Source of the DNA: Mizuhopecten yessoensis
Lineage: Eukaryota
Length of the DNA stretch: 64,000 bases
Direction: 5' to 3'
NCBI RefSeq assembly: GCF_002113885.1
Contig: NW_018405003.1
Coordinates: forward strand, 15,240 to 79,239
This document shows, in pieces, positions 1 through 64,000 of the stretch; position 1 is the stretch's first letter; every line of letters starts with the position of its first letter. A program made the translations under genes and the position numbers. The notes beneath the pieces were generated by a model. The model worked only from the letters and a program-made list of their open reading frames with translations. It was not told the DNA's origin and did not search any database.

Positions 1-1345
1 TCACTAGACTTCACCACACACTATAGACTTCCCCACATAATATACGTAGACTAGACTTCCCCACGCAGTATACACACTATAGATTTTCCCACACAGTATA
101 CACTGACTAGACTTCACCACATAGTATACACACACTAGCCTTCACAATACAGTTTACACACACTAGATTCTCCCACACAGTATACACACATTAGCCTTCC
201 CCACACAGTAAATAAACACTAGCCCTCACAACACAGTATACACACACTAGATTATCCCACACAGTATACACACTATAGACTCCCCAACACAGTATACACA
301 CACTAGACATTCCTACACAGTATATACACACTATACTTCCCTACACAGTATACACACACTATACTTTCCCACACAGTAAACACACAATATAGACTTCCCC
401 AAACATTAAACACACACTAGACTTCCAAACACAGTATATACACACTATACTTACCCACACATTAAACACACACTATACTTACCCTACAGTAAACACACAC
501 TATACTTCTCCACACAGTGTACACACACTATACTTCCCCACACAGTAAACACACACTATAGACTTCCCCACACATTATACACACACTAGACTTCCAAACA
601 CAGTATATACACACTATACTTACCCACACATTAAACACACACTATACTTACCCACACATTAATCACACACATTTACATACACACAGAGTAAACACACAAT
701 AGACTTCCCAGCACAGTATATACACACTATACTTCCCCACACAGTATACACACAATATACTTCCCCACACAGTAAACACACACTATAGACTTCCCCACAC
801 ATTATACACACACTAGCCTTCCAAACACAGTATATACACACTATACTTACCCACACATTAAACACACACTATACATACACACAGAGTAAACACACACTAG
901 ACTTCCCAGCACAGTATTTACACACTAAACGCTCTCATACAGTAAACACACACTAGAGTTCCCAACATATTATACACACACTAGACTTCCCCACACAGGT
1001 TACACACTATAGAATTCATCACAAATTATACACCACACACTAGACTTCCCAACACAGTATACACACACTAGATTCTCCCACACCGTATATACACACTATA
1101 GACTTCCCAATACAGTATACTCACAGGACTTTCCAACACATTATACACACACTAGACTTCCCAGCACATTACACACACTATATACTTCACCACACATTAT
1201 ACACACATTATACTTCCCAACACAGTATACACACTATAGACTTCCCCACTCAGTATACATACACTAGACTTTCCCACAAAGTATACACACACTAGAATTC
1301 ACCACACAGTATACACACACAAAACATCCCAACACAGTATGCATA
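1..1345. repeat. CA-rich minisatellite, ~28-bp unit (CACACAGTATACACACACTAGACTTCCC) with 30-bp variants; runs off the window start
   Basis: The AGT motif recurs at 123, 151, 179, 207 (28-bp steps). About 45 degenerate copies. The + strand is strongly C/A-biased. Confidence 0.95.
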
Positions 1346-3697
1346 TACCAGGCTTCCCTAAATTATATTTATTGGATTATGTTACTTCGACCTAATTTCC
1401 ACAATTTGCAATGCACTACTGGTCTTAAACCTACCCTATATTGTATATGGATGTATATATATAGTATGAGGAACGGTAGGAATGACACACTGTATGTCTG
1501 GTGTCATTAACCCTAAACCTGTATTATTTCTGATACTTCTAGTCCTTCCGTCATCATTCTACCCTAGAATAGAGACACTTAGGTAATTTAATCGATCTGT
1601 TCCAAACTACTGTTTATAATGCTCTTATACTTAATGCATTAGACGAACACTCACACTGGTAAATTCGGGAATCTTGAAATATCTGCCTAATGACATTTTT
1701 CGATTAGGACCTAATGCTTTTTTTCAGCTAATCGTTATATATAAATGATATGATCTGAAGTATAGGAACGTCGGCCGTATCTTTCAGTCTGAGGTAACTG
1801 TGTTGGTCTACGGTTAAATTTCGTCCAAACATCTTAAACAACTAAGGACGGCATGTATAAAGTGAATACCCAATAGTTTTGCCGATTACCAAGACATACG
1901 CTTGAGATATTTTTTGGTGCAATAAATTGTTCTTAAATACAAACACATGCTTTAAAATGTTTACCATACCATGAAAATAACTTTCAACACTACAAGAGAT
2001 CATTTGACTATTTATTGACCATACCAAAAGAAACTGTTGATTATTTTGCGTAGGGGTGCGGAAAAAAGTTCTAATTCGTTCAACTGGGGAACAAAAGCAA
2101 TGGTCTTCACGTGGGTAGACATACCGAACCTATAAAATTCATACAAAAAAATGTTCGTCTGTATCTCTGTCTGTAGGGTATGCAAAGTCGTCATCAAAAT
2201 CGTGGTTTCTCTTTGCGCTGTTACAATTAACAATTCCCGATAAGGTCATTCAGAATATCAGTAAATGGCATATTACGCTACAATGCTATTTGGATGTAAA
2301 AATGTACCGAAGGATCCCCCTCATTTCGTGGTGTCAGGACAGTTACACTTATGGCTACAAGTGATTACATTCTGCCCATATCAATTACCAATCGAAATGC
2401 TATAAAACAACGAAGACGTCAGCATTACCGTCAACAATTACTTAATCCCAGTTTCCGGAAACCTCCTACATATTGCCAATTAATGTGTGTAATGGAGGAT
2501 GTATAGCTGATCAAAACGAATCGCGTGCTTTATTCCCCCTTTGAGATAGGGTAGCGGTAAAAACCCGGTAGTGACAGTTACATTGACTGTATGTCTGTCC
2601 ATTCTCCGATCTTATCGAACAGATCACCTCCCACGCAATAGCCATGTAACGCCGCCACTGCTTATAAATACTTTCAGGCGAGTCAAGTAGTTATCTCTGT
2701 TTCACGCTAGTGAGAATCCGGTTTTTTCTAGGAATCCCTGCAGACTACACAAGCCAGCTCAGCCCTCAATATATATTGTAGCAGAAAGACATCAGCCTCA
2801 AGCTGTCCAATAATTTTGATAAAGAGCTGTCTTATCTAGGCTTAGTCTCTAGTATCCATTAGCTGTTTCATAGTTTTCAAATTTGCTCCATATCATCGCG
2901 TCAAACACAAACTACCTAATTTTCGTTGACTATACTTGCGTTCTATATTCTTATCACACAATGCATTGTTACAGTATGTAGTAAATATTTAAAGAATTTT
3001 AATCGGTAATGACTCTGCCTAATCCACTTGTATATATGTTACTATAAAATAAAATTAATTGTAGTAATATACCTTATCTTTATGAAGGTTTAAATGATAC
3101 TACATAATAAAAATATTGCTTTTCATGTTTTTCGTCGTGACATGGTAAGGAACTCCGAGATTGTTGCGACAAATAATTGATATAGGTTTGTTAATCAGAT
3201 ATAATGTGATAAAAAAAAAGATATTAAATGATATTTATATTCAACTGGAAACTCACCCAAAATGAGTATTTATATAATTGTTTATGAAATATCGAGATCT
3301 ACGTTTTAATTTGTATTCGTCTAAGTCTCTCCGAAAATAAAATCTTGAAGGCATATTTTACAAATCGCTTAAAATGGAGGCGTTAAGATTTATTTTTGCT
3401 TGCCTACTGGACACTGATATTCTCGTTTTAAATCTGCCAAAATAATGTATCCGGACCTCGGATATGAATAACGGACTATGTCACGTGCTGTACAATGAAA
3501 CTACGGGTAATATGACGTCACGAACGTGCAATGTAACTGCTAAAACGTGATAATACAGCAGAATCTTTACCATTCGGTTGAGATTCCCGTGTATATACCC
3601 CCCACAGAGCTGATTTATTCTGTTCGTGAAACTGTAAAGACCGGGGATGGGGGCTATTCTTTAAGTTGTTATATGTTAGATACAATTGTAACCTTGT

Positions 3698-4646
3698 AAC
3701 ATGCCACAAACACCTTGGTGTCTTTATTTCGTCTAATGGAGGGTGGACTGATCATGTTCAGTATATAATTAACAAAGCTTCAAAAAAAATAGGCCTCCTA
3801 AGAAAACTGAAATTTACTATTGACAGAAAAACGCTTCTAACTATTTATTTTACTTTTATTCGACCTTTGTTAGAATATGGTGACGTGATATGGGACAATA
3901 TAACGATAGGCCAAAGCCACCTGATAGAAAATATTCAACTCGAAGCAGCCAGGATTGTAACTGGGGCTACTAAATTTACAAGTCATGAGAGATTGTATTT
4001 AGAAACTAGTTGGGACTCTCTTATTGAAAGAAGACGAAAACAGAAAATAACACAACTTCATAAGATTGTTCATGGTCAGTGTCCCTCCTATTTAACTAAC
4101 ATACTCCCCGCTCGTCATTCTGACATTCATTCTCACGATACTAGAAACGCGAATAAATTCTGTCAAATAAGATGTCGTACTAAACTCTATAAAGATTCTT
4201 TTCTACCTGCCTCTGTTGACTTATGGAATGCTCTTCCGGATGACGTTAAGGATAACCCATCACTCACTAACCTTAAGAAGTCCGTGAAAGTCGACTATCA
4301 TCACAATAATCGTGTTCCATCCTATTACTATTACTGCAAAAGTAGATTTGGCCAAATTCACCACGATCGACTGAGGATGAACTGTAGTTTCCTTAAAAAT
4401 CACTTATTTTTACGTAACTTAGTTGAAAGTCCCATGTGTTCTTGTAACCGTTCTGCTGAAACTACTGAACTCTTTCTCCTCTTTTGTCCTAACTTCGAAC
4501 AATTAAGATTACAATGTTTTAGAAATCTTCCTCATGGGAATAATTTAAATCTGCTGCTGTATGGAAATCCTGATATGCCAGATCAATATAACTTAAATAT
4601 GTTTGACTCTGTCCAACAATCTATCTGTCAGTCGAAACGATTTTAG
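3698..4646 (+). pseudogene. Truncated LINE ORF2 (RT thumb and C-terminal domain; endonuclease and RT catalytic core absent)
   Basis: Open frame of ~315 codons starting just before the KHLGV motif. The ORF-track start at 3666 lies in flanking DNA upstream of the TSD. Confidence 0.85.
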
Positions 4647-4941
4647 TGCAAGACTTATTTATTTTATTTTATTTTTATGTAATTATTGCGTTTGTTTAAA
4701 CATATGTACATTGACTTTGAAACCTATGTTGTTCGACAACACTTGTGACATGCCAGTATGATATTTAGAATTAATGAGTTTTGTAGATACTGGAATTAAT
4801 ATAGAATACAACACTCTTGCATTTTTCAGGATATCAGTATACTTTTTACTCATTAGGGTTACCTTTTCATGAATCACATTCCAACCAGATTCAATTAAGT
4901 AATGCAGTACTTCTCGTTATTCTCTTCATAACCACTTTCTN

Positions 4942-4970
4942 CCACCACCACCACCACCACCACCACCACC
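4942..4970. repeat. (CCA)n microsatellite in the LINE 3' UTR
   Basis: About 9 CCA units directly after a single N. Confidence 0.9.
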
Positions 4971-5209
4971 CCCGATTTCTTCTTCTTCTCTTTGTCTGTT
5001 ATACTATCAAAATATATGTAACAGTGCCGTCCTACTACCAGGTTTATTAATAAGGAGACGAATTAATATAAGTACTTATGTACTTGTTTTCGAATCCTCT
5101 TTGTAGATTTTGTAATATTTTGTCACTGCCATATATCGAATAAAAGACTGTTTAAACTAACCTTGTCAATTCGGATGAGAAATGTCAATATTACCCCCGA
5201 CCACGACAT

Positions 5210-5705
5210 ATAAGGATCTCTGCTTTACCTCTCGAAAAAACACTAGAGAATCGCACTGTATTTTTCCCACATAGTGTAATCTCCCCCTAATTTCGTTTCA
5301 GATATAATCTCCCCCTAATTTCGTTTCAGATATAATCTCCCCCTAATTTCGTTTCAGATATAATATCCCCCTAATTTCGTTTCAGATATAATCTCCCCCT
5401 AATTTCGTTTCAGATATAATCTCCCCCTAATTTCGTTTCAGATAAAGCCGGAGTGTGACTGGGCCAGAGTGATAGCTTACATCAGGAAGAGCAGTTGGTT
5501 TTAGCGGCAGTATCATGATCGAAGGTCAATGGTTCGAATCTTGGTCAGCCACATTGCATTTTTACACGCAGGATATTTTCGTAGTTTTTTTCCATGTCAT
5601 AATTATGTTTTCATAAAGTGACGATTTGTCAAACTATATTTATGTTTGTAAAAAAAGATTTTATGTATCGACAAAGATGTTTGGCAGTGGTGTGGGGATC
5701 CTTAA
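5210..5705 (+). mobile_element. Kolobok-like non-autonomous DNA transposon (MITE), copy 1, carrying a tRNA-like segment
   Basis: Termini ATAAGGATCTC ... GGGGATCCTTAA form imperfect TIRs (TTAA then purines). B-box GGTTCGAATC at ~5531. Homologous to 15021-15375 in the opposite orientation. Confidence 0.65.
5277..5444. repeat. 28-bp minisatellite (AATCTCCCCCTAATTTCGTTTCAGATAT) x6
   Basis: Near-perfect copies at 28-bp spacing (CTCCCCC at 5281, 5309, ...). Confidence 0.97.
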
Positions 5706-6856
5706 GATGTATATTGAAATTAATTACAAGTGGCTATGACGTAGGTCCTGTCTATCAAATCTGAGGTCTAGTTGTAATTAAGATTAAAACTATATACGCA
5801 AAGCCGAAGTTGCTATATTTACACCTTAAATACAAACGAGTATTTACATTTTGACAGAAAAACAAAGAATTGCAAACCTCGGCCTGTTAAGTATGCATGA
5901 GTTATGCCGGTACAGCCATTACTAGATCTGATTGGAGTTTATGGCGTTATGATACAAGACGCAAATGGTATAAATCGCTTTACATCTGTTAAGAGTAATT
6001 GACGTCACGACAATGATAGGTCAGGCGCGATAACTTGATATTTACTCAATGAAAATAACTCTGCTTTATTGGCCGTATAAAGGGTATGGCCGCCAGACAG
6101 CGAATATCGATAGTGTCAGTCGACGGTGGCGGGGGATGGCGGCGGAGGTGTGGCCAATGGCGTCACAATCGCTGCGCCGCCATTTACATTTTACAGATAT
6201 AATAACTTTTTTTTAAGTGTTCGTTTATATTGAAAATAAAAAAGTCATGATATGAATAAAATTTATTGCATTTCTGTGTCGTCAGTGTCAAGTGTCATGT
6301 CCTATTGTTATAGGAAAAAACCGGATAGGTTCTTTTTTTTCACCTGGTCCCACTAACGGCGTGCCTAAGTTGACAGTCTCCACAGAGTCAGTGTTATAGT
6401 ATATCAGTGATCTTAATATGACAAATTTTACGTATCTGATCGAATTCACCTTCGAGCTTAACCGTACAGATTACCTACAAGATCGTCGATTATGGTTTTA
6501 AATGGTTGATGATTTCAACATATAACATCGAAATAAACAACATGTACGCTTCCGGGGTTTCCTACAGGAGTGGCTTCGATCTGTACTGGAAGACTAATAT
6601 TTTAAACGAAACGGCAATATGTCACGATTTTATCAGATGCTTCATTGGAACTAAGAAGCGATTATTGACGTTAGTTATCAGCCATCCTCAAAATATAACG
6701 TTAATCTGTGACATGTTCGCCCCCTCGTTATGCATATTATGAATACGAAAAGTTTATTTTTTTCTAGAAAATAAACATTATTTTGGTGTATACTAAAACA
6801 AAATACCTTCTTCATCACAGTCTTACGTGAAATAAAATGTTCCAATCAGTTACATG

Positions 6857-6965
6857 TATACAATAAAACCTCGTTCAATTGCCACCATTCATCCAGAGAA
6901 CTTTTGGCGTCATAAAGGGGTTTGACGATAAATTGAGGGAAATCATGTCGAGGTTTTATTGTATA
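6857..6965. repeat. Perfect 17-bp inverted repeat (TATACAATAAAACCTCG / CGAGGTTTTATTGTATA) with ~75-bp spacer; probable core of a palindromic non-autonomous element
   Basis: Arms at 6857-6873 and 6949-6965 are exact reverse complements. Confidence 0.75.
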
Positions 6966-7291
6966 TCTATTGAAATAGATTTAAGATACGAGGAAAATCA
7001 ATTAAATAAGACTACCCTTTCATAGATATTATGACATGAAGGACAAACACGTTATAATATTACATTTACCCCTCTATGGAACCGCTACTATAAAACCTAA
7101 CAAAGCTAGATTGAATTCATATCAGCTTTAAGTGCCACGTCTACATGGTGATGTCATCGCTGTCATGACGTCATAATTGTAACTTTGGATACCACTGACC
7201 TCCCTTGAAGATGATTATGATATTGATTAATAAGCAAATATTACACATACACTTATTTTAGCCTGGTGTTGGTATATCAGTATTGAACAGC

Positions 7292-7386
7292 TTTCAGTTG
7301 GCAAGTATAGTCAAGGCATATCGTGCTTAAGCGCACATGGTCACGTTCACACTGGCATTTATATTGACAATGAGTGCCAACTGAAA
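7292..7386. repeat. 12-bp inverted repeat (TTTCAGTTGGCA / TGCCAACTGAAA); probable palindromic element core
   Basis: Arms at 7292-7303 and 7375-7386. Confidence 0.6.
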
Positions 7387-10300
7387 ACATTCCAATGGTT
7401 AATTAACGTGATGGATTAATCAAATTTCACTTACGTCGAAACTTAAGCAAGTTACAGTGTCTACATAGAAGAGGTTCCAGTGAGACGGGCAAGGGTTTAG
7501 CATGAGCATTTATCAGCATTGCTCCTAATAAAAGTAACAAGTACGATATATAATATACTGACTATATGACTTCAGTCGTAAAAAGAGAATAAAGCAACAA
7601 AAAAATGTTTTCATTTTTGAAGTTACCGAAATACTTAAGGATTGACCTTCAGTTTGACGGCGTATACGGTAGTATGAACGCAGTTGGCAACGGACATATT
7701 CTTTACGGAGCACGTTTTCTTCATAAACATAAAGTTTATACCAAAGAGTCAACAGATCTGTAAGTCGAAATCCGAATCGATAAAGATAGATATAAATATG
7801 AAGAAAGGAAAGATATACATGACCACTGCAACAGTACAGTCTAGGTAGAATCAGAGTAATGGCGCGTCCTCAAAACAATATTATTTACAGAACGACTTCT
7901 TAGTCACATTTTTGACGTTGATACATCTGTGGTTGTTATAAAGTTATACAAATTAGGATAATATAAAATCTTACTTTTTTTATTATTGATTTATTTTATT
8001 TAGTAGCAGGAAGTTCCTTTGTACACGATATCAATATGTTAGTTGTTCGGTGCCATTCAAACTATTCAAACTAAATATAAACTTTTTGTGCAGAGCTCAA
8101 ATTTAAAAAAAATGGTTTTGTTGTATTTCATGTGTTTCCCATTAAATATCAAAATACAGATAAAAAATTAAGAATAACTGTCTTGAATATGGAGGTTAAT
8201 TCACTTCTAAGAGAGCGCCAGCACGATTGAATATATAAAAAATAATCTTCCAGTCACAATAGATTATTAATATGAATTAAAAAAACTTCCATTAATATAT
8301 CAACCATTAAAACACTACAATAAATTCCGATAGATGTTTACAAGTTACATATGTAATCGCAAGTACTACCAATTAAAATACGACAACAGGTGACAAAATG
8401 GTCATTAAAATAATTTTACAGCACACGCTGACAATACGTTTGAGGTGATAGACCCTTATAATACATGTTACTTACATGTATGTATATTCTTTGTGTTTTC
8501 GGTACACATTAATAACATGTTATACCAAATTCATTATATCTTATCTTTCACTGGATGTATTGTGTAATAAAACATAACATATAATTGTGGTGATTGGTTA
8601 TGATAAAGGTTTAAAATACGAGCGAGGTTAAGCCATTAGAACATACTGCTCCATAGCACTGCCAACAACGGTACTACAGCTTTGATTATTTCTCTGCAAA
8701 GACACCCATACATTGTAGGACATTCATAAAGAGTAAAAAAAACAGCAGAGCAGACCACAGTCGTGGTTCTTCCTGGTCAACGACAGTTGCATGGTCCAAT
8801 TGTGATACAACTGTTATATAAAAACTGAGTTAAAGAGAGGCTACTATGCATACAAAATAGAGAGTGCAATTGTAATCAGTTTCCATTACAAACTTATATA
8901 TATATAGCAAGTTATGTATGCCTATATTTCCATGCTAATGCAATAGCTCATCAAAGTGTTTAACAATCGTTCCATCAATGATAGAACATGATCGCGTATA
9001 CGTTCTGAATGGTGAATCGACAAGGCTCTCAGACAATTCATATATTCATGAGTAAATAATGAAGCAGACGTATAAGGTCTGTTTGTCTGTCCAGAAGACA
9101 ACGATAGAAATCCCCGCTTATGCAGTTATCTTTACATCAATTTCATATTACATCGTAATTCAATAAGATGTCGGAAGACCAACGACTATAAAAAGTTTTG
9201 GGGGTAGATTAAAGGAAACAAGATTTCTTTTCCAGCATTTGAGTCGAAGATTGCTGGCCATGACACCTTTCCTATCCTTCATATTTAAGGAAGCTTATAA
9301 CTCAAGTCACCTTTTAAACCCTGCATGTTAAAGGTGAAGTATTGCACATGGCACATTTTCTATTTTTCAAGTTTGGGGTGGATCAGTTGCTCAGGGCACA
9401 TTTTGTATCCTTAATTTTGATGGTATTTTTATCCTTTTTTTCTTCTACGAAATCGGAACTAAAACTAAGCCAAACCATTGACTGTTTTGTTTGTCCTCTG
9501 ATTAGGAGACAATGCGAAGACTGTTATTGATCTGCCGCCTACATTTACTTTATCTCGGATCATTATCTTTTCATTTTTTTTCTCTAATTGATTTTGGCAG
9601 TGTCTCTTCTGAATCGGGGCCATATATGTTTTGGCGACTTTAAACTCTGCATAAACAAATATACAAGGCTGTACACAGCTAGATGAATAAGTAGGTCAAT
9701 GAAGAGTTTATACATTGCACATTTATGTTATGAGTTCATAATTCTACACAAGGAAAAAAATATTGCCCACTGCAGGTTACACTTTTATATCTTGTTATGT
9801 TTAGAAAAAATGATTTGATAAATCTTTTGTATCCAATATAATGTGAATTACAATATTCCTTTATGTTTACCTTGATCTTTTTGACTCTGTGAATAATTTG
9901 TGTGAACAGGTTTTTATGTGTATTTTGTTTTGGTTCTAATTAAAGTTTAAAATAGAACTGTTTAATGCAAAGTTTTGACAGAACTGGGTTCGATCTGATT
10001 CCGATGATTCCACGCGACGTTTGGACAGCCAATACGATTATTATTTGATTTTTGGCTGATTGATGTTTGGTCGGCGACAACTCTGTGGTTTGATTGTCTC
10101 GTTCATTGTGTGAGTTGTCGGTCATTGTCCACTCATCATCTTTCGTTAAACGTATCTGTCTGATAACAATTCAATCGTTCCCTGTCCTATATAGTTGGCC
10201 CAACTTTTCCTCTGCGGTATCCCTTAGCTGTTTGGCTATCAAACCGCCTAATTGGCTGATAACCCGACGTTACTGATATTGTCTACTTTGATACACAATA

Positions 10301-11694
10301 ACCTACAATGTTATACAATGTATATAGTTTGTACACTCTATCAACGTTAATTATATCTACCCTGGGAGAATCGTTTGATCTTCTGTAATAACCTCGACTT
10401 ATTACACCCCCTTACTACGGGGAGGTACTATCACGAACCCATTCATTGCATCATAGTTATAGCGGAGGTCGGTTTTAGAGGGGTTAAAACAGTCCAACGA
10501 AACGTAACCTTTGCGATGACCTTGAACCTTTAAAGATAACACTTGACCTTGTTTGTGGTCCGTGACTGTTATCTGACTTACATCCAACAGGTTGACAAAG
10601 TCGCTATTATCTGTGTTGTATGTACACATCTCATTCATTAAAAGATAGAAGTGGTGGGACATGTAATAATGTATTTCGCACGTTCACACAAATAGTCTAT
10701 AGTATAAACAGCGACACTTTTTATCGAGCCTAGTTCGCTTTATGTCACATTTATTCAAATATTAAAATTAAGATTTCTTCTCATTTTTTCACACAATTGA
10801 TAAATATTTTATTATCACCGTTTTATCTAGTAGTGATCTTTTTGAATTCTTCAAAATTTGTTTCAATTTTTGACTTTGATAATGATTAATATATCAGTTG
10901 TTTGAATATTGTTTTATTTTTAAAGTTAATATATTATCATTGACAAAAATCTCACAACTGATATTTCCTATATAGCGAGGCGTGTGTAGGCTACATGGCC
11001 TATACTATCTGGGCGGCACTGCCGAATTGTGCATGCACGCTACAGACATAGTTGTGGTAGATGCAAAAATGCATTAATTCTATGGTTAAAATTCAGGTAA
11101 ATTAATTAGCTTAACGATTGCAATTTTAAAAATTTACATATTTTTTAAATGAATTGTGCAAAAACAGTAAACAACATATTATAATATTGTTGTCAAATAG
11201 CTTTCTATTTTGAATCCAGATCATCTAAGATTCATTTTCATTTTGTTGTAATGGTTTATAAGATGATAGAAAATAAGTTTGGTCGTTAAGCATTCTAAAC
11301 TTAAATAATGTTTATCAAATGCAATCTTGATATCAAATGATTATCGAAAATACTTGAGGACTGTTTCTTGGTCTATATCATTGAAGTTTACAATTAACAC
11401 TATTTTGTGCATTTTTTAGGTCTTGGTAACGATTTTTGAAAAGGTTATTCTCTTAACTTTTATGATATTTTATGTAAACAACATGTGTCTGTTTCTTGTC
11501 GTGTGACATATGCGTGTACTTAGTGCAAGCATACTTTGTTGTCAATCACGTTTTCATAAAACGTTCATCGTGTCATGATGTTTTGGGAAGAAATGTCTTC
11601 ATCAAATCAATAATTGTTTTTTAATTCTAAAAAATTGGATTTGATACCTTTGTAACTATTTGTAGAGTTTAAGAGTGATATCAACATAACACTC

Positions 11695-12773
11695 GCTTAT
11701 TTTGAATTGATTTGAACAAACAATTGTTTATTTAGAATTGATTTGAACAAACAAATGCTTATTTTGAATTGATTTGGACAAACAAATGCTTATTTAGGAT
11801 GGATTTGAACAAACAAATGCTAATGCTTATTTTGAATTGATTTGGACAAACAAATGCTTATTTAGAATGGATTTGAACAAACAAATGCTAATCCTTATTT
11901 TGAATTGATTTGAACAACAAAATCATTATTAAGAATTGATTTGGACAAACAAATGCTTATTTAGAATTAATTTGGACAAATGAATGCTTATTAAGAATTG
12001 ATTTATACAAACAAATGTCCAAAAAGAATTGATATGAATAGCAAATGCTTAATTAAAATTGATTTGGACAAGCAAATGCTGATTTAGAATGGATTTGAAC
12101 AAAAAAATGCTTATTTAAAATGGATTTGGACAAACAAATGTCGATAAGGAATTGATATGAACAGCAGATGTTTATTAAGAATTGATTTGAACAAACAAAT
12201 GCTTATTTAGAATTAAATTGAACAAACAAATCCTTATTTTGAATTGATTTGGACAAACAAATGTTCTTTTAGAATGGATTTGAACAAACAAATGCTAATG
12301 CTTATTTTGAATTGATTTGGAAAAACAAATGCTTATTTAGAATTGATTTAGACAAACAATGTTTTTCAGAATGGATTTGAACAAACAAATGCTGATGCTT
12401 ATTTTGAATTGATTTGGACAAACAAATGTTTTTCAAGAATTGATTTGAACAAACAAATGCTTATTTAGAATTGATTTGAACAAACAAATGCTAATCCTTA
12501 TTTAGAATGGATTTGAACAAACAAATGCTTATTTAGAATGGATTTGGACAAACAAATGTCCATTAGGAAGTGATATGAACAACAAATGCTTATTTAGAAT
12601 TTATTTGGACAAACAAATGCTTATTTAGAATTGATTTGGACAAATAAATGCTTCATAAGAATTGATTTGAACAAACAAATGTCCATAAAGAATTGATATG
12701 AACAGCAAATTCTTATTAAAAATTGATTTGGACAAGCAAATCCTTATTTAGAATTGATTTGAACAAACAATTG
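11695..12773. repeat. 31-bp minisatellite (GAATTGATTTGAACAAACAAATGCTTATTTA), ~34 copies, some units with a short ATGCTA-type insertion
   Basis: Obvious tandem periodicity across 1.08 kb. Confidence 0.97.
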
Positions 12774-14320
12774 AAATTAAGCGCTGTATGTGTAGAGTAG
12801 TACTCTAGTAGTAGAGGGATTTAACATTGTAGCACAAAATATAGCCAAAGTTATTAGGGTATTATTAGGTTTTCAATTGCAAGTGACTGTTTATTTTAAG
12901 TCAACTGGTATGATATTGCGATCTTTACATCAATCGATCCTGTGTGGCGTATATGACAGGACTTTCTATGGAAAGAAAAAAGTATAAAAAAAATGTCTAT
13001 CTGACGACCCGTTTCACGTGCATGCCATCAAATTGAGTAAAACCCGAGGCTAAGTGTGTTTTTTGTACCATATTTGAAAACCCCTCTGGTGGGATTTCCC
13101 TATCCTACACCCTTGGGCATAAACTAGTCTTATATGTTTTTCAATAAACGCATAATTCTATCTGGCGTTTCTAAATGATACTTTGAATGTCTAAAATTGT
13201 GGAATAAGTATAAATTTAAATGGAAAATTCATCATGACCACTACCAAAATCGCTGTTTCAACCATTTGTTCGGAAAGATTGTCCCGTCTCGTACTTCTGC
13301 TATGTTCATCAGGCCTTTTTCCCGGTAATCATTAGTTTATATTCCTCAATAAAAAATATTATTAATATATTATTAAGGTAATAATTTACTATATAAGGTA
13401 TTCATATCAGCAACAATTATATCTCAAAATTTATAAAAAAAAGTTCCGATTGTGGTAGATACAACCTTATGCTAAATTGGGTCGGGACAAAAAGGAATTC
13501 AACTAATCAAGGTTCGGTTTGATAAGGGTTGCACAACATGTTTAAAAAAATAAATGAATATTTATCTCTCCGCTTGCATAACTGCACTAATCATTGTATA
13601 ATTGATATCTATATTTGAAAACCGCATGATATTGGTTCATCTATGCATATAATTGTACCATGCATGATTTGTATTCCCATATTCCCGCACCGTGTAAATA
13701 GTATGTTCTCATAAACGAGCTTACAGACGGGACACGACCACTGCAGAGAATGCTGGACAGGTAAAAATAAAGTGACGACATGCGCTCATTAATTAGACAT
13801 AAATAACAAACCTACTATGAATGAGGGCTTAAGAATTGATTATCGTTATTGGTAATTTAAGTTTACAGGTAGATTGTCGTGAATTGTTTTATATTATTTA
13901 ACGCTAAAGGTTAAAAGATAATCAATTAAGAAGCTATCTATCCTAATTAGTGTCTGCACGCTTCATTCATTAAGGAAACTGTTTTGTATAACCAATGTGC
14001 ACCAAATCACAGTATGAGGTAAAATGCGAGACTCCAAGTCTAAACCTACAATCTCAGAGACGTAATGTTCCTATCTGTCTTCTATGATAGATACAACAGG
14101 TTGAACAACCAACATGTAACGGCTTATTGTATTTAACTTGCTCGCCAATTTTTATTTTGTTTTTATTCATTTATTTTAATGTCTTATTAAAAAGTAATAA
14201 ATCAAAATGTAGATTAAGTAAAAGCCGGCCAAATATGAATAGCAAATAATAGAACTGAGAAGATATATTGCACTCATTGATACAGTGTATGTAATTATTT
14301 CATGATTTGTCAGTTACGTA

Positions 14321-14405
14321 CCGTGGAATCAATTATTTAGGTGGATAAGTTTGACAAGAAGCTAATCTCCGAAATACGGGCCCGCGAAAATATCTGATTT
14401 CACAG
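14321..14405. mobile_element. Tiny Tc1/mariner-type MITE remnant
   Basis: TA|CCGTGGAATCA ... TGATTTCACAG|TA: 11-bp imperfect TIR with TA on both sides. Confidence 0.55.
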
Positions 14406-14603
14406 TATATGAATTAAAGTATATTTCAACACTTTCACGCAACTATCCTAAGACACATCAAGAAGTACTTTAGTATAACACTGAATGATTGTGATGGTTA
14501 GTGGTTTATTTACGACGCCATGTTGACGCAGTCCCTTCGATTAAAAACCGATGACTTAATTTCTGTCTGATGCGCCACTCCAGCAGTTGTTTTAATTACT
14601 AGA

Positions 14604-14745
14604 TTTGTATGCCCCGCCATAAAATGGGAGGGGGGGCAATAGTGTTGCCCATGTCCGTCCCATCCCGTTAACGTTGCGTCCGTCCCGTCCCTTCCTGTCG
14701 CGTCGATAAGCGGGGGCATTGATGTCTTACAGACATTTGCTAATT
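14604..14745 (+). mobile_element. Minimal Helentron-associated non-autonomous element (HINE/DINE-1-like)
   Basis: 5' subTIR ATGCCCCGC with partner GGGGGCA, (GTCC)n microsatellite, 3' subTIR GCGGGGGCAT and terminal hairpin ATGTCT-TAC-AGACAT, in a T-rich context. Confidence 0.75.
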
Positions 14746-15020
14746 TTTATCATCCTCATCACCAACCCATCGTTTGTTGAACATGGTGTGTATTAAGAAA
14801 ATCAGAGCGATTCATTCCACTTTAATTGATAAAGTATTCTAATCATTTCCGACTCGTTGCATATACTTTTGGAATAAGCCCACTGTATCAAATACAAGAC
14901 ACACGGGTTATAGTTTTTGAAAGTATAACAGATTTAATCTCTAATTTTAGTATATATCACAACCAACGCTAAACAAAACTGCAAAAACGATGAATACATG
15001 TACATTTATACCATTATTGA

Positions 15021-15375
15021 TTAAAGGATCCCCGTACAAATGTACCACTGCCAAAATCTGTATCTTAGTATAGAAACTGTTTTTGTCCGTCATGATTATA
15101 GCTTTGCTGAATCATTTCTGAAAAGAAACACATACCTTGCGAGATTTTTTATAAGAAAAAATAAAGATGAAAGAAACAAAGTATAATCAATAATAGTAAA
15201 AAAGATACCGCTAGACTCGGATTCAAACCCCGAACTTTAGACTGTTAAACGATCGGTCTTACCGATCGACAGAAGAGTTTAACTTAGTTTTCTTACAGCT
15301 GTATCCAAGCGAAAGTTTAAGGAAAGTTACTGTATGCAGGAAAAACTACAGTGCAGACCGGGACAGGGATCTTTA
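15021..15375 (-). mobile_element. Kolobok-like MITE, copy 2, carrying a tRNA-like segment
   Basis: TTAAAGGATCCCC ... GGGATCTTTA. Shares GGATCCCC..ACCACTGCCAAA and GCACTGTA.TTTTTCC blocks with 5210-5705 in reverse orientation. Degenerate B-box GGTTTGAATCC on the minus strand at ~15219-15229. Confidence 0.6.
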
Positions 15376-17782
15376 TCCCTTTTCTATTTCAATATAAGTC
15401 ATTACAATACTATTTTTATGTTTATTTTGATATTGTGTCGGGTGCCACTTTTGGCGCAGAAAATACTAAACGTTCCGAAACATTTGGCTTCACTTCTAGT
15501 GCGGATTAATGTTGCTTTGTATCGTTTTTTTAGGTATCTCATGTGTTCCTGCTTTTGTCTTTTGTATATAGAAGGAGTTCAAATTTGGTGGTTTGGTTAC
15601 CGATTTGACACATTCTGTTATATTTAACTTAACCATTGCTTAGTTCCTCGTTGTAATTTAGGTCCCTCTTGGCAATCCTCGATACTCCAGGTGTTACACT
15701 CATTTTTGCTCTCTGCATATCATAGCAAAATTGAAGGTAAGAAGATAGCTGTTTCATTGGTCTCAGGCACAACAACCTGACCAATAGCAAGGCTGATACC
15801 TGTCCTTTGAAGATTACAAAGGAGCGACACCCGAGTTCAACGCCCGTCGTTTTTTATTGTTACGTGACCGCGAGATAGTTTTAATATACATCACATGATC
15901 GAACCAGTCCTCTTGTCTCATTAACAAGGTGGCACACACTGAGCGTTCAAGTTTGTTACGACATATTTCAGGGTTCCAGAGAGCGTAAGTGAGCATAACC
16001 CATGGAGTGTCTAGGATGCCTCTTGGCATATTGACAGTCGCCACAGTTGTTTACAGGAAGGAAATGTAAGTAAATAAAGTGGAACGATTATATGACGGAT
16101 GTAATACACCCTAGCTCCGTTGTGTAAATTAATTCACAATATGTTAGATGGTAAATTATGGTAATTTATCATTGCAAATGGTCTCCACATCCTCATATAA
16201 ATCTTCATAGAATTAAGTGTATGCTTGTATCGCTTTGCTCTAGGCATACGCGGAAACAACAACTGTTATTGATAGGATTTTAATTATCAGACGTACGGGA
16301 CTGTGTATGACGTAAACAAAATTTACAGTTCCTTCCACGTCGTCTTGTAAAGAGTAAGTCTAGCACTGCAATCCCACACAGTATACTAACAATACTAGAC
16401 TGACATGAGGCGTACTATAATACAGATTTACATTAACCACAACGGTATCGAACAGGAAATACAAGGTCAAAACGGCATACAATACAGTTATACAAAAGAA
16501 AAAACAACAACAGTACCTGAGGAAAATCAATACAAAATACTAGACAACAAATGCATTGAAGTGATACAACAATTGGGAGAAAGACAGTCAATGGAATGGA
16601 AGAGACAGCAAACATAAGGAAGGGGGATTTTGAACCGTATCATCATTGTATAATTATGAATGAAATACATCTTTAAGATCGGTCGCGTGACCTTAATTCA
16701 TCATAGTTATTAAAGCATTGTTAATTTGTAATGATTTTTTTTTTAAATATTCAGTAACCTAGCAATATTAAAGATACACTTTTTAACTGTTATTTAAAAC
16801 ATTTCCATCTACACAATAAAGTCTAAAAAGGAGAGATACAAAAAAAACAATTTGTAGTGTGCATAGCAAAATCGGAACTACGATAAAAATGCATTGTAAG
16901 GTTAACAGGACTGGTAGGTATTTCATCACAGACTGATGGCAGACCATTTACCACGATTCAGCTGTATATGTCATTATCTACTGTCACAATGCTAATTATC
17001 CTGTCGAACTTGTGTCAAAATCTTTATTATCTTACAATGATCGATTTGTTCCGGCGGTGATATAAAACACTTATGCATCCCATATCTTAACAATGAATAT
17101 GAACTACCATCGGTGGTCCCTCATTGATAACTCCAGCACACAAACTCATCTCTGGGACCGTCAGTCATTATTAAGATCAGAATGATACATCAATGAATTT
17201 ATATTCATAAGAATTACTCATGAAAACACACTTTCGGCGATGACATGAGTATAATCAGGTTGCCCCAATATACTTTGTCATGTAGACACACGTCAAAGTG
17301 ACGAACAAATCAATTCGTACGCAGTTACACTATAAATAGGATTTCCCCAAAAAGGTCGTTAGATAGTGAAAAAACATACAAGGAACAACAAATGTTTTTG
17401 TAACCATTTTTCTTAACTATATGGCTTATTAGTTTTGGTTTTTCCAATTTCGTTCACCACAACTCAGTTTTTGACATATATACACAACTACACGTTTGAG
17501 GAAAACGAACAGGTATATATCCCTGTTTTAGGATCGTAAGAGGAAATTATTGGGGGTGCCCCTTCCCCTGTAGATTTAAGATCGTTATCCCGTGTCTTGT
17601 GCTAAGGGAAACGTTATGCTGTAATGAAAACAACTCTGGAATCTGCATTGCTTGCTTTAATGTTATATTTACCAATATCAGACGGGATGCGACCTATACT
17701 TTGTTTCACTGACGGGAACAACACAACCTCGCCAGTCGAAACTCTGTTAGAGTCCTTCTTCTAGTTAACAGATATAATGGTA

Positions 17783-18097
17783 GAAAGAGAAATGCAAGGC
17801 CAGACCGGGATTCGAACTGGGAACCGTCCGAACTCTACCAATTAACCTACGTGGTCGCAGACGATCAACCCTGTCCAGTTGCGCTACATTAATCCTCCTT
17901 TTACTAAATTTTAGCCCTTGGGGACAAAACAACTTACAACCAATAACTTGAAAAAGGGGTTGGCAAGCTCACTAATTGCGAGTGTGGAAAAAGAGAAATG
18001 AACGGCTAAACTGATATATGAACCTGAGACCCTCAGAACTCTAGACGGAGTCTACCAATTGAGCTACCTGGTCGCAGATGATCGACCCAGTCCAATT
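17783..18097 (-). repeat. Two tandem degenerate tRNA-derived units (~206-bp spacing)
   Basis: AAGAGAAATG...CTACCAATT..CTAC.TGGTCGCAGA.GATC.ACCC.GTCCA occurs twice. Minus-strand B-box GTTCGAATCC (17808-17817) and A-box-like TAGCTCAATTGGTAGA (~18051-18066). Confidence 0.7.
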
Positions 18098-21000
18098 CTG
18101 CATTGCAGATAATCCTGAAATTTTAATCTCGACGTGACTGTTGACGTAACATTATATTGACATCATGTTTACAAACTATATGATGGTAACCTTATTTACA
18201 TATCATCCCAATGACGTTATAACTTTGAACAAATGGTTCTTCTTGCTTTTCATTTATTTCTCCGAATCATATTCATATTTAATTTGATAAGAATTTCCTG
18301 CAACGATTAAGGTGAGGTAGTATTCGAGTAATTGAGATTAGTCGCACATTTCGTTTAAAATCGAAAGAAGTATGCTGGGTTGTTAATTGCTTGTATACAA
18401 ATGTCTTCATAAGGACGTAAAACTGCGACAAATCAACAACCCACGTCTGTTTCTTCCGGTGATGAAGCTTTTAAGCTGTTGTCGCACTGAAATATAATAA
18501 CTCAGACAAAACGGTAGTAGCATGCCAATTATCCTGGTCACAATATTTTGGCAAATGCTTTTGAAAATGGGTTCCTGTAGGGATACCAGCGAAAGGAGAA
18601 CACTGAATTAGTTATAGATAATTTGAATAAGCCCGGTACAAAGTGTTGAGATAAGGACAGTTGGTAGTCAGGGAAACAGTTCTAGCTATGGATTATAGGG
18701 TATGTTTCCTAGTTACAAATGTAATTTAGATGTATTGCTTCAGCATAAATGGATACAAATGGACCTCCAACTGAATTTTTTACCAATACTTCGAAGGAAT
18801 AACATGGAAAACATACAAGAGACTAATCAAGATATTCTCAAATTGTAAGCTCCTCATGCACCTTGAAATAATGAGGTAACAAAGCGTAGAGTACTACGTA
18901 AATACGACACAAAGTCCACAGCAATCCCGTACGATACTACATGTATTATAAGGGTGTTAAATTCAATTTGATGTATAACTAAAAGCCCCGCTTTACGAAC
19001 GGGGTCTCCCAAGTTGACTTCCTGCGGTTTCACGATTTGAACCGCTTAATATCTTATAATAAAGAAAACGTTTAGATGATCGGAACTTTTGATAAACCTG
19101 TGATAGACATGATCTATTTTGTATGAGTGCCTCCGTAATTATGATGTGCCTTACTGTTGTAACGATTACCACATGCAGGTATCAAATGACAGATAAGCAG
19201 ACGGTCTCTCTCGCCACGCCTAGACATATTCTTCTGCATGTGCACCTTGAAACAAACGTTCGAGCAGACAGGTAGGGCACTGTTCAGCTGGTAATTTCAC
19301 GTCATGCGTAAAATAAACTCAAATCGACCACAGCGGACATTTTTTATTGTCACTCAAGTGTTAAATAAACTCAAATCACCCTCACAGTACGTCTTGATAT
19401 GAAAGGTGAATTAGTCTTTAATATATCTATATGTGTATTGACTTCATTCACCTTTGATATATACAGATGTCAGGAGATAAGGTTTGTATCGATTTATGTT
19501 TTATTCTCACCTTATCTGTAACTCCTATCTATCTCGAGAAGAAATTGATATGTATTAATAAGCATTTACATTCATTACGTAACAAAAACGAGATAGGGTT
19601 GTATCGATAGATCAGGTCATTTTAAAGAACATCTAACGTACTCACCATTTAAAAGAAATAACAAAGCAACAAAGTGACACCAAACTCCCCTAAGACGTAT
19701 AACTGCATTAGGTCAGTAAACTACATGACCTTATAACCTGTGAAATAGGATCGAAAACAAAAATCATTTATATGCATTTGCAAAAGGAGGCTACAGCTAA
19801 GTGTATCCCTAACCTTGCTAAACTGAAATATTTCAGTTGACTTCCATTAAATGATTTAAGTCTAGTACATTTGAGATCGTGTCTGTGAAACAGAAATTAG
19901 TTTCCCCTCATCTTGTGTGTACGATAGAGCTATATTAAAATCAGCCCTATAGATGTGTAAGAAACGGTCAAAGGCTAAAATAGGCTAAAGGAAATTTCCT
20001 TACCATACCTTGTCCTGAAGCATTCAAACATTCTGATCATAAAAAGATTTACGAAATTATATAACTTTAGGTAAAGGTTATGCTTTTCATGCAAATGTAT
20101 AAATATCTGAATAATTTGGATCAAATGGCAGAATTTCTAATTACAAGAACACAACACTGACGTAAATCAACAGGTAAGCGATTTGTAGCGAGCCAATCCT
20201 GTAAAACACATAGTAGAGCTAGCAATCAGCAGTCGACATCTCATCTAAAATTAATCTATATGTTTTTTTGTTTTTTTTAATTTTGTCTTAAGTTTTGCAA
20301 GTTGATTGATAGCAATTCAGAATGAATCACAACGTTGTAACCATCTGCATTACAACTTCAAAGAACCCTTGTGACCAGATCACCACGTATGTCCCCGGTC
20401 CACTTTATATTGTAGTTGGTTTGCTCAGAATGCACCAGAAACCTTGGCACTATTTCCCTGTTGGTTTGACCTCTTGTCGTATTTCATGCACATATATGTA
20501 TTGATATGTACTCTAAATATTTTCTAAACAGAGGACAAGCGGTTTTGGTTTATTCATTCATTCGATCTTTCACAGCGGTTTCCTATAATGCGTTTATTCG
20601 GCTGAGTGCTGCTCCTGTATTAGGATCACGTAACTACAACCCGACCCTGCTCCACCCATACATAATGGCTGTCACCTGTTCTCCACCTGAACTTCGTTTA
20701 TATTTCGTATTATATATATACATATTTTCATTATGATTTTTATAGTGTAGTTATAAGCACATTTATGAAAATTATATGTATATATTAGTTTTATATCATA
20801 GCAATGCATACATCCTTAATATCGATTTCTATCGTAGCTCTATGCATTATATGAATCTTACAGACGTTTTCAACATGATTTTATAAAAAAAAAATCTCAG
20901 TTCCTTTATAGTGTTTTAGTGTTGACCCTCTTTTATTTTAGTCACATAAACATGTCTCAATTTTAGAGTTCTATCATTTGACATATGGACACACGAAGCT

Positions 21001-22297
21001 TTGCAACATTACTGAATCTTCTTCACTTTTTATAACTTGCCATTGCTTTAATTACTTAATAAAGCATTATTCCAAAATAAATTTCAAATGTATTCCCAAC
21101 ACTTCAACAAAAAAAAATTTGTTTTAAATTGACCTTAAATTGAATCTTTTCGCGCACGTGGTGAAATGAATACCGCACGTGTCCCTTTATAACATCAAAG
21201 TGGCGTGATAACTGATAATCAATTGGTTGATAAAATTAATTCAAATGACTTGCTTGAACGTCAAGCACTCCCGCTGTTGTAGAAATGCGCTTTGTTTTAA
21301 TGCATAAGGTAGAACACTATTGCCCAGGACTGCCCATGAACAGGTGGTTTCCCAGTTTGTTTGTAAGCACGAAGGTTTGCTATCAGTACAAACTCAGTCA
21401 ATTGTCTCAAATTGAAGACACCATTGTTATGTCCTTTCCCGCTATGTCTGAAACAATAAATACATATCAGCAATGGTATACACCCATCTACGAACAGTCA
21501 GGCACGCATTTAAACAAGGCTTTCAAATTTACACAACATTTTTACAAGAACAAATTAACATTCATTGTTTCAAACATAAAATACCACTCATCTTTGTTTG
21601 GTTTCAAAGCAAATAGATGAAATCGTATCCAGTAATTGCTGTGCTATTTAATCATCTATTCAAGTGTATAAAAGTTTCTAATATATGCGTTAATATAAAA
21701 AGTTTAAATAAGGGTTTAAATAACTTAGAATGCTAATAAGTCCAATATATATCCAATCTAATTTATTGTGCAAAAACAATGACATGACAAGTGCAATCGC
21801 ATTCCCTTCTGTTGAAATGCATTTAAATATCATTATAATGGAATGGAATTTTAGAAATCTGTTACGCATTCTAGTTACATAACAAAAACATTTCATAATT
21901 ATTTGAATGCTTGTAGTTCAAAGAGATGGAGTTTCAAGAGAAATCGATAATACCTGAACTTATTTGGGACATCACTTCATAAATGAAAAACACTATTCAC
22001 CATATCAATGTGTGTTCCCCATCTATCGACCTTCTACCGACAACTCCATAATACTCATGCTCCCCAGGGTTTCGTAAATACATAATTAAGCTGAAGTGTG
22101 TCTACGTATGTTTTGCAATAACTGAAGTCGTGTGATGGTGTGCCCGTTAGTGTGACACTTTGCGGTGTCCTTGATTACAACACAATCAGTCTATTATACA
22201 TTTGAACAGGTGCAATCGTGAGAAGAGAAAGGTAGAGAAATTAAGTTTCAAAATAGAAACGTCGATATCAAATCAATTGTGTTCTCCGTGCCATCTC

Positions 22298-22642
22298 TAA
22301 TAAATGATAATAACGATAATAATATTTGGAGGTTCTTATATACCGCTTTATCACAACCTAGTTTGTAGGTCGTCTCAAAGCGGTTCACAAATTATTATCC
22401 ATGGTTATAGGGCTTTTGCAACCAGCCTGGGGACCATACAGCCAGTGCTGCCATTTCGGCGCTCACAACTAGCATTCAACAATTCTAGCACTGCCCAACC
22501 ACGTACTCGTTTACAGTTGAGTAGACTGGAACAAGCAGAGTAAAGTATCTTGCTCAAAAATACAATACAGTGCCGTGGCGCGACTCGAACCCGCAACCTT
22601 TCGGTCACAAGCCCGGTGTTCTACCACTAGACTACCGTACCT
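22298..22642 (-). mobile_element. tRNA-derived CORE-SINE, full length
   Basis: Minus strand: A-box TAGTCTAGTGG, B-box GGTTCGAGTC, CORE-like TTGAGCAAGATACTTTACTC..CCAGTCTACTCAACTGTAAA, L2-like tail GAACCGCTTTGAGAC..AAGCGGTATATAAG and a (TTA)n-like end. Confidence 0.88.
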
Positions 22643-23202
22643 GCACAAAAGGAGCATCGTGTCTGCAGGGGGGCACAACTATCGGTTTTTCCGAGTTTAT
22701 TCTATGTTATTGTCCGTGAACATGAATGCTCACAATAGCAAGATATGTCATTTGTGGGGGGGAATATAAAACCCGCTTTTCCATGATACAGCCAAACCAG
22801 AACGTTTTTAAACTTCGATTAGAATTGAAATTGAACTAAAATCATTTTTTGAATTCGTAAAATAATTCGTAGATAAATCTTTGATTTTAGGAAAGCAAAA
22901 GTAAAATATACTTCAGTATGTGAAACATCGTATACACAAGAACAAGATCAGAATTCGAAGTTGACATGACAACAATGGAAACGTCGAGACATCAAAATAA
23001 AAGGAGATAAGAGGGACAGAGGAGACACTAAAACCTAATGAAACGACAGGGGCGGAGGAGAAACCACATCAAAACTTAAACAACAGAAATCGAGGATACA
23101 ATAAAGACAGAAAACGACAGGAGCAGCGGAGAAATCAAATCAAAAGCTTAAATCAGAGCTAAACAGACTCAATGAGAAGCCAACAACAAGAACTGAGAAG
23201 AC

Positions 23203-23381
23203 ACAATAATAACGAAACAACAGGAACAGAGCAGACACAATAAAAAGTTAAACAACAGGAACAGAGCAGACACAATAAAAAGTTATACAACAGAAACTGA
23301 GCAGACACAATAACAAATTAAACAACAGATACTGAGCAGACACAATAAAAAGTTAAACAACAGGAACTGAGCAGACACAAA
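23203..23381. repeat. 35-bp minisatellite (AACAACAGGAACAGAGCAGACACAATAAAAAGTTA), ~5 copies, preceded by more degenerate related units from ~22980
   Basis: CAGGA at 23221 and 23256, and so on. Confidence 0.92.
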
Positions 23382-23829
23382 ACCAAAAAAGACATAATGA
23401 ACATTGCAATAACTTATAGACCGAAACAGATGATCCGGAAAAATTGGATTTTTTTTTTGTATTATAATTATGTGGTATTCATCATGATGTCTCCATTACG
23501 TTTACTATAAATACATCCATTCATACAAACACAACCTAAAAGGTGCCTTATTTAAAAGTACATATACAACATTTAGTTAAAACAAATATAAAATTAAACT
23601 ACTATTAAATATCAAATAGGTTAAGAGTGCAATGACATTAGAAGTCAATGCTACTAAACATTGACATTTTACAATACATACATTGTGGCATACGATTTTA
23701 TCGTAACGGTATAGAGTACCAAAAAACAATATTGGACAATCCCAATGTAACAATGTTTCAAACGCAAAAACGAAGATATCGCTTGGAATTCTTATCAGTT
23801 TCGTCTACCCACAAATTGCTTCACACAGT

Positions 23830-24420
23830 GTCATGAACTTGGGGTATTCACTAACCAATTCTGCATATACATCATATCATAGTGATCTACGAAAGGCCAT
23901 AACGAATTTGTCGTCTATACCTTTCACTGAAGCGAAAACAGGGCCGCTTTGTCGGAAAATCACGCTAGAAGGGCACAACTTATCGATTATTTGTCAGCTT
24001 AACTATACTGTGAGAAAAAGCTATCGTTTTGAAAGGAAGTAACAATGATGAAGTGGCATGCCTGTCATGTTAAAGAGATTGTTTCAAATACATTATCATG
24101 TTTGTTTCCAAAAACAAAGAAAGCTTATTTGGCCAAATATGTAGGAATAGTTAGTAGAAGATGGCAAACTATTGAATTTAGTCAATTGTATCTAGTGCTT
24201 GTCGTTAATACATTAAAATGTCCTCATCAAAATATTATTTTATTATTTACTTCATTATTTTTTTTAGCAGTGCAATATATCTCCCTACGCTTCTAGGAGT
24301 AGGTCTGGGAGTAGTGCATATATGTTGTTGCTTATTTGTAAACTGTCTGTTGCACTGTTTATATGTACAACTAATGAGCTGTACAGCTTAAGGTAATTAA
24401 AGCGCTATAACTTGAACTTG
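23830..24420 (+). mobile_element. Highly degenerate LINE 3' end (CR1/L2 group)
   Basis: Fragments LRKAITNLSS..EAKTG and LAKYV resemble the LINE ORF2 C-terminus. The 3' end has hairpin AGCTGTACAGCT and an (AACTTG)2 tail. Several frameshifts. Confidence 0.4.
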
Positions 24421-24847
24421 TTTAATAATGATATTAGTACTATTAGTGTAAACCTGTCGGAGAGGAATTGGCGTTTAAAATGACTGCAACAAAGCATAAG
24501 AAATACCTAACTGCAGACTCTTGGTTTTGTATTATAGCTAGTTTAACTTAAAGGTTAAATCTTTGTCTGAATCTGGGGAAATTTGATCATTGCAGCACCG
24601 TATATGATTTTTAAATTGTAAAAGTAAAAGTTAGTTCTTAGTTTGAAATCTAAAATAACTAAACAAACTAAACAAAAAATTAAAAGCATAGCTTACCAAT
24701 GATTTAATTGTGGTAATATTTTTAGAAAAAAAGTAGTCTTGTATCATTTTATACAAACACTCACGATAATACTAATAGACTTGTCTGTTTTAATGTGATT
24801 CCTTAAACACCGTTGTCTGTGAATATGTTCAAGGATACTCTAATATA

Positions 24848-24990
24848 TAGAGGATCTGACATAAGTTTCCGTTTCATATGATGTTTATGGAACGAGTCAA
24901 AGAATTAAACTTTTAGCGAGCACCGGCGATTTATAGTTACTCATTATGATGAGTTTTATAAATCTCATAGAAATGAAAGAGAATGCAATT
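24848..24990. mobile_element. Degenerate palindromic non-autonomous element (Crypton-like, tentative)
   Basis: TTTCATATGATGTTTATGGAACGAGT ... GAGTTTTATAAATCTCATAGAAATG imperfect inverted arms around a GCGAG core. Confidence 0.35.
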
Positions 24991-25603
24991 TATTACAAGA
25001 TATTTGTGATATTAACATTTGTTCGGAAATGACGTGAAATCAAACAACATCAACTGTCTGGCTTCATGTCTTCTGTTTGTTAGGTGATTGTGTAAATCTA
25101 ATTATATGATACCACTTGAAACAAAGATAATATTTCTATATACATGTCAACAAAGATACAACTGAAACAGGATAAAAACGAATAAGATGAGATGACTTGT
25201 TATTACAACAGTAGCAACGGGGATATATCGTCGTTGATTCCGGGAATATTCTGTACCCACGAATTCATGTACTTAGCTAATTTTAGTTCTATTGAAAAAA
25301 AGTAATTACAAAGAATGTACATAAAGATCATAATAGCAATCTAAAACAGACGAACATACTTCACAACTCCCGTAAAATATATGTTCATCTTAAAAACCAA
25401 ATGTTTGGAACGAATACCTTTCCCAAGTTCCAACACATCGAAAAAAGGAAAAATTAGACCGTTTAAAAATAGTCTCTTAGCAATAGTGATTATCATTAAG
25501 ACGACGACGATGATGATGATGATGATGATTTCAGTTGATATCTTTTCAACTTGTTCATTGTGTGTTAACGTTATGCTATATATATTATTTTATTTTTTTG
25601 CAG

Positions 25604-25704
25604 AGACTGTATTCCAGAAATTAGAGTTCCCCTTTCTCAAGTGTCTGTGAGTATAAAGGCGGTCTGTGACTTGTATGATAAGTTAGGTCACAGTACGGTG
25701 GCAG
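25604..25704 (+). other. Candidate internal exon (coding status unknown)
   Basis: Strong acceptor TTTTATTTTTTTGCAG at 25603. Donors at 25647 (GTGAGT) or 25705 (CAG|GTAC). One frame is open (DCIPEIRVPLSQVSVSIKAVCDLYDKLGHSTVA). No recognised homology. Confidence 0.3.
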
Positions 25705-26268
25705 GTACAAAGTGTGGTATCGGGTCTCTCTGATACCGAGTCCAATACTTCACTGTAAACGCAATACGTGCATTTATTATAAAATAATCAGGTCGTTGAA
25801 CTTCACATGTCACTATTTTATTCAAAAGGGTTGTTTGTGTTCATGATATTTAAACTGCAAAAATTATAGACAAAAAAACATAACTTCATAATAGAATAAT
25901 TGTAAACGGCAAAATTCCTGGTGCTTATTAAGTAGATATAAAACCACAGAGATAGTATTTCTTAGATAAGAATGTTTGTTTAAAATATCTGGTATTTTTT
26001 TCCGAAATGGTAGTTAAGGTTAATGTGAAATATATATATTCTCTGATGCAAGATTATAATTGGTACAGTCTTAACATCCGTAAATATGTAAATAAGTAAA
26101 TATTGCCTAAACAGAACAAGCTGAACAAATTATTTTCTCTTCTCGCATACAATTTTATGCATATTTCCACTGGTATCTCTTACAGGTATCACTATTAGCC
26201 TACCCAAAGGACCTAATGTCAGTCATAAGTAGTAAAATATACCAAGCGTGAAACACCAGTGTAGATTC

Positions 26269-29200
26269 TATACCAGGGGGACTGATGTCAGTATTCAGTC
26301 ATACCCGGAGGACTGACGTCAGTATTCAGTCATACCAGGAGGACTGACGTCAGTATTCAGTCATACCAGGGGGACTGACGTTAGTATTCAGTCATACCAG
26401 GGGTACTGACGTTAGTATTCAGTCATACCAGGGGGACTGACGTCAGTATTCAGTCATCCCTGGAGGACTGACGTCAGTATTCAGTCATACCAGAGGGACT
26501 GACGTTAGCCTTCAGTCATACCTGGGGGACTGACGTCAGTATTCAATTATACCTGGAGGACTGACGTCAGTATTCGACGTTAGTCTTCAGTCATACCTGG
26601 GGGACTGACGTCAGTATTCAGTCCTACCTGGAGGACTGACATCAGTATTCAGTCATACCCGGAGGACTGACGTCAGTATTCAGGCATACCAGGAGGACTG
26701 ACGTCAGTATTCAGTCATACCTGGGGGACTGACGTTAGTATTCAGTCATTCCAGGGGGACTGACGTTAGTATTCAGTCATACCAGAGGGACTGACGTTAG
26801 CCTTCAGTCATACCTGGGGGACTGACGTCAGTATTCAGTCACACCTGGAGGACTGACATCAGTATTCAGTCATACCCGGAGGACTGACGTTAGTCTTCAG
26901 TCATACCAGGGGGACTGACGTTAGTCTTCAGTCATACCCGGGGGACTGACGTTAGTCTTCAGTCATACCAGGGGGACTAACGTCAGTATTCAGTCATACC
27001 TGGGGGACTGACGTTAGTATTCAGTCATACCTGGAGGACTAACGTCAGTAATCAGTCATACCAGGGGGACTGACGTTAGTATTCAGTCATACCAGGAGGA
27101 CTAACGTCAGTAATCAGTCATACCAGGGGGGCTGACGTTAGTATTCAGTCATACCAGGGGGACTGACGTCAGTATTCAGTCATACCTGGGGGACTGACGT
27201 TAGTATTCAGTCATACCTGGGGGACTGACGTTAGTATTCAGTCATACCTGGGGGACTGACGTTAGTATTCAGTCATACCTGGGGGACTGACGTTAGTATT
27301 CAGTCATACCAGGAGGACTAACGTCAGTAATCAGTCATACCAGGGGGACTGACGTTAGTATTCAGTCATACCAGGGGGACTGATGTCAGTATTCAGTCAT
27401 ACCAGGAGGACTGACGTCAGTATTCAGTCATACCTGGGGGACTGACGTCAGTATTCAGTCATACCTGGAGGACTCACGTCAGTATTCAGTCATACCAGAG
27501 GGACTGACGTTAGCATTCAGTCATACCTGGGGGACTGACGTCAGTATTCAGTCATACCCGGAGGACTGACGTTAGTATTCAGTCATACCAGGAGGACTGA
27601 CGTCAGTATTCAGTCATACCTGGGGGACTGACGTCAGTATTCAGTCATACCTGGGGGACTGACGTCAGTATTCAGTCATACCTGGAGGACTGACGTCAGT
27701 ATTCAGTCATACCTGGAGGACTGACGTCAGTATTCAGTCATACCTGGGGGACTGACGTCAGTATTCAGTCATACCTGGGGGACTGACGTCAGTATTCAGT
27801 CATACCTGGAGGACTGACGTCAGTATTCAGTCATACCTGGAGGACTGACGTCAGTATTCAGTCATACCTGGAGGACTGACGTCAGCATTCAGTCATACCT
27901 GGGAGACTGACGTCAGTATTCAGTCATACCCGGAGGACTAACGTTAGTATTCAGTCATACCAGGAGGACTGACGTCAGTATTCAGTCATACCCGGAGGAC
28001 TGACGTCAGTATTCAGTCATACCAGGAGGACTGACGTCAGTATTCAGTCATACCAGGGGGACTGACGTCAGTATTCAGTCATACCTGGGGGACTGACGTC
28101 AGTATTCAGTCATACCTGGAGGACTGACGTCAGTATTCAGTCATACCCGGAGGACTGACGTTAGCATTCAGTCATACCAGGGGGACTAGCGTCAGTATTC
28201 AGTCATACCCGGAGGACTAACGTTAGTATTCAGTCATACCAGGGGGACTACCGTCAGTATTCAGTCATACCTGGGGGATTGATGTAAGTATTCAGTCATA
28301 CCCGGAGGACTGGCGTTAGAATTCAGTCATACCAGGGGGACTACCGTCAGTATTCAGTCATACCTGGAGGACTGACGCCAGTATTCAGTCATACCCGGAG
28401 GACTGACGTTATCATTCAGTCATACCAGGGGGACTGACGTCAGAATTCAGTCATACCTGGGGGACTGACGTCAGTGTCAGTATTCAGTCATACCTGGGGG
28501 ACTGACGTCAGTATTCAATTATACCTGGAGGACTGACGTCAGTATTCAGTCATACCCGGAGGACTGGCGTTAGCATTCAGTCATACCAGGGGGACTAGCG
28601 TCAGTATTCAGTCATACCTGGGGGAGTGATGTCAGTATTCAGTCATACCCGGAGGACTGACGTCAGTATTCAGTCATACCTGGGGGACTGACGTCAGTAT
28701 TCAGTCATACCTGGGGGAGTGACGTCAGTATTCAGTCATACCCGGAGGACTGGCGTTAGCATTCAGTCATACGAGGGGGACTAGCGTCAGTATTCAGTCA
28801 TACCCGGAGGACTGACGTTAGTCTTCAGTCATCCCTGGGGGACTGACGTCAGTATTCAGTCATGCCTGGAGGACTGACGTCAGTATTCAGTCATACCAGG
28901 GGGACTGATGTTAGTCTTCAGTCATACCTGGGGGACTGATGTCAGTATTTAGTCATACCCGGAGGACTGACGTCAGTATTCAGTCATACCAGAGGGACTG
29001 ACGTTAGTCTTCAGTCATCCCAGGGGGACTGACGTCAGTATTCAGTCATACCAGAGGGACTGACTTTAGTCTTCAGTCATACCTGGGGGACTGAGGTCAG
29101 TATTTAGTCATACCCGGAGGACTCACGTCAGTATTCAGTCATACCAGAGGGACTGACGTTAGTCTTCAGTCATCCCAGGGGGACTGACGTCAGTATTCAG

Positions 29201-30595
29201 TCATACCAAGAGGGCTGACGTCAGTATTCAGTCATACCAGGGGGTCTGATGTTAGTCTTCAGTCATACCTGGGGGGCTGATGTCAGTATTTAGTCATACC
29301 CGGAGGACTCACGTCAGTATTCAGTCATACCAGAGGGACTGACGTTAGTCTTCAGTCATTCCTGGGGGACTGACGTCAGTATTCAGTCATACCAGGGGGA
29401 CTGACGTTAGCCTTCAGTCATACCAGGAGGACTGACGTCAGTATTCAGTGATACCAGGGGGACTGACGTTAGTATTCAGTCATACCTGGGGGACTGACGT
29501 TAGTATTCAGTCATACCAGGGGGACTGATGTCAGTATTCAGTCATACCCGAAGGACTGACGTCAGTATTCAGTCATACCTGGGGGACTGACGTCAGTATT
29601 CAGTCATACCTGGAGGACTGACATCAGTATTCAGTCATACCCGGAGGACTGACGTTAGCATTCAGTCATACCAGGGGGACTGACGTCAGTATTCAGTCAT
29701 ACCTGGGGGACGGACGTTAGTATTCAGTCATACCAGGGGGACTGATGTCAGTATTCAGTCTTACCCGGAGGACTGACGTCAGTATTCAGTGATACCAGGG
29801 GGCCTGACGTTAGTATTCAGTCATACCAGGAGGACTAACGTCAGTAATCAGTCATACCAGGGGGACTGATGTCAGTATTCAGTCTTACCCGGAGGACTGA
29901 CGTCAGTATTCAGTCATACCAGGAGGACTGACGTTAGAATTTAGGCATACCAGGGGGACTGACGTTAGTCTTCAGTCATACCTTGGGGACTGACGTCAGT
30001 ATTCAGTCATACCTGGTGGACTGACGTCAGGGGACTGATGTCAGTATTCAGTCTTACCCAGTCTTCAGTCATACCAGGGGGACTGACGTCAGTATTCAGT
30101 CATACCTTGGGGACTGACGTCAGTATTCAGTCATGCCTGGTGGACTGACGTCAGTATTCAGTCATACCAGGGGGCCTGACGTTAGTCTTCAGTCATACCT
30201 GGGGGACTGACGTCAGTGCTCAGTCATACCTGGAGGACTAACGTCAGCATTCAGTCATACCTGGGAGACTGAAGACAGCATTCAGTCATACCTGGTGGTC
30301 TGACGTCAGTATTCAGTCATACCTGGAGGACTGACGTCAGTATTCAGTCATACCTGGGGGACTGACGTTAGTATTCAGTCATACTTGGGGACTGACGTTT
30401 GTATTCAGTCATGTCAGGGGGACTGATATCAGTCTTCAGTCATACCTGGGGACTGACGTCATTATTCAGTCCTACCTGGGGGACTGGCGTCAGTATTCAG
30501 TCATACCTGGGGGACTGACGTCAGTATTCAGTCATATCTGGAGGACTGACGTCAGTATTCAGTCATACCTAGAGGACTGACATTAGTGTTTAGTT
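26269..30595. repeat. 31-bp satellite/minisatellite (GTCATACCTGGGGGACTGACGTCAGTATTCA), ~140 copies, 4.3 kb
   Basis: Continuous 31-bp periodicity (for example CAT at 27181 and 27212). Many units contain the palindrome ACTGACGTCAGT. Confidence 0.99.
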
Positions 30596-31337
30596 GTATC
30601 ATCGAAAACCATACGCGAATATACGCTAAACCTTTTCTTCTTTTACTAAAAGTAGCTTTTCAAACTTTGCAAATATGCCTTGACATCATGTCTATTTGTT
30701 TCAGTGCGTAGTCACAATGTTATGACATCACGACTCTTGTCTGGATTATGACCTCACAATTGGTACATTAACAAATATGTAAAATTATGATTTGGTTGTA
30801 TTCAAAGTATAACGAGGTAATCGTGGGATAATTGTTACTCATTTTCTTGGTTCAGAAGTCTACCCTTAAACTACGTTCTCTGTGTGAAAATATCTTTAAA
30901 CATAATCAATACTATCTCAAAGAATCAAGTTTTTGTTTAGTGAAACTTTACCCACACATTTGAACCTCAATATCCTACTGAATGATCGCATGTATGCTAA
31001 CTGTATTAATATCAAAAGAATGTTCCGATAACCTCTGATCCGAAAGTATTGCCCTCCATACTACGCACATCGAAATACACATAAATGTCGTTCTGGCGGG
31101 TTTTCCAGCCCTACCTCTTCCCCAGCGTAATCAGCATAACTTGGAATTATAGTACATGCAATCAATACTAGGTTTATGTGTTTTATTGAAATGTCCTTGT
31201 GACCTGTATTTCATAAATCAATGTAGTTATTATTTTTGTTCTTTAGTTTACGTGTTCATGACTGCGTTAGCTTTCGACCTCATGCATCCACATCCAGTAA
31301 ATGTGGCTAATCATACGATTCATCATTCATTCAGTCA

Positions 31338-31610
31338 NNNNNNNNNNNNNNNNNNNNNNNNNNNNNNNNNNNNNNNNNNNNNNNNNNNNNNNNNNNNNNN
31401 NNNNNNNNNNNNNNNNNNNNNNNNNNNNNNNNNNNNNNNNNNNNNNNNNNNNNNNNNNNNNNNNNNNNNNNNNNNNNNNNNNNNNNNNNNNNNNNNNNNN
31501 NNNNNNNNNNNNNNNNNNNNNNNNNNNNNNNNNNNNNNNNNNNNNNNNNNNNNNNNNNNNNNNNNNNNNNNNNNNNNNNNNNNNNNNNNNNNNNNNNNNN
31601 NNNNNNNNNN
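31338..31610. other. Assembly gap (N run), probably an (ATTC)n-type microsatellite
   Basis: 273 Ns flanked by CATTCATTCAGTCA and ATTCGTTCGTT. Confidence 0.95.
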
Positions 31611-34600
31611 ATTCGTTCGTTTGCTCAAAATCTTTGCAAATGATATTGGCATATGACAACGGTGTCCATATCTGAAGAAGCCGTATAAGAGCTACTTTAA
31701 ATTATCATCTTAAAGAAATGTCATAAGCCTGGATAGTACCCTTACTACAATTTCTCCTGAGATGGTTCAGAGGCGGGATAGCCAATAGAGAGGCACCTTC
31801 GTTAAAATAGCAACGTTAAGGAGGAAAAGAAACAAAAAGGGTTCGGAGTGTTTCATGGGGCATACAAATAATACAACCGGGTTTTTTTCACAGAAACTTC
31901 ATATTTAAGCTCCCTCTGTTAGCATTTGGCGGATTACGACAAGCAAGTGATTCTTCTTATTTCTCTAAACATGCAGGAGTGTGGTTGACACAACCATTTC
32001 CCCTTTTTTAACCAAGAAAAAGGGATCAAACTTCACTTGAATTATTCCGGCTTGGTTTCAAATTATCACGTCGTATTTATAAATGTTTTTGCCATTACTC
32101 TCACTTAAGCATGAACACTATATTTTGTTATAAATAAAATAAGTTCTTTAGAAATAGACGGGAATAGCTGATTAGGCAAAATCACGAAAAGTAAATTTAT
32201 TTTCTCTGCAGCTAAATAGACTGACACGTGAACTTTTCAAGGATGAATGAACTAAGTTTTTGTACATATAGATATAGCTCTAGTAAACCTGCTATTGTCA
32301 CAGAGTTTATAAGTACAATAAACACGGTAACAAAACACTTTTAAAGTCTACAATTATCCTGTTATTATCATATCAAGTGCAATTTTCTTCTGTCAAATAC
32401 TGGCTTTGACGGGGCGTATCTTCCGGTTTACTGACAACTTCTTAGTAAACACTCAATTCAATCCTTTTGACAATCTGCCATTTTTTGAGGATATCAATAG
32501 GCCTAGAAAGAACAATGCGTCTTTTCATTATTTAGGATATTGCAGACCTCGTAACACTACACTGATATCAAATACGGATTTACCTGGAGAATACAGGAGC
32601 ACTGATTGTTTATCAGGTTTATTCAAGTTTGCTACGTTGATATGCAACTGTCACCTGTGTTGACACACCGAAAAAAAAAGACTGGTATTGAAACAGACAG
32701 AGCGGTTGTGAATAAGGCCGGGTGTATCCATATCTGGCTTGTCTACTTCTTTACAATGAGAAGTCACATTACACTTTAGATTGTCATGTCAATTTCACTG
32801 TCAACATGACATAAAGGGAATTTACATCGCCGACAAAAACACCATTGTGTAAAAGGAGTTGAGTGTTGACTGATGATCTGGTAAAACACATAGCGTAAAC
32901 CATTCATCCTTTTTGTATTACGAAAGAGTTTACTTACCTATCAAAATGTAGGTGTCTGAAGTATGGTTATCTAAACGTTTATTTATATGAGTTGGTTTCG
33001 GTGATCTAGGTATCTTTAATGATGTCCTATGTCGCAGCCTGTCACAATATCATGTTTATCGAAAGCACAACTCCAAAACATAGAATCGGCGTAGCATTCA
33101 ATGTCCTCGCTAACACTGCTTCGTCGGTTATTAAAAACCCAGGTAGGATGTTAATAATGAGGACAACAAACGCGTAAATGAAACCACACCTTACACCATG
33201 CTATCAAACAGCTGAATTCATATTATATAAATTGTTGAAAGCTAAATCAATGTTTGAGGATTATGTTGGAAGGACATTGTTCTTTAATAAATGCTCGTGT
33301 TTACAGAAGAATATATGTACAATCCCAATTTGAAATTTAACATGCCTGATGTGTATTACAATTTCTATCGTAATTTAAACCAATATGTGACTAATTTAAG
33401 CCAAGTATCCTTATATCAACTGCTGGTATGTAGGCCATAATTCATTTGAGTCAAGTTTGTGAACAGTCAATGTTATAAAACAGGGCTGTTACATATCATC
33501 AAAGCATGGAGTAAATCCGCATAAAGTTTCTCTGGATATCCGAAATGCCATACATAGTCCAATATCATTCCTAAATGACAAAATTATCAAATAGTGCAGT
33601 CATGATTTACTTTATCGGCTTTCCACATCGATTGATTACTTTGTATGTTGCAGTGTAATTCATTTTTGGCTTCTTACTGTATCTATTACCAAAGTTCAGT
33701 CCTATGTGTGTGTATTAGGTTCCACTTTCTAGGGTTTATTACTTGAATGAAAAACAAACAATACCAGGAATTGAAGGGACAAAAAAGATGGTTATATAAC
33801 ACAATCTGGTATTACGGAAAAATACACGTTTCCTGCAGCCAATATAGCACCTGATATGATGTCCCCGTCTACCTCCAGAAAACTTTAATGAGTTTATAAA
33901 AAAGGTAATACAGTTTTAATCTTGTTACGTTTGATTACAACAGATATATCAGATGAACGAACTGATTAAGATATCAGAAATTAGGCTAACGAAGCAGTTG
34001 TTGATTGAGATATAAATTTAGCTATATAAGGAAGTTAGCAGGTGGTCTGTTAATCTATCAACATCGAAAGGTCTGGCAGTCTATTTTAAAGCAATGCAGC
34101 GCATTAAAGAAGTTGTTCGTAATTTTGTTTAGTTTCCGTGGGAATTTTCGACAAGGTGTAAATGTAAAGTGTAGTTATATTGAAACCCACGCAATATGTG
34201 TTAGAGTTGTCTCAAAAACATCCTGACAAATGCTTCTGAACTTTCGAAATGTAAACAACTATTCAGTTCAATCATGTACCTCAAGCCATTATTATTCTAC
34301 ATCAATTGTTATTCTGTCTTGTTCATATAACTGAATCGATGGAATACCCGCTTACCCTTCTGGGACGCCTGGTCATATACGTCTTGTTCTTGTTCAATGG
34401 TTCCTATGTTAATATTCCCTTTGTTAATAATTTGTCATTGTTTATTCGAGTTTAGTTCGAATTGTGGTTTGGTTGGCACTTCGGTAACATCACTTGTATT
34501 TCTCCTCTGTGTATTTGTGAAGTGTAGTCTCAATAACCGGTACCAAAGAAATTCACATTTTATTTTTAAAGAGCATGAAGTTGAAGCGTTGAACACAACC

Positions 34601-35654
34601 ATGACACTCCCAACAGTGTTTTTAATCATGGTTTTCCCTCTTGCCCTAAGAAAGACAACTCTTTTTAAAATTACGACAACCAAGCTTCACTATAGATAGT
34701 ATTGTTAGCCGCTCTCGGGATTATATCTGCAGGAACACTGCGGAAAAACAGGATAGAACATAACGATAACCTTAAGATGGGGAGAGATTGAAAGAATATA
34801 TTTGGGAGCCATGATTTTTGGAAGATATCATTTTCATTGTTCTGATTTGTTGTATTGTGCAGTGAAGTATTACAAAAATATCCCCGAAATCTGTCTTTCC
34901 ATAAAAGAGGTTACACACCAAGATTCGACTCATCATTTGAACATTTACAAAATGTACCATTCAAGTGAAATAAAATTAACATTGTCATCGAAATTAAGCT
35001 ATGTCATATCTAATTTCGTATCGTCCTAACGTGTAAAAAGGTGATCTGATTGAGGTCAATCGGTAACGTTCGACTTGCAATTTATATAAATATATGATAT
35101 TATTAATAAGATGTTTTTCACATTTATAAATGCTACCCTTTTCAGTTAAGATTAATAGGTACATGTGATATATACCCATATTGTTATTTACATAGTATGA
35201 AATTATCACGATTAATCAAAGTGCATGTACAAATATAATTTCATGTAACTAATAAGAAAATAAATCATGACCACTATTGTCATCTAAAGTCCTTGATTCA
35301 GAACTATTGTCCGACTTCAAGGTACTTCAAACTATTATCAATCATGGTACAATATCCAATATACTCTAATATAAAATGTAAGTGGTATTATATTTTCATT
35401 GATATAGCATACCTACGTTTAGGGTGTGTCGACCCTTTGTTTGCATTTCAAACATGACATAACAAAAGAGACAGATTCATATCCCGTATTTAATTCTGAG
35501 ATGTATAATTACGGCTGTAATTAATCCGCGCTCGACAACACTACCTGTATATGGCTTAACAAGGTCACAAACACGTCGTATTAATGGTACAGACGAGGCT
35601 CTGGTGGGGAGCATACTATCGAGAATATATCTTGGCTCTCATTCTCACTAAACA

Positions 35655-36178
35655 TGTCCCTGCAGGTAGGGCGTAAGAAAGGTACCTGCTACCCCCATTG
35701 CATGATCGTACGAGGCGACTTAATCTGGGATCTTTTCTTTTATCTTCTTTCTAAACAACTTTCTTTTTCCTAATGTCTCCCTTGAGAATGCCTCACTTTT
35801 GGCCTTTAGTTGAGCGTTCGAGCTTTGGGTTCTGTCCCCTGGCCGAGACATACCAGAGTCTGTAAAAATGGTAGTTTCTTCTCCTGCATAACGCTCACCA
35901 ATTTAGGAGTGGGACGACTGGTTCGCCCGTAGTCTGTATAATGTGACCAGATGGGTTGTCCTGCTGGGTGTCTTCGGCAGTATGTTTCAGTTAGGTAGCT
36001 CTATAAAGTCGGCATCAGTTCCACGCTATCACAAGGAGACAAACACGAACATATCGCAGCCTTGCAAAACACACATGCAAACACTACACGTCTACATCTT
36101 GCATACAGGGGAGGCCGTCCATAAATGACCATAGCTGTTGATAGGACGTTTAACAATACTAAAACAAACCAAACCAAA
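35655..36178 (+). mobile_element. Composite tRNA-derived SINE: Deu/Nin-like 5' block + pyrimidine tract + tRNA-like head + Meta/MESC-like domain + (AAACC)n tail
   Basis: CCCCATTGCATGATCGTACGAGGCGACT block; AAAAATGGTAGTTTC..GACTGGTTCGCCCGTAGTCTGTATAATGTGACC central domain; tail AAACAAACCAAACCAAAC; flanking direct repeat TCACTAAACA at 35645-35654 and 36183-36192. Confidence 0.85.
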
Positions 36179-39100
36179 CATTTCACTAAACAGCACCGCC
36201 ACACTAAATATAAGCAATACAAATATTCCCAAGAGGTTCTCCAAGCGAAACAAAGATGAATGAGTTGGAACCATCATCTAGTCAAATACATACGATTTAT
36301 AGGCTAAAGAACATTTCCTATAACACAGAGAGTTTGACTTTGGATTATAATCTGTAAGCTTACGTTATCACGAAGTGGCATGACCATTTCAAGCTTCTGA
36401 AAATATTTGAGATATCGTTTGCACAGTTACAGATATAAGGCATAACAAGCTATTACAATTTTCTCAACATATAGATATCAAGTTAGTTTTGAACAAAAAC
36501 AGTAATAGGAAACTTGTTATTGCGAGTTTTTTTCAAGTAAAGGGTGTAAATTGCGTGCGCATTCTTTATACATAATTTAATGATGCATGCAAATGACATG
36601 GTCTTTACATCTGGAACACATTTCATCTCGTTTAGATTCACAAATGCATTCAACACATGAAACAGTCAATGTGTACATATGGGTTCAAGGATGTAAGAAA
36701 ATAAATAATTTTCCATTTTATTTAACTTCACATTGTATATATATATATTTATAAACTGAGTTGTTTTCATTTCCGCAAAACTTTGACTAACTTAAATAAG
36801 TTTTCCAAATTGATTTTTTTGTTTTTTACGTTTTTAATGTCATCATCTTGGCATCGATTCGCCGAAGAAATGTCATGGCGTCATAATTCTGACGTCACAA
36901 AGGGTGATTTACATATATTACAGGATGAAATAAAGAAAAAACAATCAGAAACGTATCCCTGCAAAACAAGGTACTCTGTGGTTAAGACTCCCGCAGGTTC
37001 GAGAAAAGAATAAGTCTTTCTCATCCCATATCACGCTGTTGTAACAGGGAGATTGTGTGTGCGCCTCTGTCGAGTCGAGGATTTCGTCTGTGTCTCTTCG
37101 GCTGTGGGGGCATTAAAGAAACTAACACTGATTCACTGATGCACTGGTGAAACTGCAACACTTTGAATATGCAACCGTATCTCCCTAGGCATCCGTCTAC
37201 ATATGACATTTTCCTGTTGCACGACCGTCAAACTTCATAATGTACAAACCTGTGTTAAATCGGTATATGGAATTAAATGGTTTAACCGAACCCTCTCTTC
37301 TGGAGCCAATAACACGTGTCTGTAGAGGAATTGTAAGGTGAAATGTACCATCAAAACACTTGATATTCGGGAGTGGCACGTGAAGTGTTTACACTTCGAC
37401 AACAATATTTGTTCAGTGAAATAATAGGTCGACGCCTTAGCAAACAGCACATTGTATCATACGTACTTGTCTTGTATATTCTGATACAATGATATACGTT
37501 TTGTCCATGTTCCATCCATTAATACATGATAGCTAAGCTACTGTCGTGGACTGTAGGCTTGTCAGCTGCGGCTGGTTTACCAGGGACGTTCCGATTGACC
37601 TCTAGAGAGTTCTTAATAGGCAAACATGTAAAAGTATTTATAAGAATAGTTTATGTGAGCGCATTGTTCGGGGCACGTTATCAGAAGTAAAAGTGAGCGT
37701 ATTGTTAACAGCATTTCATTAATGGCCTATTGTAATGTTCTAAATTCTTTCGGGTTCGAGTAGATTTTAATTAACATTTGTAGACTTACAGAAGTATGCA
37801 CCCATCTGCCTCGTGTTTTATAAACCTGTAGCACCTGCTGACTTGTCTGTAGGTTCATACTGTACGTCAGGCTGGTCAATTAGGACACTGACCAATGCTG
37901 TTATTTACTCAGCGCTACTAGTTGCTTGCATGCACCATTAATGTACAGGATATTATTATGATATGCCTTGAAAAGAAGAAAAAGAAGAAAAAATAATACT
38001 GCAGAACAACCAATATTTCAAACTTGAGTGAAGCATCGCATTCACGTACTACACGAAGATTTCTACATCACCTAGCCACTAGCGAATGATTCTGTCGATT
38101 TGCTAACATGGGTACATATTAGAAGTGCAACTAAAACAGTCTTTATTTCTTCATGAATGCTAGTCTTGCAATTAAATACACGTGGCGATGATTGCATCTC
38201 TTTCACTTAATTTGTTTCCTATTTTGATTCACATCCAATAACATTAATATATTTCTCTTAATTTTTTGACATTTTACAGTTCTTTGTTCCAGCCACCGCA
38301 TATCTATCATACATTGGTTATGGGTGGTTTTTTTTTTCATTTTTAACCTCTGTAGCATATTTACATGTAGAGATAGTTTACATTATAACTATTCAATTCA
38401 GGTGCGTAGCTTACATGTGATCAAGCATGCAGTTATATACACATTGCAAATCCTTAAATGTACCATTTATTTTGTATTTATTGTGTGTGGTCCAGAAGAT
38501 AATAGGTTAAAATATTACTTCTTTCAACATATTTCCTTGGTTAATAATAGTATCCCTTCTTCAAAACTTCTGACCTCCTAAAGGGATTTTTTTTTACAGA
38601 AAAAAAGTGTTTCTTATGATCACTTATAAGTTTTATAACGACATCACATGACTGTAAGACAGTGACGTCATTGAATTGCTTTATTGTGACGTCACAAATG
38701 CATGTAAGTTGCCTGCTCGCCTGCATCTCCATGGATTGACAGACAACACAGCCAAAAATAAAATCAGAAAGACATTAGTCAAGGGTAGGAACAATATTGG
38801 TCCTGTACTAAAGATAATATCCTTGTACGCTATATGTCTCACGTGTCAATCACTTTCATTCGTAACGAAGGCGGCTGGGTTAGCGAAGCTTTGTTGGATT
38901 GTAATGTAGTATATACTATCTATAATTATCTCATATAAAACATCTACAGTGCTATACAATATATGTGTATATATATACTTTCCAGAGTTTGCTTGGAAGG
39001 GTTTCTGTCGACAGATAGGACATATGATCACCTTTGTGATTTAATAGATTCATCATATTGCTTAGCTGAAGGTAAGCAATGGAGTCTAATCGAATTTAAA

Positions 39101-40189
39101 CGAACGTCATCACCCTCAATAACAGTATCATACCCGTTCAAAGTAAAAAAAAAAATATATATAATTCTAAGGCATACGATTTAGAACAAGTATGATAACC
39201 ATCAAATTTTTACATATACTATTATTGTTATCAAAGAATTTCCTTTCCAGGCTAGCTGACGACAATTATATATGAGCCGAGTTCTTCTCATGTTCATATT
39301 TAAATGACCGTCGAGACACGCCCTAAATGGACGAAACGGCCATATTGGTATAGTAAAATTATTCTTATAATTATTCATTATCTTTGTTTGGCTCTCTGTA
39401 TCTACCTACTAAGCTTTTACTTTACCTAGTATTTCAAGATATTATCTGACATATCTATTGCATAATTATTCACTTAATTTTTGTACTTTATGAACTCCAA
39501 AATTTTCAAATTGTCAAAATAACTAACTTCTCTGATTCAATTTGATATTCCTTACAGGGTGAAGCGATCAAAACCATACCAAATGAGGGGCGGATTATGT
39601 ACCCAGACAGTAGTTTTGGTTGAGAATCATGATGCTACGCCTTGATGGTATGCTTTTGCAGTGAGCATTAAACTTTCAGAGTGATATTACGCCCCTATAA
39701 TGGTCTAATCGAATCTTAAACCAGGATCATACAATGTAACAACCTGCAATGTGTGTCCTGCGTTTATATGTTAAAGTCTCAAGCGAACCAACTAGTTCAC
39801 AGTTGAATATTTCTAATTAAAATTATGTTACAAAATCATCCTTTTACTTCTGCTAACATGTCGCATTCAACGCAGAAACACAAATGGAGCGAAGATATGG
39901 AACATTGATGAACCGCCGATTTGGAAGTTTCTCTTTTGTATATCCACTTCAGGATCAATGAACTATATCACAGGCTGTTAAGTTGTTCCAGTAAAGGTTC
40001 GATAAAACCTGACCAAGAGACAACCTGCATTAAGACACCTCTTTTGCTATGCCTCATTACAGTTATTTAGATTGCAACTGAACAAGTACAAGAAACTCAC
40101 CTGCGATAGGATGAAACAATCTAACGGTTATCCTTTACTGTCGATGTTAATGTACTCAAAATTACATCGGATTTGAGCAACTTTCAATA

Positions 40190-40590
40190 TTAATAATAAT
40201 AATTATAATATACAACATTTGATATAGCGCCCTATCTAGCTAACCTAAGTCACTCTAAAGCGCTTTACAGTACATATATATACAATTTTTACAATCAATA
40301 GAATTAGCATATACCATAATCAAACCAATTTTTGTGGAATTCGCAGGAACTGCCTTATCAGGCGCTAACTACTAGTCATATGCCACCTGGCTAATATCTC
40401 CCTATATGTGTATGCCTGCCTGTGTGCTGGAGATGAATTGTGTTCTGTCCGAGTGGAACCGTGCTTCCAACGGTATCATTTATAGTGCCACCTCACTTGA
40501 ATGCAACAGCACAGATACCGCAACATCCACCCAGACTATTTTATACCACTCGACCAATCCTCCCATATCATTCTATGAATAATGTACTTG
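40190..40590 (-). mobile_element. Degenerate SINE with Meta-like body and L2-like 3' tail
   Basis: Minus strand GTAAAGCGCTTTAGAG..GGCGCTATATCAAATG..(TTA)n tail. Body TTCAAGTGAGGTGGCACTATAAA resembles the central domain at 44300. Confidence 0.6.
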
Positions 40591-40599
40591 CTTTACATG

Positions 40600-40600
<1 letters not shown>

Positions 40601-40639
<39 letters not shown>
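40601..40639. repeat. Poly-C homopolymer (39 nt)
   Basis: Direct count. Confidence 0.95.
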
Positions 40640-40910
40640 TTACATACTGGTAAGTATGAGCAACATATGAGGGTACCCTGTAGAATATGAAGTTTCCTTC
40701 CCTATTCCTCTTTAAAGAGGGCATGGAAGAGACGAAAGAGACCTGCTTACCCCTTTTCATTCGGTTTTCCTCTGACAACATATATTAGTCCCTTCAAGTT
40801 AATTGAAGACCGAATACATGTATGTGTTCCGGTTCGTATCGAAAACAGACCTACTCCCCATTTCACCTGTTCTCATATGAATCTTACTGTTGCAACAGTT
40901 AGATTTATAT

Positions 40911-41148
40911 GTTATTAAAATCACAAAGGTCGACTGAACTAGGCGATTGATTACAGGTAATCATGTAAGGATATTACACGTTTGAACAATTAGATACCGT
41001 TATTATGTCACAGATAAAAAGAAGCAGATAGTATTTAGGCCTGGATTAATCAGTAAGGTTATTACCCAGTTCAATAAAGCGTCTGACAGATTTTATCACG
41101 CTCACACAAAGGTGGGTCATAATCGAGTGCATGCTAGTCGCGTGTTTG
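40911..41148 (+). repeat. Dispersed direct repeat, block B copy 1 (copy 2 at 44979-45214)
   Basis: GTTATTAAAATCACAAAGGT.GACTGAACTAGGCGATT ... TAGTCGCGTGTTTG is shared at high identity. Confidence 0.92.
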
Positions 41149-41413
41149 AATTGTCTTAAAGGTACATCGTACATTGTATTCATATGTCTGTTCTGAACAT
41201 CACGACACTATATTAAAATATTAAAGTAATAAGAGACAAAATGCTTAACTGTTTGCATATTTCACTCTAAGATATAATTGATAAATTAATTAATGGTTGT
41301 TTAGAAATACTATCTGAAATTCTTAAATGTTTAAATGATTTTTTCATACTATACATTTGTGAAAATTTTACCATTTGTCATCAAAATTAAGAATCCCTTT
41401 TTATTTCTTTCAG

Positions 41414-42126
41414 AACTTACTGGAGATGCACCATCACCAACTGTCTTGCTACAATACCTGCAATAACATCATAGTAGGTGTCGGACAACATCCACACAAT
41501 CACCCGGGAGATCAAGCCAGCATTGTGCCAAGGAGATCATGAACTCCATTACTGACCGCTGCCAGCAAGAAATTAGACCAATTCCTACCATCTACAATGA
41601 GGAACTCTATAAACTGCGAGACGACGAATGGGATGATGAGACAAGAGCCGTTGTGGAGAAGATACCCACCTTCAACACTTTGAAATCTCAACTGTACAGA
41701 GCTAGACGCAAGCTAACACCAAAGCTACCAACCACAACCCAGGACATTGAAATCGAGGGAAGATGGACAGAAACCACTACTGGAGAGCGCTTCTTGCACA
41801 TTGACGATGGGGACCAATGCAGAATCCTCGCCTTCGCCACCTCAGAGAACTTAGCTGACCTTGCTACAGCTGACTGCATCTACTTCGATGGAACCTTCTA
41901 CACCTGTCCTAGCATCTTCCATCAGATCTACACCATACACATCGAGATAGAGAGATCCATTGACCCAGTCGTATACGCCCTTCTACCCGGGAAAAGCCAA
42001 CACATCTATACTAGATTCTTCACACTTCTGCAGACATTAATGACAGACAACAACCTACCCATGATGCCAACCACTGCATTCGTAGACTTCGAACAGCTGT
42101 CCACAACGCCATCCGCACCGTCTTCC
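41414..42126 (+). pseudogene. Mutator-like (MULE) transposase fragment with FLYWCH zinc finger; frameshifted and 3'-truncated
   Basis: After acceptor TTTCTTTCAG (41413): TYWRCTITNC..HPHNHP (FLYWCH). ORF 41539-42252 has DGTFYTCP..FHQIYTIH..PVVYALLPGKS..Y..FF and DFE. A frameshift after DFE continues AVHNAIRTVF, then homology stops. Confidence 0.9.
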
Positions 42127-43004
42127 TCTGACACCATATATAACTCCCTTCCAGTTAATCCGAGACCGGATACATTTACGTATTCGGATGTTTCCTTTGT
42201 ACACGTTGAACGCATATTTCATCAATCGAACAATCATTATTTTACATGTTAATTTCATAAAAAAAGAGTTGTTTTTGTGACAAGTGAAATACAATTTATG
42301 TTGATAGGGTTATCGAAAAAGCAGGTTCCATAACCAAATGAAATAAGCAGAAGGCATACACAGGTAAGCGTCACGAGGACTTGTCTTCACACCATCTATA
42401 GGTTCATCATTTTTGCATATTCGTACTCATTTAAATTATTCTAAATCTTTAACAAAATTACAATATACTTCGAACACGAAGAAAAACAGAAAAACAGAAA
42501 AGCATAGGGGATGGCGTGGTTAAGTGTAATGTCCTTCTGTTTGTCGATTCAGGAGGAAGACAATTTTACCATAACAAAACTTAAAGTGGGGATTCAAATT
42601 TTGGAAAGTTTTTATTCATATTGTCCTTGTGGATAATGAATCCTTCTAATGAACAGAACATATGATATAATAAATATTTGATAAAAGTATTTTAAATCTT
42701 ATTGGATATATACGAAAATCAAAGTGAATCAGAGTTGTATGAAAACAATGGAGTCTATCTGACCTTTTTTCCGTTTACAGGACATCCCTCTTTAAAGAGT
42801 GTATAACCTGAGTATGTTTTCACCAATTGATTTTAAAACATTACTAATAAATACAAATATTGTGAATTTAAAAACGTTGTTTGAGATTGAAGACGTACTT
42901 TCCGAACGTTTTTTTTTTGTCTGTGCTTCATTAATTAATTAATTAACTTTATTTATTGATTTTATTTTATATTTTTTATTTCAATTTATTTGTTTTTATT
43001 TATA

Positions 43005-44121
43005 TTTAGATCACCTGAGACAAAGTCTCAAGTGACCTATTGCGATCGCCTTTTGTCCGTTGTCGTCCGTCGTCCATCGTCCGTCGTGCATCCGTAAACA
43101 ATTTACATTTTCGACTTCCTCTATAAAACCCCTGAACTAATTTCAATGTAATTTTGCAGAAACCTTCCATGGCCAAAGTTCAACCACAACTGTGAATTAT
43201 ATGGTCCCCAACCCCCAGGGGCCTGAGGGGCGGGTTCAAAAAGGGTCAAATTGACTAAAATTTAAAAAATCTTCTTCTCAAGACCCAAATATGGTAGAAT
43301 CAAATACTATTCATAGATTGAGGGGTCTTTAGGTGCTTAACCAAAATTGTGAATTTCATGACCCCAGGGTCTCACGTTTCACCATGGGAAGGGGGTCAAC
43401 TTTACTATAGTTTATATAGGGAAATGACATTTTGGACCAACATTTATTTAATTTACATTGGAAGTAATTCAATTAGAGTTAGCATTATCAGTATTGGATA
43501 GTAGTTTGATGGTATGCACATATCAGCCCTGACTGACCCCCAGGGGCTGATGGATTGGGCAAAAAAGGGCCGAATTGACTGAAATTTCAAAAAAAACTTC
43601 TTCTCAAGACCCAAATATGGTAGAATCAAATACTCTTCATAGAATGAAGGGTCTTAAAGTGCTTAACAAAAATTGTGAATTTCATGACCCTGGGGTCTCA
43701 CGTTTCACCATGGAAGGGGGTGCACTTTATTATAATTTATAGAGGGAAATCACGTTTTAAAATTTATTAAGGAAAATGATACTTGGAATATTACATGTTG
43801 ATAAGTTGATTAGAATTATAGCCCTGAGTTGACAGTTTGATACTTTGAAAGTGTTGAGCCAGCCCTACCCCCAAGGGCTGTAGGGCGCCCAAAGGAGTCA
43901 GTGTGCAAAACTTTCTTCATTTTCCTTTTTTAGAATCAGAGGTGCTTGTTTCAAATACTTTTAAGTCTTAAATCTGTATGCTAGATATTGAATAAGGTTG
44001 TTTATTGCTTTTTTGTCACTTTGAATAATACTTCTGTTCATATGTTTTAAAAACAAAAATCAACTCTCTGTATAAATATATCAGAACTCGGATGACCGTT
44101 AAGGCCCATGGGCCTCTTGTT
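43005..44121 (+). mobile_element. Helentron-associated non-autonomous element (HINE) with internal satellite-like repeats
   Basis: 5' TTTAGATCACCTGAGACAAAGTCTCAAGTGACC (subTIR + hairpin), (CGTC)n microsatellite, internal ~326-bp direct repeat (43271 vs 43597), 3' CTCGGATGACC and palindrome AGGCCCATGGGCCT-CTTGTT. Confidence 0.9.
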
Positions 44122-44219
44122 TTGTTTTTATTTTCATAAGTATCAATTTCTTTTATAAACTTTCTTTGATGATGTCGCAACTTGTTCATTAATACCATGA
44201 CGACAGTTGTAAAACAAAA

Positions 44220-44489
44220 CGGTTACTGGTTTCACTGTTTCGCACGTTGTCGGTATTATGTGACCGGATTGGGTGTTCTGCTGGGTGTCTTCGGCAGTAT
44301 GTTTCAGTGAGGTGGCACTAAAATGTCGGCATCAGTTCCTCACTATCACAAGGAGACAAACACGAACATATCACAGCCTCCCAAAACACACACGCATACA
44401 CTACACGTATGCATTTTGCACACATGGGAGGCCGTCCTTAAATTACCATAGCTGTTGTTATGGCGTTAAACAATACTAAACCAAACCAA
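44220..44489 (+). mobile_element. 5'-truncated copy of the SINE at 35655-36178
   Basis: CTGCTGGGTGTCTTCGGCAGTATGTTTCAGT...ACAAGGAGACAAACACGAACATATC...CAATACTAAACCAAACCAA is shared. Confidence 0.9.
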
Positions 44490-44978
44490 GCCCTGATGTG
44501 ATAGTTTAACACAAATAACCTGTGAATACAGTCATTTTTAGACTAAGGGATTAATGAGTAAATCCATGCTTCGTAACTGTAATTGGTACAATGCAAGTAG
44601 AAGTTACCTCCCTTGCATCAACTTTAAAGTTTTATGGCTTGAAATATGTTCTTTAAGAATAATCTTCGAAATTATATTCAACGAGCATTTCGATTGAAAT
44701 CTTTCAGTTCTCTGGAGTAACCAGTTTGAAAAGAATACAACGATATCAAAGCTTGTATCAAGAAAATACACCTCTGCCTGAAACTTTGTGCCGCCATACA
44801 TTTTATCTGCAGAGCGGTCAAAGAAAAGCAACTCGTACTCAAATAATACTCCATTCCAAGCCCGCTGCGAAGATATATTTAGGTTTGAGGACGTTTGGAC
44901 GTGTATTTTTGCTGAAATAGTGTCATCATGCCCAGTTTCGATGAAAAATAAATCTTTAAACTACCAAAGTCTTCTTTC

Positions 44979-45370
44979 GTTATTAAAATCACAAAGGTTG
45001 ACTGAACTAGGCGATTAATTACAGGTAGTCATGTAAAGATATTACACGTTTGATCAAATTGATACCGTTATTATGTCACTGATAAAAAAGCAGATCATAT
45101 TTAGGCCTGAGTTAATCAGTTAGGTTATTACCCAGATCAATAAAACATCTGACAGATTATGTCACGCTCACACAAAGGTGGGTCATAATCGAGTGCATGC
45201 TAGTCGCGTGTTTGTATCACGGACACCACGTTCGGGTCTCCTCTGACACTATATATAACTCCCTTCCAGATAATCTGAGACGTATGTATGTGTTTTGAGT
45301 TCCGGTTCGTGTCGGACCACAGATAGGCTGACCAGACCTCATGAGGCCACTCCCTTCCTTATCTGAAATC
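44979..45370 (+). repeat. Dispersed repeat: block B copy 2 followed by block A (A also at ~40760-40880 and 42124-42190)
   Basis: TCCTCTGACA..ATATAT...TCCCTTC.AG.TAAT motif occurs three times. TTCCGGTTCGT.TCG is shared by the copies at ~40830 and ~45300. Confidence 0.85.
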
Positions 45371-46359
45371 ACGTGTATTACCACAGAAAACCCACCCAGT
45401 TTACTTTAGACCACATATAGTCGTTCTGGAGGAAACCATGTAAAGATTATAAATTTAGTACAATCCTTGAGCAAATACTTTTATTTTATCTTTCAGAAAT
45501 ATATCATAAAACAAAATAAGTGTGCGGTTGAACACAACAAATCCATATGGGCTACACTTAAATTATACACACCATGAGTACAAGTTTTAGACCTGTTTAT
45601 TAAAACAATGGCAAAAAGGACATACAATTTGTTTACAACTTGTGTAATGCACGAGGCAAAATTATCAACTCGTACATTGTGCCAAAAGGTTTAGACAAAG
45701 AACACTATCTCCGCCATTAGTAACAAGGTTTTACTACCTCTATAGAATAATAATAAAAAAACTATCATATTGTCAGATTTGTTTTTATAAATTTAAAACC
45801 ACAAAGGGAATTCTATGTATCAAAACGGAAAATGAACATGTATCAAACCAAATCATATGAAGAACTTAATTTTGCAGCAGAAGATTTATTATGGAAACGC
45901 TACAAATGGCTTCCTTTATACCTGCAATAGACTGCAAAGGATAAACGTCAGACACACTTTATATTTGGTAATAGATACGCCTTGCCAATACAAAAAGTAC
46001 ACTGCACCAATCAGCTGAAAGATACTTACCTATCAGAAGTACAAGTCAATATTTGCGTATGAGATAAACATCACGTTTGATTTGCATGAACTTTGATTGT
46101 GATTATAATAATTTAAAAAAAGCAATGCAACAGTGACTACAACAGCGACAGGCCGATGCAGTAAAAGGTTGTAAAATGACAAAATAACAGGAAATGAAAT
46201 CACCTTACATAATACTTTTAATTGCATAGGTTAGTATTCAAAAGCAGAAGACAGTAAATAATCAACAAAGTATTGCTTGTTTTGATAACATAATAGCATA
46301 ACAATAAATGTGATTGTGTAAGAAAAAATGATATGTTAGAGTTGTGCATTTCTATGTGT

Positions 46360-46940
46360 CAGAATGTTGGGAGATCATTACAAAGGATGAAGATCGGGTG
46401 ACCACCTTTCACAACAGATGACTTGGGAGAATACAAAGCATAATGTGTAAGAGCAAATTTCGGCGGTTTCGNCACCCCAACCCCCACCCCTTCTTTACGG
46501 GAGGGGAGGGGGAGGGGTAAATGAGTGCGAATATATCCACATTTACAGATTATGTAGATAATTGATAAATATGTTTTACAGATTGCTGAAATTTCCTCAC
46601 CGCGATAAACTGAAAAGGGCACGACGCTAACATATCCATATGTGAAAAGATTCCACTTTTCCAGTATAAATAGAGTACAGTGATATTGACTATCTTACAA
46701 GCATAATGAGGATTGAGTCCCAGCTGACATGGGAATGCAGCCATGGGATAAATGTAGGATTGTGTGATATCTATACCACCAGCGAACAGAATAGTAGGAC
46801 GACCAAAGGCAATTCCTAGCAGAATGGGTAAAATGAAAGAGAAGAGAGGACATCCCTTGGTTAGAAGTCATAGGGAAATCATCCTACCACTATTTGTCTA
46901 ATGAATGTGACATGGTACCTTCCATTCTAGTCTCTTCTAC
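46360..46940 (+). mobile_element. Degenerate RTE-like LINE 3' remnant, interrupted by a small MITE-like insert (~46455-46690)
   Basis: Translated fragments TTFHNR*LGRIQSI, IMRI and PPANRIVGRPK match the order of RTE C-terminal motifs (F.N.CLRRIL.I, GH..R, R..GRP). Stops and frameshifts present. Confidence 0.45.
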
Positions 46941-48910
46941 AAAGCAACCTACCAGATGTGGTGGCTGAAATGTTGACTTGTACTATGTGACATCTGGCGT
47001 TAATGGGTAAAATTGATAAAAGACATATACATTCAAAGTGATTCAATCATACCTCAGGTATAGTCAGTATTGTTTGATCTGTTGAAACTATTGTAATATG
47101 AATAAAATTAACCTGTGGCCTTAATTGATGGAAAGATATTAATAAGAAACATATCATAAAGGATAATTGCATTATGGATTTGTTTTGGCCTGGATAATCT
47201 CATAAGTTTGTATTAATTAATATATTACCTGTTCCACGAACAAGTTGTCAAGCTTAAAGCTCTAACGAAATTAACACAAAAACCAACATTGACACATTGT
47301 TCTGGTGTTCGTAAATGTCGAAGCTTTTAAAAAACGTATGCTTTTTTGGTAGTCAAACCGTCAGAAAAGTGAAATATGAAACTATTGATACATTTCCCGT
47401 AAGTTTGAGCACGGTACGTAATATGCTGTTAAGCTGGTTTAATTTCAGATAATATTATGACCCTGTAATATCAAGTTTCTGAAGTTTGGATTGTTAGACT
47501 GTCACGAACGCTAACACACTGCCACACCTGACGTGGTGTGGTGTGTGAAGTGTGTTTATCACCGACACAATCTGAATACATTACGTATCTTATAACCTAT
47601 CTTCCTTCATTTTAATTACCGCCAAAACACTCATTGTCAAACAGCGTGTGACAACTAACCGTATACCCGTAGACCCTACAAGTACTCAGTGCCGTACTAA
47701 CAGGTGTAAAATATAAGATATAAAATATATAATTCTCATTTGGTTTGGTTTGATTTGTTTGTGTTTTACGTACTATTAACGGCTATAGACATTTAAGGAC
47801 ATGCACGTTTTTTGGTAGTCGATAAAAGCTATCAAAGTATCTGGAGAACAAACATCGACTAGCGGCCATTAATTTTCTCAAAGCGTAAAGCTGTTAAAAG
47901 TCAATAAAATCGTTATACTGCCACAATTCACCAAAAGAAAGTTTAGCGTTATCAAGGCTTTAACGATAGTTGTATGGCGACATATCAAATAAGTGTAAGG
48001 GTACTTTTGTTTGTTTGGGGGTGGCGTGGGAGGGGGGTGGGGGGTGGTGGGATTGATATGTTGTTGGCGGTGCATCGCGTAACAACTTAAAAGAGGAAGC
48101 GCAGATTTATAATTAATGGCAGATGTTAAGTGCAAATTGTGAATTGTTGTTGTTTTGGACGATGGACGATGATTATAAAATTAAAATAAAAGATATAAAA
48201 GAAAATGCATCGCTTTAGTATCAACAACCAGTTTTAATTTATAATTCAATATTTAAAAGACGTATGTGTGATCCATATATATACATTCAAAATCAGTAAA
48301 GAGACTTATTTAATTCCATTCCATAATTTAAATTCCATATATTTGCATCATTTTTATGCATTACTTTTCTCGTTTCCTAATTTGAATTTTACCAGTACTC
48401 CTCTTACCATAAAAATGAGTGTAATAATTGGATTTACGTACCTCGCCTTGTTTTTCAACAGAAGGTTTAGACAAATTTGGATATCCAATCGTCCAGCCCA
48501 TAGCATCGTCGCTGATGCATTGATGGACGAGATACTTATATAGTGCAGTGTAATTAATTATTGGCATGCTGTATTTATTACCAAACTTTCAGCGTGGAGT
48601 CCCTTGTGTGTGTCTTATATATATATATCATTTAAGATGCAGTTGTATGCAGCATTATATGATAATATCAAACAATTGTGCTGCATTTTCATACAATATT
48701 CCTTTTATAATGCTTATTTATACAACTTTGAGTGAAATAAAAACATAGTTACTCAGCAAAATAAATATTCATACACAGTAAAATAAAACGAACATACAAT
48801 GGCTCTCCTTGATTTACAAGCATCAATTTTAAATTACTACAATCTTTTCTATACTGCCTTTGTATTTGAGATGTTTGTCCCTCTTTTTCCTCCGACACTA
48901 TTCCCATCGT

Positions 48911-49276
48911 ACATGCCTAGTCATTGTCTCTATCGTCGCTATTATCTGAATTATTCTTCTTCACCTCCTCAATAACACTTGCGTGGGTTTCAAGCAATTC
49001 ATAATTACTTGCATAAAGTCGACCATATGCTCTTGAATATCAAACACAGATTTCTAGATGTTAATATAGATGCTAGTTTGGTGATATTTATTCTATATAT
49101 GTAGTAGATATACCAACCTCCCGCGGCCTCGGATAACAACTATAGCTTATTGCTTTCAAATATTTCTAATTAAGCTAGATGTTCCGGTTATCAACAAAAC
49201 ATTCTTGCAAACATTGTTTTGTTTTTGTATTACTTAACGGCCCATCGACAATGTCAGTCATTTAGAGTTCCTTGCG
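48911..49276 (+). repeat. Local duplication, copy 1 (~365 bp)
   Basis: ACATGCCTAGTCATTG...CCCGCGGCCTCGG...TTTCAAATATTTCTAATTAAGCTAGAT...GTTCCTTGC repeated at 50238-50587. Confidence 0.92.
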
Positions 49277-50237
49277 ATGAAAGCAATGAAGGTATAAAGC
49301 GTCAACATGATTTTTTCCAAAATGTCCAAGGCCTCTCGTGTAAATGCCTTGGATATTTTATAATCATTTGTCGGTAATGTTTCAAACACGTTGATGATCT
49401 AATGAAGTAACGCTTTATTGCCTGTTTTTGTATTTCATTGTAATACTCATAACATCGTGAACAGCTAATTATGTGAGAGTTGACCTTAAACATAACCATC
49501 ATACAAAATGAACAAGAGAGCCTAGTCAGAGTAGATGTACTATATTCTACTGTAAGCAAACACAGAATCAGTGCATGCACGTACATACTCGACCATTAAT
49601 CGTGTATTTTAGAAAGTGTTAATACCGCAAACAAAAATAGGTGTCTAGGGTACCTTACGCGCCATACCTCTTTTTATAAAAAGATTTTTTTAGCATTATA
49701 CTGTTAGATATTCGTGGATACTATTTTCATGATTCAAATCTCTTTAGATCGTTTCATGGTTCAAACTAAAGCAGATACACCATGCAAACAAATAGTACTC
49801 AAGGGTATAAAGCCAATTCTTTGTATTTGATTTTTTGGTTCAATATAAATCTCGAAAACCAAGAAAGGTTAAACACAGTGAGCATGTCGTGTTAACAAAT
49901 ATGTGTGAATGACATAAATATAAGTATTACGTCAATAGCACATTCTATGACGTCAATAATAGTTTCTTTTCTCACAACAATCCATAACAGCAATTGTAAA
50001 TGATTGTTTTTGTAATGAAAAATTCCTTATGAACGTGCCAGGATATTTTCTACTTTGATTCCATCTACTTCCTGTAATTACCCATCGATACATTTACTAT
50101 TGTAACCACGCTTTCGAAGCCGGGATTTTAGGTTTGCCCTATGCTTAGTGTTGTCATTGAATTGTATCATTCTTACAGATACGCTGTTATCTCAGTCAAA
50201 GACAGAATCCAGGATTTTTCTTGGTGTGGGTCGGGTG

Positions 50238-50587
50238 ACATGCCTAGTCATTGGCTCTATTGTCACTATTATCTAACTAATTCTTTTCCACGCCTTCATT
50301 AAAACTTACGTGGGTTTCAAGCAAGTCATAGCGACTTGCATAAATTCGACCATATGCTCCTGAAAATATAGATGCTAATTTGTTTGTTTGGTAATACTTA
50401 TCCTTTATATGTAGTAGATATACTAACATCCCGCGGCCTCGGCTAACACCTTCAGCTGATTGCTTTCAAATATTTCTAATTAAGCTAGATATTTCGGTTA
50501 TTGACGAAAGGTTTTTGGAAAGATTGTTTTTGTTTTTTGTATTTTTTAACGACCCATCGCCAATGTGAGTCATTAGGGTTCCTTGCA
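50238..50587 (+). repeat. Local duplication, copy 2
   Basis: Matches 48911-49276. Lies between 19-bp direct repeats at 50218-50236 and 50734-50752. Confidence 0.92.
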
Positions 50588-51726
50588 ATTAAAATACAGA
50601 ACAGGAAAACGAATTGTGCATCTATTATAAATACACGTTGAATTAATACCTAATGATATTCCATAAAATCCTGTAAAGGCTTTTGGTTTGGTTTGGTTTG
50701 TTTGTGTTTTAAGTCCTGTTAACATTTAGATTCTTCTTGGTGTGGGTCGGGTTTCATGAGATATTCCTGACAAAGAGCAGCTGATTGTCTGTAGGATTCT
50801 TATCGTGAGATAAACACTGCATTTCTTGAAAGAATTAAATAAGATTTAGGAATTTATTAATTGCTCCTAAAGTCGAAATTATAGTAACTACTTTTTGAAT
50901 GTGTGAAATGAAATCAGGCTCTCTCTGAGGTAATACAGCGCTGGTTGCTCTATTCTTAATCACGATCACGCCCTTGATACAAGAAGAATTTTTTTGTAAC
51001 CGTTGTCTTTAACATGATAAAAAAATCAAACAAATTGATTGTCACAACTATGAAGTGTAAGAGTGAAATAACTGTCACGATGTACGTACGAAGAAGATAA
51101 TTTCTAACAGAATCAACCTTGACACTTGCTTACTGAACATACATCCTCATTGCGATATTGTTCAGTTAACTTTTGCTGTACATGATTGTCTCTTTCCTGT
51201 TCCTGTATTTGCCCAATATAAGACTGAAGACGGTAAATAGAGATGATAAAGTTAACGTTTGGAGAATGATATTGAGTGCTAAGTTATGATGTCATAAAGC
51301 CAATGACGATATTCATACGGCACAGCCACTTGCGTTTCCCTCCCCCTCAACCCCATCCTCCCACTTTTTTACAAACTAAGACGACTTGTGTTGGTTGGGG
51401 TGTGGCTGAAATAAATGGATAGGAGAAATGATCATCCTCTACCTTGAGGATGTAAAAGAAATCTCGAAATGTTGGTGTTATTAATTCGTAGTCTTACCAT
51501 AAGCATAGACTTTTTCGACAGAAAACGTAGAATGTTGGAGAAATAGGTTTATTCCAACCTCCATGGGTTTGTCGCCCATTTACAGAGGCGATACATATAG
51601 TATTTCCTATCTTTAGGGTGTTACAGAGAAAATCTCTAACCCTAGGGCTGAGCGTGCCGATCTGCCGAGAGTATGACAACCAAATAATCATCCCAAGGGT
51701 TAGGGATTTCTACCGTCCTACTATTA

Positions 51727-52020
51727 CAGTCACAATCCACCGACAGTAATCTCGCATATTTGATTTGCGAAAGCTGATGTCACAAGGGTCTCGGGTGAGA
51801 CAACCAAATAAATCACCACTCGTTTTGGGGATTTCCTTGTCAAGACTTCAAGGTAGGGGAGCATTTTATCAGTCACAATTAAGAAATGATATATGGCGTG
51901 CAAAACAAGCAACACATTGACGTCGGGGAACAATTGTTTATGACGTCACATTCAGCTTTTGACAGCAACAGTCAATTGCAAATTAAACATGCGAGACTAC
52001 TGTCGGTGGATTTGGGACTG
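51727..52020. mobile_element. Tc1/mariner-like MITE with ~42-bp TIRs
   Basis: TA|CAGTCACAATCCACCGACAGTAATCTCGCATATTTGATTTGC ... GCAAATTAAACATGCGAGACTACTGTCGGTGGATTTGGGACTG: inverted, with few mismatches. The right-hand TA is not preserved. Confidence 0.8.
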
Positions 52021-55000
52021 AAATAATAAAATAGAGGGAATAATAATTATCTACCCTGAAGATGCAGCAGAGAAATCACCTACCATCAGGATGATTATTT
52101 GGCTGTCCAGCAGATCCTCAAGCTAGCAAACAAAACTTTCATTCTTCGGGTTGCAGATTTTTTCTGTCACGCCCTCAAAGTGATTAGAAGATTGATCAAT
52201 GTAATAACATCCAGGGTTTTACCCATTAGTAAAGATGCAAACACATGTTTACAAACTCTCAATAAAGGTTTATCCAATGACAAAAACCTTAAGTGGTTGT
52301 GTGAGAAATAGCCTTATCTGTAAAACGTATATTCTAGTAACAAAGGGAATATGCTGTAGGTATACATCCCGCTTCCTGGGACAATTAATATAGATATCTA
52401 AGGTATGTTCTACAACTTGAAAGTATGTGTTAAATGTCATTGATGATGCAGATATGTAAATTAGATATTATTGACTTTGATCAATATTGTGGAAGACTTT
52501 TGTTTAGAAGGCTGATACAGGCACAATCTGTTCTCTTTTAACAAATACGAGTTATTTTCCTATATCTGTGTTATCAAGTATATTACTGATAAAATAACAA
52601 TGAAATATATTTTGAAGTTTGAACTTGTTCTCGATGTATTATTAATACAAGTTGTGTCACTAAAGTCCTATGAAATGTTCACTTTTCGTAGGAATGTCAC
52701 TGTGTATTACTTCACGTGAGCGGTCGGCATACTGTATATACACATATGTCAAAATAAAACATAATTCAGTTTTTAATTTAGATGAAATGTGAATGAGATT
52801 ACATTGATGATCGATCGCCCCCGGTAGCTGTCTTTATGTGTCATTTTGCTGTCTCCAGAAGGGGGTCAGGAAGGGTTCTGTCTTATTTTCCCGTCTTACT
52901 ATGTCAATGTAGATTACAAAATCGGGTTTATCAGATGGTTTAATTCAAATATGTCAAGCGCTGTAGTAAACAAAAATAATTCGATGTGAAATATAATTGC
53001 ATAGTTAAAGTTCGATCTTTATCTATAAGAAATTTGGTATTTCCTAACTTCCAGTCTTAGACGTACAACAAACATGGCAAGCCAACACTTTTTAATGTTG
53101 ACGAACTCCCTTAGCGTCATGTATTACACATCGAAGCCGTGATTCTACTATAGTGACAGCCCGTTTTCCGACCATGCAATACATGACCCTTTATTTCTGC
53201 GTTAAGACAATGTGTTGCAGTACATGTACCCAAGAAAAGGATTCTGTTTGGTCCTGGAGCTCATCGGTTGTTATCCACTGATCAGTTCGAAGAATTGAAA
53301 CAATTATGTGTTCCGAATATGTAATAAAATATCGCACAGTGGTAAAGTGACATCTTATTCAGTCCTAGGGTAAACACATAACATTAATGAAACGTTATGG
53401 ATGAGTTATGGGTTTTTTTCAGAAAATTTTATGAGCATATAAAGTTAAATTAAATGTGTTTAATAAAAGCAATATCGCAATCTAGTGTTATTTCGATGTT
53501 TCAGATTGCGCTCGTTTATTGGGCGAGTATTTACCTCAAGAGCGCTTCTCTCAAACAAGATAGTCTTATCTTAATGTGTTTCAGGTAGATGACACTCCTT
53601 CCCCATCAATCTTGGTCTTCACTGCTAGCTACATTATGTGGATGGAAATATGTTTAGGCAAATTATTAAAAAACGTAAGTATGTCCCTCAAGACCCTCAA
53701 TATATTACACTTTGACGACGCCGCCCTTTTGTGATGTTATTGAAGTCGTCATTCCACTGTCATGCATAAATTATCTATTTAAGGCCGTTAATACAATGAT
53801 GTGTTTAGTGTTTGTTTAGTTATCAAGGAAAGGGGTTTATTTTTTATACTGCGTAGTATTTTGTGATCATTGCTCTGCATATAAAATTAGTAAAATATAC
53901 ATTAATATTAGCATAACTATTTGTTAAACGCCTGTAGACTGAGAGGTAAGCTGTGGTGTGTTTATCAATGTCATGTTATACACATATGTATATATTTATC
54001 TTTCAATATGTAGAATTCACAGTGATACAGACAGACAGACAGACAGACTGACAGACAACATATCAAAATGTTCTACAGTGAAAAACGAAAACAAAAAAAC
54101 ATATTTAATATCCCTTATTATAATATTTTTCTACATAACAGCGTCTTTGATTCGATTATATGGATTGCAAGATGTGCAAATAAAACATCATGTGTTTCTC
54201 ACGCGCTCGAGTTTCCCCTTTCTTTTAAGTATGGAACCACGATTTGTTTGTTTCTGCGAGATTATGTACGTTTTTCGAGAGCTGACCTCGTGAAACATAA
54301 TTTATGGCGGAAAAACAAAGGCTCGTGTTCCCTTACACATATGCACACTATTTTTGATATTTATACAGAAAATGCTATATTGGCATTTGTTGTTTTATTA
54401 ACTCGATTTAAAAAAGGAACTTTCTGCGAAAACTTTCGAGGTCAAGAGCCATGATAACGTGACTCCAACTGGTTTCTATTGTTGTACAGTTACCTAAATG
54501 TTTGTTTTTATGACGATGGTGTCACATTTTGCGAGGCAAGAGGATAAACATCAAAATTATTTATACTCGTTCCATGAGATTTTATTGCGAAAAATAAAGG
54601 GATGGTGCAGACAATGAAACATTAGTATAATATATTGACACGATTGTTCGGTTGTCAACTGGAAATATCCCATTACTATCATAACTAAATGAAATCAGTT
54701 TCTTCTGATAGTGTTGAATGCAGTGGAGATATAAATATATATTTTTCAGTCTTTGCCTTTTTTGTTTATCAAATATGAGTGACACAATTCATTTTTAATT
54801 CTTTTGATATCTTCTCAATTCATTATAACATATACGATAACTAACAGGTCGATCGATCAAGCTATTAAAACAGGCGTTACAAAACAACAAGAAACTGTTC
54901 TGGAACCGCCGATCCTTAATTCACGACCAACTTATGCATATTTTTACCTCTAAAGGTAGCAGGTATGTGTCTATTACAGTATAGTGTAGGTGTCACACGT

Positions 55001-55339
55001 GTAGAGCAGGTGTTGGTTATATCGCATGCGCATATATATCTCTCCTGGAGACCACGAACAGTTAAGCTTATTATATAGACGGTAAAATGTAACGCTACTA
55101 CCACATCCCACATTTTTCGAGATTTTTACCATGTTGATAAATCAAACCGATGTATAAAAATGAATTCTACACTTCAAGTTAAGGGGAAGGGTTACCAACA
55201 AGTCACCATTGTTAATTATTTGTTCACGTCCCTATCAATACAAATATTCTATACACAAGTTGCCATGCATATTGTTGGAAATTTGAATGTCTGAAAATAA
55301 TAATGCCATTTGAAAACTGTCTGTAGTAGATTGTTCTAC

Positions 55340-56970
55340 AGTTGTTTGACCGCACAACGCACCAAAAATAGCGTGCCCACACCGTGCATACATCGTTCAC
55401 ACACCGTCCGCACATCGTCCACAAATGGTGCGCACAACTGTGCAATTTAATAATCGTTCGCCCCGTTGTGCGTTTCTCTCCGCACAAGTTAGCGATTTGG
55501 TACAATTTGTAGATCAATATTACGGAATGAAAAAATACGGAAATCTCGTATGCAATAATGTTCACTGTATATATAACTGTAATTTCTCATCACAATAGTT
55601 AATATTTTGTTCAATTTTACAATGCGTATTACACAGGATTACAGTGACCGTTAGACTGTCAAGAATGGGTTTGGCTCCCAGGTAACAGAACAGGTAAATA
55701 ACAATTTGATGAGTGACCGGAGTTTTACCTGGCCTGTGTCTGACACAAAGATCTGATATGCGATAACGTATGACCGTAATGAAAACATTACTGGACGTTT
55801 AGTATTTGTTATTTGCATTAGGTTCGCCTATAGCTCCTCTTCACCTGGGTTTTCACAACCCCGGCGTACCCGACGAGTTACGTAAGTGCCCCGGTTGGGG
55901 GGAAACTATGGTCCAGGTACATGTACAAAGTGCCTATGTTTACCTGTATACGGGACTGTGTTGTAATTGTACATGTGTCGATTAAGGTCGCTTAAAAACA
56001 CCGAAAACACTATTTCTAAATTTAAGAAAGTATATACAGAAATACGTACGAATCAAGTTTATATGTTTAAACACGAAACCGTATATATTGGTAAGGCATT
56101 CCTCAATTTACACCAACCACGATTGTTATCGCACAACGTTAAATTTAATAGACTTGACGCCGAACCAAGGAGAAAGTCCCGGCTAGGAAGAATAGGATGC
56201 TGTTTTTAGGTACACAATCATCAGGTCTTGGATGCGCTAATGCTAACACATGGCTAGGAGACAATGTTTAGTGTAAAGTAGATAATATGCTAGCATGTTA
56301 AGTATCTGTTTTCACATATTTCTCTATTTAAATTACATATCATCTAATGTATACATATCTGTACTGTTATCGCACAACGTTCATCCATCGTGCGCACATT
56401 TAATCGTGAGCACACATGTGCGCAAGCAATTATCGTCTAACTTTTTTATCGTTCGCATATCGTGCACACATCGTACACACACCGCCCACACATCGTGCGC
56501 ACACCGCACATCGTGTAACGTTGTGCGATCCCACAACTGTATCATTGTTGATTGCGCCCCTCAGCTGTTGCAAGTTTGACAGTGATTTGATCGAAGGGGT
56601 AGACACGTCTTTCTAAAGCATCTCAAACATGTATTGTAGTACACAATGGTGGCGCCCCAGTATCTGGGAGGGGGTCTCCCTTGTCTTCTGCTGAAGACAC
56701 AAAGGAAATCAAAACAGGTCAGTTGCCTACCATCGCAACACTTGGGATCTTTTCTTTGTTCTCTTTTTAACTCTTTCTCTTTTTTTCGGCAGTGTCTTCC
56801 AAAGCACACATCTTTAAATGACCTTTAATGTTGTTTAGAGGACGTTCGACCCCGAACAAAGAAGAAAGTACCGGCCAGGATGGATAGAATGTTGTTAGCC
56901 CATAGAATGTTTTAGGTACACCAGCATCAGGTATTGGAAGCGTTAATGCTAACAGGAAACATGACAACCT
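55340..56970. mobile_element. Rearranged transposon remnant (tentatively PIF/Harbinger-like) with CGCACA/ATCGT motif clusters and an internal duplication
   Basis: Motif-rich blocks at 55340-55500 and 56360-56560. Direct repeat 56160-56250 vs 56852-56960. Minus-strand fragments RSFKD..FGRHCRKKEKELK and MFEML*KDVSTPSIKSLSN weakly recall a MADF/Myb-SANT domain. Confidence 0.35.
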
Positions 56971-59900
56971 GATGGAAGATTTTCACGACATCTGCTCTTT
57001 TTCTCATTTGGACTTTAATGCATTTAAATGGCAATGCCAATTGAACTCTTGTTACGTTTTGTGTTATTCAAAAGCATAGAATACAATATTAGTATATATT
57101 TAATATTTTCACTTGTCATCTGTTCTCACCTGTACTTTTGATTAGCCGCCAATCCGTCTCAACCAACACGCAGATGTCACACACACAGGTGTGACACCTG
57201 CTTTTTACCTGGACTGACAAATAGAAAAAGTATTGTACTGCAGGTTTTAAATGATTTAATGATGCCGTAAATTGTGTACTTATTTTAACTGTCTTAGTAG
57301 AGTTATAAGGGATGACTATATAATGAGGATGAATAATTTACATAAGAAATATTCATGAATATTCATCAGGTAAAGTATTTTATGCATATCATAATTCCCC
57401 GGATAGATATGTCTGGGAATAAACTGCTTACCGATCTTAGCACGAAATCGCCAAGCAGAGAAATGTCTGCAGGCCTGACTATAACAAAGTCGACTCCTAC
57501 TTATAAAGAAACTAACTTGATCACTATGTGTAGCATTTAATCATGAGTACGGTTTGCACAATAATATATGTTTAGCATAATGCATTTACGACATGTAATT
57601 ATATCTTAAACCCTCGTATCAACATTCACTGTTTTGTCACATAATGTACCGCGTTATCCAGTGAATATACCCATGTCATATTTGTTTTGCGTACAAAAGT
57701 ACATGACTACACAGACTTGCATGACAATTCTCGTTTTACACAAAATGAATGCCACACATCTTAATTATCTGATAAAAATGATCTTACACCTGTTTTCATT
57801 TCATACGAAATTTATGAAATTCGCCAGAAGCTCGCTAAATTGAAAAATTCTTAGACTCGTCGAAAAAATCTCATTTGAAATGGAAATTCATATAAGATCC
57901 TATATATATAAGGTACATTTTGCCTATATTTTCATAGGCAGTATAGAAACATTAAATTGCGAAAGAAGTCACATCATGTCCATGTCCTTAACTCACGAAA
58001 TCACGCACCTGTTGCCTTGCCGACCGATAACTGTCCGAAACTTTCCGTTGACCACTGCAGTATCAAATACCTCCTTTTATAAAGAGGCCATAACAGATAT
58101 AAGAGTATTGTCATATGGAGATAATAAAGCAGGATAAATATTCTTCCTGATTAAGGTTCTGCTTTGGATTCCCGATATAATGATTGCTTACATAAAAAAG
58201 ACGGCTGGTCAGTAATAAGTATCGTTGCTTAAAGCTGAACTTTACTAAATCTTTGCCAGACAGCAACCTTTCGACACCTCTCAATGTTTCCAATGTAAAA
58301 GAACGAAAAGTTGTAGACCGTTCAATATTATACGAATCAGATGTTTAATACGCCTTTAAAAGCTTTCATTAATATATACATCAGTGTTATATACTTTGTC
58401 ATATAATTCATTTTTTGATATCTTTATATTCTATGTTTGTGTAAATTGGAAATGAAATACACATTTGACTGATTAATAATACAAGTATAGTTACAGCATT
58501 TATCGTGTGCTCTTCTGATAACTGTTTTAGCTACACAATCTTTAGAAAGAAAAAATACACCTCAGAAGGTAAGTTAGTCAGTAAAAAGTATTTGTGGTGA
58601 ACTTCTTTAAATCAGCGTGTTGCATGCCCACACTTTACGAGTAAGGGCACAAGGCAGTATAATAGGTGTACACTATAATGCTGCGCATGCGACGTTATCA
58701 CTAATATTCCGTTTGATACGAATGACATATGAATTAGGGAGATCTGTTGAAAAAATCGACTTGAGTATAACATGTAATTTATTTCCAGTTATTCCGTGTC
58801 CATTTGGCCCATTAATAGCAATGGTGTAGTCAAGCCGTGACCAAATTTGCTGTAAAGTAATATCATACGGAAAAAATCGCAGATCTACTTTTACAAGACA
58901 ATTTATTGGCTGTTGATCGAAGCAGTCGGCAACAATTCAGTCGAGTTAAGGCATTTCCTCCGGGCACATTTATCATTTTATCACTTTTGTTTAGCATTTC
59001 CCCTCGAATCAGAAAAATATTGAGCATTTGGATATCATTTATTGGCAGCGATGTATTCTTTTAACGATAGTGGATATGTTTCTTAAACTTTGCATGTTGG
59101 TGTGTGTATGTTACGTTCATCTTTAAAGGCACAAGTTGGTAGGCTGGTACTGGTTGATTCCTTCGTATCCAAAGTTTGCCGTAACAATGACAGCCACATT
59201 GACATCAAGTAGTGACGAGGTTCCTGATATACACATTTGACAAATTATTTGATTTGAAATAAACCAGTTCTCCTGTAATTTATCTACACAAAAGTAGGAG
59301 ATATTACGCCCCTCCTCATCTGTTGAAGCAGAAGTTTAAAACGTTTTTATTTCCACATGTTTGCCCCTTGCACCACCATTCTGAAAAAGACCATAATTTT
59401 GATGACATTTGTTTCGGTGCACAGACACAGCTTTGAATATTAATACCAAAATTTGAACAACATACATATTCATCTGAAATATCCATGTAGTGATCATTAT
59501 CTAGAAATCTTTTTAAGCAAACCCTCCAAATGTTCAGAATGGTGACGTGTTTTCACGTGGCTGTGAACTATTCATTTTCAAATATCTTACATAATAATAT
59601 TTACATAACCGGTGTCTAAACGGAAATAGCAACACAGCTGGAGGAACATACGACACAAAATACAACGAAGGGTGCATAATTTATCACATAAATTTATAAA
59701 CAACTTCATGTACTCGTAAATTATCACACGGCATGGGTAGAAGGTTAGATATATCCTACCATGCTCTCTAACATCAAAGTTTCTGAGAATATCTCAGCGT
59801 TTTTATGAAATAACAATTCGTTCATCAATTTGTTATATTTAATTGTATATTTTGCTGAAATTGAACTACATAACATCATCAATTTTGGGGAAGGATGAAA

Positions 59901-60029
59901 TAAAGTATTGTATGTTGGGTTTCATTTCCTTAGTTCCAATTAAATGTAACGAGTTACCGATTACATAAAAATCTTCTTTTTCAGTGCAGTGAGAATTTTT
60001 GAAAATGATACATTTTACTAATAATAAAT

Positions 60030-60372
60030 AACACTTTATTAGTCTTAAGCCTATGACAATACAGAGTACATACTCACCAATAACATAACTAGTAAGAAAG
60101 ATAGCAATGTGTGTGTGTTTGTCTGTTCGGCATACATCTTGGTGGTTGTGACATAAACTAATGCCCTACCTCACAATGTTAAGGGGATTTGACTATGTCA
60201 TTCCAGTGAGAAATATCAAAATGATACACTACATTAAGGATAAATAAGACTTTCGTTGCCTTAAGACTATGACAAAACAGAGTACTTGCATACTCCCAAT
60301 TAAAATAACCAGCAAGAAAGCATGTGCAGCTGTCTGTTTGGCATCCTCACAACTTAAAAGGATTTTGACCAT
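60030..60372 (+). repeat. Imperfect tandem duplication (~215-bp period)
   Basis: CTTAAG.CTATGACAA.ACAGAGTAC...AAGAAAG...TGTCTGTT.GGCAT...CCTCACAA..TTTGAC occurs twice. Confidence 0.8.
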
Positions 60373-61309
60373 CTGTCATCACCCCCTTTCACCCCTTTAA
60401 ATGGTCCTATAGTCAGTGGCTGCTTTCGTCACAAGAACCTTGTGATAAAGACACAGACAAGGTTGTGGTATTGAGGTGAACGATAAAAAGAGCGCGTTAT
60501 ACACGACAGTATTAACATGAAACGACGAAACAGTAATCAAATTGCGATAGGAAAAAGCAATAAAAGAAACCAAACAAGACATAACATCATCACAGCTTTA
60601 TATTACAACTGTTAAATGACAAGTATGATATTTTGATCAGTGGTTGTTTTCTGATCGTTCTATTACCATTTACGAAAAACCAAATAACAGCACACAGCAT
60701 AACAAATATAAATATGACGTCATGTAGCAGCCAAGGAATATGAATAGAAAATACTGCCATAGTGGCAAGCTAGCTTGAATATGCTAATTAAAACAGACAA
60801 AGATTACCTATATGTCTAAGAACCCGTAATTCAGACCCAAATTCTATGAAAGCAGATGAAAAAGATCATTAGGGCGAACATAAAAATTGCCAATTATTTC
60901 TATCAATCTGCATCACTCGAAACCTTGTGTTTAACAATTGTAAGGTTTCTTATCGGTCCGTGTAGAATGTTTCATAAAAGAAAAAGAAATCAGCGTAAAC
61001 CAAAACGACAAACTACAATGGGTTTTTGTTGTTGTTTTGAATGTTACTACAAAAGATTGAAATGTATCTTTATAACATTTATGATGGTATGCAAAACAGT
61101 TCCATTCATACGTATTCTCAAAGATGTGCTACTTCGAGAGGATGAAAATGATCACTCATGTAAATAATTAAGATAAATGACACTATTTAGAAAGACAAAT
61201 GGAGTGAAGTTTGCTTCTGGAATAAAACACAATTTTGTACTTAAAGAATCGACATTGTAACGAGAAAAATATTATCAAAATTTTGAACATTATTACGACT
61301 TGATTTGTT

Positions 61310-61493
61310 NNNNNNNNNNNNNNNNNNNNNNNNNNNNNNNNNNNNNNNNNNNNNNNNNNNNNNNNNNNNNNNNNNNNNNNNNNNNNNNNNNNNNNNNNNN
61401 NNNNNNNNNNNNNNNNNNNNNNNNNNNNNNNNNNNNNNNNNNNNNNNNNNNNNNNNNNNNNNNNNNNNNNNNNNNNNNNNNNNNNNNNNNNNN
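61310..61493. other. Assembly gap (N run), probably (AT)n
   Basis: 184 Ns followed by ATATATATGTGTATAT. Confidence 0.95.
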
Positions 61494-62284
61494 ATATATA
61501 TGTGTATATCATGAACCACCCCACTGTTCAAAAGATATAACTGTGGCGATCAAGGCTACGCCATACTAAGGGTTTTGAAAGACTTCAACCAACAAAGTCT
61601 ACTACATTGTATCTTAAAAATATGAATGTAACACACATGTACTATTTATTGAAATGTTATCTAATATATATATACATATATTATATATCATCCACATATA
61701 TAATGTACCTCTTTCTTACCATTTAGGATACTTCCCATAAATACCAGTCATTTGTTGCTATTATTTGTTGTAATTAAGTTAATCATGTGAAGCTCATTTT
61801 TATCCTGATGAGGTAAAATATAACTGCCCCAGGGTTTACAATATTTCCTTAGCTTATAAACCACTTAAACACTCGCCTTTTAAACTAAGAACTGTCACAC
61901 AGGCAAGTTATAATGCAATACATGTCTTTGTGCAATCGACATTATTTATAGTACATTAATTTGTAGTTTGTTTATAACACAAAATTGGTTTGGTTTATTG
62001 ACATGATTGATGCTCACATCTCATTAAATATAAATTAAACGTATACCTTACAACCGTGGAACATCCCATTAATTCTTTTTCTATATGGTGCTTTCGTTTT
62101 CAATACAATAATAATATGTAAATATTTTTACAGATAAGATCGTTTCAGACCTATGCTTTTAGAGACGTAATTTCGGTTATGCTAAGTAGTAAATGTAGTC
62201 AGACAGTTACCGTACATGTGTCAAAACACGAATCCGGAAATGACTAACGCAGATGGAATGTTCCTCTTGTGTTACCTGTGTCGG

Positions 62285-62522
62285 CGAGAGAAGTAGGGAA
62301 ACTAATGGAAAGGCGGGAAAGGGAGGAATAGGACGGGAGGGGGAAGAGGACCGGAGATGGTGGGAAGGGGAAAGAGAACATGAAGAAAAGAATGCGGACA
62401 AGAGGGGGAGGAAAAAGGTCAGGGGTTGCAGGATATGAAAACAGAAGGAGGAAACAGACGGGAGAGAGGAGAGGGAGGGGAGAGAGCAAGGGGAGGGAGG
62501 GAAGGGAGATGACTAAGGGGGT
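62285..62522. repeat. Purine-rich (GA) low-complexity tract
   Basis: About 240 bp of almost only G and A on the + strand, with many GGG runs. Confidence 0.85.
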
Positions 62523-62684
62523 GATATTTATGACAATCAAATAATATCAGATACATACTGTATCTGGTAAAACATACAGGCAAATATTAAATAAAAACAT
62601 ATGGTTATATTCCTTTTTTGATGTAGTCATCTAAGCATTATGAAACGTGCATAGATAAAGCTATGTATGTTATGTTATGATATT

Positions 62685-62952
62685 ATAAAAAGAACAAAAC
62701 ATTGTAAACTATATATTAGGAAGCATTCATTTGGCTACAGATCCGTTAATATATGGAACAGTCTTCTCGAGGCGGTCATCCAGGCTAAAACAATTAAAGA
62801 CTTTGAAATCAGTTTGGACAATCATTGGAAACATCTTGAACTGAAATGTAATCACCTAGCTAGCTACAATGGTGTGTTTTTTTTATATTATATGATTTGG
62901 ACATGTAGGCAAGTAATTACCTGCGTCCATCTCTTTTCTATTAAATCATATT
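62685..62952 (+). mobile_element. Short 5'-truncated CR1/L2-type LINE 3' remnant
   Basis: KHCKLYIRKHSFGYRSVNIWNSLLEAVIQAKTIKDFEISLDNHW matches the canonical ORF2 C-terminus (RK.FF..RV.N.WN.LP..V..A.....FK..LD..W), followed by a short 3' UTR. Confidence 0.85.
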
Positions 62953-64000
62953 AGAAAAACCTATATCTTGATAACATGGCGAACGGTATGACGTATCCCG
63001 TTCATTACTACATAGTGGTGAATTTTAAGGGGTATTTTAGTGAATTTGCTTTGAAAATCGAATGCGATTCTACATTTCCCCCAAACACAATTTGAAGTGC
63101 AATAGCGTTAACAAGAAAAAAGGACTGAACATACGGCATGTAGTTTTATGTATGTAGGAATGAACTTAGTTCCTACACGGGTTCATGTAATATGCGTTTA
63201 TTACGTGTGTTCGAAAAGATATGTATTCATGAAAGTCTTGTGTCAACTTTTTAAACTTTCTTATTTAACAAGGTACAAAAGAAACCAAAACAAAATCACG
63301 AAAATAAAACATAAAAATAAGATTGTCACATAAATATCAAATTAAAAAATTTGTGATATCAAGTTCCTTTTTTTATAAGTAAACAATCGATCTCTGTTTA
63401 GTGTACAGAGGTAAACATGTGATTCACGCAATAAATTGAATATAAACATGTCGTTGTGTATCAGAGTAAAGCATCAACCTAGTTTGTGTATAGATGAACC
63501 ATCATAATTGGCACTTATATGGTACAGACTAGAGATTCAGTGGATACTTTATATTGGTTATTCATCCGTAATTTAAAATGTTTGATTTAACCTAGATTTA
63601 TTTTTATAGTGAATCAGCGCCTATTGATAATGTTTTCGTCTTCACGGTTGATGCCGCCCGTGGATATATATGCCAGGTGACGTGATAGTAACTTCTCCCT
63701 TAAATCACTCGTTCCCCTATGTCTCCCTGACGTCAGACGTGAAATGGAACAACCTAGCCAACCACAACACAAATATGTTTCATATTTATTCTTGCTTTTA
63801 TCAATGTTTAAACAAACTCCATATAAGGACAAATTCTGTCAATTGAAAAAAATACCCAATGTAGCTAGTTTTTTTAAGAGGTATTGAAACTTTTGCATGA
63901 AAATACTTCGATCTTTTACGATCGTAGTAATATTGTTTTATTTGTGTATTTATAAAGTCAGAATAAACTGATCAGAGTGGGATAAAATTCATTTCACCCC

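What the first reader, a model, noticed from the sequence alone, without database searches (positions are those of the whole stretch)
26269..30595. 4.3-kb satellite that is a phased array of CRE palindromes
Seen: ~140 units of 31 bp. A large share carry the 12-bp palindrome ACTGACGTCAGT and most others the one-base variant TGACGTTA. Established: TGACGTCA is the full CREB/ATF (bZIP) consensus site, and binding is blocked by CpG methylation. 31 bp is about three helical turns, so the sites would lie on roughly one face of the helix. Inference: the array could act as a length-polymorphic cAMP/stress-responsive enhancer or as a bZIP sink. This is the best candidate here for an undescribed regulatory element, but a neutral origin is equally possible.
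Basis: partly seen in the sequence, partly recalled or inferred. Interest (0 to 1): 0.7.

Follow-up and report, generated by a model that had tools for sequence, protein, structure and literature searches.

The report
Scallop minisatellite carrying CRE motifs
A 31-base unit repeated 139 times in a scallop genome carries a CREB-type binding motif in under half its copies; it is likely an ordinary minisatellite that multiplied a motif already very common in this genome, and any effect on the stress-response gene Nrf2/NFE2L 52 kb away is untested.

Summary
The array is real: 139 units of 31 bp at 26270-30595; 62 carry TGACGTCA, 55 the 12-bp palindrome, 34 TGACGTTA (44% of the other 77, not most). 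It is a single-locus minisatellite, not a satellite family. The special reading fails each sequence test I could run. (1) The CRE is no better kept than the rest of the unit (identity 0.914 vs 0.928). (2) TGACGTCA occurs 64,042 times in this genome, so the array holds 0.1% of sites and is a negligible sink. (3) CRE-bearing minisatellites are common at in-phase and out-of-phase periods alike (18 vs 16 loci; 12 loci at 31 bp, 10 at 28 bp), about as many as chance predicts. (4) At 10.5 bp/turn the sites drift 17 degrees per unit. Most likely it grew in place from local sequence by ordinary tandem-repeat turnover. What keeps a regulatory role open: most CpGs are intact, the region is CpG-rich, no gene was found in it, and the nearest gene found is the CNC-bZIP gene Nrf2/NFE2L, 52 kb downstream. 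Binding, enhancer activity and length variation are untested.

The parts
26270..30595 (.). Minisatellite, 139 units of 31 bp (an exact consensus-type unit lies at 26593-26623). Each unit has one CRE position; variants are interspersed, with three main polymorphic positions (unit positions 6, 9 and 20; position 20 lies inside the CRE).
27585..28142 (.). Most homogeneous block (units 43-60): 17 of 18 units carry a perfect CRE, with short runs of identical units (likely the most recent expansion; inferred)
   Evidence: units 41-60 differ from consensus by 1.2 bases on average against 2.1-3.1 elsewhere
26189..26230 (+). Decayed unit-like sequence in the left flank, without a perfect CRE; possible relic of the seed or of an older array edge
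   Evidence: local score 23; P=0.006 against shuffles, 0.022 against other window DNA; weak
30605..30663 (+). Start of the unique right flank; in 2 of 4 sequencing runs a second contig joins it to sequence absent from the assembly (likely a second haplotype with another right junction)

Best explanation
This is a single-locus 31-bp minisatellite that likely grew in place, by ordinary tandem-repeat turnover, from a stretch that happened to hold TGACGTCA, and it likely has no selected regulatory role. Shown: one locus, unique flanks, interspersed unit variants, a CRE that decays as fast as the spacer, and many other CRE-bearing arrays of other periods in the same genome. Inferred: growth by slippage, unequal exchange or gene conversion, possibly helped by fold-back between the palindromes of neighbouring units. 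CREB/ATF proteins would probably bind unmethylated copies in vitro (established specificity, recalled), but that would be a by-product.
For: Core identity 0.914 vs 0.928 outside; estimated changes per position 3.1 vs 2.8 (P=0.65); the CRE is perfect in 44% of 132 regular units against 53% for 8 random columns (7 of 139 irregular or gapped units left out). The CRE-breaking C>T at unit position 20 has spread to 45 of 139 units. TGACGTCA occurs 64,042 times genome-wide against 16,126 for the reversed word. Minisatellites run at 100 per 0.5 Mb in 51 sampled regions, about 197,000 genome-wide; about 280 of period 18-48 are expected to hold a CRE by chance. Triple-CRE matches number 1193 against 678 for the control word, a ratio of 1.8 where the single-word ratio is 4.0. 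Loci in contigs up to C1997, this array left out: 18 in phase, 16 out of phase, p=0.86. Whole genome: 12 loci at 31 bp (about 8 independent units) and 10 at 28 bp. Other long CRE arrays: 37 bp x 44 with 34 CREs, 28 bp x 80 with 32 CREs, 45 bp x 25 with 17 CREs. Longer single-locus minisatellites (about 10 kb) are published for this species (PMC4856933, Table 1).
Against: With 62 CREs it is the richest of the CRE arrays I measured (25 fetched loci scanned; most such loci were not measured). CpG decay at the CRE is slight (5.9% transitions, against up to 40% in other CRE arrays), and the region has CpG o/e about 0.85 against about 0.5 in the NFE2L gene body, so methylation likely does not block the sites. 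The nearest gene found is a stress transcription factor. Triple-match counts are higher in phase than out of phase for the CRE (272 vs 193) and less so for the control (269 vs 249), though a few long arrays dominate these counts. In the 11 other long CRE arrays the core is better kept than the spacer in 6, equal in 1 and worse in 4 (these were found through intact CREs, which biases towards the core). Lack of selection within the array does not exclude an effect of the cluster as a whole, since many redundant sites relax selection on each one.
Confidence: 0.8

Rival explanations
1. Neutral in origin but now an incidental distal enhancer, or a repressed enhancer: the 62 full sites and the half-sites recruit CREB/ATF dimers and loop to an NFE2L promoter 52-65 kb away, so alleles differ in stress or cAMP response.
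For: A homotypic cluster of similar size to the human MORC3-restricted repeats (up to 61 motifs; PMC13373173 abstract). CpGs mostly intact in a CpG-rich region; scallop CG methylation lies mainly in gene bodies (PMC13333978 passages). No protein-coding gene found between the array and NFE2L. A second haplotype with another right junction in 2 of 4 runs.
Against: The first coding exon is 52.5 kb away, whereas CREB binding and CREs concentrate just upstream of start sites in human cells (PMC2774331 passages). In the MORC3 study only two of the motif-rich repeats activated neighbouring genes (section 13). The genome holds 64,042 CREs and an estimated few hundred CRE arrays. Gene finding here was ORF plus Pfam only (150 of 193 window ORFs, some more), so small exons, untranslated exons or lncRNAs may be missed.
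Confidence: 0.14
2. A selected, helically phased CRE array, kept so that bZIP dimers line up on one face of the DNA.
For: 31 bp is 2.95-3.04 turns, and almost all units keep exactly 31 bp. 31 bp was the commonest period in the first partial list.
Against: The 31-bp excess vanished in the whole-genome list (12 loci, about 8 independent, vs 10 at 28 bp). In-phase vs out-of-phase loci 18 vs 16. Only 45% of units keep the site and the core is not conserved. The window holds another 31-bp array with no CRE (11695-12770). Constant unit length is what whole-unit turnover gives anyway.
Confidence: 0.03
3. A bZIP sink that titrates CREB/ATF away from promoters.
For: High local density: 62 CREs in 4.3 kb against one per about 15.5 kb genome-wide.
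Against: 0.1% of the genome's perfect CREs (62 of 64,042); single locus.
Confidence: 0.01
4. The central repeat of a non-autonomous transposon (Helitron- or MITE-like), as recalled for many bivalve tandem repeats.
For: Dispersed repeat families with three or more CREs exist in this genome. 86 bases of the right flank are 74% alike to an 84-bp array on another contig.
Against: Both flanks are otherwise unique; the nearest interspersed repeats found in held DNA lie at 22298-22638 and 35656-36180, with short repeated patches near 24100-24400 and 24850-24900. The unit occurs nowhere else.
Confidence: 0.02

Closest known systems
Single-locus minisatellites of the Yesso scallop (PMC4856933; passages and section 6 with Table 1 read)
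   Same: Period in the same range (published 20-114 bp), one chromosomal site, kilobases long.
   Different: Shorter than the published examples (4.3 kb vs about 10 kb); its unit holds a CRE.
Human TRIB3 promoter 33-bp VNTR with a C/EBP-ATF element (PMC7425993; abstract and outline read)
   Same: About three-turn unit holding a bZIP site, multiplied in tandem next to a stress-response gene.
   Different: TRIB3: 1-5 copies in the promoter, unit conserved across mammals, copy number shown to raise expression. Here: 139 copies, 52 kb from the first coding exon, core not conserved, no function shown.
MORC3-repressed tandem-repeat enhancers, IFNB1-MRE (PMC13373173; abstract and section 13 read)
   Same: Tandem repeat forming a homotypic cluster of tens of motifs.
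   Different: Motifs are PU.1/SPI, AP-1 and SP/KLF, with binding and enhancer activity shown; most such repeats had no effect on neighbouring genes. Nothing functional is shown here.

Membership tests
Minisatellite (single locus) | Head-to-tail unit of about 10-100 bp, array of up to some kilobases | tested here: met
   31 bp x 139, 4.3 kb
Minisatellite (single locus) | One locus with unique flanks | tested here: met
Minisatellite (single locus) | Interspersed variant units with local duplications | tested here: met
   73 distinct types among 132 regular units; repeated runs of 2-4 identical units
VNTR | Copy number differs between alleles | not testable with these tools
   Only short-read contigs were on offer and only the flanks were laid; a junction difference was seen, length was not
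Satellite DNA family | Many copies in long arrays or at many loci | tested here: not met
   53 of 53 exact pattern matches lie in this array; unassembled copies cannot be excluded
Tandem-repeat enhancer / expression VNTR (TRIB3, IFNB1-MRE type) | Homotypic cluster of transcription-factor motifs | tested here: met
   62 full CREs; 113 of 139 units with a half-site
Tandem-repeat enhancer / expression VNTR (TRIB3, IFNB1-MRE type) | Motif conserved above the rest of the unit | tested here: not met
   0.914 vs 0.928; P=0.65 and 0.38
Tandem-repeat enhancer / expression VNTR (TRIB3, IFNB1-MRE type) | Element or motif conserved at the orthologous place in related species | not testable with these tools
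   No relative genomes are held for this genome
Tandem-repeat enhancer / expression VNTR (TRIB3, IFNB1-MRE type) | Factor occupancy, reporter activity, copy number tracks expression | not testable with these tools
   Needs chromatin, reporter or genotype-expression data
Promoter-proximal CRE element | Lies close to a transcription start site | tested here: inconclusive
   Nearest coding exon found is 52.5 kb away; untranslated exons and lncRNAs could not be mapped
Helically phased site array | In-phase periods preferred over out-of-phase ones | tested here: not met
   18 vs 16 loci, p=0.86; 12 loci at 31 bp vs 10 at 28 bp
CRE-type MARE / ARE (CNC-sMaf site; consensus recalled) | GC dinucleotide flanking the core on the outer side | tested here: not met
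   Units read GT after the core; 1 of 62 CRE units (unit 52) has GC, on one side only, so no sign of an NFE2L feedback site
Transposon-embedded tandem repeat (bivalve Helitron/MITE type; recalled) | Flanks and unit recur at many loci | tested here: not met

The most novel reading that the evidence does not exclude
The array is a structurally polymorphic, unmethylated cluster of about 60 CREB/ATF sites that acts as a distal enhancer of the scallop's Nrf2/NFE2L gene, so that array alleles tune the oxidative-stress response of an aquaculture species: an expression VNTR in a mollusc, one of some hundreds of CRE arrays that this CRE-rich genome makes by chance.
Probability: 0.1. Interest if true: 0.55.

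Novelty: new member of a known kind. Interest (0 to 1): 0.15.

Why it matters
As a neutral minisatellite it matters little; at most it is a marker near Nrf2/NFE2L. If it did regulate that gene, it would be a heritable tuning element for stress tolerance, missed by SNP typing, and would extend expression VNTRs to molluscs. The result also sets a baseline for this scan: in this genome a CRE inside a tandem repeat is expected by chance, at any period.

Tried and rejected
Phasing: an apparent peak at 31 bp in the partial list did not hold in the whole-genome list (its pattern can miss arrays that have G after the CRE on both strands). The best-kept 8-mer of the unit is TCAGTCAT (90%), one base from an AP-1 site (recalled); a window this well kept is not clearly unusual (P=0.07), so I do not read it as a motif. 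ARE/MARE feedback by NFE2L: flanks do not fit. Coding role: no ORF of 90 aa or more in the array. Pfam scans of 150 and 76 ORFs found only a MULE relic in the window, plus two weak hits below cut-off that I take as chance. No Rfam match in the window. Sequencing runs: 16 listed, one organism, shares 0.10-0.18, no RNA holder listed; this is no evidence on expression or on other species. Holes in contig cover prove nothing. Fold-back: CRE-perfect stretches fold with z about -5 and a variant stretch with -2 to -3, against -0.7 and 0.0 for two non-palindromic arrays; any array of palindromes does this, so it is only compatible with hairpin-aided growth. Literature searches listed no paper on this array or on a CRE excess in scallop genomes; the library is open-access only, I saw listings and abstract starts for most hits, and I read no supplements. 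Earlier scan notes near this place: none.

Full report
Observation. The array is there. TRF gives period 31 and 138.5 copies; my alignment gives 139 units from 26270 to 30595. 62 of 139 units carry TGACGTCA, 55 the 12-bp palindrome and 34 TGACGTTA, which is 44% of the remaining 77 rather than most. 113 of 139 keep a half-site and 119 of 139 keep the CpG. All 53 exact matches of a unit pattern in the 988-Mb assembly lie in the array. The left flank matches only itself; the right flank matches itself and, over 86 bases at 74%, an 84-bp array elsewhere. It is a single-locus minisatellite.

Setting. The window is G000:C1676:15240-79239. Scans of 226 ORFs from the window and neighbouring contig stretches found no host gene in the window, only a MULE transposase relic; not all ORFs were scanned, and short exons would be missed. 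Downstream lies a CNC-bZIP gene whose last exon is 100% identical to a protein that the database names NFE2L1/Nrf2-like of Mizuhopecten yessoensis, the Yesso scallop. Its three alternative first coding exons map at contig 98,312, 109,403 and 110,312; the array ends at 45,834, so the gap is 52.5 kb. Upstream of the window the contig is mostly N. CpG o/e is about 0.85 across the window's non-array DNA and 0.46-0.55 over the gene body. This fits gene-body methylation as reported for this species (PMC13333978, passages) and suggests, by inference, that the array region is little methylated.

Is the CRE conserved? No. In 132 regular units (7 irregular or gapped ones left out) mean identity is 0.914 in the core and 0.928 outside. 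A spanning-tree estimate gives 3.1 vs 2.8 changes per position, P=0.65. The CRE is perfect in 44% of these units against 53% for random sets of eight columns. One of the three most variable positions lies inside the CRE, and its site-breaking T is in 45 units. Redundancy among many sites could hide weak selection, so this refutes selection on each site, not every effect of the cluster.

Is a CRE in a minisatellite surprising here? No. TGACGTCA occurs 64,042 times against 16,126 for the reversed word. It is the most over-represented 8-mer palindrome in the window outside the array, 10 seen against 0.75 expected, and 3.4-fold over a third-order Markov model in 51 sampled regions with tandem repeats masked. 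The same sample holds 100 minisatellites in 0.5 Mb, 24 of them 1 kb or longer and 1 of 4 kb or longer; 2 of the 100 have a CRE in the unit. About 280 arrays of period 18-48 should carry a CRE by chance. Three CREs in a row at 10-40 bp gaps occur 1193 times, the control word 678 times, a smaller excess than for the single word. These matches include tandem arrays and dispersed multi-CRE repeat families. Examples: 37 bp x 44 with 34 CREs, 28 bp x 80 with 32, 45 bp x 25 with 17, and a 31-bp array on C5593 with 19 perfect CREs in a row. This array has the most CREs of those I measured, but it differs in size, not in kind. As a sink it holds 0.1% of sites.

Phasing. Triple matches, CRE vs control: periods 25-28, 43 vs 61; 30-33, 116 vs 112; 35-38, 150 vs 188; 40-43, 156 vs 157. 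Matches are dominated by a few long arrays, so I counted loci in the contig range listed by all four searches (up to C1997), leaving this array out: 18 in phase, 16 out of phase, p=0.86. An apparent peak at 31 bp prompted an exact search: 12 loci genome-wide, about 8 independent units by eye, against 10 loci at 28 bp. At 10.5, 10.4 or 10.2 bp per turn the sites drift by -17, -7 or +14 degrees per unit, so only near neighbours share a face.

How it likely arose. A decayed unit-like stretch without a perfect CRE lies 40-80 bases left of the array (P=0.006 and 0.022, weak). The middle block is the most homogeneous, with short runs of identical units, and the right end is the most diverged. This is the pattern expected from slippage, unequal exchange and conversion (mechanisms as reviewed in PMC6947457, passages). 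Single strands fold back between palindromes (z about -5), which may help but follows from the palindrome alone. CpG transitions at the CRE are 5.9%, above the median of other C/G positions (1.5%) but not their mean (7.0%), and far below the 24-40% seen in 4 of 11 other long CRE arrays.

Other animals. Contigs of four DNA runs from four studies were laid on the flanks only. In X11 a contig runs from the left flank into the start of the array; in X1, X4 and X9 a contig runs over the right end on the array side. In X1 and X4 a second contig joins the right flank at 30605 to at least 484 and 174 bases whose last 30 letters are found neither in the window nor in the assembly. The same two runs show two versions of 26091-26225, with 0 and 5 differences. 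A second haplotype with a different right junction is the simplest reading; whether it keeps the array, and at what length, is not shown.

Comparison and verdict. It is a member of the single-locus minisatellites, for which longer examples are published in this species (PMC4856933, Table 1). It resembles in layout the TRIB3 33-bp VNTR (PMC7425993, abstract) and the MORC3-restricted motif-cluster repeats (PMC13373173, abstract and section 13). It fails the core-conservation test, no start site is known near it, and even among the human repeats only two activated neighbouring genes. CREB binding favours the region just upstream of start sites (PMC2774331, passages). Earlier unchecked notes of this scan reached similar readings for CRE arrays in abalone and a shark-like fish; they are not independent support. 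Verdict: ordinary minisatellite, 0.8; incidental distal enhancer of NFE2L, 0.14; selected phased array, sink or transposon repeat, about 0.06 together. Interest 0.15.

Noticed in passing
G000, whole genome: TGACGTCA is four times as common as its reverse (64,042 vs 16,126), mostly in purine-CRE-pyrimidine context. The cause is unexplained; my two searches listed no paper on it. This may be of more interest than the array.
   Followed up: partly
G000:C90, C112, C201, C230, C294, C309, C428 (L075-L077): Dispersed repeat family carrying three or four CREs within about 100 bp; two copies are 97% alike over 528 bp. A mobile element that spreads CRE clusters is possible.
   Followed up: partly
G000:C249:76086-76967 (L074), C167, C367: A second triple-CRE family; on C249 two copies face each other about 800 bp apart, as in a MITE with CREs in its terminal inverted repeats.
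   Followed up: partly
G000:C657, C1812, C5481, C76591: One 31-bp CRE-bearing unit family forms short arrays at four loci, suggesting spread by a mobile element.
   Followed up: no
G000:C1676:98312-126352 (L054-L057): CNC-bZIP (Nrf2/NFE2L) gene with three alternative first coding exons, preceded by about 80 kb in which no gene was found.
   Followed up: yes
window 30605-30663 and 26091-26225: Two haplotypes in runs X1 and X4; one has sequence absent from the assembly at the array's right junction.
   Followed up: partly
window 41467-42249: MULE transposase relic (Pfam PF10551, E=7e-4, below cut-off).
   Followed up: no
window 3630-4646: 338-aa ORF that looks like the C-terminal part of a LINE retrotransposon protein (recalled resemblance; no Pfam hit).
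   Followed up: no
window 16-1358, 5277-5444, 11695-12770, 23182-23380: Four more minisatellites (periods 28, 28, 31, 35), none with a CRE in the consensus.
   Followed up: partly
L062:8708-10000 (C1676 about 178 kb): Long ORF with a RING zinc finger, TRIM-like in appearance.
   Followed up: no
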